62,297 bases of DNA, filler included, from 11 parts of 11 records of this genome joined end to end with filler, not necessarily neighbours in it; one strand, 5' to 3'; numbered from the whole stretch's first letter, positions 1 through 62,297 are shown. Numbers and translations are program-made. The notes: generated by a model not told the origin, from the letters alone.

Positions 1-248
1 GACTTAAGTTGCGGGCCATTTAAAAATTCACTCAATGTACATAGTGTATTAACATTGTGTCGCTAAGCTATCGCTAATAAGCTTCACTAGCAAGGTTACG
101 ATTCATTACAAGGATTCATTACAAGTATTGTAATAATTATGACAAGTGTTGTATAATTATGATTTCAAGATCAATTGATTCAGGCCTACCTTCATAATTC
201 ATTACACCTTTGAATTGATTCATAATTCTGTCAAAAATCAGTCTGATG

Positions 249-1279
249 CTATCCCGGCCCAAGTAGACTGACATCATCTATATCAAACCATTGCTGCAAC
301 TCCGGCCGTAAACAAATCTGCATAGCACACAATGAGCACACTCGGATGTCGACATGGTGGGTGGAGCTTGCCTGTAATAGGTATTGATCTGTGGCCGCGT
401 CTAGTTGGACTACTGAAGCCATCCGGCTCTGCCCACCCGGGAGGAACAGCTTGGTACCCGGGGGCATCGCCAGGTTACGCCACTGCAAGCTGAGTGTTTG
501 ACCGCTCCCGTGAATTTTGACTAGAAACCGGCTAGACACATCGCCCCGGGCCTGGATGTCGCAGAGCTGCCCGTTCAGTTCGGGCTTGGACTTGAGCCCC
601 CGGATCCGCGCCCGCCGGACTAGTTGCAGCAGATTGGTCGGCCGGACTGACACTTCCTCCCACTGGACCACATTCGGAGCGCTCTTGTATACGCCTCTCA
701 CGCGCACATTGTACCGGAGCTTGGCTTCGTCGAAGTCCTTAATCATCCCGGCCTGCGCGTTCAGCCGGGCCGCCCCGGAGAGCGAGTGGAGCAGCACCCA
801 TATCCCAGGGTCAAGCTGGGTGCACTTGCCACGCGGGCCGATCTCCCGATGCTGCTTGTGGTCGCACCCGCAGCTCAGGCAGTTGAACGCTGCCACGTCC
901 GATTCGTGCGCCGGCTTGGGCTGGACGAATCCCGTCGGGCACCTGCCCCACCGGCGCTGGCGCCTGGGTGCGCTCGGCTGGCCGCCTGTCGCAGCTGGTG
1001 CAGCAGCCCCGGCGGACGGCGAACAAGTCGCAACTAAAATCAAAGCCGCCGAACGGCTCGCCCCTGTCCGGCCTGAACCACCTGGACCCTGCTGGCTCAC
1101 CGGTGCTTGGGCCGGCTGGTGGCATTGGCCGCGCCCTCGCTGGGGGGAGCTGGGGGGGCAGGCGGCGCTCCTGGGCCCTCGCCGGTGCGGGGCTGCTGCT
1201 CCGCGGCTGCCGGGCAGGCGTGCCGCCGGCGAGCCATCGGGGTGGGCAGCTCAGCGCCGCAGTGGGGGCAGGGCTCCAT
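249..1279 (-). CDS. Hypothetical protein with Cys/His zinc-binding motif and two 'GLxxxPELNG'-type SH3-like repeats; at least 2 introns
   Basis: Splicing ~1064-1100 (GT-AG) and 943-985 (GC-AG) gives MEPCPHCG...RGCCTSCDRCPTGF...CLSCGCDHKQH, then LHSLSGAARLNAQAG..RYNVRV and IRGLKSKPELNGQ..RFLVKI. Confidence 0.65.
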
Positions 1280-1395
1280 GGCCTAGCCGGCCAGTATGCC
1301 AAGCGACCGCGCTCGGCTCAAGCCGGCGGAGTGCCACGGGCAGAGTACCGTACCGGCTTTCCCTATCTTAACTCTGGCGCATCTCTGGCCGCACC

Positions 1396-3518
1396 ATGCC
1401 GAAGGACGACACGCTGGGCGCGGCGATGCGCAAGTGGGGCCGGATCATGAACCCGGACGGGATCGCCACGGCCCCTAACTGGGACCAGCTGGTCGAACAG
1501 ATGAGCAGCGGGAAGCCGCCCGAGCCCAGGGACGAGGCCGACGACCCGCAGGGCTTCCCTCGGGACGACGTCTTCAACAAGTTCGCCAGCCCGTGGGACT
1601 CGGCCCAGCACGACCTGTTCCACGGCAACCGGCTGGCTGTGGCCTGTGGAGTCTTCGCACGGAGCGTCACCCAAGGCCGGCCTGGGCGGCCGGGCGAATT
1701 CGACACACTGACTCTGGCTGTCCGCGGGGATCCAGCCACGGGGGCAATCTACTGGCAGGGCAGCGCCGACCCGCCGACCGCCCAATGGTCGGAGGTGGTG
1801 GTGCGGCTCCGCTCGATGTTTGACCCTGGCTGGCGGCGCCTGCTGTGCGCGCTCAGGGAAGAGGCGATCGTGCGCGTCGAGTGCGAGGAACACGTGGCCG
1901 GACGTTTCATCCAGACGCTGCTCCGGCACGCTGGGCACGACCTGCCGGAGATCGAGTTCGCCGACCAGTCGAACGTGTCGATCGAGCTCGAGCTGAAGCG
2001 GTCGGCGAGCATGCTCGACGTGAGCGAGTCGCGCGATGCCAGCTTGCTCAAGCAGCAGCTCCACCCGCCCGATGAGCCCGAGGCCGACTGCCCGAGCCCG
2101 CCCGACTGGGTCCAGATATGGGCCAGTCCGGGCGAGGCTCAGATCGAGTTCACTATCGGGCTGAGGCCCGAATGGGATTGGGCAGTCCCTGCGATCTGCA
2201 GCATGCGTGCCGGCGAGACAGCAGCAGTGATCGCCCGGGCAGCCCCCGGAGCTGGTGCGCCGGCACGCTGCGTGCTCTTATCGGCGGGGTGGCAGACGAG
2301 CGTCAGATGACTGTGCGGCTGGTCAGCTGGATGGTTCAGGAAGAACTGGTCGCGGATCTAGCGATGGTCAAGCGAACACTCGCCCGCGGCGAGGGCGAGC
2401 TGACGGCTCTGGTGGGCTTCCCCGGCCGCGCGGGCGCGATTGGTGCGGACAGGACCATTTCGAGCTGCAGGTGCAGTTCTGTGCGACTCGGGCGGGGAAG
2501 ATGCCGATAGATGCGCACGTGTGGCGCGGCGGGGTGCTCCCAGATCTGCCTAGTGGGCTGCCGGAGCCTGTGGCGCTCTGCGCTCGCACTATGCGGCGGG
2601 GCGAGTTCGCGGCGGTGATGGCCAAGTCACCGGACAGCGACGAGTACGAGCAGCTGTACCTTGTGAGCCTGGAGAGAATGACACGCGTGGAGAAGCTATT
2701 TGGTGCGGGCACTTGCACTGTGATGAGTGACTGTGCCCGGCAGGTGGGGACTGGACCAAGACGGCGCTGCTGCCGGACGATCTCGATTTGCTCGAGCCGC
2801 TGCTGGTGGCTGGCAATGGCGTGCATGTGAACGACGACGAGGCTTCGGTGGCCGTGAGCGTGTGTTGCCGGTGTCTGAGCAGTCAGCTGACGTTGCTGGA
2901 GGGGATGGCGACCCTCCAGCTGGGGGACGATCCGTACTGGACCCACCTGCTGGTCTCGATGTACAAGGGCGAGTACAGCAAGTTGTGTGTGCCCGGCGAG
3001 CCGGCCGGATCAATGCTCAGTTACGTATCGAGCGCAATGGGCGTCACTGCAGGTCAGGCCACGGCCTGTGGGATCGAGTTCGAAGTGCGAGTGCTCGAAG
3101 TGGCGCCCGCTCCGGTCAAGGCCGACATGAGCCCGAGTGAGCGGGTGGTGTACGCCCGGGCTGTGAAGGCTCGGGCGAATGGAATATTTAAACTTGGTGC
3201 GCCCGCTCAGTGGCTGGTGCTGAGAGTGCTGCGTGCAGGTGAGATGGAGCCAGCTATGGTCAAGTACCTGCGAGTAATTTGGCTGCTGGGCGACGCGGAG
3301 CCAACTGAATTCGTGCCTGGCAAACTGTCGGAGTTTCTGGATCAGGCGGGGAACTGTGCAGAGTTCGACGAGCCTGATGCGGGTGCAGGACCGTGCGACG
3401 GCTGGCTGAGCTGGTCGGCAGGCGCGCTGTGGAATTCTGCCATTTTAAACTGCGCCGCTGTGGCGATTAAGCTCGAGGATTGGGCTGGAGCGTGCAAAAC
3501 GTGCGAGATGGTCCTGGA
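1396..3518 (+). CDS. Multi-FKBP-domain + TPR immunophilin-like protein (FKBP62/65-like, divergent), 3' truncated by contig end
   Basis: ORFs 1396, 2118, 2255 and 2788 join via ~40-nt GT-AG introns; repeated FKBP motifs (ICSMRAGETA, ARTMRRGEFA, VSMYKGEYS) then TPR (KARANGIFK..., LNCAAVAIKLEDWAGACKTCEMVL). Confidence 0.75.
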
Positions 3519-3618
3519 NNNNNNNNNNNNNNNNNNNNNNNNNNNNNNNNNNNNNNNNNNNNTTAATTAATTAANNNNNNNNNNNNNNNNNNNNNNNNNN
3601 NNNNNNNNNNNNNNNNNN
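3519..3618. other. Artificial contig spacer
   Basis: 100 nt of N with central TTAATTAATTAA; same spacer at 9758-9857, 14301-14400, 21904-22003, 28077-28176, 34903-35002, 40181-40280, 43704-43803, 52033-52132 and 58688-58787. Confidence 0.99.
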
Positions 3619-3622
3619 GAGG

Positions 3623-6600
3623 ATGGCAGACTTGATGGACCAAGCTGCTATGGGGGGGCAGCTTGCCGGAGGAGAGGGAGGCGATGCTCAAACTAATGGT
3701 GGCTGGTTGTCAGGAGCGATGAGCAACAATGGTGCTAAACAAGGTGGCTGGATGACAGGATTGAAAGGCAACAGCGGTGCATCAGATCTTTTGGAAGCGA
3801 TCCGAATCGGGAACAGAGAGGGCCCTGGCTTGAGAGGGACTCCCAAAGTTGATGTCACGCAGGTGACACAGGACTTGGAGGCAGGCCTGGCTGAGGATAT
3901 GATCACATCATCGATGCTGCTTGAAGGGTCGCAGGTAGTGCGAGCCGCAGCAGGCAGATGTAGCGAGGGTCAGAAGGTAGTATCTGCGCTGAGCAGAATG
4001 GCAGATCTTTTAGAGAAGGCGGGCAGTGGTGCAGCTAGTGAACTCAATAAATACCAGGACCAGGACTCCGCAGGGCGCAGGGCGATGTCAAGCACCAGGG
4101 CTGACGCGCTCAGAGAAATAAATTCCAGATTATATTCTGGACCCAAGATCTCGCCAGAGCGAGCTAAAGGGGACATGGGTGGTAATTGGCTCAGAGGACT
4201 CAAAAGGGGAAGTGGCTTGGAAGAAGCGGTGCGAATCGGAAAGAGAGAAGGGCCAGAGCTTGCCGGACAGCCTCAGGCTGACGTTACAGGAGTTGCTACC
4301 GCGCTAGAGCAAGCGCTAGCAGACAATGCTGTATCGCGCCGGCTGCTTGTCAACTCAGCACAGAGCATCCGAAATGTTGCCTCTCTTCTTAAGTATCCCG
4401 ACTCGGCTGCTGTCAGCAGATTGTCTCATCGTCGTGAGGCCGACTACGTAGCCTCCCTACAGCGGGCTCAGATGTTGAATCAAATGGCCTCTTTGATCGA
4501 AGATGCAATTCAACCCGAAGATCAAGGCTCGAGCGATGCGAACTCAAACGCGTATGACGATCTGATTTGGCAAGCGATTGCGATCGGCAAAAAGCAAGGT
4601 GTTGTCCTCAGTGGTATTCCGCAAGAGAGCATTCAGAGAGTGACCCGTGCATTGGTACGATTAGTCGCCGAAGGGCGCGCATCGAACCAGCAGCTTGATG
4701 AGTGCGCACTAGAGGTTTGCAGAGTTGCCCATATCTGTGAGCAATCTGGGAATTCAGCTTCGCACACCCAGTTGAACACCATGCATGGTTTGATTCGGAA
4801 TGCGATCGGTGCTCTGAAGGCTAGTGCTGTCAACAAGTCTAGTTTAGAAGAAGCACTTGAAATTGGCACTGCACAGCTTTCAGACTTGAAGGGACGGGCA
4901 CGTGCGCAATTGCTAGATGTCAATCAGTGGATTCAGGGTGCAATCGAACGCCCAAAGGACGTGAGACTACACAATTTGAATGAACAAGCGTTGGTGATTG
5001 CAACAGTGATGAAAACATGTCGTCCCAGATCGCACACGCAGAAGCAGCTCTCTAAGATGAAAAGTCTGATCAAGAAAGTTGCGGGATCGGGGCAGCTGCA
5101 AGCAGCTCGCATCCAAGGCCTGCTTGCTGGCCATAGTGTGCGAAGGCAGGCGAGCGCACTTGCTTCCAAACACCATCAATCCCCTCAAGAAAATCTACCA
5201 CGTAAATCGCTGAGTGACATACATGACGAGGCAGCCCATCGGATCCAGCATTTTGCTCGCAATTATTGCTTACAGCAAAAGCTTCAGCGGAGAATATTGG
5301 AGACTGCAAGCGATCGATCCGTAAATCATCCAGTGGGCAACAGTTTTGGTGATTCGATGGCCACAGTGGCTAAAGTGCTGAAGCATGCTGCTGGCCTGAG
5401 TAGTATGTCCCGAGGCTTTCCTCAAATGATCAATTGGAGCAACGAAGTGGCAAGCTTGGCACAGACCTGCCAAGCTGCAGCTAATTTTACTCATATAGAC
5501 AATATAACAAAGTCGATCAAAGCCATGCAAGACGGGTTGCTTGGTTTGGCGGTTCCGAAGGACAGCTTTGATGTTTGCTTACTTGATCATGTGCTGCTGG
5601 CTGCATTGGATTTGCTTCCATTGCCATATGATACCAGAAACCAATCATGCTGCCTCAGTCATCATCTTCGATGTGCAGCTCACCATGGCAGGGCAATACA
5701 TAAGATGATATCACGTCAAAGCGTTGCTGACACTAGGGCGAACTCGAGTAGGAGTAAACTATCTCAACAGGTTTCTATCCAGGCTTCAGCGCTTGGTGCA
5801 CTTTCCCGGACATCTTCCCCGCAGCTTTCGATCGACTTGAAAGTACCCATAGTAGCGTTGTACGAGATGCTACTCAGACACCAAGACCAATTGGATAATA
5901 TTGAACTTGTTACCCTAGAAGCAATGCTCAGCCAGCTGGAGACAGCCTTCGAGCTTGTAGTCAACGAGGAGATTGAAGCTCTGATTGGAGAATTAGTAGC
6001 CCTTGTCAACTCTTTGAATAGCCGCCAAATCTTGCATTCGCACAGCAGACGCCCTAAGGAACTCAGTACTCAAGCACAGCATTTGGGGTCATCTCAGCTC
6101 AGCGCCATTGCCGCATTCTTGGAACCATTGATACTAGATAATAATTCACAAGGAGAGAGAGCCGAAGTGATTGGCACATATCTGGCTGAGCATGACCTCG
6201 CCATTGCAGACCTAAATGCCAACATTGGGGAGATCTGCTACTTTGTGATACAGAAACTTGCGCTTCAAAATATGTCGAGCGCGCGAAGCCTGTACCTCGT
6301 AGTGGCAAGTGCGGGGAAGAGTTTGGATGCTTTGAAATCACTTGAGTCATGCGCGCTGCAAGCGCTCTGTTCGGCTGAGCCGTGGATCGTTGTGCAAAGG
6401 TACCTGTTGGATGAAGTTCACCTGCAGCAACCCCAGCTGCGGTCGGGAGAAAGGGTGGCCCTGTCAAAGCTTCATGACGCAATGCGATTAGACTTTGATT
6501 CCGCCCATGCATCTGCTTTATTGGAGGCTGCTGATACTGCACATCGTGTTGTAGAGATCATGGAGCAATCCTCGAATGCGAATATCCGAGATTATATTCC

Positions 6601-9021
6601 TGAGGTGACAGGATATTTGCATCAAGCTGATGGACATCGGCTGCTTTTGTCTGATCTTATGCAGCTATCATCTGATGTTTCTACGAGTGGTCACAAGGAC
6701 ATGCTTCGTACTCTTTCACTTGCAGTGATTGCTGCACAAAGAGTTGAGTGGTTCGACAACGCCCGGAGCAATGCCACAAAGGTGGTTCACTCCCCTTGTT
6801 TAAAAGTATTGTCTTGGATTTTATACACGAATTGTAGGGTGTGGGATGTGTTGTTTGATGGCAGCTCTGATTCACGTGTGTTAGGTGAGTGTCGCCATTA
6901 GACAGCTCGAAGCAGCGTCAGGGTCGCTTCGTGGATCCAGAGAGGCTGCAGATCTTCAGCACGTTATCCAACATTTGGAGCTAGCAACAAGCTGTGGGAC
7001 ATTTCACCACAGGGCATCTCAATTGCGCACCGTGCTGTCCAGACTTCCATCAGAGATCTCAGAGATATTGGAGGAAGTGTTCATTCTTGACTCCGAACTA
7101 GAGCATGGTCGGAGGGATTTGTTGGTGCGTGGACTTTGTCATGAGATCATGTATCTGTGTGAATCAACAGAGGCGCTGGCCAAGATCCATCCGGATCACA
7201 GCTTCATCGCAACCCTCGAATTGATCTGGAGTGAGCTAAGTGCAGCTCTACATGGCAGCACTCCGCTGTTGCAGAACACTGAACGGTTTTACAATTGCTG
7301 GGTCATTCTAAAGAGGAACTACGAGCTGGATCGCAGCTCATACGATAGTTTTGGGTGTCAGACCACCCAGGAGGTGGAGAGGTTGATCTTTGCAATCTTG
7401 TGCGAGATGAATTCTGCAAGGCGACTGACTCTAGAGCTTCAAGCACAGAACTGGGCCAGTCAGTTCGGAATCACACTGAGTACATTAGCCAGTATTTGCA
7501 GGAGCGGGACATTTGGCGCCAGCACGCAGACTGTGTCAATCCAGCTCGACAATCTTTTGACAGTTGATTGTCCTGCAGCCCAAATCCGTATTTTTGAGGT
7601 GAGTCAGGCGGTAAAGATAGTCGCGGAAATGTGGGAATCAGAACCTGAGCCTGGGGTCGACATGCTACTGGTGCGTCCATTGGAAGAATTGCAAGCACTC
7701 GTTCAAGAGATGTCTACTGCTGAGGTGGAAGCTGCCTGGGCGAGTTCCTGTGCAGTGGCTGCAACAGGCACGGTAACGTCAGGCTTATATGCAAGTTTGA
7801 CCTAATGATTTCTTGTGGTGTCAGGTCTATGCGGTTCATAAGCTAGCAACAGAGCAGAGCATGAATGCCTTTGACAAAGCACATACATGTTATCAGCAGC
7901 ACAGCAAAAACACTGCTGTCCGGGAACATATATGGCACGCTTTCGAGGCTTGCCTAGCAGCAGGGCTGCTTCGCCCGACAGCGTGTGCCCCTCTCATTCG
8001 TGCCCTAGTATTGCCATGCGATGGAGCTCTGGTGCAGCTGCACAGTAGCGCATCAGCAATACCAGAGGAGCTTATTGCGGCCCATGCTCACATTCTCGCT
8101 GCAATAGAGAGCCTGAGTGCCTCGGTGCAGAACCATGGATCCACGTTGCAGGCCCTTAAGGCACCTGAGGGTTCGTCACTGGCCATGCACAGACAGAACG
8201 GCATGGATTTGCTCTTCTCCCGTATGGCAAGCCGCAGGGCTCTATTGCTGTGGGGATTCACAAGCTGGGCAGAGCACCTTCGCAAAACTCAAGGCTTCCA
8301 CTTTCTTGAAGCAACTCTGAGTGAAGAGGTAGCTGGCAAGCTGCAACAACAGACCCAGCTCTCAGCTACGTTCGAGCGATGGGCAATGAGCGTAGATAAG
8401 GGAACACTACGGAGAGACTACAACTATCAGGTAAGAATAATGCAGCATCGCATCAACTTGCTGCAAGCTGGGAAGGCCCCAACCAACTTCTCGCCTGTGT
8501 TTACCCTTTCCGTTTGCTTTACCCTATGGAAATCGAGGGTTGAGTGGAGAGCCAACCACACGACTGTGACACATTCGAGCTTGAACGGTACGTTGGCTTC
8601 CTCGTGGACTTGGTTCACTAGAACAGTTTCCCTATGGTACCGCTGGGCGCTCTACAGCGGGTTCCAGGTTTGGCACTCTGAAAGTCGTGCTCAAAGATGG
8701 CATCGAGAAGTGAACCAACTATCTCCCACAGTTGTGCAGCAGGACAAGATGCTAAGGAGTGCCAACAGCATAATTTCTGAGCAGGTTGAAATGATGAGGG
8801 CCTGCAATGTGATAGACGAATGGGGGCAACACATGAAACAAACCGCTGGAGAGCATATCCATTCCCTGAAGGAGCTTTCGTATACGCCAGGCTGTGAAGC
8901 AATTGGACATAATAGTAGTGGGCAAAAAGGCAATTCAACCGTCTTGGACTCGCTCGCGCACTTGCGCAATTCTCATCAATCGTGGGTTCGAAATCGCTCA
9001 AGCCGAATAGGCTCGACATGA
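3623..9021 (+). CDS. Large helical hypothetical protein with four N-terminal repeats and two IQ-like motifs; 2 introns (6782-6884, 7773-7824); possibly 5' partial
   Basis: ORFs 3623, 6885 and 7813 join in frame through GT-AG introns; IQ-like AARIQGLLAGHSVRR and AAHRIQHFARNY; W-spaced Sfi1-like helices near the C-terminus. Confidence 0.7.
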
Positions 9022-10092
9022 TCTAAACATGATCAATTTAATCTGATGCCAATCATAATTTAAGGTGAATAAGGGAAATCGTCAAAATAAAAATTTGATG
9101 CTTACATTACAAGTGTCCGATTGTCCGTGTCATGGTGACATGGTCCGTGTGCAGTATTGTACGAACGAGTACGAACGTGAGTAAACGTGAGCAAGGTTCA
9201 TAAATGTACACTCTAGTGATTCTACTAGGCGACCAAGCTGTGCGGCTGCAGCCCCTATTTACTATAGATCCAAGGGATCCACACTTGTGTCGGCCCAAAG
9301 CGATTTGTTACCCGGTCACCCATTAGTCTAGAAATATTGTGGGTCCCAAAAATTCGAAATTTGACTCCGTGAACGCTAGCGGCGGGGCGAGCGTATGAGC
9401 ACGTTGACATGATGCATAGATGCGATTTAGAGCTCTTGATTGGGTTTGTGTTGAAATTGTTTATGAATCGAAGCCCGATTAATCGAAACAGTACCCTGGA
9501 ATTAATTGCGTTTAAGTGGAAGCAGCGAACCCACCCGGCCGGGAAAGGCTAGAAAGCACCTTTGCGGTAGCCTAAACTCGGCCCACGTGCGTCGAAGCCA
9601 ACTGATGAGCAAGTGGAAGCGGAGCGGGATTGTTATCTAGGAGAAAATGCAATGCATCCATTAATTATCGGGCTGTGACTAGTCACCTCGGTAGAAGATT
9701 TACTAGTCTATACCATTAAATAGAGCTATTTCACTTTATACAAAGATCCAATTGGAGNNNNNNNNNNNNNNNNNNNNNNNNNNNNNNNNNNNNNNNNNNN
9801 NTTAATTAATTAANNNNNNNNNNNNNNNNNNNNNNNNNNNNNNNNNNNNNNNNNNNNACTGCGCCGCCGGCCGTGCGGGCAAGGCATCGGCGACGCGGAT
9901 TTCAGCGTGCGCTGAGATTGCCTCAACGGCTCAACCGTGCTGCCGTTATTACGGGGTCATGTAGTACATTTATCAGATTTGATTTCAAGTCAGGGGCCCT
10001 GATGAACCTGAGGCTCACATGACCTAGGTTTCATACGGTCATTATATTTAATTAAGACACTCAGATAGTTATTACAAGTCATGTATGTTCAA

Positions 10093-12149
10093 CTATAACA
10101 GCTTTTCAAGGGCCTCTCCTAATACTCCTTTTGTTTGGACGAGGGCATCCTTGGCTAGATCGTACTCAAACCCCATTGAGGCCAGCTCCATCACCAGCTC
10201 CTCGGGTGGGTTGTAATCCCGGCTCATGTAGGTGTCAACCGCCACCTGCACATCGTACGCCGCATCTCGCAGCAAGTCGGCCGCCAAATCGAGGTCTGTG
10301 CACCCTGTAATCTCCACAAACTGAGCAGCTGCCTCCTCGGTCACGGCAGGGTCCTCCTTAGCAGCATCCTTAGAAACAGTAGACTCCTCCTTGCTCGGGC
10401 TGCAGACGTCTGGTTGGAATGCGTTGATCGCATTGATGTCGCCCTGCTCCTTGTGCTTCTTGAGCGCGGCATCAATGTCGCCCTGCAGCCACCTCTTGCG
10501 CTCCAGCTTGGCGCAGCTGCTGATTTGCGTAGGGTCAACTTGGTCCATCCATAGCACCGGCACGCCCTGCGCCTTGCTCATCTGCTTTATCTGGTCCGCC
10601 CATTTCCCGTCCCTGTACTCCGGCTGTAGCACAAAGGCGGCCACATCGTGCTTGAGCGCCACCTCGCCGTGTATCTGGCACTCCTTGTAGCTGCCTATCA
10701 CGCTCGAGTGGGCCCAATTCTGCACGCCGCACGCCACAGAGAGCACGGCCTGGAGCTCTGGGTCAGTGAAAGCCTGAAGCACGTGAGCAAAGTAGTCGCA
10801 CGAGGCGAGCATCTTAAGCTGGCCGCCGCCCGAGTCCTGGTTGGAGAACGAGCAGCGCAGCCGCACGTGCTTGAGCACCATGTAGCACCGCCCGTACCCG
10901 TAGGCCGACGCGATCCCTGCCAGCTCAGTCAGCAGCTGATCGGAATCTGAGTCACCTCGCGGGTCGGCCACCACGTTCATCACGCCGTACTTGACTCTGT
11001 CAAACGGCTTAGCCTGCTTGTAGCTCTCTGCGAACAGGCTGTCCTCCCAAGCGCTGCGCTGGTTCTTGTCGTTGAGCCCGCTGCTTGTGCCGGTCTCGAA
11101 CTGGTTTCTGTAGTGCGAGTCGGTGGTCAGGTGCCCGATCATCTTCTCGAGATGAAAGTGGATGATGATCGGAGCCTCCTCCCGGATGTAATCCAGACAG
11201 CGCTGCAGCTGAGCCTCCGAGTAGCCTAACCTCTCCACCCGTGGCTGCAGCTCCACGAAGGCCTCGCCGTACAGCTGCCCAGCCCTCAGCCCTGGCCGTG
11301 CCCAATGCTGCCTGCTTGGCGTTCGCTCTCACGTGGCAGAGCGCCTGGGTCTGCTCTGCAGTGAGCATGTCTGTGCTGGCCATGTCTTCCACAGGCGGAG
11401 GCTGGCCCAGCGCGTACCTGCCTCCGCTTGAGCCACGCCCGGCCAGCCGCCCACCCGCTGGCTGACACCACCCGCCCGAGCGAGGCCGGCCCGACCCAGC
11501 CCTTGCCCCCGCTCGACGAGAGCTGGACCAGCGCCGTGACCGAGTCGACGAACGTGCACGGCCTGTGTGAGAGCAGCCGGCCTGCGGAGGCCAGGTTGAC
11601 CCTCTCGATCAGCTGGAGCGTGAGCGGGTCTCGCATCAGGAAGTCGCCCGAGAATCTGGGCCTGATTTGGACTGTGATCGGGGTGTAAGGGTACTTGAGC
11701 GGGTCCTCCACCCGGCAGAGGACCGTGACCGGCATGTTGCAAAACATGGCCCGCTGGTGCAGCCGGAACCAGAACTCGGGCTGCTTTATCAGATCGTCGG
11801 GGAACATGATCGCCTGCACGTCCGAGTCGCGCGAGCCGGCCTGGAGCAGCGACCCGAGCTCCCCAATGTCCTGGGTCAGCCGCCGCTCGGCCTCCGCCGG
11901 CGACACGGCCAGCCGCGCGTCCTTCTGCACCGAGCTGCGCGCGGCCTCCTGCGCGTCGGCCAGCCTGGCGCTGATGGCTGCCGGCGGGTGGTCGGGCTGC
12001 TGCTGCTGCTGCTCGGGGGGGGCGCCCCTGTCCTGCATGTGGCGAGCCACCTTCTCGTCCACGGTCAAGTCGTGCTCCGGGTCCCAGAAGTCATCCGAAT
12101 CGCTCCCCCGGTGCCAACCCTCGTCGGACGAGCCCTCGCTCCCCTCCAT
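10093..12149 (-). CDS. RWD/UBC-like + DUF3626 + UBA-like + UBA domain protein
   Basis: YPYTPITVQIRPRF (RWD/E2-like); IIIHF..YRNQFETGTSSG..KYGVMN..YGRC..YKECQIHG (DUF3626); QFVEITGC..AVDTY and LASMGFEYDLAKDALVQTKG (UBA); introns include GC-AG 11275-11311. Confidence 0.75.
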
Positions 12150-12333
12150 AGCCCCGACCGCCTTTAGCGAGGGTGCCTGTGGAAACCGACCCGAGCCCCG
12201 CGACCCCTCCTCAGCAACAGCACCTCCCGCCTGTCCGCAAGCGCTGAGGAGATCCCTGTCCGGACAAATCTCTGGAGGGGCTGCGTTGAGCTTTCTCCAA
12301 CAAGATGGCCTCAAGCCTTGCCCCCGCAAGAGA

Positions 12334-14300
12334 ATGGGGTTGACCGGCTGGCTGGTGTGGCTGGCCTGGTCGGCTCATTCGTTGGAGTTCGATTGGGCGG
12401 GCCGGCCGATCGGGATTGCACAGGACGCGACCGCGTACCCCCCGCCGTACTGGCGCTCAGACTGGGACCAGCCGGCCGAGTTTTGGCAGTCGGTAGACTA
12501 CAACTACTCCACCCCGTGGGTGCTCCAGAACCCGGACAGCTTGGCCGGGCCCAGCCCGCCGGCCCCGGGGCTGGTGGATCTGGCGGAGGACCAGCAGCTG
12601 ACCGGCTGGGTGATGCCCGGCCCCAACCAGCCGGTCTTCCGGATCCAGAACCTCTCGGCCTGCATGAAGGCACCCACCCGCCCCGCCGGCAGCTGAGCCC
12701 CGGGGCCAGCTCAACGTGACCGTGCTTTCGTACTTTAGGACGGACGATTATCACGCCAACGCCACCTTCGCCCCGGCGGTGCTGGCTGCTAGCGCCCAGG
12801 CCGGCCGCCCCAGCCGTTACGACCCGGGCTGGCGGTCCACCTACACTCCGGTGTATGGCGGGAACGCCACCGAAGTGCAGGGCCGGTCGGAGCTGGTGCT
12901 GCGCCCGGATGACGAAGGGTTCAGCCAGAGCTATTACGTAACTGTGATGTGCTCGCCGCTGGTGGGGCACGACACGCACAACGAATCGAGCTGCGCCTTC
13001 CCGGTCAGCTTCAGCATCCGTTACAGCACCGGCCCAACGGTCTTCCCCCAGTGGCGCCAGTACTCGCTCTATTCCAAGTCCAAACAAGTCAGCAAGGTCG
13101 GCCTCCTCCCGGGCTGCTCCGAGCCTGGCTGCAGGTGGTGGTGCCAGCGAGTTCGCGCCTCAACTCGCCCGACTTCACGCTTTCGTACTGGGTGGGTCCG
13201 GCCGGTGGGCCGGCTGAGGGCTGGCAGGTCCAGAATCTTGGCTGTGAGAGTCCTACGAGTGGCTGCTGGATGATCAGCCACTCAGACGGATCGTTCGAGA
13301 ACGGAATCATGTCCACTCCGACCAGTCTGTTCGTGTATCCGTGCGGCGAGGGCAACTCCAAGATCACCTTGCCCACCAACATCGAGCTACTTATCGGCGA
13401 GTGGAACCATCTGACCTGGACGTACGCCAGCTCAACTCTTAGTTTGTATCAGAACGGGATCCCCATGTTCGAGTGCGTGGCCGCCTTTGCCCGCCGGGGG
13501 GACTTGCTGTTCGGGAACAGCTTCCGTGGCAAGAAGGACTCGGCCCACGCGTACCTGGACGAGGTGCGGATGTGGAGCCGCGGGCTGGATGCCCCCGAGG
13601 TCCTCGCCAACTGGGACCAGTACCCAGCCGACCCGACAGAATTCGCGGGCTACTGGCGATTCAACGAGGTGCGCCGGCCGGGCTGCTGCCGGCTAAGCGG
13701 ACCGCAGGGCTCGGGGGATACGGTATATGACGCCTCAGGTAACCAGAACCACGGGACTGCGACCGATTATATTTCGACCGACTCGCTCTGGAACGCCGAG
13801 AATGTGCCGTTGCTCAAGGCCGAGAAGCCCACCTCGCTGATCGAGATGCTCAAGTTGAGCTGCATCCCGCCCGACCCGAACGCATTCACGCCTGAAGGCG
13901 AGCGGGAGGAGGGACCGCCCTGCGACTATGGCGACATCCGATGGTTCGCAATCTGCGTTGACCAACCCTCCTGGCTGCTTAATGTAACAGTCACAACTTA
14001 TTCTGGAGCGCACGGTACAGTGCTGGTGAGCAAAGCGCTCGGGCCTTCGACCAATCAGGGGCGGTGGCTGGAGCCAGCCTGGCGTGCGGATGAGAGCCTT
14101 CCGGCGGGTGGCGACAGGTGCCTCTGCCCAGTGCTGGCCCGCGAATGATGTGTAATATGCAGCAATCGGACCTCCAGTGTCTTCCTTTCGAGCGAGCTGG
14201 ACGCGGCCTACTCGGCTGGGATGCTGTATGTAGGGGTGTATGTGGATCCTGCCCTGCGCGGGGAGTTTGACGGGGATAGCGCCAGTTGGAGTAGTCTGAT
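12334..14300 (+). CDS. Secreted/surface protein with LamG (concanavalin-like) domain, 3' partial
   Basis: Signal peptide MGLTGWLVWLAWSAHS; GEWNHLTWTY..LYQNG..LDEVRMWSRGL..GYWRFNE|GSGDTVYDASGNQNHG; GC-AG intron 12670-12709. Confidence 0.75.
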
Positions 14301-14400
14301 NNNNNNNNNNNNNNNNNNNNNNNNNNNNNNNNNNNNNNNNNNNNTTAATTAATTAANNNNNNNNNNNNNNNNNNNNNNNNNNNNNNNNNNNNNNNNNNNN

Positions 14401-17400
14401 GGAGCTAGAGCGGCTGGCCGACGAGCTGGAAGCTACCAAAGAAGACAGGGAGAGGTTGGCTAGCGAGCTGGAAGCTACCACAGAAGAGAGCCGGTGGCTG
14501 GTTGGCGAGCTGGAGTCTGTGACTGAGGCAAAAGCGAGGCTGGCTACCGAACTCGGGGCTGTCACAGAAGAGAAGGAGAGGCTGGCTAGTGAGTTTGAAC
14601 GCCTAAAACATAACAAGGAGAGGATTGCGCGGGAGTTGGAGAACCGAACAGCAGATGTTGACAATCTACGAGCTTATATCGATCAGGTTGCCTGCCTGTA
14701 TGACAAAGCTTCACTGCAAGCGCAGATAATCGGCACAGCTAAGCAAGTGGAGCTGGAACTGTTAGAGCGAGTGTCTGGCGAGGAGTGGCTGCGAGCTGAG
14801 TGGAAGAGGGAGCGGAGCGAGTGGATGTCGAAGCTGGAGGACATGACACACGAGATGGACCAGTACAAGCTTGAGGTCATGACGCTAAAGGGTGCGCTGG
14901 CATGTCTTGAGGTGGAGAAGGCAAGCCAGGCTGGGTTTTCAAGATGGTACAGAGCAAGCGCAACGGCTAGGCGGCTAAAGGTGTCAAGAACCAATGAACT
15001 CAAAGACCAGCTGACAGCCTACGAGATGACCACGCTGGAGTCCAAGTTGAGTGACGCTGAAAGTCAGCTGAAGCAAGTTGGTGAGTTATTGCAAGCAACG
15101 GTAGGATCGGAAGACACTGATCAGATGCTAGTTGATCTTCAGGACAACTTGGATGCCTGGGGCATAGTCGCGGAGAAGGTTTCCCATCGAATGCTGCGGC
15201 TGGTGGGTGCCGCAGATCGAAGGGCGCGCAAGATGTGCTGGATGCAGCGGGCCAGTGCGTGTGTGCTGAGTTGGTATACGGCATGCCAAAGTTCATGGCA
15301 GCAGTTGATGACCATCGAAATTCACAAAACACAAACTAAGCTGACCGAGGCGGAGGCCAAGCTGAAAACTAGCGAGATACATGGACCTGCTGCGCACATC
15401 GGGCGCTGGCTCGGGCGACAGCGGGGCTCCAAAGACGAGAAGGTGGTCAAGTTGGAGGACAAACTGGAGGCAGCTAGCTGTCAGCATTCTGTAGAAGTCA
15501 GCAGACTCCAAGCAGAGCTACTAGCTGTTACATGCGATTCAGGCAGAGTGAGACAATCAACGGAGGAGGTATCTAAGATTGTGAACTTTGTGGAGCACAG
15601 ATCCAGCAGGATGCAGCGAGCGAACAGATGTGTGTTTAATTGGTACAGGGCCTGTGCATCTGCGGGGCAGCAACTGGTGATCAAGCGGCTAGCTGACGGG
15701 GAGGAGCTATTAGCATGCAAGGAATTGGAAGAGACAGAGTGCAGGCTACCTAGGGCCACCACACATGTCATAGGAGCCAGTCGAGGCTTAGATAAGCTCT
15801 CTTCTGCCAATTTCACGAGCGGGAGCCTCGTAGATAAGCTCCCTTCGACAACTTACAACCGCATGGAGGGTCAAGCTGTCCCTATGATTATTGCGAACGA
15901 GACCGCCGAATCTCGAGCGCATGAGGCTGTTCAGCGGGTAATGCGGCTTTGTGTCGAGCACCAGGAGCTTCAAGCCAAGTTTGTCCAGGAGAAACACACA
16001 AGCCAGCTGCGAAAGGAAGAGCTCGTCAGGGCCAAGACTCGAATGGCAGACCTACTTGAGATCGAGGCCAAACTGTGGGGCATAGAGAGCAGACTCGAGG
16101 AGGCCGACGTGCAACATGAAGCGGACCATCTCGTTGCATCACCACGCTCACCACGTCACGGTCGGGTCGTGTGCAGCTGCCGCGGTTTTCAGGGTACCTG
16201 TGGACAGTGCCACGTCGATGGGGTAAACTGCTTGTATTTGCCATTGGACCAGAGAGTCGTCTGCCGATGCTACAACTTCGAATCCTTCTGTGGCGGCCAG
16301 TTGGGCTGCAGCCAGGTGGACGGGACCACCGTCAAGGTGGTGATGGACAAGCGACGGGACGAGGATGGCTCCGGGCCTTTCACTCGAGCCGAGTTTATCG
16401 AGTGCTACGGCGAGGAGTATGGAGCGATCCGCTGGGACGAGCGCGACCCTGCTAAGCAGCAGCAGATCCCTGAAGCCGCTGCCGGTTCGTCCATGCTTTG
16501 GCAGGAGTTGCTGCAGCTGACTGAGGAGATGGCGAGCCATGCTATCGCTACGGCCACCGAAGTGGAGCGCGAGCTGGCAGGGCGAATGCCTGGCCTAGAT
16601 GTGCAGAAATGCAGGGAGCTCGATTTGATACTGCGAGGAGGGCACGAGTTTTGGGACGACAGCTCTGCATACAGCTCGTCGGTCTCGGGATCGGTCTCTC
16701 CCAACCCGGAGGTGCAACAGCTAGAGACGAAGCTCAAAGAGACCAGGCAAATGCTGAGGGACGCAGCCGCTCAACACGACGAGGATATTGCTGAGATTGA
16801 GGCTTTACAGATCACGGTTGCACACAAGGATCAACAGGTCGAAGACTGCAAAGCTATGATGCACGAGCTGAAACAATCTGCGTATCACTCGCCCAAGGCT
16901 GAGACCTCTGGGAGTGTCACCAGGCTTGCCAGCCGACCTGGAGCCTTTCCTGCGGCCATGAGGCGAGAGGCCAACTCCACAAGTTGGCTTGAGATGAGCC
17001 TGGCGCTCAAAACCGAGGAATGCGAGGCGCTGCAGAAGACAATCCGCACCCGAAGTGCCGCACCAGCACGCCAGAGGCAGGCAGCCCTCGAAGACTCGAA
17101 TCAGGTGCTGCAGGGCAGCTTGAATAAGGCCAACGAGACCGTGGCCGAGCTACAAGACCAACTTGGGGAGAAGACCGACGAGTGCGCAGAGCTAGAGACC
17201 CAACTAGAGCGCGAGCTGGAGCACTCTGCCTTGCTTGAACGTCAGCTGAACGAAACTCAGCAAGCAGAGGCCGAACTCAATGCTCGGCTATCAGCAGACG
17301 CCGTGGAGTTTCTGGAGGTATGCAATGACTTGGACACGAGCCGGCGGTCCCTCCGACAGGCACAGAATGATCTTTTGAACGAAGCCACCAAAGTGAATCA

Positions 17401-17650
17401 ATTGATGCAGCAGATCCAAGACGAGGCTGTCGAGTTCAACACGGTTTATGCTGAATTAGACGACAGCCGGCGGCAATCGAAAGCTCTTGTGCGGGAGCGG
17501 GAAGATTTTGAACGCGTGGTGATTGAATGCACGGACTTCCTAGCAGCCAAAGCTCGAGCGAGTGTGGCAGGTCTGCATGCGGCTCCACGCAGTGCTTCAC
17601 CGCTGACCGATGATCGACTCGAGTGGGCTCGAGTGGTGCTAACTCCTTGA
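14401..17650 (+). CDS. Long coiled-coil protein, 5' partial, with 14-aa repeats, a Cys-rich insert and an 'RRDxDGxxFTxxEFxxxYG' module
   Basis: Open frame of more than 1064 aa, E/L/K-rich heptads, RLAxELEATxEE repeats at the start. Confidence 0.75.
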
Positions 17651-17823
17651 TTAAATTGCCGATGTGCACGATATTTAGTTCGAACTCAAATAACTCGTAT
17701 GAAACCCACAATCTCACATGCACGCGTACATGCACATGCATGGAACTGCCTACTGGTACCGGATCAGTCCCGTTTTAATATCGTATGACATGAGTATTAC
17801 AAGAGTTGGCAACCAAGGGCGTT

Positions 17824-18825
17824 TCATAGCTTGGCCCGTGCACCTCGACATCGGCTAATAAAGTCAACCACCAGCGCCGCGAGCTGCTCGCCCCCGCCAT
17901 CTTGCGAGAAATGCCCAGCCCCGACCAGTGTGGCATGCGGCTGCCCTTTAGTCCCAGGACACTTGTCCCTCCACAGCTGATGCGCCGCTCCCAACACCGG
18001 GTCATTCTCCCCAAATGCCAGCAGCACAGGCTTAGTCCAATGCTCAAACACAGCCCAAAGCTGCCGGTTCGCATCCCCGCCCACCTGCTGCGGCCGGCCC
18101 GTCGGATCATCCGCCGGTGTGGGCACCAGCTCCGGAAACGCAAACGCACCCGCTGCGTACTCATCAGAAGGAAACGGTGCCTGGTAAGCCCGGAGCTCGG
18201 CTTCAGTGAGCCTGCCGCCGGCGCAGCTTGGGCCTCGGGCAGCCCTGCTGAAGAGCTTGCCGATCTTGCCTGGACCAGCCAGCCCGCCCTTATGTACGAA
18301 CTGTTTCCAGTCGTAAAACCCGTCCGCAATATACCCGGGGCCTTCAAACGCCTTGTCGCAAGTCGGGAGCACTGTGTTGCTAAGCACCAGCCGGGCGAAT
18401 CGCTCCGGGTTGCGGGCTGCCACCCGCAGCCCGATGATCCCACCCCAGTCCTGGAACACGGCGGTAAGGTTGCGCAGGTCGAGATGCCCAAACAGCAGAG
18501 CCTCGTTCCAGGCCAGGTGCTTATCGTAGCTGTAGTCGGCGCGCAGGCTGGGCTTATCGGACATGCCGAAGCCGACCTGGTCAAACATCACTACCCGGTG
18601 CCCGGCCGCCACCAGCGGGCCCACCAGCCGCCGGTTCAGGTAGGACCAAGCCGGCTCGCCGTGTGTGAGTAGCACCGTCTCCGGGGCGTCTGCAGGCCCG
18701 AGCACCCAGTAGGCCATCCGTACTGGCGCCGAGCCCGGCAGCGCCAGCGTGCAGTAGCTCGGCGGCCCCACGGTCCAGCCCGGCAACTCATCGAAGCACG
18801 ACTCGGGTGTGCGGAGCACTCTCAT
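17824..18825 (-). CDS. Haloalkane dehalogenase (alpha/beta hydrolase), intronless, with C-terminal PTS1 -AKL
   Basis: LRTPESCF, HGEPAWSYL, DQVGFGMSDKP, nucleophile QDWGG, AYQAPFP, catalytic GHFSQD. Confidence 0.93.
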   Translation of the reverse strand: MRVLRTPESCFDELPGWTVGPPSYCTLALPGSAPVRMAYWVLGPADAPETVLLTHGEPAWSYLNRRLVGPLVAAGHRVVMFDQVGFGMSDKPSLRADYSYDKHLAWNEALLFGHLDLRNLTAVFQDWGGIIGLRVAARNPERFARLVLSNTVLPTCDKAFEGPGYIADGFYDWKQFVHKGGLAGPGKIGKLFSRAARGPSCAGGRLTEAELRAYQAPFPSDEYAAGAFAFPELVPTPADDPTGRPQQVGGDANRQLWAVFEHWTKPVLLAFGENDPVLGAAHQLWRDKCPGTKGQPHATLVGAGHFSQDGGGEQLAALVVDFISRCRGARAKL

Positions 18826-18829
18826 CCTC

Positions 18830-18924
18830 GACCGGTACTCTGCAGGAGGTGCGCTGGTGCCTGGAGCGAAGTAACGAATTTTTGGCAGACTGCAGGCACC
18901 ACCAACTCCTGCAGAGTACCGGTC
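18830..18924. repeat. Inverted repeat / long hairpin
   Basis: GACCGGTACTCTGCAGGAG (18830-18848) is the exact reverse complement of 18906-18924; inner TGGTGCCTG pairs with CAGGCACCA. Confidence 0.95.
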
Positions 18925-19117
18925 TGTAATACAATAAACTAGCTTTTAGGTGGTTGTAATGCAATAAACGAAAATCATACGGACTTACGTCCGTTATGTA
19001 ACGAACTTTGTAGATTTATTAAAGACAAACTTTTTAGCATGCATGAATCCCGTGCTTTGAGCCCGGGTCAATATTGGCCAAGAGTAGACCAAGTGCAGTA
19101 CGGGGTTAAAACCAGAT

Positions 19118-20668
19118 CTAAGACCTAGGACTGAGCGCTGACAGGTGTACCTCTCGTTGCAGCGCGATCTGCCGCTCCATAAATCCGGCTTCACGCTCGA
19201 TTGCGGTGCTAGCAGCAAATTGGAATCTAGCGATTTCATCCTTGGCGGCTTGGAGCTCCCTCATCGCCTGCTCCTTCTCCACAATCGCCACCGCAGCCAT
19301 CTCCTGGGCGCCCTTCAAGTCCTTGTTGAAAGCTACTTCGGCCGCCACGAGCGACTGCTCGGCCGTCCTCAGCTTGGCTGCGAGAAGCTCCTTTGCGTCG
19401 TTCACAAGGTTGAGCTCGAACCGTGTTTTCTCGAGTGAGTCCTTGCCCTCAGCCAGCTCGATCATTGCGGCGTGGTTCTCTTGTAGCAGCGCCGTGTTCT
19501 CTTGCTTGGCAGCAGCTAAGTCGCCTGTCAGGTGAGCAATGTCTCTCTTGTCCTGCTCGGCCGCTTCGATCAGCTGCAGCTTGTGCGCCGCCAACGTCTC
19601 GCACTCCCGCTGCTTGGCAATCAACTCGGCTCTGAGCACCTCACATTCGCCTGCTAGCTTGGACAAGCTCTTCTCCACCTCAAGTTTCTCAGCTTCGACG
19701 AACTTCCGCGCCATAACCGCCGTCTGGGCGTCTTCTGTTAGCTTGCAATTGGCCGCCTGTAGCCCGGCCAGTTCCTCTCTGGCCGCTTGGAACTGTGCGT
19801 TGAGCTGCTCCGAGCTCGCCCTCAGTTCGGCCAGTTGAGTCTCGTATTGCTTCCGCTCGGCCAGGCTGCCGGTCTCCAGCAAGTCGATCCGCTGCACCAA
19901 CGCCTTGACCGCCTCTTGCGTCTCCCCAAACTCTTTGTACACCGCCAAAAGCTCTTGCCCGATTTTGGCAGCGTCAGCGCTGACCACCTGCAGCTGCTGT
20001 TCGGTTTTGGCTGCATGCGCCAGAGCTTCCTCCTTCTGCCGTCTCTCCACCTCCAGCTTGGCCTCGAGCGCCTCCTGGGCCCGGCGGGCATCGTCTGCTA
20101 ACTGATCCAGCTTGGTCTGAAGCGCGTCGCCGCGCTGTTTCTCCTCGTGCCCTTTTACGTAAACCTCCTTCAGATGCTGGTCTAGCATGGCCGCCTCCTG
20201 CGCCTTCACCTCCACCGCCCGCTGGGCCTCGCTCACCTGTCCGCGGAGCGCCATCCCGTCCGCCTCGGCCCGGTGGATCACTTCGCGCAGCGTGCCCTGC
20301 AGCTGCTGCAGCTCCTGCTCCTTTTGGCCGAGTTGCGCCAGACGTTGCTCGAGTCCGTTCGAGAACAGCTCTGCCTCGGCCCGCACCCGCCCGAACCCCG
20401 CTCCGCCGTACCCGTGAGGAGGCACTTCCGTCTCGGCCCGCCCGAATCCCATCCCGCCGTATCCGTGAGGAGGCGCTTCCGCCTCGGCCCGCCCGAATCC
20501 CATTCCGCCGTACCCGTGAGGTGGTGCCTCCCACGGCGGCGCCACGAAGAGGTCGTCCAAAGGCGCGTGCCGCCTGGGTGGTGGAAGCAGGCCGTCGGAT
20601 GCGGGCTTGGCGGGCGGCGGATCCTCCACGGTGTGCTCTGTATCGAACTGTTTGAGCCTCTCAGCCAT
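19118..20668 (-). CDS. Coiled-coil protein with three 17-aa PPHGYGGxGFGR repeats
   Basis: 516-aa ORF, heptad-rich; the exact 3' end may change with a terminal mini-intron. Confidence 0.8.
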   Translation of the reverse strand: MAERLKQFDTEHTVEDPPPAKPASDGLLPPPRRHAPLDDLFVAPPWEAPPHGYGGMGFGRAEAEAPPHGYGGMGFGRAETEVPPHGYGGAGFGRVRAEAELFSNGLEQRLAQLGQKEQELQQLQGTLREVIHRAEADGMALRGQVSEAQRAVEVKAQEAAMLDQHLKEVYVKGHEEKQRGDALQTKLDQLADDARRAQEALEAKLEVERRQKEEALAHAAKTEQQLQVVSADAAKIGQELLAVYKEFGETQEAVKALVQRIDLLETGSLAERKQYETQLAELRASSEQLNAQFQAAREELAGLQAANCKLTEDAQTAVMARKFVEAEKLEVEKSLSKLAGECEVLRAELIAKQRECETLAAHKLQLIEAAEQDKRDIAHLTGDLAAAKQENTALLQENHAAMIELAEGKDSLEKTRFELNLVNDAKELLAAKLRTAEQSLVAAEVAFNKDLKGAQEMAAVAIVEKEQAMRELQAAKDEIARFQFAASTAIEREAGFMERQIALQREVHLSALSPRS

Positions 20669-20746
20669 TGTGGCAATTCGTAACGGATGTTCTCAGCTTT
20701 TCCCGCGGGACCAAGGAGGACCTAGGCCAAGGAAGCGAGCACATCC

Positions 20747-21903
20747 ATGGCGGACGACATGAATCTGGACGACATTCTGGCCAGTGCGCCGCCCGCCCCC
20801 GAGGGCCGTGCTGAGCCCCAGCCCAGGCGCGCTCGACGACATGGACGAAGAGGAGGAGCCGCCCCCCAAGCCTAAGTTCACAGTCTCCGCCGCCCCGCCC
20901 CCAGTGCCGCTCCGCACCGGCCCAGCGCCCCAGCCGACCTCGGAGCCAGCCCCGCCGGAGGGCGCCGAGGAGGCGATGAAGGAGATCATGGTGCACCGGG
21001 AGCCGGCCGGGCTGCTCAGGGGTGGGCGCAGGCCGCATTCGCTGACCCAGAGAAACTGGCTGAGCTGATGAATGAAGCCGGGCTCAAGGCAGCCTGCCGG
21101 GAGGGGCTGGGCGAGCTGGGTGGCAGGACGACGACGGCAAGATGGGCGAGGATTTCAAAATGATCGTGGACGCACTGAACAAGCTGGACGCGGCTGAGCC
21201 CGCTGGGGGTGCCCCCGTGGGCGGGCGGGCGGGCTGCTGAGCGGGCCGGGCCAGCTGCGGCCCAGGGGGACGGGGAAGAGTCAGCGGATCCGAATATCGA
21301 GGCCACGTTGAAGGCGATGCAGTCAAATCTGGGGGATCTTGAATCCAAGATCGGGAGCGGGGGCGACCCAATGGCGGGGCTTAGCTCGCTGCTAGGTAGC
21401 GCGGTGGGCGGGCGGGCGGGCGGAGGGCGGGGCAGGGAACGTGTCGGAGGAGGAGATGGCGCAGATGCAGCAGCTGCTCCAGGGGGTGGAGGAGAACGGC
21501 GATCTGCAGGGGATGCTCGAGCAAATGATGTCCCAGATGCTCTCAGCAGACGTGCTGGGTGAACCTCTCAAGGAAATAGATGCCAAGGTGCGCCTTGCCC
21601 GAGCGCACTCACCGGGGACAGTACGCCGAGCTGCTCGCAGACGACGAGTACGGCGGGCACGATCGAGCCAAGTTTGAGGCTCAGCACGCAGCGGTGAGGC
21701 AAGTGCTAGAGGTATCACACTTGGGCCGGCCTGTGGCGGAGGCCGGCGGGACAGGAGCTGTCGAAAGGCTCCGAATCCAACCCGGAGCGGGTGGGCGAGC
21801 TGCTTCAAGCGGTGCAGGACCATGGCGAGCTGCCGGAGCCAGTGGCAGCAGCGATGGGCGCGAATAGCGAGGCGTTCAAGGGGCTAGGGCCTGGGCTGGA
21901 CAA
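20747..21903 (+). CDS. PEX19: Peroxin 19, 7 mini-introns, 3' partial
   Basis: Spliced: MADDMNLDDILASALDDM...MMSQMLSADVLGEPLKEIDAKYAELL...KFEAQHAAVRQVLE...ELLQAVQDHGELPE, matching the Pex19 N-terminal and C-terminal motifs. Confidence 0.88.
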
Positions 21904-22003
21904 NNNNNNNNNNNNNNNNNNNNNNNNNNNNNNNNNNNNNNNNNNNNTTAATTAATTAANNNNNNNNNNNNNNNNNNNNNNNNNNNNNNNNNNNNNNNNN
22001 NNN

Positions 22004-22622
22004 GGCCCGAGCCAGCCCCGAGCCAGGTGGTCTACTCCTCGACCGCCGTTATGGTCTGCGTGTACGGGGCTGTGGCCTCCGTCGGCTATTTGAGCTTTGG
22101 CCGGGTGCGCGTGGCCGAGACGTGTGCTGACTTGAACCTCAGGTGCTTTTAGAAGGAGGGAGTCCAATCACAAACGAGCTCGACGACGATTGGGTCAAGA
22201 CGGTTGTCAACGGATTCCTGTTCGTGCACGTGGTGATGGCGTACGCGATCTCGGGCAACGTGATGAACACGGCCATCTCGTCCTGGCTGGCACCCAAGTC
22301 GTTCTGGAAGGGCGAGGCGGCTATCAAGTTCCAGTGGCTGGCGGTTACGTTGCTCACAGTGTCGTTATCGTTCTTGATATCCAACCTGATTCCGTTCCTT
22401 TCGGATCTGATGGGGTTTGTGGGCGCCAGCTGTGGGATGTACACCACCTATATATTCCCCGGGACGTTTGGACTCAAATTGCTCGACTTGTCGCCGGCAC
22501 GACTGTGGGCGGTCAGGGCGGTGGTGCTGCTGGCGGTAGTGATCTCATGCGTCGGCATGTACGGTACATTGTCAGACATTGTCGATAACCTGGGCAACAG
22601 CTCCGGTGTGTTTGCTTGCTGA
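22004..22622 (+). CDS. Amino acid transporter (AAAP/Aa_trans family), 3' part
   Basis: Hydrophobic helices, VGYLSFG, LIPFLSDLMGFVGA..TYIFP. Confidence 0.85.
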
Positions 22623-22837
22623 TACGAGTAATAATCTTAGATCTACGGCGGCGGCGTGCTCGTGCGTTGTCGATTAAATACAATATTGATTGCCATTTCG
22701 TATTATAAATCGATTTTGGCGTGCAAAGAATTGATCTGTAAGTAGGTTACTGACATGGCGTCCTCCTCATACGACTCGCGGCGCTCCTAACGACCTGGAG
22801 CCCCGCCGGGTGCCAACGGGACTCGCGTAACAGCGCT

Positions 22838-23307
22838 CTACTTCTTCTTGCCGCCCTTCATCTTCATCTTCTTGCCGCCCTTCATCTTCTTGCCGCCATG
22901 GTACCCGCCGTGCATTCCCGGCTGCTGCGCGTACCCGGGTTGCCCGTACGACTGCTGCACCCTGTACAGATCCGCGTTCATCTGCTGCTGCATCTGCCCC
23001 GAGCTGCTCGCCGGGCCTGGGCCGGGGGAGTACCCCTTGGCAGGGCTGGAGCAACGGCTGACGGTTGGGGGTGCACATCGGGCAGAACAGCTGGCCCTGC
23101 GGCCCTTGGGTCATCACGTACTGCAGCCCGTCATTCCCCTGGACCACTTGCCCTTGGATGATCGTGTTGTACGCCGGGCCTGATCGCCCGATCGGACCGG
23201 GCCGGCGGGGCCAGGGTACCGGCGGTGGCGGTGTAGCGGGCGTTGTAGTTGGGCTGGGTCCTCCAGGCCACCCCCTGCTGATACACGACCGTGAACATCT
23301 GTGCCAT
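22838..23307 (-). CDS. Small hypothetical protein with SH3-like N-terminus, Q/G/Y-rich linker and GGKKMK tail; 2 introns
   Basis: MAQMFTVVYQQGVAWRTQPNY...YGQPGYAQQPGMHGGYHGGKKMKGGKKMKMKGGKKK*. Confidence 0.65.
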
Positions 23308-23361
23308 GGCAATCACTCTTCCGGAGGAGATGACGGTTGGCAACACCGACGCGTAACGGAA

Positions 23362-24485
23362 ATGCTGGTTGGGGCGCTGCTGAGCTCGGTTTCGTGCTGG
23401 GGGTGGTAGCCGCCAGCTCCCAGCCCGGTCTGCAAGCCATCGCGTTCCCAGCCGCGGAGCTCCAGCGGTACCGCAGCCCGGCCGTGGCCTCGGGCTACTT
23501 CCATGCCCGAATCCCGGCCGTAGTGCTGGCTGGACCGGTCCTGCTAGCCGTCGCGGAGTGCGCCCAGTGCCAGCCGGGCTGCGGCCAGTATGTTGGGTGG
23601 AGCGCCGACCTGTGCGCCAAACGGAGCGCCGACGGGGGCAGGAGCTGGCACAATTTCAGCGTGGTTGTGCCGGACGGCTCGCAACCGGATCTTGTGTTCG
23701 ACCGGGTCAAGGGGCAGGTGATACTCAACTTCAACCTGCACCGGACCGGCGACTGGCCGCACGGAGGGAAGAACATGCAGGTCGTTAGTACCGACTTTGG
23801 CGCCTCCTGGGGGATCCCCACTGAGCTCCCGGCCGCACTCGGGCTCCAGGCGGCCGAGTGCGGCCCGGGGATCGGACTGCAGCTCTCCCGAGGGCCGCAC
23901 GCCGGGCGGGTGCTGTTCAGCGGGTGGCGCGACCAGCGGGCGGGAGCGGCGCTTGGTGAGGCCGTTTGGTTCTCTGACGATCACGGCCGGAGCTTTCAAG
24001 CGGCGCCCTCGTTCCCTGGAGGCGGGGCCGAGGCGCAACTGGCCGAGAGCCGGAACGGGACCGTGGTGATTATGTTCCGGGTGAATCAGGGCGGCGCGCA
24101 GGCCAGTCGGGGCAGGCAGCTGGCCTACTCGGTTGACGGTGGCGCCAGCTTCAGCGAGCCTATGTTTAATTCTGACCTCCGGAGCACGCCGTGCCAAGGC
24201 TCGATCCTCGGCTCGAGAGAGAATGGGCGGGTGTATTACAGCAGCCCATCGGACTTGGTGGAGCGGAAGCTGGGACTGGTTCGATCTAGCCCCGATGGGC
24301 TTGACTGGAGCAACCATACAGCGTTTCCGTTGACCAAGGGCGAGCAAGGGTTTGGATATTCGAGCCTGACCGAGCTGCCGCAGCCGGGGGTGCTCGGGGT
24401 GCTGTGGGAGAAGCAAGTTGTGGGCACGCACCAACCGACAGACTTGGCATTCTCTTTCGTGCCTCTGAGTTTGGAAACGGCATGA
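23362..24485 (+). CDS. Secreted sialidase-like (BNR/Asp-box, GH33-like) protein
   Basis: ARIP motif; Asp boxes SADGGRSW, STDFGASW, SDDHGRSF, SVDGGASF; GPGIGLQL; YSSL; the start at 23362 needs a 35-nt intron. Confidence 0.88.
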
Positions 24486-24678
24486 TTGCACCCGAGAGAA
24501 GCCTTCTATGCTGAACTGACTTGATTTTAAAATGGATCACATTGTGCAATAAATCAATTCGCTTTACCATCATGTGCGCCGCGTACCTATATTAAGCACG
24601 GCGCACCAAGTTCTAAGCTATTCGAACACACAAAGTCATTATACAATCAATGTACAGTACCACTTCCAAAGAGCGGGC

Positions 24679-25248
24679 TCACTTGGTGTCCAGGCTGGAC
24701 AGGTCAGTCCGCAGCTGCTGGGCCTTGCTCTCTAGATCGGCCAGGTTTAGGTCCAGGCTTTCGGTCGGATTCAACCGGTGCTGTGCCATCTCCTCCTGAA
24801 TAGCCGATATCGCCTGCTCCAGCTGCTCCCCTGCCAGCAGATTGCTTTTCTCGAATTGAGCAAGCGCCTCGGCCGCCTTGAACTTGACGAACTCCTCCGG
24901 GTCGATCACCCCATCCTTGTTCAGGTCCCATTCATCAAAAACTCGATCGTCGCCGAACCGGGCGATCCACTCGTCTCGCTGGATCTGCCCGTCATTGTTG
25001 GTGTCAATCAGCTCGAATTGGACGGCCGCCAGGCTCGACCGCAGCTCGCCGGCCTGAGCCTCCAGGTCCAAAATGTCGTCCGGGTCGCCTGTTGACCCGG
25101 CGAACCTAGCCCGGGCGATCTCCTCCTGCACCGCCGCCAGGGCGCTGTTGAGCTGGTCGGTTGCGAGGGAGCCGGCCGACCGAGTGGAAGGCCGGGTCCA
25201 TCGGCGGGCGAGCGGCGCGGCAGCCCGGGTGAGAGAGCGAGACCACAT
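24679..25248 (-). CDS. EF-hand protein with probable mitochondrial presequence
   Basis: DTNNDGQIQRDE and DLNKDGVIDPEE loops; R/S/T-rich N-terminus. Confidence 0.85.
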   Translation of the reverse strand: MWSRSLTRAAAPLARRWTRPSTRSAGSLATDQLNSALAAVQEEIARARFAGSTGDPDDILDLEAQAGELRSSLAAVQFELIDTNNDGQIQRDEWIARFGDDRVFDEWDLNKDGVIDPEEFVKFKAAEALAQFEKSNLLAGEQLEQAISAIQEEMAQHRLNPTESLDLNLADLESKAQQLRTDLSSLDTK

Positions 25249-25372
25249 GAAGAACGCCGCTTGGGGTGCAAACAGGCGCAGACCTCAAGCAGACCTCAAG
25301 CAGACCTGTCTCGAGAGTTGACCAAGACTGCGGTGCCGTTCGGTTGCTGCGACAACGGACAAATTTGTGGCG

Positions 25373-25861
25373 ATGGCCAGGCTGTTCTTCAGGGTCCAGC
25401 TGTGCGCCGGCCGGCCCTCCGCGCGGGCCCACCGCCGGGGCTGCAGGAGCACGGACGAGCCGATGCCACTTGACCCGCGCCAGCTCAAGACCGCCATCCT
25501 GGCCTCGCTCAAAGGCTGCTTCGGCACCTGCGGCACCTCGCTGCCGGTGCGTGACTGGCCTGGCCGTGCACAGCCGGCCGGCCAGGTTGATATCATCGCA
25601 GTTGACTTCGAGGCCCGACGGGTGGTGATCGCCACCACCGAGGAGTGCGCCGCCCCCTCTGCCCCGCTCAAGAAGTGCCGGCAGGGCCGCAGTGCGCGTG
25701 CGCGTTGGGCTGACGCTCGTGACTGAGATCGAAGGGCGCCAGGCTCGGCTGGCCGTGACGAAGGTGAGTAATCCGGCTGCTTCAAGGAGGCGGCGGGACA
25801 GGACTCCGGGTTTCTGATGCCGGTGACGGTGGACGGTCGCGAGTTTATTCGAAATCTTTGA
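25373..25861 (+). CDS. RPP14: RNase P/MRP subunit of the Rpp14/Pop5 family, 4 mini-introns
   Basis: Spliced: MARLFFRVQLSTDEPMPLDPRQLKTAILASLKGCFGTCGTSLPVDIIAVDFEARRVVIATTEEAAVRVRVGLTLVTEIEGRQARLAVTKDSGFLMPV.. Confidence 0.75.
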
Positions 25862-26412
25862 TATTCTGCGGGCACCAAACCAGCCCAGGTGCCGGAGGCA
25901 CAAGATGCCGCTTGGGTGCTCCGCTGTTTCAGTTGGAGCGGTCGGTCATTGGCTTGCCGAACTTCGATTCAGAAGGATTCAGGAAGGACGAGCTTTCTCA
26001 GCCGAGTTGCAGGAGGCGAGGGCACCCAGCCTCCGTTTCAGCGGTGTGCTCCGAGCAACCCCCGTGGACCCGACCGCACGCGACGCTCATGTATGGACCC
26101 ACAGCGATTCTACAACCGACGAGCGTACGATCAATCGGCGGTGGAGACGCGTACACACGTCATGCATGAAAACGATGTCATGATGCATCAAGCTCGGATG
26201 ACGAGACACCTCAATGACATCATACTCGTGAGATCGCATGAATACGCAGTACTTATCAATAAAGCTGTTTACAAAAACAACGTTCAGCAATATCTCTTTT
26301 GGATGACCTGGTATTGGTGTCATTTTTTTTAACAAGTAAGGTTGATCATCACGCGGTTGCTCTTTGTTAGCTCTTTGTTACGATGTGGTGAGTTGGAGGT
26401 TCTACTTCTTTG

Positions 26413-26830
26413 CTACTTCCCAAGCTTCAACATCTCAAAGACAGTAAGTGCCATGTCTGCACACCGATCACTAGGGCCAGGCACGAACATAAAATGAAAA
26501 TGCGCACCTTCCACTGAGTCCTTGCCCTCCATCCAGGGATGTTGTAGGGCCTCCTGTTGCCACACGCATCAGGTTCACGGCCCAGCAAAGTGCGAGACTG
26601 CGGCACCTTGGCTGTATATCTTACTAGGGGATCCACACATAGCAGTCTTGTGATGAGGTCACGGACCGACTCAGCCCGGCTGGCCCACATCTCCTCCGGT
26701 TTGAATGAAAATTCGCCTGGCCCATTGTTGCAGCAGTGCGGTGTGAGTATCTCACCGGCAATGGTGATTGCAGCCAACGGATCCGATCACCGAACAACTT
26801 CGGTTGAGCTCGGAGGTGTGGCCAGAGCTC
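26413..26830 (-). pseudogene. C-terminal fragment of a CAMK-type Ser/Thr kinase
   Basis: QPKLF.., GEFSFKPEEMWASRAESVRDLITRLLCVDPLVRYTAK|..LQHPW (subdomains X-XI) with intact-looking introns, but no N-lobe or catalytic loop upstream. Confidence 0.6.
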
Positions 26831-27041
26831 CACCAGCGGTGTCTAGACTAGCACCCGGGCGTTCGAATCATCGCAGCATTAATGACTGAGGTGCATGCGT
26901 ACTGTCCCCACATGTATGGCGGGCGCGGTAGGGCGCGGACCAGTGAGATAACTGATTAGTGTAACACGTTGACGATGGTGGAGTAATCTTAATTCAATGC
27001 ACATTGGATGACTTTTACGATTAAATCAAGTTTAACCTCAC

Positions 27042-28076
27042 TCACAATGATTCAAAATGGTGGGACATGAGAGTGCCATCAAGTGACCCCGAAACCAGCC
27101 TATCTTTCAGGAGAATACAAGCAGTGACCTGCGCCTGGTGTCTGAACACCGGGACGGAACTGGCAGACAGCACAGGGCTCGACTGATCGGTGCAACCGGG
27201 CTCGATCGCGCACATCCGGACCGTCTTGTCGTTGGAGCCCGAGATTATAAAATTCTCCCGAGCTGCTCCACTGCATACGGTCCTGGAGCCCCAAGCTTAG
27301 GCTAGTTAATCGAGGATATTACCTCACGCCGGACTTGTGGTGGGTCAGCACCTGCACGCACTGCGCAGTGGCCGGCGGCATGACAGCCGGGCCTGATCGA
27401 TGACCCAGATCCCAGACTCTCACCACGCCGTCCTTGCCTCCAGTCACAATCCTGCTGCCACGCCTGTGCACGCAGAGCACTGCTGACTGATGGTTGCAGC
27501 GATACAGCGGATTCCCCGGGCTCCTCACATCGAGGATCTGGCCGAACCGTTGGCAGCCGACCGCAATCTGCTCCTCATTGGCTGCGCAGCAGTCGCCATA
27601 CTGCCAGGCCCCTATTTGGACGCTGTAGCAGCACTTTTCGTCCCCCTTTTGCAGCGCCACTCCGCAGCTCGCCGGGCCTCTCAGATCCCACAAACGAACC
27701 CTCCCGTCCAGCCCTGCCGTCACCACCCGCCCGCTCCCCGCCACGTCCATCCCCAGGAGCCGTTTGTCCTGTACGTGCCAGCCAGCGGCCTGACAGCACC
27801 TCTCAAAGTCCCACATCCTCAGCCAGCCGTCCCACCCGGAACTCACCCCGGTCCGCTCGTCGCACCAGCCGACCCCGGACACCACGTCCCCGTGCATCCC
27901 CAGCGCCACGTGCTCTCCAGGCGCCGCCGCCAGCCACAGCCGCACTTGACCGTCGTGGAAACCGCCGGTGAGCACCCCCAGCGGGTGAGCCCCCGCACAG
28001 TTGACGCCGCCCTCCCCCAGGGTGGGGCCTAGCTGCTCTGACCGCCACTCACGCACCGTCGCCCGCTGCGCCAGTG
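27042..28076 (-). CDS. WD40-repeat protein, 5' partial
   Basis: TGGFHDGQVRLW, SSGWDGWLRMWD, TAGLDGRVRLWD, TGGKDGVVRVWD, then after an intron SGSNDKTVRM and SGSLDG. Confidence 0.9.
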
Positions 28077-28176
28077 NNNNNNNNNNNNNNNNNNNNNNNN
28101 NNNNNNNNNNNNNNNNNNNNTTAATTAATTAANNNNNNNNNNNNNNNNNNNNNNNNNNNNNNNNNNNNNNNNNNNN

Positions 28177-28360
28177 CATTCCTCACAGCTGTGAGCCAAC
28201 ATGGGCAACATTGGGCAAAGATACTTCGTGAATGTAATTTCAATGACCAGCGCACTGCAGGAGACCTCAAGGTTCCAGCCTGGGCGGCCACAGTGCTTAT
28301 GAGTGGCAGGACAAGTGGAGGAATATGAACAAGCGGAAAGCGGACGACCTCTTGGATTAG
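28177..28360 (+). CDS. C-terminal telobox-type Myb domain (TRF-like telomere-repeat-binding protein), 5' partial
   Basis: FLTAVSQHGQHWAKILRECNFNDQRTAGDLK|DKWRNM after removing the 38-nt intron 28272-28309; not in the ORF track. Confidence 0.8.
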
Positions 28361-28584
28361 ACGTGCTCTGATGGTACTCCGGTGGCTGGCATACAATGAA
28401 TTTTTATCCGGCAATCATGGCCCGCTACATGATTGTAGTATTGTGTGCTCACGCTAGCTTTATAGTTTATAATTATGAGTTAGCCAGCATGTTTACTAAG
28501 CCAGCGTCTAATTATTGTACGAGTACTTGTAATTATTGATCGATAAGTCAACATTGTCGACTGTTGGATCACGAGCTGCTGCAT

Positions 28585-29516
28585 TCATGCCAAAGCGGTG
28601 TGATCCTTTTTCAAAGGATCAGTCTCATGGACGGCCTCCTCCTCGTCAACATCAGGCTTTGGATTAGGTTCAGTCCCCGCTTGAGGGTCATTGTTTTCAT
28701 AGGGCAGCGAAACCTCCGACTTTTCTGGCTTGCTTCCATCGAACACGTTAGGCAATTGGACATCTGGTACGCCACTTATTTTGAAATAATAGTAGAAGAA
28801 GCCCACTAGGAGAAAGCCAAACACAACAATGACGAGAACGCAAAGTTCTCTCAGCGGAGAGGACATGAACCCACAACAGAGAGCAAAGATGTATGCGTTG
28901 ATATGCAATATTGGGATACAGACGCGCAGTGTCACATCAATTACCAGTGATCGCTCTGGGTCCTCATCTTTGACATGGCGGAAGTGCGAAGCGACGTGGG
29001 CAGCAACCATGAATATGAGCAGGCCAAAGTTGTACAGGAAGAAATACTCAACCAAGCTCAAGTCTCCATCGGCAGGGAGAGATCTTGTGAGTGTATTCAA
29101 GATGGCAACAGCTGTGAGGAATGCAATGACAACAAGAGTTGCACGTGGCGTCAGCACGTTGATGTGTATGTAGAACGTCAGGTAGGCGACTACGGTGACC
29201 GGTCTGCCCGAAGTCTGCAGCTCCCTGGCAGGCACCGGCCAGTGAGCTGCCGCAAGCCGGTCGGCGGGACTCACCGGCAGACAGGCGGGATCTTGGTCAT
29301 GTACCAATCGAATCCGTCAGCCAGGCTGGGGAATCCGCACAGTTGCAGGCTTGAGTTGGTCGGCTTGGGGAAATTAGGTCGCTTGCTGGCCGATTCGCCC
29401 AGACCAACAGGCTGTCCGGTGTCTGTGGCATCCAGCTGTGCTGTGCCGGACTGCGGGGTCAGGCCCACGGACAGCGTCGCCACTGCCGCGAGCCCCCAAA
29501 CGAGCAGACGCCGCAT
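28585..29516 (-). CDS. Cys-loop (pentameric) ligand-gated ion channel-like protein lacking most of the extracellular domain
   Basis: Signal peptide; M1 end AYLTFYI, M2 PRATLVVIAFLT, M2-M3 loop SLP..LSLVEYF, M4 IDVTLRVCIP; one 50-nt intron. Confidence 0.7.
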
Positions 29517-29648
29517 CGCGCCGCCCCCAGAGATGCCTCAAGATGCAATCACACTGACAGAATAACGGACAGATTACAGCAGCCTCAAGGGGAGGGGCGC
29601 TGCCCGACTCACAGCTCGTCCTGGGAGCTGCCAACTGTTAGATCGATC

Positions 29649-32222
29649 ATGATGAGGAAGCCGGCCGGAATGCACCGAATGCTGGGCCTGCTCTGCCTGC
29701 TCTGCCCCGCAGCAGGGGTTCTCGAGCTGTTTGTAAGCCCCGATGGCAGCGACCGCAACAGTGGCGGCACGCCCCAGGAGCCGCTGGCCACCTGTGCAGG
29801 AGCCATCGCCCGACTGGAGGCGGGCGGTGCGCTTGCCGGCGGCGCAACCGTGCGCTTCGCCGCTGGGGTCTACCCGCTCAATGCGAGCACCACCTGTGGC
29901 GACGTCTCCCTGCACGGCACCGCCGCCGGGCCCGTCGTACTGGCGGGCGACCCGGCGGGGGGCACCCTCTTCGACGGCACGCTGCGGCTGGACGCCGGGC
30001 GGCTGGCTCCCGTGAGCAATGCAACCGTCGAGCGGTTGATCAACCCGGCTGCCCGGGGCAGGATGCTGGCCATGCCGCTGGCGAGCGCTCCGGGGATGCT
30101 GGAATGGAACAGGGTGCCGCTCACGGCTAGCGTCTGGCCCAACCCGGGCAAGGGCGCGGGGCTGGGATACGTGAGAAAGGTGATCGATCCCGGGGCCGAG
30201 TGGTCTCCAGACTCGCACACCGGCCCCAAGCCGGTCGGGAACCGCTCACACCCAATCGGTGCCAACTTTTCGGTGGCGGAGCAGCCCACCGGAGACTGGG
30301 CGGCGGAGATGTCTGCAGGTGGTGGGTTTGGCGAGGCTGTGTTCGTCTCAGGGTACTTTAGTGCGGACTGGTTCCACGAAGTGCACCAGGTTGCGGCGGT
30401 GGTGCAGAATGCGACCAATACGACCGTCAAGATAGTCGATTCGTCATGGTACGGCTTCCTGGAGGCCATTGAGGGTGGGCATTCAGCGGGGATCTATGGC
30501 AACACGCCTCCAGGGCGTTTCACAGTGAGTGGGTTGCTCTCAAATGTGGACACGCCCGGAGAATTCTGGTATGACGCTGCAGCGGCGGTTCTGTATGTGT
30601 ATCCTCCGGCGGAGGCAGAGCAGGGGGAGGTTCGGCTTGGCACATGGCATTCTGCGGGCTTGATTAACTTGAAAAACTCGACTTGGGTGACAGTGAGGGA
30701 TCTGACGGTTGCCGGCACAGGGACTGGAACAATGGCTAGCATCACAGGGGGAGAGCACAATACGATCGGAGGATGCACTTTCAAGAACAGCGCGGGCAGC
30801 GCAATCGCGGTTGCGGGCGGATACTACAATAGATTAGTTGGGAACGATATATTCGACGTGCAAGGTGCTCATTTGACGTCGACCGGAAATCAGCAAGATA
30901 ATTTGGAGAACATGCGACCAACCAACAACTTGATTGCCAACAACCACCTGACCAATGTTTTCCTTGCACCAGCTTCCTGGCAAATAGCGCTCCAGGGCAT
31001 CGGAACTCGATTTTCGCACAACCTTCTTCACGACTCAGGCTCTCAGGTTTTCATGCTTGGAGGTCCGTTACAGATGCTCGACCGAAACGAGTTTTTTAAC
31101 ACAGGATATGTAGAGGGCGATGGCGGAGTTACCTATATCTCAGCTTCGCTTGTAGATGGCTATGGCATGCAAGTCAGGGAGAACTTCTTGCACCATTCGC
31201 TCGAAATACCTGGAATGCACGGTCGGCAGGGCATGCTGTTTGATGATCATTTTGGCGGCCTTACGAACTGCTCGGGCAACGTGCTGTTCAAGGCAGCTGG
31301 CGGTGGGATTCTCGGCAATGGCGGTGCAAACCACAACATCACTCACAATCTGTTGGTCAACGTCGCTACTGGCATCGGCAACATCGCTGATATAGTGGGC
31401 GCAGAGGATGTGAAGAATCTCCCGCTATACGACAACGGTACAATGGTTCGAGGTTCAAAGGGAGACTACATTTACAACACAGAGAAGGCGCTCGGTGTCT
31501 CACAGTTCCAAGAGATCCTCTCCTCGGGGTTTGCTCAGCGGTGGCCGTCGTTTCGCCAGCAGCTGAGTGTAAACTCGACAAGCCGTGGTTGGGCTTCGCC
31601 AGCCGGCTGGAATGTATCTTACAACGTGTTTCTAAACAACTCCAACAACATCTGCCTCGACGTGTATTATGCTCTTTATCCCAATATCTCAAACACCACT
31701 AGATCCCTGTGCGACGAGCAGCTGGCTGACTGGACTAAGCTTACCGGCGAGCCCTTTATGGACCAAACCGGCGTAACCGAAGCAGAGTGGAGCGATTTCC
31801 CAGGCGCTGTAGGCACCGGGCTCGAGTTTGTGAACGAGACGCTGGGATTTGACACCACTACCATGGGACTGTACTGTGACGACTTTCGGCGTTCGCTCCC
31901 GGACCCCTCGAGATACCGACCCTGGGTCAGAGCTGCCTTCGAGGGGATATCTAGCCATGCGGACCCAGCAGAAAGGTACACGCCCGAGGCTGCGGCTGCC
32001 CGAGCTGGGCTTCGAAGTGGCATGGCACTTGTACTCAACTTCACGATGCCTTGTCCGGCTGTCCAAAAGACGGACTGTGAGGCAATTTGGGTGGCCTGGG
32101 GCGAGTGTGAGGCGGATGGGCATCGGTGGATGCGGTACACTGTGGACCAGCAGCCTAGAGCAGGTGGCGCGGCATGCCCGTTTACGGATGGTTTCGCGCA
32201 AAAGTTTCCTTGCCGCAAGTAG
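29649..32222 (+). CDS. Secreted right-handed beta-helix carbohydrate-active protein with C-terminal TSP1/spondin-like module, intronless
   Basis: LFVSPDGSDRNSG, VDTPGEFWYD..LYVYPP, N-rich beta-helix repeats, DCEAIWVAWGEC..QQPRAGGAACP. Confidence 0.85.
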   Translation: MMRKPAGMHRMLGLLCLLCPAAGVLELFVSPDGSDRNSGGTPQEPLATCAGAIARLEAGGALAGGATVRFAAGVYPLNASTTCGDVSLHGTAAGPVVLAGDPAGGTLFDGTLRLDAGRLAPVSNATVERLINPAARGRMLAMPLASAPGMLEWNRVPLTASVWPNPGKGAGLGYVRKVIDPGAEWSPDSHTGPKPVGNRSHPIGANFSVAEQPTGDWAAEMSAGGGFGEAVFVSGYFSADWFHEVHQVAAVVQNATNTTVKIVDSSWYGFLEAIEGGHSAGIYGNTPPGRFTVSGLLSNVDTPGEFWYDAAAAVLYVYPPAEAEQGEVRLGTWHSAGLINLKNSTWVTVRDLTVAGTGTGTMASITGGEHNTIGGCTFKNSAGSAIAVAGGYYNRLVGNDIFDVQGAHLTSTGNQQDNLENMRPTNNLIANNHLTNVFLAPASWQIALQGIGTRFSHNLLHDSGSQVFMLGGPLQMLDRNEFFNTGYVEGDGGVTYISASLVDGYGMQVRENFLHHSLEIPGMHGRQGMLFDDHFGGLTNCSGNVLFKAAGGGILGNGGANHNITHNLLVNVATGIGNIADIVGAEDVKNLPLYDNGTMVRGSKGDYIYNTEKALGVSQFQEILSSGFAQRWPSFRQQLSVNSTSRGWASPAGWNVSYNVFLNNSNNICLDVYYALYPNISNTTRSLCDEQLADWTKLTGEPFMDQTGVTEAEWSDFPGAVGTGLEFVNETLGFDTTTMGLYCDDFRRSLPDPSRYRPWVRAAFEGISSHADPAERYTPEAAAARAGLRSGMALVLNFTMPCPAVQKTDCEAIWVAWGECEADGHRWMRYTVDQQPRAGGAACPFTDGFAQKFPCRK

Positions 32223-32502
32223 CTCCAATATGCATTAAATATGCATGGAAACCCTTTGATTATTAAGATCACGTTTAATCACGTTGTACCTACCTGTTGT
32301 ACGAGTACTTGTACATGTACTCGTGACAAAACTTTGACTCAGAGTACTCGTACTTACTAAGCCTTGAACATTGCAGTCATGTACTTGTACATAATACTCC
32401 GCCAGCAGCCTTAAACCAGTCGTGTTCACAACACCATTAGTCGCCATAGTTGCGCCAACGCCAGCCTAAGGGCTTATGCGAACGCGGAGCATGTCTGAGA
32501 CA

Positions 32503-34902
32503 CTAAGTGCATCTCAACTTGGCCTGTTTCCAGAACCGCGCAGCTGAAATAAACTGGGCTGGGACTGCAGCCTTGAAGTAGCCCAGTTCAACAATTTCTC
32601 CCACCGAGCCCTCAACTGTCACCACAAGCTCTCCGGGCTCTTCCCTGAAGGCTTTGATCCTGTTCCTGGAGATGGGAACCATCTTGCTTGTCTCGCCCAT
32701 CAGGACGAGGCCATTTGACAGCACTGGAGCCACGATCCAATGCGTTACATGGCACTCGCCAGTCGCATTCTCAAAGGTCAACGGATGGGTAGCGTCGAAT
32801 GCAGGAACAATCAGGCTAGGCCGGTGGGCCGGCCCGAAATCGTACCGATATGCTGCCTGCCCAGCTGTCGACGCAGGCATCGATAAGTCCGCAGGAGTTA
32901 GCTGCAGTGGCTCTGAGAGGTCAACTGCTGTGACGTAGCCCCACTGGGCAGCTCCAATGGTGGCCAGCGAGGAATAGAGGGTACTCGCCCCATCGCCTGT
33001 GATGTGTCTCCATAGGTGCGGCTCCATCGCCGTAATCGGTTGATCTGGCTTCAGGACCTGACGAAAACCAAGTCAAGAGGGCCCTCCAGCACTGGGCACT
33101 CACCAGCCCGTCTTCCCTCACCAGCTGTTTCACCAAGCTTACATTTGCCATTCCAACTCCATCCGAGATGGTCACAGGCGCGGTAGATAGTGTGGCCATG
33201 AGCGCATGCAAGCTGGGACAGCCTTCTTTTGCCTTGTAGATGTTGATGGATGGGTTGAGCACCTGCTCTGACGAGTTAGAATAGAATGTGTCTTTATACG
33301 GCCGCAGCCCAATAGCCCAGTGCCAGATGGAGTCTTCGCCTATCTGCCACTGACCGTTGGTGGGCGTGCCATGCCCGACAATGTAGTCCGAACTGGCCCG
33401 AGTCGAGTCTGCTGCCTCCTGAGTGACGCTGTTCAGCAGTACAGGAGCCCAAGCCATGCTGCCACACCCACTATCAGTACAGCCCTAGAGCGGCTCACCA
33501 ATACATGATCGTAATGCCATGCCGCGCAGCTGCTTGGCCCATACCATCGAACCAGTTAGCCCATGCCTCGATCTTGTCCGGGAAGAAGGCATTCTCATTA
33601 ATGTGATCCTGCTTGATGCTTCGGAGCCCCCACTGCTTATTGCGTTCAAACAGCCGGTCCCACAACGCAGGGCCCTGCGGAATCTCACAATGGCCACCTC
33701 CAGATTTCATCCAGCCTGGCTCGTAATAATAGTCCAATGTACTATTGCAATACGGTGTTTGAGGATTCCAGTGTCCGTTATGAGCTTGAAACCCAGTTAA
33801 ACCAGTTCGATTGGCAAACCACTTGAGCCCGTGTGGGAAACGGGGAGGCTTGCCCTTCCATGACTTGGCTAGGATCATCGGGTCGTCCTCCCACAGGAGC
33901 GCACCACTGAAGAGATCTTCCCCATACCAGTAGGAATCTATCAGCATCCAGCGAGACGGCACGCCACGGGCACGCAGGTCGTCCTGGACGAGTACAAGCG
34001 TGTCTTCCCAGGTCTCGCAGTTCTTCAGGTGCCCGCCGTCACACTCGTTGTGGTGATAGAACGCAGTGGTCGAGTAGCCGAGGTAGTTGGCCTTCAGGTC
34101 GGTCAGATCTGCTGGGCTCTGGTCAACTGAAGGCCGACGTTTGCCGTGCCGGCGGAGCAACACATCGCCCCAGGCGGTGATGCCCTGATTGAACCCACCG
34201 GACGGTTTGCCGAAGCTGCTGGTGGCGTCGTCAGCGCGAGAGTATACCAGCACAGCTTCGCTGGAGAAGCCGCTCGGGAGAGAGCTGAACTTGCCCGAGA
34301 TGCCCAGGGCGAGCGCAGCGTACCCTGACGCATTGACAGGGTCCATCCCGCCGCCAAGGAAGTTGGTCAGCTGCGACATGACCACCGTCTGTGGACGGCT
34401 CGTGTGTGTGGCCGGATCCACCACAGCCACTGCACCTCCGGCTATCCCGCCCTGCAGCCCCTCCGGGAACTCGGACCCGAATCCTGTCATCATTCCGGCG
34501 CTCGAGCCCCTGTACTGCATGTAGCCCAGCCCGCCGCTCCTGTCAGCCGCCGCGATCACCGGCCAAGCGCTGCTCACTTGGGCCGAAGTTGACATGTTGC
34601 AACCTCCGGGCCATTCCTGAGCGAACACCAGCACTGCCCCCCCAGTTGCATTGTACGCCCGGACCGAGGTGCGGTAACGGCAGCTGGCGGTCCACTGGAG
34701 GTTGATCGCGGTGTACGTTCCGAGCTCGTCCACGCCTTCGGTGCGCTCGGCCGTCCCGGCCGGTTTGGCCGGCCCGAAGGTGTAGCCGTGGCCCTGGAAC
34801 CAGGGCTCGCCGGCAAGCGCCACGGTGAAGGCGCTGGTGTCGGGTTCGAGCGAGAAGAGCAGCCTGTCGGCCGCCAGGGTGAGCGTCGAGCCGGCCGCGC
34901 AG
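32503..34902 (-). CDS. Putative glycoside hydrolase (clan GH-D-like TIM barrel), 2 introns, 5' partial
   Basis: WMLIDSYWY, IKQD, ITIMY|CM, RASSDY, LSTAPVTISDG; ORFs 33495, 32921 and 32503 join. Confidence 0.65.
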
Positions 34903-35002
34903 NNNNNNNNNNNNNNNNNNNNNNNNNNNNNNNNNNNNNNNNNNNNTTAATTAATTAANNNNNNNNNNNNNNNNNNNNNNNNNNNNNNNNNNNNNNNNNN
35001 NN

Positions 35003-38000
35003 CGACGACGATGACGACGATGACGACGATGATGACGAAGACGACGACGACGATATGAATGACGAAATGGACATTGGAGAGGAGGAGATGGACATGATGC
35101 ACGAAGAGGAAGTGGATGACTTGGAAGCTGAGGATGAGGCTGTTGACATCGAACCAGAGGGTGAAGACGACGAGGGTGAAGAAGATGAGGAGGACATGGA
35201 CGATGAAGATGTAGAGCTCGAGGAGATGGACGGTGGCAATGAGAATGATGCATTCTCCGCGGACGAGGGAGAGGATGCCGAGGAAGCGCTTGGAGAGTAT
35301 GACGACGATGAAGCCTCAATGCATCAACTCCGTGTAATATTTGGTGGTTCTGGGCAGGGTCCAGAACAATTTGTGTTTACCCAGGAGTTCCCCGGAGGGC
35401 CTGGGGATGAAGAAGACGAGGAGGGCGAGCCCCGCATTCCAGGACCTGGCCGAACGCTACACTTGTTTGAGCACACTCTGATGCAGCTGCGTCGCCCTGG
35501 ATCACTGACCCTTAGCCCGCCAGCGGTGAGCATTACTTGCTGCCTGTAGCCATTGAGTATATCCTGTGTCCAGATGGCAATGCGACAAGCGCCTCGAGAG
35601 AATAGCCTATCATCTCGGCATCCTTTGTTACAAAGACAGTCGCCGGCATCGCGAAATTCTTCAACCATTCACACAAGGATAGTGGGAAGGCTGGAGGCTG
35701 GGGCTCGTCCCATCCTACCTCCCCGTGGCGGAATGCGTGTAACACGTGGTGATGGTGGAGCTCCAGAATTTAGGCTCTCGTTTATGGAGGCCCAGGATCT
35801 GAATTTCGGGTGAGACCATAGTATCCAGGCCGATTAGATAGAGGCAAAAGGCTTACCTGCGCATCTGAAGACTTGCCTTGATATTGCCCTGCAGCCCAAA
35901 CTGAGTTACGGTGGTGTTGCAGGCAGAATTTCGTTTCCAGGCCAGGTCCACAGCGACGGTGGGGGGGGACAAGCAGTAACAGCAGCAACAATGGGTCAGG
36001 GGTCGAGCGCGCACTCTTGGACATGCTGGCTGTCGATGAGGCAGCCGTAGCAGCAGAGGAAGCAGCTGCAGCAGAGGAAGCAGCTGCGGCTGAAGAAGCA
36101 GCTGCAGGAGCAGAGAAAGCCGCTGCAGAAGCAGAGGAAGCAGCTGCAGCAGAGGAAGCTGCTGCGGCAGAAGAAGCAGCTGCGGTGGCAGCAGCGGAAG
36201 AAGCAGCTGCGGAGGAAGCAGCTGCAGAAGAGGAAGCAGCTGCAATGGCAGCAGCGGAAGAAGCTGCCGCAGTGGAGGAAGCAGCAGCACCTGGTGCTGA
36301 AGAGCCTGCTGGTCCTTCAGAAGAAGCACCACCACCAAAAGCAGAGGAACCTATGGACAACGATATGATGGCAGCCATTGCCATGTCGATGGGATTGGAG
36401 CCAGCAGTGCCGGAGGGCAACCAGCCAGCACAAGATGGCATGGAAGTTGACAGTGCTCCTGCCGAGAACAATGCGGGGGCACCGCCAGAAGATGGTGCAG
36501 CTAGTGCGGGTCTGGAGGTGGGAGGCATAGATCCAGAATTCCTAGCTGCTCTGCCAGAGGATATGCGTGCAGAGGTACTGGCACAGCACCAACTGGCCCA
36601 GCAAATGGAAAGCCAAGCTGGGGCCAGTGGAAGTGGCGACCTTGACCCAGAATTCCTTGCTGCGTTGCCACCTGATCTGCGTGCTGAAGTGATCGAACAA
36701 GAACGACAGTCAAATGCACCCCCTTCAAATATTGCACAGGCGGAAGAGATGGACCCGGCTTCATTTCTTGCAACCTTGCCTCCTGATCTGCGAGCAGATG
36801 TGCTCCTTCAAAGTGATGACACCGTCCTGTCGTCCTTGCCTCCCCAGGTTCTTTTCTTGCTTGAATGCCATTTAATCTGTCAGCACTGCTTTGACACTTG
36901 GCTTTGTGCAGCTGGCATCGGAGGCACGAGTCCTGCGTGAGCGCGAGCGCGAGCGCCATCAGATGCTCTCTGCATCTCACCAACTGCTATTGTCAAGACA
37001 AGCAGGCAATTTCTCACGTGACCGAGCTGCTGCTCGCAATCCATCGCAGCCTAAAAAGCAGTTACCAAAAGTCGAACTTGTCATCTCACGAGCTTCTGCA
37101 CGCTCATTTTTGCAGCTTCTCAATCTAGCAGCTCCATTGTCACATAAACTCCTGGAAAGGCTGCTGCTCAACGTTTGTTCAGGTAGTGCTACGATTCGCC
37201 GATATGTGGCTGGAGCACTGGCAGACGTGATTGGTTTGACACAGGCAAAGCCTACGGAACAGATTGCTGTTTCGCCTAGGACTGGCCAAAAGTCACCTCG
37301 AGGAATGGAGTCGCCCCACCCTGGTGGGAGCACCAAAGGGGTGCTGGGAATGCAATTCAGTTGCCAAGCTCCGAATTCAGACAAGCTGCTGCCATCATTT
37401 GTTGTGCGACGTGCAGTTACATTGCTCTTGTTCTTGGTCCGGAAAGATTCTCGCATAGCTGGTCTTTTGAGTGGTAAGCCAAATATTATCACAAACTCGG
37501 ATTCGGCGGAAGATGAAGACAAATTGTCCTCAGCTGCTGCAGATGACGGCACAAAGCTGGTGGTAGGGACTCCAGGTGGCCCTGCAGAGGGTGCAACCAA
37601 GGGTGGCGACAGCAAACGGCCTGTAAGCTCATTGAATACATTGCTCGGGCTCTTTGAGCAATCGCAATATGCTTCAAGCTCAGAGCAGCTGTCTACTCTG
37701 GTGCGCATGGTTGCAACTGTAGTCGAGCAAGGCGACCAGTCAGCACTGCGGGGCACGGGGGTAGTTGGTGGTGTGAAACCAGCCTCAACAGACCAAATCA
37801 AATGGCCAGTGAGTTCGGAGCGGCTCAGGCTGCTCGTAAAGACGCTGCTTGAGGCAGATTGCTGTGACAGTGCTTACAAGGGGCTCCAGCGTTTGCTCAG
37901 AAGCGTGGCACGAGCTGCATTCCAGAAAGAGCTGGTGCTGGATTTGTTGTGTAGTGGCATGGAAGGCGTAAAGGGGGAGCTCAGTGAGATGCTCGAGGAG

Positions 38001-40033
38001 TGGTTAGACATGTCACACGAGGTTACAGACTTGCAGTCCATGTGTGATAACGATTCCGGCCGCTTCATGCACGCTTCGAACAGCCCTGAAAAACAGCTTC
38101 TTAGGGGACTAAAGGCAGTAAGCCTTCTTGTAGTAAAGGATAAACGCGAAAAGTCCAGGGCAGCAGAGGACCACGCAGGGGAAGATGCGCAAGCAGAACC
38201 CGGTCCAGCTGAGCCAGCAGCAGAAGCAGCAGCGGAGCCAGCAGCAGAAACCCCAGCAGACGCGCCAGCGACTGCTGAGGCTGCAGGTGTAGCTGCTGGG
38301 GCGATGGAGATTGACAGTGTAGGAGCAGAAGCAGAAAGTGCGGTCGACAAGGGACACCACAGACTTTTATTTTTGAAAACGCTCTGGCCCCTTTGGGAGA
38401 ACTTGTCAGAGTTCCTGTGTGAGATCCAGGGCTCATTTGACGGTTCATGGAATGAAGAGGCCATGATTAAGTGTGCAGTTGCGTCTCGAGTGCTTGTGCT
38501 ATTGGAAGCATTCTGTGTAGCGAGTGGCCTACATGCTGAGCTACCCACACAGCCTCCAGCATCACTGCCAACCGAGGAACCAACTGAGGCGGAGGCATTT
38601 CCAGAGCCTGTACCCTTGGTGAGGCAATCGTCTGTTGCCACAGCAGAAATGCAGATGCGGGCACCTGGCAGTCTTCAGGTGTTGCTGAAGCACCGCAAGC
38701 TGCTGAACGCTTACATCCGGCAATCACCTGTCTTGCTTGACAATGCCTTCAAGTTGGTGAGGGACATGTACCCTCGAATGCTAGACTTTGACAACAAGCG
38801 GGTTTATTTCAGCAACCGTCTTCGTCGAGAGAATAAGGATGCCCGTCGTGGCCAGCTCAACCTGCGGGTTAAGAGGTCTGACGTTTTCACGCAGTCGTTC
38901 CAACAACTGGCGTACTATGAGCCTGAGGAGCTCAAAGGCCGATTGGTGGTACAGTTTGAAGATGAAGAAGCCATTGACGCTGGGGGAGTGAGCCGTGAGT
39001 GGTTCTTGATTCTCAGTCGTGAGATTTTCGATCTCCAGTATGGGTTGTTTGTAAAATCAGCTGAGCACGTCACATACCAGCCCAACTTTTTGCTCCGTCA
39101 CACCTCTGAGTATGAAATCTCCCTTAAGTACTTCCACTTTATTGGGCGGGTGTTTGGAAAAGCCATATACGACAACCAGCTTCTGGATGCACACTTCACT
39201 CGTTCTTTTTATAAACACATGCTCGGTGTGCCAGTGAATGTGCAGGACATGGCCGCATTTGATCCGTCATATCACCAGTCGCTCACCTGGATTCTTGAGA
39301 ATAATGTGGAGGATCTGGGGATGGATCTTACCTTCACGGTTGAGGTGCATCAATAGCTTGAGCCTGTCACTCAGCCGCCTGTGTGCAGGAGGAGCGTTTT
39401 GGTGTAAGCGAAGTAATTGAGCTCAAGGAGGGCGGCGCATCAATTCTTGTGACTGATGAGAACAAGAAGGAGTACGTGCAACTTGTGGTGGAGCACAAGA
39501 TGAGCAAGACTATCCGGCCTCAGATCGATCAATTCCTGAAAGGATTCCACGAGGTGCTTGGCCATAGTGCAGCTGTAATGTAGCACGTTACTGTCACTGC
39601 CTGGCAGGTCATTCCTGAGTACATCAACATTTTCAATGAGCAGGAGTTGGAATTACTTATCTCCGGACTTCCCGAAATCGACATTGACGACCTTAAACGC
39701 AATACTGAATACGTGGGATACACTGCAACAAGCCCTGCCATCACAAACTTTTGGCGAGCTGTGGAATCATTCACAAGGGAGGAGCTCGCAAATCTGGTAC
39801 AATTTGTGACAGGTACTGCCAAGGTGCCCCTTGAGGGCTTCCAAGCACTAGAAGGAATGAATGGCCCTCAAAAGTTCCAAATACATAAGGCGTATGGTAA
39901 AGAGAACCGGCTACCGACAGCTCACACGTGCTTCAATCAGCTAGATTTGCCTGAGTACTCATCCTATGACCAAATGGTAGAGAAACTCAAGTTGGCATTT
40001 ATGGAAGCGTCACAAGGATTCGGATTTGTTTAA
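35003..40033 (+). CDS. HUWE1: HECT E3 ubiquitin ligase HUWE1/UPL1/Tom1, C-terminal portion
   Basis: Acidic tract, three [12 protein letters not shown] repeats, [42 protein letters not shown]; introns at ~36848, 39345 and 39554. Confidence 0.95.
36037..36290 (+). repeat. Coding minisatellite encoding (EEAAAA)n
   Basis: GAGGAAGCAGCTGCAGCA-like 18-nt units within the HUWE1 ORF. Confidence 0.9.
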
Positions 40034-40280
40034 TACAAAGTTCTTAGTTCGCACACAATTTTCTAAACATAGGAGCTAGGAGCTCACTAGTAGGAATTGA
40101 CGTCCATGTACTCGGAGACGCAATTATAAGGTCGTTAAAAAAAAAATCCGTGGTATTAATGGTGTTAAGGAGTTCCGCCANNNNNNNNNNNNNNNNNNNN
40201 NNNNNNNNNNNNNNNNNNNNNNNNTTAATTAATTAANNNNNNNNNNNNNNNNNNNNNNNNNNNNNNNNNNNNNNNNNNNN

Positions 40281-43200
40281 GGGTGAGGCGTGGCAGGTGA
40301 TTAGCAGCTCGGCGGGTCATGGGCGGCATGTGGAGCTTCTGGAGGCGTTGCTCAAGCCAGGCCCGGACAGGATGCTGGCACACCTGCCAAAGTCCGTTCA
40401 TAATAATCATAATTATAATAATAATGCATAGCGAGCGGCGTTGAGACTTCGGGCAGGCTGAAGGAGACCTTCGAATATAGCGTGCTGATGCCGGTGCCAA
40501 TTGCCAAGCAGCTGCTCCGCGCCGCCCGGCCGCTTCTCCAGATTAAAGAGTTCGAAGACCACCTGGTGACGTCCGAGCATTGCCTAATTAGGAAGGTGGC
40601 GTCAGGTGCTCATGCTTCGCAAGGCCATGTGCTGCAAGGAACCGACCGCACGACAAGTCGCTGTGTTCGGGTTCGTTCAACTGCTCCAGGTCACATTTTC
40701 CTAATTAGGGAATACGCTGAGCGGTTTAGGCAGGTCTGTGACCCGAACGGTCCGGTCCCTGGCGAGATATCCGGTTTCCTGCGCCGCTGCCTGAGCCAGC
40801 AGCCTGCTGTGCGGTGGGCAGGCACCAGGTGGCTTCTGGCTGACTCTTCTCGGCAGGTCTATGCTGTATAGCGAGCTGCACAGCAGCTTTGTGGAGACCC
40901 CGCAGCTCCGGCCGATTGTGCTCGACTTGCTAGTGCCCCAACTCAGCTGGTGTGCCCTCCAGCCTCCCCAGGCTCTCACAGCACGAGCCACAGGTATCTC
41001 GAGCAGGACGAGCGACGGCCTGCCCTCAAGCTATCGGAGTGTCTCCACCGGCTATCCGGACTGGTCGTGGAGCCGCTGTCCGAGCTAGTGCTGAGTGTCA
41101 GCCGTTGTGTGGTCGCGCACACCAAGATGGCCGGACCGGACGACCAGGATACCGAGTTTGTGACGTCTCTATCGAGCCAGTTGCGACGGCTCGGTGCGAG
41201 GCTTGCTGTCGCTGACCCGGATGATTATGAACTTGATGAGCGGTCGGAGGACGACGTGCAGAGCCAGCTGTCGCGGCTGGAGATGCTTCAGGGCTGTGTG
41301 GAGGCGCTCATCGAGTTCGGCCTTCTGAGCAGGTGTGTTGGTGTCTGGGCCAGGGCTGAGCGAAGGCAGTGGCGCCAGTGAGGATACGCTCCTGATGGCA
41401 GTAGACTTGTCCACGCAGGTCGCGATCCAACGAGCCGCCGAGAGTGGCTGAGGCTGCTGGCATGCAGGCGACCAAGTTGCAAAAGATGGCCAAGGACGCC
41501 GTCGCCAGGGAGGCCAAAGCAGCCAAGAAGCGCGGACCCGGCGCCAAGCGGCCGCGGCCTATCAAGATCCAGCCCGAGTGGCGAGCCGCCAGCACGATGG
41601 CCGGCAGCGACACCGCCGTCTCCCAGATGGTGCCTCTTGCCTGAGTGGCGAGCGCCTGCAGCGGGTGTATCAGGTGGAGCTTCTAGGGAGGATCGACCAG
41701 GGGTGCGCTGAGTCGCTCGGGCAGCGCCAGGGGAGCAGCACGGAGGCGGGGAAGCGGCTGAGAGAGTTGATTGTGCTCCGAGCCAAGCAGTGGATCGGCT
41801 CGCTCGACCAGAGTGAGATTGCCTTATTAGGAAGGGTGTTACACTATAGGTTTCCTGATTAGGAAGGTGTTACGCTAGGCGACGGGTTGAGTGACAAGCT
41901 CGAGGCCACCCTGTGCCGGATGGCCCCATTTCTGATGGCCGAACACATGGGCTCCGGACCTTCGGAGAGCCTTGAGTGCATTGCGATGAGTCTCAGGCTG
42001 GTTGCACCAAAAGGGCCGGCCAGCGTTGCTAAGTTCCTGTCCGCAGCCCATCAGCAGCCAGGAGGCGATCTGGCCAGCCAGATGGACAGGCTGCAGCAGC
42101 TTCTTGCCGAGTTGATCCAGGGCAATCCGGACATCCCTGCCGCGCTGCTTTGCTGCGATATGATCGAGCTGGCCGGCCGGTACTTGGCTCCTGAAGAGAG
42201 CGAGCGGCACGCCCAGCGGTGCATGGCCCATCTGGAAGCGGAGGACTTAAGCGAGGCGGCAACTGAGCTGATCCAGCGACTGCTCAGGGTTTGGAGCTCG
42301 CTGTGGCGGGATCACACAGACCATCGGGACCTCGAGCCCTTAGAGACCATCGCAGAGGAGCTGCTGTCGCTGCTGGCCGAGCAGGGTAGCACCGCGTACC
42401 AGCCACGGCTCTCTGCTGTGAACGAGAGCACTGCGGAGGCGGTGGCGGCCGAGCTTGTGCGGCTGTTGAAGGGGAAGCTGGAGTCACTGGAGTGGGTGGT
42501 GGCTGGATGCCTCAAGCTCGAGCCAGAGGATGAGAGCCAGCACGGCCCGCCATCGGCCCGGCAGCGGCTGAGGCAGGAGCTGTTCGGTCGACTCGGGCTG
42601 GTCTGCCAGGTACAGTCTAGTATATTACTACTGCATAGTACTGATACTGCAGTCTTGTATAGTGCTGATGGAGGGCTGGCCTGGCAGTTATTTATCAAGC
42701 TTGCTCAAATGTCGGTCGAGCTGTCGAGCACAGCCGCGCTCATACTCAAGCTACTCGCAGGCTACTACAAGCTAGTTCGTTTGCTGCTCCGGCACCACCT
42801 CGACGCCGCCAAGGTGCCCGGCGTGTCAGCCAGTCACCGAGAGAGCTGCAGGCCGCAAAAGGCAAGAAGTCAGATCGGAGCTTTGGCGACTGGGAGTTGC
42901 ATCAGCTTGTGGTGACCACGTGCGACGAGCTCACATTCCGGGTTTACAGCATGCTGAGCGACCCAGGGAACGAAGCCAAGGCCTCCAAGCTAAAGACGGT
43001 GCCTTCGACGGCTAGAGCGTACAGTACAGTGATGGCTGACTCTTGTGTGGAGGTGCCCGAGTTGGTTCAAGGAATCGAGCTGTTTGATTGCCTGGTGATA
43101 TCAGCTGGCAATTGGTTTGGGGATAGCCAGCTCGTCCAGGGACTGAGGCACTCGCTCGCCCGCGACGTCAAGGTGAGCACAGTACAGTACTACTATAGCA

Positions 43201-43297
43201 CACAGTATAGTACAGCATAGTGTTGGCTGAGTCGGGGATTCAGGTGGGTGAGAAAGACCAGCAGCCAGCCGAACGGAAGAAGCGCCGTACCAAATGA
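40281..43297 (+). CDS. FANCI: Fanconi anemia group I protein, 5' partial, many introns
   Basis: Spliced: VLMLRKAMCCKEPTARQVAVFGFVQLL, EISGFLRRCLSQQPAVR..MLYSEL, EPL, VPELVQGIELFD, LARDVK. Confidence 0.82.
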
Positions 43298-43833
43298 GGC
43301 GCTCCGTTACTTTATCCTTGTACACGTCCAATCGTTGCGGGCGTTGGAGACGTACTTTGTGTGGTTATTTTAGAAGTCAGGTGCCAGGTCAGCCCCACCT
43401 AAGCCCCACCATACGTACAGCCTCTTTTATTGAATTATACGTACTTGAATTCGTACATCCGCATACATGTAGTACGTACGTACAATACTGGTACTATTAC
43501 CGGTACTATCAAGCTTAAGAGAACAATGCCATGATTTTGCCGGCAGCACGGCCTGGTGGCAGCGAACACACTCAAGGCACGTACAGGTCCAAAGTCTAAG
43601 TGGAAGAGAAGACGCGAAGAGCCAACACCCCAAGCACTGGATTTTATTATTCCAACACAGCCAGCTCCAATCGCTGTAACATTAGCAAATCAATCTGAAT
43701 TAANNNNNNNNNNNNNNNNNNNNNNNNNNNNNNNNNNNNNNNNNNNNTTAATTAATTAANNNNNNNNNNNNNNNNNNNNNNNNNNNNNNNNNNNNNNNNN
43801 NNNCCTGAGTCTAGGTCTGTACTAGACAAGCAC

Positions 43834-45136
43834 ATGCTGCCCGCTTTGCTGTTCTGGCCGGTGCTGCTGGCACCAGCGCTGGCCGGGCTGGACCAGATGC
43901 CGGTGAACCAGCTGCTGTTGCCGGGGACCCACAACAGTGCCATCAACCTGGGCCCGGGAACCCTGGGCCGACCGGTGGCCGCCGAGGCCGGGGCACACCG
44001 GTCGGAGGCCCACAGCGCCTACCAGTACGTAGTAATGGACCAGCGGCTGTCGGTCCGGGACCAGCTGGACCAAGGGATCCGGCTGATCGATCTGGAGCTG
44101 GCTGGCCTGGCCGGCACCGGCTGGGCCTGCGACAACAGCACCGACGGGCCGGAATGCGTCGAGCACTGGACGATCACAGGCCGTTGCTTCACCGGCTGCC
44201 CGTTCCTGATCAGCCAGTGAGCGGCCAGAGCGAGGAGTGGCTGACCTGGTGGGACAGCGGCAGCCTGCAGCAGAGCGTCGGCGATTTGATGGGATACAGC
44301 TTCCCAGAGGCCGTGTTCGGCGAGCTAGCAGAGTGGCTCGGGCGGAACCCAACGGAAATCGTCACCCTGCTGCTGATGGCCACGCACGGCAACAGCCGGC
44401 CCAGCTCGCAGGCAGTGCTCGATCGGATGAACAGCACCGGGCTGCTGCGCTATCTTTGGGACCCAGACCCGGAGCAGCCTTTTGCTAGATTCCCGACAGT
44501 AGGCGAGATGCGGGCCGCAGGCCGGACAGTCTTAGTGGCCACAGGCTAGTGAGTCGCCCGACCGTGCTGGTCTGAGCCGGTGGGCAGCGGCTGGGGCTGG
44601 GGGCCTGGCTTTGTGAGCAGCACTACGGACAGCCGGGCCATCCAAGGCACGGGGGACACCATGGAGGGCTGGGACAGTATCACGTTCAGCCAGCTGGCCC
44701 CGGATCGAGCGGTGCTCACTGGGAGGCCCGATCTGAACCACAGCCTGTTCGCCCTGGAGAACTTGTCTTCCAGGCGCGGCCGGGCAGACAACTCGAGCCT
44801 CTACTGGCCGCTGCCCAATGAGCTGCACGACGCGCCGTTCCAGGCCGGTGGCAACCCCGCCCAGGCTGCCCAAGCGGCCGAGTATGGGCACATCCGGGCG
44901 CTCGAGGCGCGGTGATGCGGTGGTCCGGGCGAGTGCGAGCGGAGGGCAGGTGGGTGGAGCTACTAGCGCCGTTAGGGGGGTTGCCAAGCTGGATTCTAGT
45001 CGACTTTTTCAACACGACCACCCCGGAGCCTGGGCAGCCGTCGCGCACACTGTTGCATAATCCGAATGAGGGGTTGATTCGAGCGGTGAATGATATCAAT
45101 TTAGAACGCTTAGTGAGGCTAGGATATGCAACATGA
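43834..45136 (+). CDS. Secreted PI-PLC X-domain-like phosphodiesterase, 3 introns
   Basis: Signal peptide; LPGTHNS, QRLSVRDQLDQGIRLIDL, SH|G, WLGRNPTEIVTL, WILVDFF. Confidence 0.88.
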
Positions 45137-45426
45137 TATCAATGAGATGTAAGCGAGACATTTGAATACAATTAGGCTACTCGTATGCACTCGAGCCTTA
45201 AGTCGAGCACGAAGAAATATTGATTGTACTGTACGGTATTAAACTGAGCTTTCTGATTGTACTGAGCCGAGCTGGATCAACGAACCACGCGCTAGGACTC
45301 GTATAGATCAGGCATTGGACACGATCGAATCGCTGCTCCTCGACCAACGTGAATCAATCCAGTAATGATAGATCATTTGGTTGTACTCGCACTCTTACAA
45401 TCACACACCTAGCGATAACCTAGCGA

Positions 45427-46071
45427 TCACATCTTGCAAGTTGCCGCCAGCGACAGCCCCATCGCCAGAGTGCGCACCGCCGCAAAAACTACATCCCCGT
45501 CCCGCTCCCTTCTATCCAGCTCGGCGCCCAGCTCGCCCAGCGGCAGCACGATCCGCTCCACGTACTCGCCCTCGTCCGGGCAGGCCTGAGGGTCCACGTT
45601 CTCGGGCAGGCTCAGATCAACATCGACCGTCACGATGCTCACCGCCTCGCTGGTCAGCCCGGGTGACAGGCAGCTGGCCAGCGAGGTCTGCAACGGCACC
45701 CCAACGAACCCCGTCTCCTCCTTCAATTCGCGCACCGCCGCTTCCCCGGGGCTCTCGCCGGCATCGACCAGGCCGGCAGGCAGCTCGATCGTGTACGCGT
45801 CCATCGGCGGGCGGAACTGCCGGACCAGCACCGTCTGCGGCCCGCCCGCCCCCCGGAGCAGCGCCAGGATCGCCACGGCGTCCGGAGCCCGCGGGCCCAC
45901 CAGGGGCTGGTCGGTGCTCCGGAGGGCGGGGAGCGGAGTGGTGGTGCGATGGACAGTGTCCCAGCCCCGGACGGCCCCGGCCTGGTCCCGGTACCGCAGG
46001 CTCAGCAGCTGGAGCCACCTTGTGGTCCCCGCAACTTCCCGCCCAAGCACTCTCGGTGAGACGCGCTGCAT
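45427..46071 (-). CDS. NUDT5: Nudix hydrolase, ADP-ribose pyrophosphatase NUDT5/Ysa1-like
   Basis: VRQFRPP..IELPAGLVDAGESPGEAAVRELKEETG, SPGLT, DEGEYVE. Confidence 0.88.
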   Translation of the reverse strand: MQRVSPRVLGREVAGTTRWLQLLSLRYRDQAGAVRGWDTVHRTTTPLPALRSTDQPLVGPRAPDAVAILALLRGAGGPQTVLVRQFRPPMDAYTIELPAGLVDAGESPGEAAVRELKEETGFVGVPLQTSLASCLSPGLTSEAVSIVTVDVDLSLPENVDPQACPDEGEYVERIVLPLGELGAELDRRERDGDVVFAAVRTLAMGLSLAATCKM

Positions 46072-46117
46072 GAGTGCCGCCGCACTGCGGCAAAAAAGTC
46101 CGTTATCGCCGGCCGGA

Positions 46118-47091
46118 ATGCAGTGCAGCAGCTGGGGGCTGGTGTGTGCAGTGCTGGTGCTGGTGCCAAGTGGGGCGAGCCCGGCGGCACGGGCCGGGCT
46201 GGAGGCGCTGCAGCGGCGGAACTTCCGGCAGGCGGCCCAGAGTCTGGCCCGGGCGGTCGAGCTCGAGCCATCCCGGGGCCCCCTGCACAGCCTGCTCGGC
46301 GTGGCCCACGACCGGCTCGGTGCCCCGAGCCCACCACCGTTTGATCGGCTGCCAGGGCAGCGGGCCGAGGCGGAGTCGTGCTACCGGGCCGCCATCCAGG
46401 TTGAGCCGACGCTGGCAGAGCCCTACGCCAACCTGGCGGCTGGGGCCCTGCGGGCTGGCAGCTTCACCACGGCGATCGAGCACGCTCGGATGGCTATCAA
46501 GCTGGACCCAGCGCTGCATCCGGTAGCTACAGCACTGATGTACCTGAGGCTGGAAGTGCAGGCCAAGGTGAATCTGGCGAGGGCGCACGCGTCGAGCTCC
46601 GAGTGGCAGCATGCGGTTTGGGCGTTCAAGGAGGCAAGAACTGGCTCCGCTGAGATCCGAAGCTATTGCAGCTGGTCTGAATCCTCGCGGTGGGCGTCTT
46701 GTGGGCTTAGCAAGAGGAAAACGCCACCTTTATCTGCGGAGACTAGCCGGTATCTTGCGTGGGGTTGGCGTTTCGCTGATGGCAAGGCATGGCAGTGGCT
46801 GATATATTTGTGGATACCACCGCATACAATGCACACACAACTGGATCAGATGCCTTGTCGCAAGGATTGCCTCTGGTGACCGTTGCAGCACCTGTGATGC
46901 ACCGTGAGCAGGTGAGTTTACGGGGAGCTCGCTTTGCGGGCAGAGTCTCGTCCAGTCTGACAGCATCACTTGGAATGATTCGTCTCAGCACCCTGACGTT
47001 ACGAGAGTATGGCGTGCGAATGCTCTAAAGCCGACATCTGTGTGGCAGGTACGAAGACCTCATCATAACATTAGCTCGGCAATCAAGCTGA
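46118..47091 (+). CDS. Signal peptide + TPR repeats + C-terminal tail of GT41 (OGT/SPINDLY); internally deleted, possibly pseudogene or misassembly
   Basis: TPRs (AESCYRAAIQVEPTLAEPYANL) followed by LRSEAIAAGL..ADIFVDTTAYNAHTTGSDALSQGLPLVT..RVSSSL..EYED. Confidence 0.7.
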
Positions 47092-47183
47092 CCATATTAA
47101 AGGAACGATAAAAAGGGTAAAACCTGGTCAGCAGGCCTGCACACCTCCGCAGCCCAGTTAACGGTAGCCTAGGTCACTCCGCT

Positions 47184-48447
47184 ATGACGCCGCTGGAGAG
47201 GCGGCGGCGCAGGCTCGAGGAGGAGCAGCAAAAGCAGTGCGAGCACGCGGCTGCGGACTGCCGACCGCTCCGGGTGGTGTGCTTCATCGCCAGCCACTGC
47301 AGCTCGCTCGCCCGGGCCCGCCGGTTCGCCGAGACAGTCCGTTCGATAGCGCTGCAGGCGGATCCGCCCGAGGTGCACCTCTCCTGGTCCGCCGACCAGC
47401 CCGCAGCCCCGGCCGTCCGGCACCTGACCGAGTCGGCCTGTGGGGCGGGGATCGACCTGCGCTGCCAGGCTCAGCCCGGGCGGCTGGGCCAGTTTGAGCA
47501 TTTGAGTCGGCTGGTGCTGGCGGCGGCGGAGGATCCTCCAGACTGGATCTACTTCTCGGACGACGACGACATCTGGTCAGAGCGGCGGCACGGCATAATG
47601 CGGGATGGGTGCCGGGCTGCGGCCGCCGACACGCGTGTGCTCCTCTGCCGGCGCAAGTGTAGGCCGACTCGGGTGTTAGAACGGCAGCCGACCGACGCCG
47701 AGGGCGTGCGCCGGCTGATCGGCAAGCGATTAGTGCAGCTAACGGACAGTCAGATCGGCTGGCGCCCGGAGAGCTCGCGGCACATGTCTGAGTATTTCGA
47801 CTTTGCAGTCCGATTCCCGGGTGAGCCAGGCGGTTGGTACGGCTCAATGATTGTGTGGCAGTGCTGAGCGAATTTCTTGCCCAAGTTCCCCAATCGGTGC
47901 TGAGCCACAAGTTTGCCGACCTGGCCTTCCAGTCGTGGCTCGGCCAGCACAATCCGGAGCTCTTCATGCCGCGTGACTCGTCGGACTTTGTTTATTACTA
48001 TAATCGACCTCCTGTGATTCTGTCCTCCACCAGCCCCGAAGCCGGCGCCGCGGCCACTGTGGTGTTGACTGACGCTGACCGTGCGCTGGCCCGCAGAGAG
48101 CTGCCGGCCGCCACCGCTGCGTTCAAGTGAGTGTATCGGCCTTGCCGGCGGCTGACTGTGGGGCCAGCGGTCGATACGCCTGCAGCCTGGAGCAGCTCTC
48201 GGTGCTGATCGGTACGCTGCGGCAGCTGATGGAAGAGGAAGCGATCCAGCTCCGGCTCCGGCCGGGCCCGCCTAGTGAGCAGCAGATCAGGGCACTGGGT
48301 GAAAGGAAGGTGAGTTCGATGCTGAGCAGCCACCCACTGGCCGGCGAGCAAGGGGCGCTGGATCAGTTCAGGGCCTGGGCGAATCGAGTGGCGAGCGGCC
48401 CGGTCTGGAGGTATATACAGGAGGTGTTTGAGTTCGACTGGGTGTAG
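47184..48447 (+). CDS. Putative GT-A fold glycosyltransferase-like protein, 2 introns
   Basis: CFIASH, SIALQ, QFEH, WIYFSDDDDIW (DxD-like). Confidence 0.6.
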
Positions 48448-48528
48448 AACTGATCAATTATTTAATTAAAACAAACACATGTACGAAAACTAAGAATGTA
48501 ATCTATACTATCAGTACGTAAATTTGGG

Positions 48529-49125
48529 CTATAACTTAGCGCGCTGACGCTGCTCGCGCCACTTAAGTCGCCGCTTCATGTCCACGAGCTCAGCCTGCGC
48601 TGTAGCAAGCGGCGGCCCTCTGCCGTCGCTCAGCTCGGCGCGCACTGTCATCTGACCGCGCTCCCACTCCACCCCCGCCACTCGCACCCGGACGCAGAAC
48701 GTCCCGGGCACCGGCGCCACCGGCTTTAGATACTCCACGCTCAGCCGACGAGTCAACCCGAACGCGCCGCCGGGCTCGGTCGGGAGGATCAGCGATCCGT
48801 GGCAGGCCATTGCCAGATCGAAGATGGCCGCCACAGCACCGCCCTGCACCACCTGCGAGGCGTTGGCCCCGTAGCGTCCAACAAACACCGCCCAGACCGC
48901 CGCCGGTGCCGTGTCCGGGCTGAGCTCGGCCGGCGGCGGCAGCGGGCCTGCCAGTGCCGTACGGAAGACGAAAGGGGCGCGGGAGCCAGCGACGTAGTGG
49001 GTGTCCATGGCGGCCGGTCTTTTTTCGAATAGCCGTCCCACGCCCCCGGTCGTCTCGCCCAGCCCCTCCATCCAGACCGCCCCAGCCACCGCCTCCTCCC
49101 CGACTCTCCGCTCGGCATTGTCCAT
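48529..49125 (-). CDS. Hotdog-fold acyl-CoA thioesterase-like protein with PTS1 -AKL
   Basis: VVQGGAVAAIFD, TRRLSVEYLKPV; ends QRAKL. Confidence 0.8.
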   Translation of the reverse strand: MDNAERRVGEEAVAGAVWMEGLGETTGGVGRLFEKRPAAMDTHYVAGSRAPFVFRTALAGPLPPPAELSPDTAPAAVWAVFVGRYGANASQVVQGGAVAAIFDLAMACHGSLILPTEPGGAFGLTRRLSVEYLKPVAPVPGTFCVRVRVAGVEWERGQMTVRAELSDGRGPPLATAQAELVDMKRRLKWREQRQRAKL

Positions 49126-49242
49126 AATTTGCGAGATGTTGCGGTTTACAGTTGCTCCAATTTAATAATAAGGTTTGTGGTAATAGGGGATGGTCTTCGG
49201 CACGGGACTGAATCGTTGACTCGAATGGAAGATTGACCGGGC

Positions 49243-50240
49243 ATGGGGAACTCTATGGCGCCCCAAAGGGCATCGGACAAGCTCCCGGGGGATCAGCGGC
49301 CGTCACCCTGCCTTCCCTCCGGGTCGGACCGCTCGGAGCTCTCCTCGCCCGGGTCCGGCAGCGGGGCCGGCGGCATCGACCACCCGGCCCACGGGTTGGT
49401 GCTCGGGGCGGCCCTGCTCCACAGAGTGCTGGATGCCTGCCCGTACAACGCGGTGCTCACCGGGGTGCGGCCTACCCGGGTGCCAGAAGCTCAGCCCGGC
49501 GGCAGGTATGCGAGAGGGCACCGCAAGGGTTCAAGCAACTCCTCGAGCCGTGGATGGTGCTGACCGCCGTGGACGGACTCTCGCAAGCCGGGCGGGCGTT
49601 TGAGCGGGTGGCCGAGCAGCTGCAGGCCCGGACCCGACCGGTCGAGCTGGAACTGCTTGGTCCGGACGGTCGGACGATCACGCTGAGCTCGATCGATTGG
49701 AGCCTGCAGATCCGGCTGGCAAGCAAGCCGGCGGTGCGGGACGACCTCAGAAGATACCTGGCGGCGGTGCTCGGGGCGGAGGCGGTGCCGGAGGTGGCTG
49801 AGTACGCGGACGGGATGAGCTTCCCTTGCCCGGAGGCCGTGATGCATCTGGATCCGGACGAGATGACGCTGCTTGTTGAGCCGGTCGGGAAGCCGATGAG
49901 GAAGCCGCGGTTCTTGTTCGAAGTTAGCAAGTGCGTGGAGCAGGACTCGCCGTACGGGAACACCCCGACTGACGGCAGCAAAGAGACGAAACAAGATTTG
50001 CTCAACTTTTTCTCGGAGCACAAATGTAATAATAATAAGGGCAAGAGGTTTGTTGGCTCTTGCGGCCTGCCGGCGGCTGGACTAGTCCGCTGTCCCAGCT
50101 TCGCCAGCTTAGCTGTCTAGATTGGCTCTGTGTGACAGAGGTTAATGATTGTGCACCCATTGGCTATAACGGCTTGATGATTCATGATTCGGGAACTATC
50201 CGCAAACACGACTCACGACTAATATTAAATTGTATTAAAT
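49243..50240 (+). CDS. Hypothetical protein with PDZ-like segment and an alpha-kinase-like FFxxHxCN motif; boundaries approximate
   Basis: VLTAVDG..FERVAEQLQARTRPVELEL; NFFSEHKCN. Confidence 0.5.
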
Positions 50241-50406
50241 AGTACTTCTACAGACTGATAGGGTCGTGATATCTAGACGGACCTGGCTAGCGACCTGTCG
50301 CTAGTGAGCGCTTATAAACAAGGCGCGATGTATATACATTGAATGATGCCAGAAAAATCTTCAGGTCTCGCGCCACAAGCGAGGCCACTTCCAAATTCGA
50401 GCTGCA

Positions 50407-50942
50407 ATGGCTGAATTATCACCGGAGGACAAGGAGACGGTGAAGGCCATCAAAATCAAGAACGGGATCCTCTCGCGGTGCCGCCCCAGCCCTGGACCGG
50501 CCGCAGCTTCGGCCGCAGGATGCTTAAGGAGTACATCTTCTACGTAAACGATGCCAAGAAGCTGCAGGCAGCCCGGCGGGGCAACCGGCTGTGACCGGCG
50601 CACAGGAGGTGGTGGACAAGCTCAAGCAGGAGGGCGCCTGCGAGCACGACATTAAAAAGCAGGCGCTGGGCCGGGCCTGCCTGGTAGTCTAATGGTGCGC
50701 AGGAGGAGGTGCTGGGCGAAGGGGAGATGATGATCACTCCCACCCTGACCAAACTCCAAACCCAGTACGAGGAGCTCTGGAGCCAGTGTGTAAGCCGGCC
50801 CGGGCGAGCTGGGCCCGACTGGCGGCGGCAGGCGGAGGCGGGCGAGAACGCGGATGTTAGTGCGGCTGAGGAGTTTGTGGCAGCCAAGGCCAAGCTGGCG
50901 GAGGTGGGGGCGATGGACGAGGTCGAGTCCATGGACGACTGA
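50407..50942 (+). CDS. TBCA: Tubulin-specific chaperone A, 4 introns (50478-50518 GT, 50568-50605 GC, 50663-50702 GC, 50790-50831 GT)
   Basis: Spliced: KAIKIKNGILSRMLKEYIFYVNDAKKLQEVVDKLKQEGACEHDIKKQEEVLGEGEMMITPTLTKL. Confidence 0.9.
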
Positions 50943-51301
50943 ACGCAGACCGCAGCAGCCCCGGGCGGCTGCAGTTGGCGCCAGGCTGTTGGCAGCACCT
51001 CCTCACAGCGGCGTGACCGAGGCGTGTAGATGCTCGCCTATACGTACGAGTAGCCTATACGTAATCGTATCACTCCGTTCCATTTAATTCCGCAAATACA
51101 ACAACTCATTAGCACATTTTAGGACAATCGGCCGCGTGGCAGTTAACCGGCCTGGTTTCACCGTGTGCGATTCAATCACGTGCACTCAGGCGTTGTCCGC
51201 ACTTGTACGAGTACGGCTCGTCATTGTCAATGGAACTGAATGTGAGTGTTTTCATTTTAAATAATACCCATATCGGCAAGGCTCACAGCGAGGCGCTCGT
51301 G

Positions 51302-52032
51302 TTACTTAGCAACCAGGCCCTTAAACATCTGGATAGTCTGGCTTCGCTCGCTCCCGACCATCTTCGCCGACCGATTAAAAGTCGACATGACGCCCTGCGC
51401 TTTCTTGTCCACATACCCATACATAGTCTCCCTGCCCCCGGTGCCATCCAGCCCCTGCCCCGTCTTGAAGAAGTTGTCCGACTCGCCGTAAGTCGAAAAC
51501 CACTCCGATAGGCTATTCACCCTCGGTACCGCGCTGTCCCTCTTGCCCATCAGCGTAGTGTGCATCGAATCCTTCAACGCCTGCTCGTGGTCTTGCAGCG
51601 GCCGGCTCGCCCGCGCCAACTTGGCCTTATCGCTGGTCCAGCCGCACAGCGGGGCCAGCTTCCGGGCCTTGTACTTGGGCTGCGATCTGTCACCCCATAT
51701 CTTCTGGAAAGGGTCGACGTGCGACTCGGCGTTTGCCCTTGCGCGGTCCCGTTCTATTTTCTGCTCTTTGAGCAGCTCGCGTTCGTCTAGCAGTGATTTC
51801 GGGTCGTGCATGCTCAGACCAGATATCTTGTAAGCCTCGAACAGATCCTGCCCCGCCCGTGAGCCCTCACCCCACCACGCTGTCACCTTCCCCAGGAACT
51901 GCTGGAGCTCCTGCTGGGTCTTCTCGGTCACTTTGAGCTTGCGCGCCCGCTCCGGCAGCAAGTAAGCCACTGCCTCGGTCTGTCGGACCGACCAGTCTGG
52001 CCGCTTGGCCAGTCCAGCCTTCATCGGGAGCA
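51302..52032 (-). CDS. Hypothetical protein, 5' partial
   Basis: 240-aa ORF with coding-like codon usage running from the contig edge. Confidence 0.7.
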
Positions 52033-52132
52033 NNNNNNNNNNNNNNNNNNNNNNNNNNNNNNNNNNNNNNNNNNNNTTAATTAATTAANNNNNNNNNNNN
52101 NNNNNNNNNNNNNNNNNNNNNNNNNNNNNNNN

Positions 52133-55100
52133 TCTTGTTGTATAGAGCTGAGCGGATAAAGGGCGAATCCCGAAAGGTCTCTTTCTGATGCACCGTGCGC
52201 AGTTGACAGTGTTCTCTCTGGACACGAGAAGTTGGTAGGCTTGACAGCCCCGTTCCACTGTGAGCCATCGCCACGCCCGATGTCCACTTGAGCAGAGTGC
52301 GTATGAGACCCGTTTGGCCACTCAGTCGACCAATGCAAAGCACCAAATCCATACTCCGGCCGTGGCTGGCCTTCATTCTTGTCGTCGCACTTGGGTTCCA
52401 CCCCACGATTGCAGAACAAAGCAAGGGCTTTCAGAAGCTGGAAAAAGAACTCGCCAAGGTGCGGAGTATCGTATCTTAGAACCGGCTTCGCTGTCTTTGG
52501 AACTCGTCGAATCTCTGTTCGTGCAGGTTTCAGCCTCACCCAGATCTGGTGGAGGGTGCTGTTGGCACAGTTGTTGCAGTAATCATCCACCTCCCACCGA
52601 CTGCCATGACCTCGTATGCTCCAGTGGGCGCTGCCCCACACGTAGAATGGGAAATTAGTCATCCCAGCTCCGTTTGATCCATCACAATGAGTACATGATC
52701 CGGGTAGGTTAGCTGAGTGACCCTCCAGAGTTGTAAATCCAGTCGTCCAAGACGAAGGCTTGATATCGCCTGTACCATCAAATATGAGCTGAAGAACTTG
52801 CTGTGCAGATGTCTTGAAGTGAATCTTTCGAGAATGTGCCGAAGTCTGTCCGTAGAAACGGGCTTCAGAGATATCTTCCAGTCGACAGCCAGGCAGATCA
52901 GCCGCGTTATTGTGTGCGTAACCCTCAGTTGCTGAAAGTGGGAACTCGTGCTCGTTCCTTAGATCCTCGTTCTCGCCTCCTTTGTGCCTGTATGCACACA
53001 GAAGAATCCAGCCTCCACCATCCGTTTCGTGGTCCATGACAACCTTGGTGTCACGACGGTGTCCATTGACGCGTACGTATGCCTGATGGCCGGCAGATAT
53101 AGCACGGGCTTCGACCTCTTGTTTGGGCTTGGGTAAGCAGCCATTGACAAATGGCAGCTGGGAACGCCACCACTCCCCCATCAATGCATGGGACGCATAG
53201 AATCCAGTCGAGCCATCTTGCAATTTCTCGGCCTTGTAGTAATTCAAGGCATTGGCTATTTGATCTGAATCGGCTAGTGGTGCGATCCAATCATCGAGAT
53301 CAGGCAGGCCAGGAATGGTGCCAGGCTTGTGTGAAGCCAGCACTGCTAGCATTGCCTCAAGAAGCTGATCGTGCTTGCCACGTGGCTGCACTTTGCTACC
53401 CAATGTTGACCTCCATGAGCAATAGAGCTGAGCCAATCTGTGGCTATCGTCTGCTCCACGGCCTGCAAAATCCAGGGATATCCTGCCTGTGAGCACTTCG
53501 TACATCCAGAGAAACCCCGCCTGGACCCAGACATTCTCAGCATAGCGCAGGCTCAGCTTAGGGCTAAGCGCACCTTCTTGCTAATGCCATTGTATGCATC
53601 GCTGACAAACTTTTGGAGCACACCATTTTTTCCATAGAGTGCATCGCCTGTAATCGGCTGCCCGTTGTTGCGCAAGCTGAGGTCGTAATAGCACTTATTG
53701 TGCCCAAAGATGTCACAGCGGCAGCCACGGTGGTCACGAGGAAGGTCCTCGCTGCCGGAGAAATACAGGTCGTTTTGGGAGAGAAGCTGCCGGTACTCAT
53801 CTAGCACACACTTGGGCGCCCCTGACTGACAGAAGTGCTGCCAACCCTCCATTCCATTGGTTCCGACGCCGCTTTGTTCCACATCCAAGTACTCTGGACC
53901 GGTGCGAACTCTCCTTGACTCGGGTCCCATCACCTACCGCGACAATCCACTTAAGCTAGGCAGGGCACACGGGTAATGGCACCTTACGGAAATGCTCGAA
54001 TGATGTTACCTCCGCGCCATTCTCATTAAGGTCGCTCGCTGCCTGCTCCAATAGCTCGTATTCATCTTGCGACATTTGGGCTTCTACCATTCCAAAGGGC
54101 TCTTTGATGCACTCACTTGCATTCATTGGTGCCCCCCCGGGACAATTTCCGCGTTCCCCTGCCATTGATGGCTCTCTCAAGAGTTTCACGAGCCACGCAA
54201 CTTCGCGCGTGGTGGGGCTGTTGCGTAACCCAACTGCAATCTGCCGCTGTATATCCCTTCGCATCACAAAGTTCATCGAAGGGTCGTTGTCATCAATCAG
54301 TTGGAGGAGCAATTTTTCCATGTCTCCCAAAGGTAGATCAGTGGATGACGCCTTGGCTGCAAGCATGCCCTCTTGCCATCGGCGATGGATCATGAAACAG
54401 TGAGTCAGATACCTGCAAAGTCACAGTTGTTATACACACATCGGCGGTTGTCGACACTCATCGACCCCCGTTGACGGCTTGTCGACAGTTTCGACAGGCG
54501 ACGACAGTTTGTCGCCAATGACTGTCGACAGGCTCGACAACTGTCGACAGGCGACGGGAACGACGCGCAGGCTTGTGCCTATGATCCTCTAATCTATGCA
54601 TCCGAAACGACACTAGTCGACAAGACAGGTGTGAGGGTCTAGACATCCAAAGGCTGATCAATAGGCGACTTACAGAGCTGCCCCAATGGATGAAGGCTCG
54701 AGCCAGCATCTGGAGGTGTGTATCTTGTACATGTAACTTCGCGGCCCCTTGGCACTCAGCCAGGCTCCATCTGAGCGACACGCCTTCCAAAATTGGCCCC
54801 AAGGAGCCTGGCTGAGCGTGACGGTCCGCAGAGGACACGAGTTGACCAGCACTGCCGTGTGCCCGGTATGGTCTCCGAGCAGCACGTAGTATGGGATTGA
54901 GGCACACAGTTTTTCTATTCTCGAGCATGGTTTCTCCGTCTCTGCTGAGCCATCTGAGTCAGTCAACAGGAAGTATCCATCGTGCTCTTCGCAGTACCAC
55001 CGTAGCCGATTGTCGTACTTAGCTCCAACTCGGAAAGTCATACCAAGCCGAGGCAACTCAGCAACGCATGGCACGTTGTCGGAGTTGAGCCAAATGAGGA

Positions 55101-58100
55101 CGTAGGACAGATCTTCGAGTCGGGAGATGAGATTGGCAAAGCCTTGCAAATCGTTTGGTGTCTTGAGTGGATCAAAAAGCATCATCCTTTGGGCTGACAG
55201 CGCCTCGATGCGCTCGACCAAGGGTCCCGATTCGGTTATGGTGATGTGCAGGCTGTAGCTGTACCTTTCAACATCAGATCCTGGCCTTCTCTCGCCATAA
55301 ATTGTGCTGAACTGCGAGTGCTGCGCCGAAAAGTCTGTCGCATGATAAGCAGAAGAAGACTCTGCTGGGCTTTTCCAGAAGGTGAAGTTGTCGACAAGGC
55401 AATCTGGGATCAGTCCACGCATCCGACTCTCTGGCAAGCACAGCTGGTGTGGCTGCTCACTATTCATTCGGTTCCGCGAGACAAGCACACTCAGCTTCCC
55501 TAGCATCTTTTCCGGTGGGAACACATTTCCGACCGCATTCTCAACAATCTGAATGGGAGGAGAGTCTTTGCGGGACACATCGCGAGGTATTGAGCTACCA
55601 GCATGACTTATGGTTGCATTGGATGTGTAGCTGATGTGCTTGTAAACCTCTCTTCCCATCTCGCACAGCCAATATACTGTAGCTAGCTGCCATTCCTTAT
55701 TGCAGACCACAACGCCCCAGCACGTAGTGTGGCCCGTAGGATCACCCTCCTTGTTTCCAGGAGCAGCAGCTCGGCGGATGAGTACCTCAACTTCAGACAG
55801 CTCTGAGCAGTCGTCGCGAGGCAGCAGAACATCGCAACCATCGTAACGGGTCACCCCTTTCATTTCTGGTCGGAGTACACCAATAAGCAGTGCTGCAAGC
55901 CAATTGAGCTCGGGATTGTTACACATATCCATCAAGGCTTCCGCAGGCGGCTTGGTCTCCCATGTTTCCAGCACGTCCACGGCACCCAGGAGCACCTCAA
56001 CACGATGCCTTTGCTGCCAAGCCCACCCGCAATGACCTTGTCCCAGGTGCAGTCCACCACCATTATTGCATGCATGGTAGAACATCGCATTTGGATCCAC
56101 CACATTGTAATCTGCTACGCTAGTATTCCACAGATGTTCTAATACCTTGTCTGGACCTTCCCATGCCTCTGCAATTTTCTCTCTTGTCGCGTCTCCCCCT
56201 GTTGCTGGCTTTGAGAACGCTTTGCCTGCACGCAGACACTGGATTGGCCACGAGTGTGGCTTGCACTTAGCTCCATAGTCGTGGTCGTCAATAGTTCTGA
56301 TCCAAATCTGCGAGGAACACGCGGCAAGCGCGGCAATTTTGTCTTGATCAACTTTGAAAGCCCCTTCGGCCCAGATTGCTGTCCAGATTGTCGCCTTTTC
56401 TGTTGGTTGCGACGAGTCAATGCCATCGTCAGAGTCTGTGTCGATAAGCTCATTGAGGCGCTCCATCCTTGTAATCTCATCGAGGCCGCCGCGATTTCCG
56501 CATGTTCGACTTTGTTCTAAACCTCTATAGAGTTCAATGTCCAGCTGCCGTTGGATGCGATCTCCTTGCTTGGCCGACATTGAGCTAGGCAGGCCTGCCG
56601 TCACAACTCCTCCAGGTATGCTTGATGTGCACAAGGCGTGTTGGCCGTTTTCTTGGAGAGTAGAGTCCAGGACAGAGCTGCGCAGTGAGCTGAGAGAGAA
56701 TGCAGCACCTGGGCCTCCGTATCTCTTTCCTCGAAACAACACAGGATCGTCTGCTGTCAGCATTGATGCTGGAAGGCCTCTGATACAAAACAGCGCCTCA
56801 GCAGAGAGGCCTGCCCTGATTGTCAAATCTTCAGGGTCCGGTTCAAGGCCATCGACAGTAAGATATACGCTGACACACGGTGGGCTGGGCACTGCATCTC
56901 TGTTAGTGTGTTGAGGACCGTGCTTGGGCATTTCCCATTGCCCATACACCGGATTCTCCGCCTCGCAGGTGTAATAGTAATCGCAGGTCCTGCCGATCCG
57001 CCATTCGCCACTGTTACGCCATAATTCCAGATTATTGTGAGTACATTTGTACATAGGATATCCGCCGTAATCACTCGGAAGTCTTTCGTACTTGCCATCG
57101 ACGTAGTCACAGCCGCTACCCGCCACCAAGAGCACGTTACAAAGCTCAATCGTGAGCCGTGAATCCTCCTTGGACCTTGTCACAAAGTGTCCAGGATAAT
57201 TCACTGACTCAAAGGCAACTGCACTGCTGGCACTTTGGTAACCAATGTACACACATTTCCCACCGCCGTTTTTCAGAATGTCGCGTGGCAAAACATTGAA
57301 TCCTCCTATCTTCGTGCCTGATTTGGGCTTGTCGAACTTCAAGAAGGAGACTGATTCGATGGGAGGACCAACAGATGGCTCATGGGTGACCCATAGATAG
57401 TTGTAAGAACCACCTGCACCCTCGTTCAGATCCTGAGCAACCTTAGTGTAGCCTGGTGGCCCCTGCTGATTCCTCTCATCGCCTGTGGTGAGCGCAAAGC
57501 CACGGATTGCTTCATATGGATCAAAAGTCCACTTATACCTCGGAAACATGTAAGCGCCCCCAGAACCAGCCCTCACATCTTCTTCTCCGGTGTCCTCCTT
57601 TGTGAATTCTACATTCTTTAGGAAACGCCGAGGACCGATGCTAGAGCGATCCCGAATGTGGAATGAAGCATCAGCCTTGTACAAGTCGCTGTCCTCGTTT
57701 TTGTGCAGCCATAACTTATATCCTGCATGCCTCAGGTAATGATCAGGCCGATCAACCGACTGCAGGGACACAGACTCTGTGTGATTGCTGAGTCCAGGGA
57801 CAATGTTGAGCAGGAGTTTTCCCCCAGTCGACAGCACGAATGCCTTGGGGCCATCCAGCCCAAGGGCACCATCCATGGCACTTGAAACGAGAATCACACG
57901 CTGTGTTTTGTTACCTTGCATACCCTCGTTTTGCGGCATGTCATTCAGCATAAAGACGTCGCTGACATCAGGTGGGCGCCAATACACAAGGTCGATATCA
58001 GAATCTGGTACACGATACGTTTCACATTCAGAAGTTGTGTGTTCGTCAACCATGATACAAAGGGGCTGGTCGAAACCAAAGACAAGCTGAGCAGATTCAC

Positions 58101-58687
58101 TGGTGCTTATCTTTTCAGGCATTAGCCCCAGTACTGCGTGTCCAAAGGTGACTTTAATCAAATTGAGATCAACACAGCAATCTCCAGCAACAAGAATACC
58201 AGCACCAGGATTGTTCTCTTCTTCCACAACAATGGGCTGCAACATATTTGATACCTTGATTGGCGAGTCTGTGATGGCAAATTCGCCAGAGCTACCAGGT
58301 GTCGTGGCTTCCACGAAGTCAACTGAGGTTATGTGGTGCCCTGGCCTGGCAAACAAGCGAACTTGGTTGCGACATGGCAACTGCCCTGACGAGCCATGGA
58401 GCTCGTATCGTTTACCGTTGAGCGTGGTGAAGCAAAGGTCGCCACCAAGATAGCTTGCTTGGGCGTCCCAGTCAATCTGGATCAAGTAGTCATCCTCTTC
58501 AATAACAAATGCAGGGACTTCGTGACCACCGTCTCCTCCCAGAGTCACCTTCACACCTGAGGCTTCCTTGTACCACATCTGATCCACCATTCCACCAGTC
58601 TTGCCTCCGATCTCGACAATCCGCTTCTGTTGCTTCTCGACATGGAAAGACCCAGATCCGGTTGTGGGTATAGCACTGACATCCTCG
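52133..58687 (-). CDS. Internal part of a giant protein of the DUF3638/DUF3645-associated type with jacalin-like, AbfB/CBM42-like, MABP-like and fibrinogen-like inserts; 3 introns
   Basis: Scaffold motifs RGLIPDCLVDNFTFW, SRLEDLSYVLIW..ELPRLGMTF, KIHTS..AALYL, GFLWMYEVLTG; ORFs 54670, 53956, 53553 and 52081 join via GT-AG introns. Confidence 0.7.
54413..54673 (-). repeat. 261-nt intron filled with degenerate (GT)CGAC repeats
   Basis: GTAAGT...TTTGCAG on the minus strand restores AAL|YLTH; many TGTCGACA/TCGAC/CGAC units. Confidence 0.85.
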
Positions 58688-58787
58688 NNNNNNNNNNNNN
58701 NNNNNNNNNNNNNNNNNNNNNNNNNNNNNNNTTAATTAATTAANNNNNNNNNNNNNNNNNNNNNNNNNNNNNNNNNNNNNNNNNNNN

Positions 58788-59045
58788 CTACAGGGCACGA
58801 GTCGGCCCGAGTACCAGTGGGGCAGCTCAACACAGGGGGGTGCATCCTGCTGCAGCTGTGGGGAGCCGCAGGGGCTACAAGGCGGTGCAGGACCCGCACA
58901 GGCCGACACATACGGGGGGCGGGCGACCTCCTTTCTTGGCCGCCTTGGCCGCCTTGCGGGCCTGCAGCTTCTGGTTCTTCTGCTTCTTCTGGATCGCGCT
59001 CTTTGAGTTGAGGCTCTTCACCAGCGCCGTCTTGCCTTGCGGCAT
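58788..59045 (-). CDS. Small basic protein, possibly UPF0390/C19orf53 family; first exon and intron, 3' partial
   Basis: MPQGKTALVKSLNSKSAIQKKQKNQKLQARKAAKAAKKG then a GT donor. Confidence 0.55.
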
Positions 59046-59089
59046 GATCCACCGTCCGCCTGGCAGGCGCCCGCAGCCGTTGCTTCAAT

Positions 59090-60142
59090 ATGGCGAGCTG
59101 CGCCGAGGTGCTCAGCAATGCGCGGCTGTCGCCGCTCCAGAGGCGAGCGGCGGGGTGATCGGGGCGATCGGCCGGGGCAGGAAGAAGTACCGGAAGGCGA
59201 TGCTGGTGGACGAGTCGCAGGTGGGGTGGAGCAAGAAGACGCTCCGGCTCAAGGCCGGGGACGTGAAGGAGTGGCACGAGCAGCACAAGCTGATCCAGGC
59301 CCACCAGACCCAGCAGAAAAAGTACAACGCCGCGCTCGAACAGCGCGAGGCCAACCTGGCCCGCAAACGAGGGGAACACCCCGGCGCGGCCGACCACCCG
59401 CCGGGCCGGAGCGTGCAGGCCGACCGGGTGGGTTCCGGCCGCCCTCAGCCCGAGGAGCGGTCCGGACAGGTGCTCGAGGTGGAGCGGCAGGTGATCGGGG
59501 CCGAGTGCGCCGAGGCGGACGCCTGGACGGCGCACTATCGGGCCTGCTCGCTGTTTGATCAGACGTATGCCGAGCAGATGAAGCGACTGGCCGGGGAGAG
59601 GGACCACTTCAGGCTCGCCCAGCTGCACCACGAGACGCTGGCCAGCAAGCGCACCGCCGAGCAGGCCTCCGAGCTGGCGGCCTCTGTGCTACAGCTGCGC
59701 GAAGGTAGGCCGGCCAGCAGCCAGCGGTCAGCGCGTGTGCAGGGCTGCCCGAGCTGAGAGAGCAGCTCGTGGCCCAGCCGGAGGACGGGCCAGAGCCCGA
59801 GCCCGAGCCCGAGCCCGAGCCGAACCGGGCGGCACTGTTCCATCACACGTTGCTAAAGGTGTGCTTTGGCCGGTGACTGAGGCATGAAAGGCTGTGGCAG
59901 CACCCACCAACCAGCTTGCTTGAGTGCGACGCACTTACCCGGCCCGGGCAGCTGCCCACTCAGAAATACGCGACTGAGCTAGCCATCCCGCAACGCTACG
60001 GTGCGGTGCGCGTAGGGTGCAGCTCGAGAGGGGGGCAGCTATCCACCGGGCCGACCTGTACACGGATGCGAGATGGAGCGGGATGAGCCCGCACCCTCAA
60101 GCGCTGCTACCTACCAGAGAGCCGCTGTACCCGACCTACTAA
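59090..60142 (+). CDS. Hypothetical coiled-coil protein with several mini-introns; 3' end approximate
   Basis: MASCAEVLSNARLSPLQR|KKYRKAMLVDES via GC-AG intron 59143-59180. Confidence 0.6.
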
Positions 60143-60238
60143 GCGATCGTGCCGGATTTCACCTATGTGAGGTTAGCGGGAATTATAAAAGATCCGGGGG
60201 GTAAAGTCCGTTAGTCACAATCTGAATCGATACAAGCC

Positions 60239-61841
60239 ATGACGAGTGCGGCCTCCTATCTCGGCGAGGAGCTGTCAAGCCTCACCGGCCTCCTATCTCG
60301 GCGGGGGACCCCCGAGTCGGTTGCGGTCGGGGATGCCAACATCGCCTGGATGCTGGCGGCCAGCGTATTCGTGATGCTGATGACCCTCCCCGGGGTGCAG
60401 CTCTTCTACGGCGGCATGGTGCGCGGCCCGAACGTGCTCAACACGCTGCTGATGAGCTGCGCCGGGGCCGGAATAGTCACCACCGCCTGGTTCCTGGCCG
60501 CCTACTCCCTAACTTTCACCGACGGCGGCCCGATCAACGGGTTTATCGGCGGAGCCAGCAGGATGGTACTGGTCAATCTGGCACCGAGCTCGATCGAGCC
60601 CAACTCCGGCCTGCCAGAGACGCTTTACTGCTTCTACCAGCTCTCGTTCGCCATCATCACAGTCTCGTTGCTCTCGGGCGCGGCGGCCGAGCGGGTGGAC
60701 TTCCGGAGCTTCTGCCTGTTCGCGCTCCTCTGGACCTTTTGCGTGTATGCGCCGATCGGGCACTGGGTGTGGGGCGGCGGCTGGGCACAGCGCTGGGGCG
60801 TGCTGGACTTTGCGGGCGGGACAGTGGTCCACATCAATTCAGGGGTGTCTGGGCTGGTCCTCGCTGCGATGGTCGGGGCCAGGAGGCCGGTTCCAGCCAA
60901 CATACCTCGGCAGGAGCGGCCGGCGCTCACTGTTATGGGGACTGGGATGGTCTGGTGTGGCTGGTTCGGGTTCAACGGAGGCTCGGCATTCGCAGCCGAT
61001 GCATCGGCGGCCCAGGCCTGCCTGAACACACAATTGGCAGCTGGGATAGGTGTTGTGGTCTGGATATTCTGGGAGACCGTCAACACCTCTCAGGTCTCCG
61101 CTGTCGGGATCTGCAACGGCGCCGTGGTCGGGCTCGTCGCAATTACGCCGTGTGCAGGCTTTGTGACCTACTGGGCGGCCATTACGATTGGGGCAGTGAC
61201 GGTTGCGATAGTGATTGCGGCAGAGTACGCTCTGCTCCGGTGGGGCGAGAAGCTCAGGTTCCCCGACGATGCCGTCTCTGCCTTTGGAGTGCACGGGATG
61301 GGCGGAATCGTGGGCGCCATCCTGGTTGGGGTGTTTGCCGACTCGGACGTGGACCCGAACAGCAGCGGCGCTATCGATGGCAATCCGGCCCAGATCGGCA
61401 AGCAGCTGTGCGCCGTGCTTGCCACGATCGCTTACTCGGCTGCGGTCACTGCGCTGCTGCTGCTGTTGATGCTGCTTCTGGGGATCCCACTGCGGGTGTC
61501 GGAGGAGGAAGAGGGAGGGGCTCGACCTAGCAATGCATGGGTACGAGAGCTCAAGCGCTGAGCTGAAACAGCTCGAGGATGCAAACGTAGGTACCGAACC
61601 CAGTCGCGACCTTAGAGGGTCGAGTTGGTTCCGACAGTCGATGGGTTGGCACCAGGTCAAGGCGGTGGGGGAAGGTAATGCCATTGAAGAAGCAAACGTA
61701 GCCTCAATCGAAATGGCACAGACAAGTGACACGCCTGAGGATGCAAGAGTACCTCACCATGTAGCTCGACATGCACCTGAGCGATCAGCGGTAGGACCGG
61801 GTGTTAGTCGACCGGAAATGCCGGCCGTAGATCAACTATAA
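60239..61841 (+). CDS. AMT: Ammonium transporter (Amt/Mep), probable 31-nt intron 61541-61571 before the C-terminal tail
   Basis: LFYGGMVR, GAAAER, DFAGGTVVHINSG, GWFGFNGGS, GLVAITP, DDAVSAFGVHG (twin His). Confidence 0.96.
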
Positions 61842-61890
61842 GTAAAGCAAATGAATTCATAATGATTCATAACATATACATTTTAGAACG

Positions 61891-62297
61891 GTGAACGAAC
61901 TGGGTCGCAGACACTTCAGTCGGTACTCGGAATGCGCCATAAAGGACGTCCTCTTGATGTGCAGCGAGTATGATGCGGTATCCCTATACCACCTGTCGGC
62001 GATCTGGGCGATGTGGAGACATTGGTGCGAATACATGTACGAAGAGAACTATGATGCTGACCGGATTTGGGCGTGCCGCGTCTTGACATACTTTAAAGAC
62101 GAGGTACAAAACTACAAAAGCGTATCTGGGAGTCGAAGACCGCAATGCAGTGGGCTGAGATAGCGCAGGGCCATCGAGAAGCAGCAGCGAGCGGTGCACC
62201 GCGAATGCCGGAGAAGGAATTCCTCCTCATAAGGGCACACCAGGTGGATACAAACCCAGTCGATTGTGGAGAGAGCAACCCGTGGATAGGTAAGGAG
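61891..62297 (+). mobile_element. Possible degenerate non-LTR retroelement C-terminal remnant
   Basis: SAIWAMWRHW resembles the WxIWxxR motif at the end of L1-type ORF2; frames interrupted; weak. Confidence 0.2.

Follow-up and report, generated by a model that had tools for sequence, protein, structure and literature searches.

The contig at positions 52133-58687 of the window (the whole stretch of DNA that was analysed, 62,297 nucleotides in which 11 contigs are joined through N44-TTAATTAATTAA-N44 spacers) is 6,555 bp long and constitutes the full feature under study. Its source is an uncultured marine eukaryote (protist), and as its GC content of 0.52 differs from the 0.57-0.63 of most window neighbours, it is unsure whether it shares an organism with them. 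It encodes, in 2,054 codons, an inner part of a giant protein of the DUF3638/DUF3645 family; the spliced gene lies on the minus strand, is truncated at both contig ends and comprises four exons and three GT-AG introns.

52133..58687, no strand assigned: entire contig, N44-TTAATTAATTAA-N44 spacers on both sides, GC 0.524
54674..58687, minus strand: exon A, open at the contig end, frame from 58686, 1,337 codons plus 2 bases
54413..54673, minus strand: intron 1, 261 nt, GTAAGT...TTGCAG
54010..54412, minus strand: exon 2, 134 codons after a split codon, family scaffold match in its first 40 residues
53934..54009, minus strand: intron 2, 76 nt, GTAACA...GGTAG
53574..53933, minus strand: exon 3, 120 codons
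53521..53573, minus strand: intron 3, 53 nt, GTGCGC...TCCAG
52133..53520, minus strand: exon 4, open at the contig end, 462 codons
55307..55360, minus strand: candidate extra in-frame intron, 54 nt, GT...AG

No stop codon interrupts the 2,054 codons joined across the three introns, the longest open frame being 1,337 codons (58686-54674), and the first-pass annotation was thus right in describing one frame-joined protein of more than 2000 residues. The splicing of intron 1 is supported because the profile of the family inter-region stretch continues without a break across the junction of exons A and 2, and the acceptor of intron 3 was chosen because the residues right after it match the same profile. 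An alternative acceptor for intron 3 at 53463 was rejected, as it put exon 4 out of frame. The 18 residues encoded by 55307..55360 were absent from all 102 aligned relatives, which makes this stretch a candidate, not a proven, additional intron. The earlier remark that no transmembrane segment is visible also stands, as no 19-residue window in the 2,054 residues reaches a Kyte-Doolittle value of 1.6. Base composition by codon position was even along the whole gene, and contigs from other metagenomes show 20 variant sites, of which 13 are synonymous and 15 fall at third codon positions, a pattern that fits purifying selection on the gene in the frames used. These independent contigs are 150-400 bp in length, leave parts of the stretch uncovered and leave some module boundaries unbridged.

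The protein piece is made up of a series of modules and the family scaffold, listed here from the N-terminal side.

58252..58635, minus strand: probable jacalin-like beta-prism, residues ~18-145 (12-sequence profile and Atlas lead)
57652..57813, minus strand: AbfB/CBM42 beta-trefoil repeat, residues 292-345 (PF05270, E 6.1e-15; PDB 3kmv, 3.3e-9; 50% identity to P0158)
57232..57528, minus strand: MABP-like beta-prism, residues ~387-485 (phmmer against PDB, Mpf2Ba1 8b6u, 1.2e-8)
57142..57225, minus strand: second, partial AbfB trefoil repeat, residues ~488-515 (BLASTP to P0158, E 2e-4; second Pfam stretch)
56887..57126, minus strand: small W/Y/G-rich domain, residues ~521-600 (Atlas leads of 0.90-0.91 to unnamed clusters)
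55972..56397, minus strand: mobile ~140-residue domain, here called domain (a), residues ~764-905 (~50% identity to many short proteins; no Pfam family)
54676..55944, minus strand: family scaffold, end of block S3 and 'region b', residues ~915-1337 (homology to giants)
53413..53520, minus strand: scaffold match at the start of exon 4 (inter-region profile positions 248-282; domain E 6e-4 over 4 targets)
52525..53097, minus strand: fibrinogen-related (FReD-like) domain in the scaffold (six homologues; profile against PDB, 1.5e-8; Foldseek; VIA)
52135..52467, minus strand: scaffold resumption past the FReD-like insert (tblastn with P0018 residues 2796-2909, E 1.8e-5; profile positions 384-426)

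Of the modules named beforehand, the AbfB trefoil is confirmed, with a Pfam score of 56 bits that lies above the gathering cut-off of 22.8; one full and one partial repeat are recognisable, and the MABP-like module sits between them. The MABP-like call is likewise borne out through matches to the beta-prism of Mpf2Ba1 (8b6u and 8b6v, E 1.2e-8 and 1.6e-8) over residues 398-485 and a second weaker stretch; no Pfam family was reported there. Its sequence likeness to MABP beta-prisms (ESCRT-I MVB12, the Mpf2Ba1 C-terminal domain) extends through ~90 residues and takes in the GY..V..DLN.GAGG motif; it differs from them in being inserted between AbfB trefoil repeats. The MABP domain of MVB12 binds membrane. 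The N-terminal-most module on the contig is probably jacalin-like, and here the earlier call is upheld in part: a 12-sequence profile of Pfam-verified jacalin domains reached it at E 3.3e-5 (12.3 bits, 4 targets) and an Atlas lead of 0.87 pointed to a jacalin cluster, but there was no Pfam match even at E<=10, and hhalign with this profile gave a probability of 41% (E 2.8e-4, 79 columns in register, residues 18-101) and only 5% with a 5-sequence profile. The PDB sequence search with this module gave nothing meaningful, BLASTP against the jacalin-bearing giant P0115 was not significant, and a scan of prokaryote genomes gave no match. Residues 146-250 hold no assigned module, and together with four modules (the jacalin-like prism, the AbfB trefoil with its MABP-like prism, the W/Y/G-rich domain and domain (a)) they occupy at least 915 residues upstream of block S3, in a slot whose length is highly variable in relatives.

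The small W/Y/G-rich domain had been correctly picked out as a real unit, as it recurs beside domain (a) in an independent metagenome ORF (L056, 36% identity), where it follows that domain; it belongs to no named family. The PDB sequence search with it gave nothing meaningful, and its likeness to a stretch of the giant P0018 is by eye only, BLASTP being not significant (E 1.6). Domain (a) had not been singled out in the first-pass annotation. Its predicted model has a pLDDT of ~97 and gives weak FReD-like structural matches (Z 4.5); profile-to-profile comparison with the FReD-like family found no relation, and its profile against PDB gave nothing meaningful. It occupies an internal slot here, whereas in a P0018-like giant it comes at the C-terminal end, behind the EF-hand region.

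The scaffold places the gene in its family. Residues ~990-1337 match giants of 1.8-6.5 thousand residues, with 214 matches at E<=0.001 in a HMMER search of 1.84 billion representatives (P0012 at 2.2e-21, P0023 at 3.2e-13); when matching giants were scanned, PF12340 (DUF3638) was present in 18 of 26 and PF12359 (DUF3645), further downstream, in 15 of 26. A 702-position profile, built from the sequence that separates region b from DUF3638 in 17 giants, gave collinear matches to the last part of exon A, to residues 1-40 of exon 2 (1.2e-3) and to exon 4 on either side of the FReD-like domain (residues 20-56, 6e-4; residues 445-480, 0.09); the exon 2 and exon 4 matches are individually weak, at E 6e-4 to 0.09 in a search space of only 4 targets. 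P0018 aligns to the final 333 bases of the gene on the contig. We are therefore highly confident of the anatomy and the family placement, and the DUF3638/DUF3645-type scaffold proposed beforehand holds through the homology of region b and the collinearity of exons 2 and 4. The contig exons themselves gave no Pfam match to DUF3638 or DUF3645. The distance from region b to the start of DUF3638 is 591-987 residues in 17 relatives; the contig ends 717 residues past region b, of which ~290 are in the FReD-like insert, with the last profile match at position 426 of 702. By collinearity, both domains would therefore be expected beyond the contig 3' end. Profiles of the upstream blocks S1 and S2 (from 19 and 23 relatives) found nothing significant in the six contig frames; the contig lacks the 5' part of the gene, and these blocks may lie there or may be missing from the gene.

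The predicted model of region b has a pLDDT of ~30 (97-sequence alignment, probably poor), and Foldseek with this 598-residue low-pLDDT model matched nothing in either PDB or the viral library. Searching PDB by sequence with P0046, a relative that bears DUF3638, gave nothing relevant, and NCBIfam gave no relevant match. Exon A relatives of 735-2,340 residues, and shorter proteins likewise, matched in AbfB only. A metagenome scan with exon A returned no match, and one with the smaller alignment A5 returned 4 loci.

As judged from this collinearity, a FReD-like domain is inserted in the scaffold between region b and the expected start of DUF3638. The fibrinogen-like DxxTDGGGW domain reported earlier is substantiated, in divergent form: it scores against PF00147 at only 13.8 bits (cut-off 22, E 0.05, profile positions 17-54 only), for which reason we label it FReD-like and divergent and not a Pfam member, yet the family profile A1 matches tachylectin-5A at 1.5e-8 and fibrinogen beta at 5e-8, over ~50 residues only. 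In all, 56 PDB sequences match this profile at E<=1, with XEEL, intelectin, FIBCD1, tenascin and ficolins also among them; as a single sequence, the domain found nothing meaningful in PDB. The predicted model (mean pLDDT 62) has FReDs at all of Foldseek ranks 1-49 (probability 0.82-0.99, E down to 1e-3), and FReDs fill the top 7 rows VIA-wide (Z 6.4-5.3, 143-159 aligned, rmsd 3.9-4.5), the next row being at Z 3.2. The P subdomain, the putative Ca2+/ligand site, is poorly modelled (residues 150-188, pLDDT <50) and gave no alignment to solved P subdomains. Precomputed PF00147 is present in 3 of the six homologues, and the C-terminal ~180 residues follow a separate consensus common to these six mostly bacterial-looking proteins. 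This insert is the only module seen to lie within recognisable scaffold, an arrangement that had been proposed for all of them; the others lie upstream of the first scaffold block on the contig.

FReDs are classic glycan- and acetyl-group-recognition domains of innate immunity. The contig copy shares with FReDs such as ficolins, tachylectin-5A, FIBCD1 and intelectins the N-terminal A/B part with DxxTDGGGW and the overall fold; it differs in its sub-threshold Pfam score, its separate C-terminal consensus and the absence of the two A-domain cysteines (both columns are occupied in 6 of 6 homologues), and it is embedded in a giant, probably intracellular protein whereas they head secreted oligomers.

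Across the family, the add-ons include thioredoxin, ubiquitin, UBA, SH3, WWE, F5/8C, EF-hand, Vps62, RanBP zinc finger and jacalin domains, with jacalin passing Pfam in P0115 and sub-threshold matches to F5/8C in P0034 and to CBM35 in P0018. S2 and region b are 74 to 1,248 residues apart in the 22 relatives measured. As differing add-ons occupy variable slots among relatives, exchange of modules is supported across the family, and the 'swappable domains' of the first-pass annotation can be kept in the sense of variation among distant species. The other 10 contigs of the window held no paralog. A comparable lectin-type array was found neither in the 26 relatives scanned whole nor in the 3 gap pieces scanned. 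Giants of the DUF3638/DUF3645 family are spread over the eukaryotes. The contig protein resembles those carrying both PF12340 and PF12359, such as the metagenomic P0012 (5,026 aa) and P0018 (5,624 aa), in that region b, together with portions of exons 2 and 4, is homologous to and collinear with what precedes DUF3638 in them, and also in giant size, in having no transmembrane segment and in add-ons in variable slots; it differs in its richer lectin array, with no DUF3638/DUF3645, S1 or S2 on the contig piece.

An assembly chimera that fuses a lectin gene to one from the DUF3638 family, or a decaying pseudogene, would be conceivable for a low-coverage metagenome contig for which the short independent contigs do not bridge all boundaries and one X1 contig departs from the stretch near 58643. 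Against it, the 1,337-codon frame runs unbroken from the lectin modules into the scaffold, and the FReD-like module sits inside the scaffold further on. The even codon-position composition and the mostly synonymous variation speak for one intact gene, and the same kinds of modules occur in other members (jacalin in P0115, domain (a) in the P0018-like giant). We therefore regard an artefact as very improbable.

In other organisms, domains of the FReD, CBM42 and jacalin types are for the most part secreted or extracellular. The N-terminal end of the protein lies outside the contig and may carry a signal peptide, in which case the protein might act as an adhesin, prey-capture or digestion factor outside the cell or in the food-vacuole lumen. 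The closest FReD-like homologues fit such a secreted or surface protein, as at least 4 of the 6 look secreted, with signal-like N-termini and, in P0166, a PF18962 sorting tail; some members of the domain (a) family (P0006, P0095 and P0105) also begin with signal-like hydrophobic stretches. However, both cysteines conserved in those secreted homologues are lost in the contig copy, 2,054 residues hold no transmembrane segment, and the scaffold family carries ubiquitin, UBA, SH3, WWE, EF-hand and RanBP zinc finger domains, which are features of a cytosolic type. On these three grounds we consider a cytosolic location likely and a secreted one highly unlikely.

The modules on the scaffold belong to kinds that bind carbohydrate or membrane, and a role in glycan or membrane targeting has, in our judgement, a little more in its favour than against it. 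The best explanation is a cytosolic DUF3638-family giant in which the lectin-type modules serve as sensing or targeting heads, a reading to which we give even chances. The heads would bring the conserved core of the family, which would lie off the contig, to misplaced glycans or lipids, for example where food vacuoles are damaged or where cells have been ingested or are invading; cytosolic galectins mark ruptured vacuoles in a comparable way. The specific role in sensing damage or prey is drawn by analogy and is rather unlikely.

The same anatomy would also serve for housekeeping, in which carbohydrate-binding modules tether a cytosolic giant to an ordinary polysaccharide or glycoconjugate (storage glucan granules, scale or cell-covering material, or misfolded glycoproteins returned from the ER) and sense no damage, prey or pathogen. 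CBM-type modules are known on cytosolic binders of storage polysaccharide, AMPK beta and laforin, which gives such tethering a precedent, and the add-ons of the relatives are of general signalling kinds (EF-hand, SH3, thioredoxin) with no dedicated immune domains. The presence of several lectin types with a membrane-binding-type prism, however, suits broad recognition better than a single storage polymer, and we hold the housekeeping account to be unlikely, though a serious contender.

For the sensing or targeting giant, a close working parallel is with galectin-3/-8/-9 and NDP52, where a cytosolic lectin detects luminal glycans exposed by vacuole damage and recruits an effector (PMC5758549; PMC10476172); the same logic is proposed here. 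Dictyostelium is described as having no galectins, with discoidins only proposed as analogues (PMC5758549; PMC10476172), and vacuole-damage sensing in protists that lack galectins as an open question (PMC5758549). The contig protein is a candidate, and no more, for such a sensor. It carries no galectin or F-box domain and uses other lectin folds, so that its likeness to the galectins and to the F-box lectins FBXO2/FBXO27, which are cytosolic glycan-damage sensors, is one of working mode and not of family membership. Plant NLR-IDs, which are integrated-domain immune receptors, and RNF213, a giant ATPase/E3, offer a further parallel of a large conserved core with exchangeable recognition modules, the DUF3638/DUF3645 family having variable add-ons in fixed slots. 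The contig exons gave no Pfam match to NB-ARC, NACHT, LRR/WD/TPR repeats, dynein-like AAA or RING, in which the contig piece differs from these proteins, and module variation is seen here across distant species; the comparison is one of logic only. The immune-receptor and ruptured-phagosome reading offered in the first-pass annotation is, in the same sense, an analogy.

A broader proposal would make the DUF3638/DUF3645 giants eukaryote-wide modular cytosolic sensor-effectors in which at least two fixed slots (from S2 to S3, from region b to DUF3638, and the C-terminal end) take up exchangeable ligand-binding domains, as integrated-domain immune receptors do, the present multi-lectin member detecting glycans or lipids on ruptured food vacuoles, prey or parasites in a marine predatory protist. 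We think this distinctly unlikely as a whole; were it true, the protein would fill the role that galectins have in animals.

The function of the DUF3638/DUF3645 family is described as undefined (PMC12615304). The Pfam and InterPro accessions of the family found no mention in the full-text literature searched, and the name DUF3638 occurred in few papers. A paper on a viral-tegument-like deubiquitinase was set aside as a source on the giants, as it contains neither DUF3645, DUF6606, 'giant' nor 'ATPase'. Names in databases vary, the Babesia duncani giant XP_067804707.1 being 'bifunctional EF-Hand 1' in NCBI and 'ubiquitinyl hydrolase 1' in UniRef. Recognisable carbohydrate- and membrane-binding modules offer a concrete, testable handle on the target of at least part of the family, and the mapped variable slots suggest how it diversifies. 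Domain (a) and the W/Y/G-rich domain are two unnamed mobile domains worth defining as families.

The stretch 52133-58687 coincides exactly with a single contig, 6,555 bp long and with a GC content of 0.524. Each spacer that parts it and the other contigs of the window consists of TTAATTAATTAA flanked on either side by 44 N:

3519-3618, 9758-9857, 14301-14400, 21904-22003, 28077-28176, 34903-35002, 40181-40280, 43704-43803, 52033-52132 and 58688-58787: spacers between the 11 contigs

As the window is made of separate contigs joined by spacers, neighbouring genes in it do not provide genomic context. The GC content of the other contigs was mostly 0.57-0.63, with two near 0.50-0.525, and this spread (0.50 to 0.63 across the window) may reflect a bin of mixed organisms or genome compartments; the giant-protein contig may come from another organism than the others. 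Coding signal in the contig was restricted to the minus strand, where an open frame of 1,337 codons (exon A, from whose start residues are numbered) runs from the contig end (frame from 58686) to 54674 and is followed by exons 2-4, both ends of the gene being cut off by the contig ends. The introns were delineated as:

54673-54413, minus strand: intron 1, 261 nt, GT-AG (GTAAGT...TTGCAG)
54009-53934, minus strand: intron 2, 76 nt, GT-AG
53573-53521, minus strand: intron 3, 53 nt, GT-AG, weak donor GTGCGC
55360-55307, minus strand: candidate fourth intron, in-frame, 54 nt, GT...AG, weak donor GTCTTC

The acceptor of intron 3 at 53521 was favoured because the residues directly after it match the family profile, and splicing with it gave 2,054 stop-free codons. 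The segment 55360-55307 encodes 18 residues found in none of 102 aligned relatives and may, on this alignment, be a fourth intron; being in-frame, it would be invisible to ORF-based reading. Further in-frame introns may exist within the N-terminal modules and make their domains harder to detect.

An assembly artefact would be one explanation for lectin modules and scaffold standing in one gene. Four metagenome studies of aquatic or marine samples yielded Logan contigs with pieces of the contig at 95-100% identity, 20 of the 25 aligned pieces being at least 99% identical. Among the 20 variant sites in these contigs 13 were synonymous and seven were not, and 15 fell at third codon positions, a pattern that speaks for purifying selection on the reading frames chosen here, across both the lectin modules and the scaffold. 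GC by codon position was uniform along the whole gene, whose N-terminal array and scaffold also showed correlated codon usage (r 0.72). Given the metagenome matches, synonymous variants, even composition and correlated codon usage, a chimeric join is unlikely; the matching Logan contigs are short (150-408 bp, low depth) and leave some module boundaries unbridged. In the metagenome run X1, one contig agrees with the contig end from position 58643 on but differs in the 129 letters before that point; it could represent a paralogous copy, an allele bearing another module or a misassembly.

Residues 640-1337 were searched with HMMER against 1.84 billion representatives, giving 214 matches at E<=0.001 in two groups. 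Region b of the scaffold (~990-1337) matches the deep interior of proteins up to 6,552 residues long, referred to here as giants. Among 26 giants, Pfam detected DUF3638 (PF12340) in 18 (7/11 in one set and 11/15 in another) and DUF3645 (PF12359) in 15. Seven of the eight giants without PF12340 stop less than about 720 residues past region b, before the expected DUF3638 start, and the giant P0100, also without it, continues for 926; in 17 relatives DUF3638 starts 591-987 residues past region b. A 702-position profile of the stretch between region b and DUF3638 in relatives matched the end of exon A, then exon 2, then exon 4, collinearly, and the final 333 bases of the contig align with residues 2796-2909 of the giant P0018 (E 1.8e-5); all these E values come from very small search spaces and are individually weak, the weight lying in the collinearity:

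Exon 2 residues 1-40, minus strand: inter-region profile match, E 1.2e-3
Exon 4 residues 20-56, minus strand: inter-region profile match, E 6e-4
Exon 4 residues 445-480, minus strand: inter-region profile match, E 0.09

Neither DUF3638 nor DUF3645 gave a Pfam match on the contig, and since it covers the 702-position profile only as far as about position 426, both are expected beyond its end. Region b and the collinear profile thus match the giants, and the DUF3638-type scaffold proposed in the first-pass annotation stands on this homology. One relative, P0044 (1,916 aa), combines region b with a reverse-transcriptase domain (PF00078, E 3.2e-9), which probably reflects the insertion of a retroelement or a chimeric gene prediction.

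Upstream of region b, relatives share three blocks:

About -1435 to -860 relative to region b: block S1
-630 to -350 relative to region b: block S2
-220 to -10 relative to region b: block S3

Between the end of S2 and region b lie 74 to 1,248 residues in 22 relatives, the gap being longest in P0018, P0077 and P0012; P0012 and P0018 are the top two giants by region b score. Homology of the contig protein to these relatives begins at ~residue 915 (S3), and add-on modules take up the 915 residues before S3; profiles of S1 and S2 had no match in a six-frame translation of the contig. These two blocks may lie past its 5' end, in which case the module array would occupy the variable slot of the family, or the protein may lack them. 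The array comprises:

Residues ~18-145: probable jacalin-like module
Residues 292-345 and ~488-515: AbfB/CBM42 trefoil repeats
Residues ~387-485: MABP-type beta-prism between the two AbfB repeats (Mpf2Ba1, 1.2e-8)
Residues ~521-600 (window 56887-57126, minus strand): small W/Y/G domain, without named family
Residues ~764-905 (window 55972-56397, minus strand): domain (a), without Pfam family

Residues ~18-145 had no match in Pfam or PDB sequence searches, and a jacalin cluster ranked second (0.87) in the ESM Atlas was a lead only. A 12-sequence profile, built from 11 bacterial domains passing PF01419 and the jacalin domain of the relative P0115, fits residues 18-101 in register (E 3.3e-5 with 4 targets, hhalign probability 41%), and a smaller 5-sequence profile reached a probability of just 5%; judged by profile fit, the module is probably jacalin-like. 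The AbfB/CBM42 repeats were identified by Pfam (E 6.1e-15), by PDB 3kmv (3.3e-9) and by 50% identity to P0158. The W/Y/G domain follows the pattern G.Y...W..(W)RIG.T.DY.Y. Its neighbours in the Atlas are eukaryotic clusters without a name, and the handful of their members to which a phylum is assigned are haptophytes. As an independent 363-residue ORF from a marine metagenome (L056:3-1094, plus strand) carries it directly after domain (a), the W/Y/G domain is, by this sequence evidence, a real mobile small domain.

Domain (a), not singled out in the first-pass annotation, shows ~50% identity to many short metagenomic proteins and the motif W.GP...L..LW....YHAC.N..GLHL....C.W....EV, and was found in the proteins P0001-P0011, P0016, P0041 and P0131 and the metagenome loci L054-L057. 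Its model (pLDDT ~97) has weak top structural matches to cores of fibrinogen-related domains (FReDs; Z 4.5-3.5), to which sequence comparison shows no link. It co-occurs with EF-hands, ankyrin repeats and a ligand-gated channel, the latter together with LamG in P0011. In a P0018-like giant, domain (a) also lies past the EF-hand region at the C-terminal end: the end of P0018 is matched by residues 1-204 of P0003 (3e-24), which carries domain (a) at 268-411, L054 has the same arrangement, and in L055 the two matches are ~3 kb apart. This domain may be a candidate for its own family definition.

The fibrinogen-like domain in exon 4 is a ~290-residue insert relative to the scaffold profile and P0018, and PF00147 matched it with a Pfam E of just 0.05. 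Six homologues (1.6e-42 to 7.8e-11) were retrieved, half of them with PF00147, and, within the first ~50 residues only, their profile matches tachylectin-5A, fibrinogen beta, intelectins, FIBCD1, tenascins and ficolins. The model (mean pLDDT 62) matched FReDs at Foldseek probability up to 0.99, and in the VIA-wide comparison the top seven were all FReDs (Z 6.4-5.3) before a fall to 3.2. The homologues of window 52525-53097 (P0162-P0167) mostly look like secreted bacterial proteins, P0166 bearing a PF18962 sorting tail, and define a FReD-related family with the consensus GHSANLPG...MT.FPFY...HW.IR....RWEVDDY...STLHQVWVR. The eukaryotic copy may, to go by these homologues, stem from a family of this kind; it has neither of the two cysteines that all six share.

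Among the 26 giants, Pfam placed thioredoxin-like, ubiquitin, UBA, SH3 and WWE domains, EF-hands, Vps62, a RanBP zinc finger, F5/8C (below cut-off) and, in P0115, a passing jacalin domain. Because these add-ons stand at different positions, the proposal that modules vary while the scaffold is kept holds across distant species, and domain (a) is itself seen in two different slots. From the S2-to-b gaps of P0018, P0012 and P0077, Pfam yielded solely a sub-threshold CBM35-like match (P0018 residues ~1249-1305, E 0.0034). By eye, the P0018 gap holds a W/Y/G-like stretch, for which BLASTP gives no support (E 1.6), and F5/8C-like stretches also seen in P0012. A multi-lectin array like that of the contig was absent from the relatives examined.

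No 19-residue window of the contig protein reached a Kyte-Doolittle mean of 1.6, bearing out the earlier reading of no transmembrane segment. This, the cytosolic-type add-ons of the family and the missing cysteine pair of the FReD-like domain suggest that the giant would be located in the cytosol; in the rival of a secreted protein, a signal peptide would stand in the part lost beyond the 5' end. From the cytosol, the modules of lectin and MABP type would direct the conserved core to glycans or lipids, a targeting role that we slightly favour. The first-pass annotation had gone further, to a sensor of ruptured phagosomes or prey glycans; its observations were confirmed and its interpretation is partly supported, a specific role in damage or prey sensing, drawn by analogy, being rather unlikely. 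Galectins offer the known parallel, as they detect glycans of the vacuole lumen once damage has exposed them; in the portions of the sources available, Dictyostelium is without galectins and analogues are merely proposed (PMC5758549; PMC10476172). In a housekeeping alternative, the same modules would target the giant to ordinary cellular polysaccharide.

The contig protein, known from one truncated contig, is a new architecture in a catalogued but unstudied family. DUF6606 and the Pfam/InterPro accessions of the family drew no mention in full-text searches of the literature, which did find DUF3638 and DUF3645, and the available passages on DUF3638 describe no lectin-bearing members. A paper on the VTD deubiquitinase was rejected as an account of the giants, the family not being treated there. 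In the accessible parts of the respective sources, the DUF3638 mechanism is called undefined in a Tetrahymena proteogenomics paper (PMC12615304), a large gene family with DUF3638 appears in a figure legend of a microsporidian study (PMC5423893), and a DUF3638 protein ranks among the most polymorphic predicted effectors in a Plasmodiophora preprint (10.64898/2026.10.14.759018).
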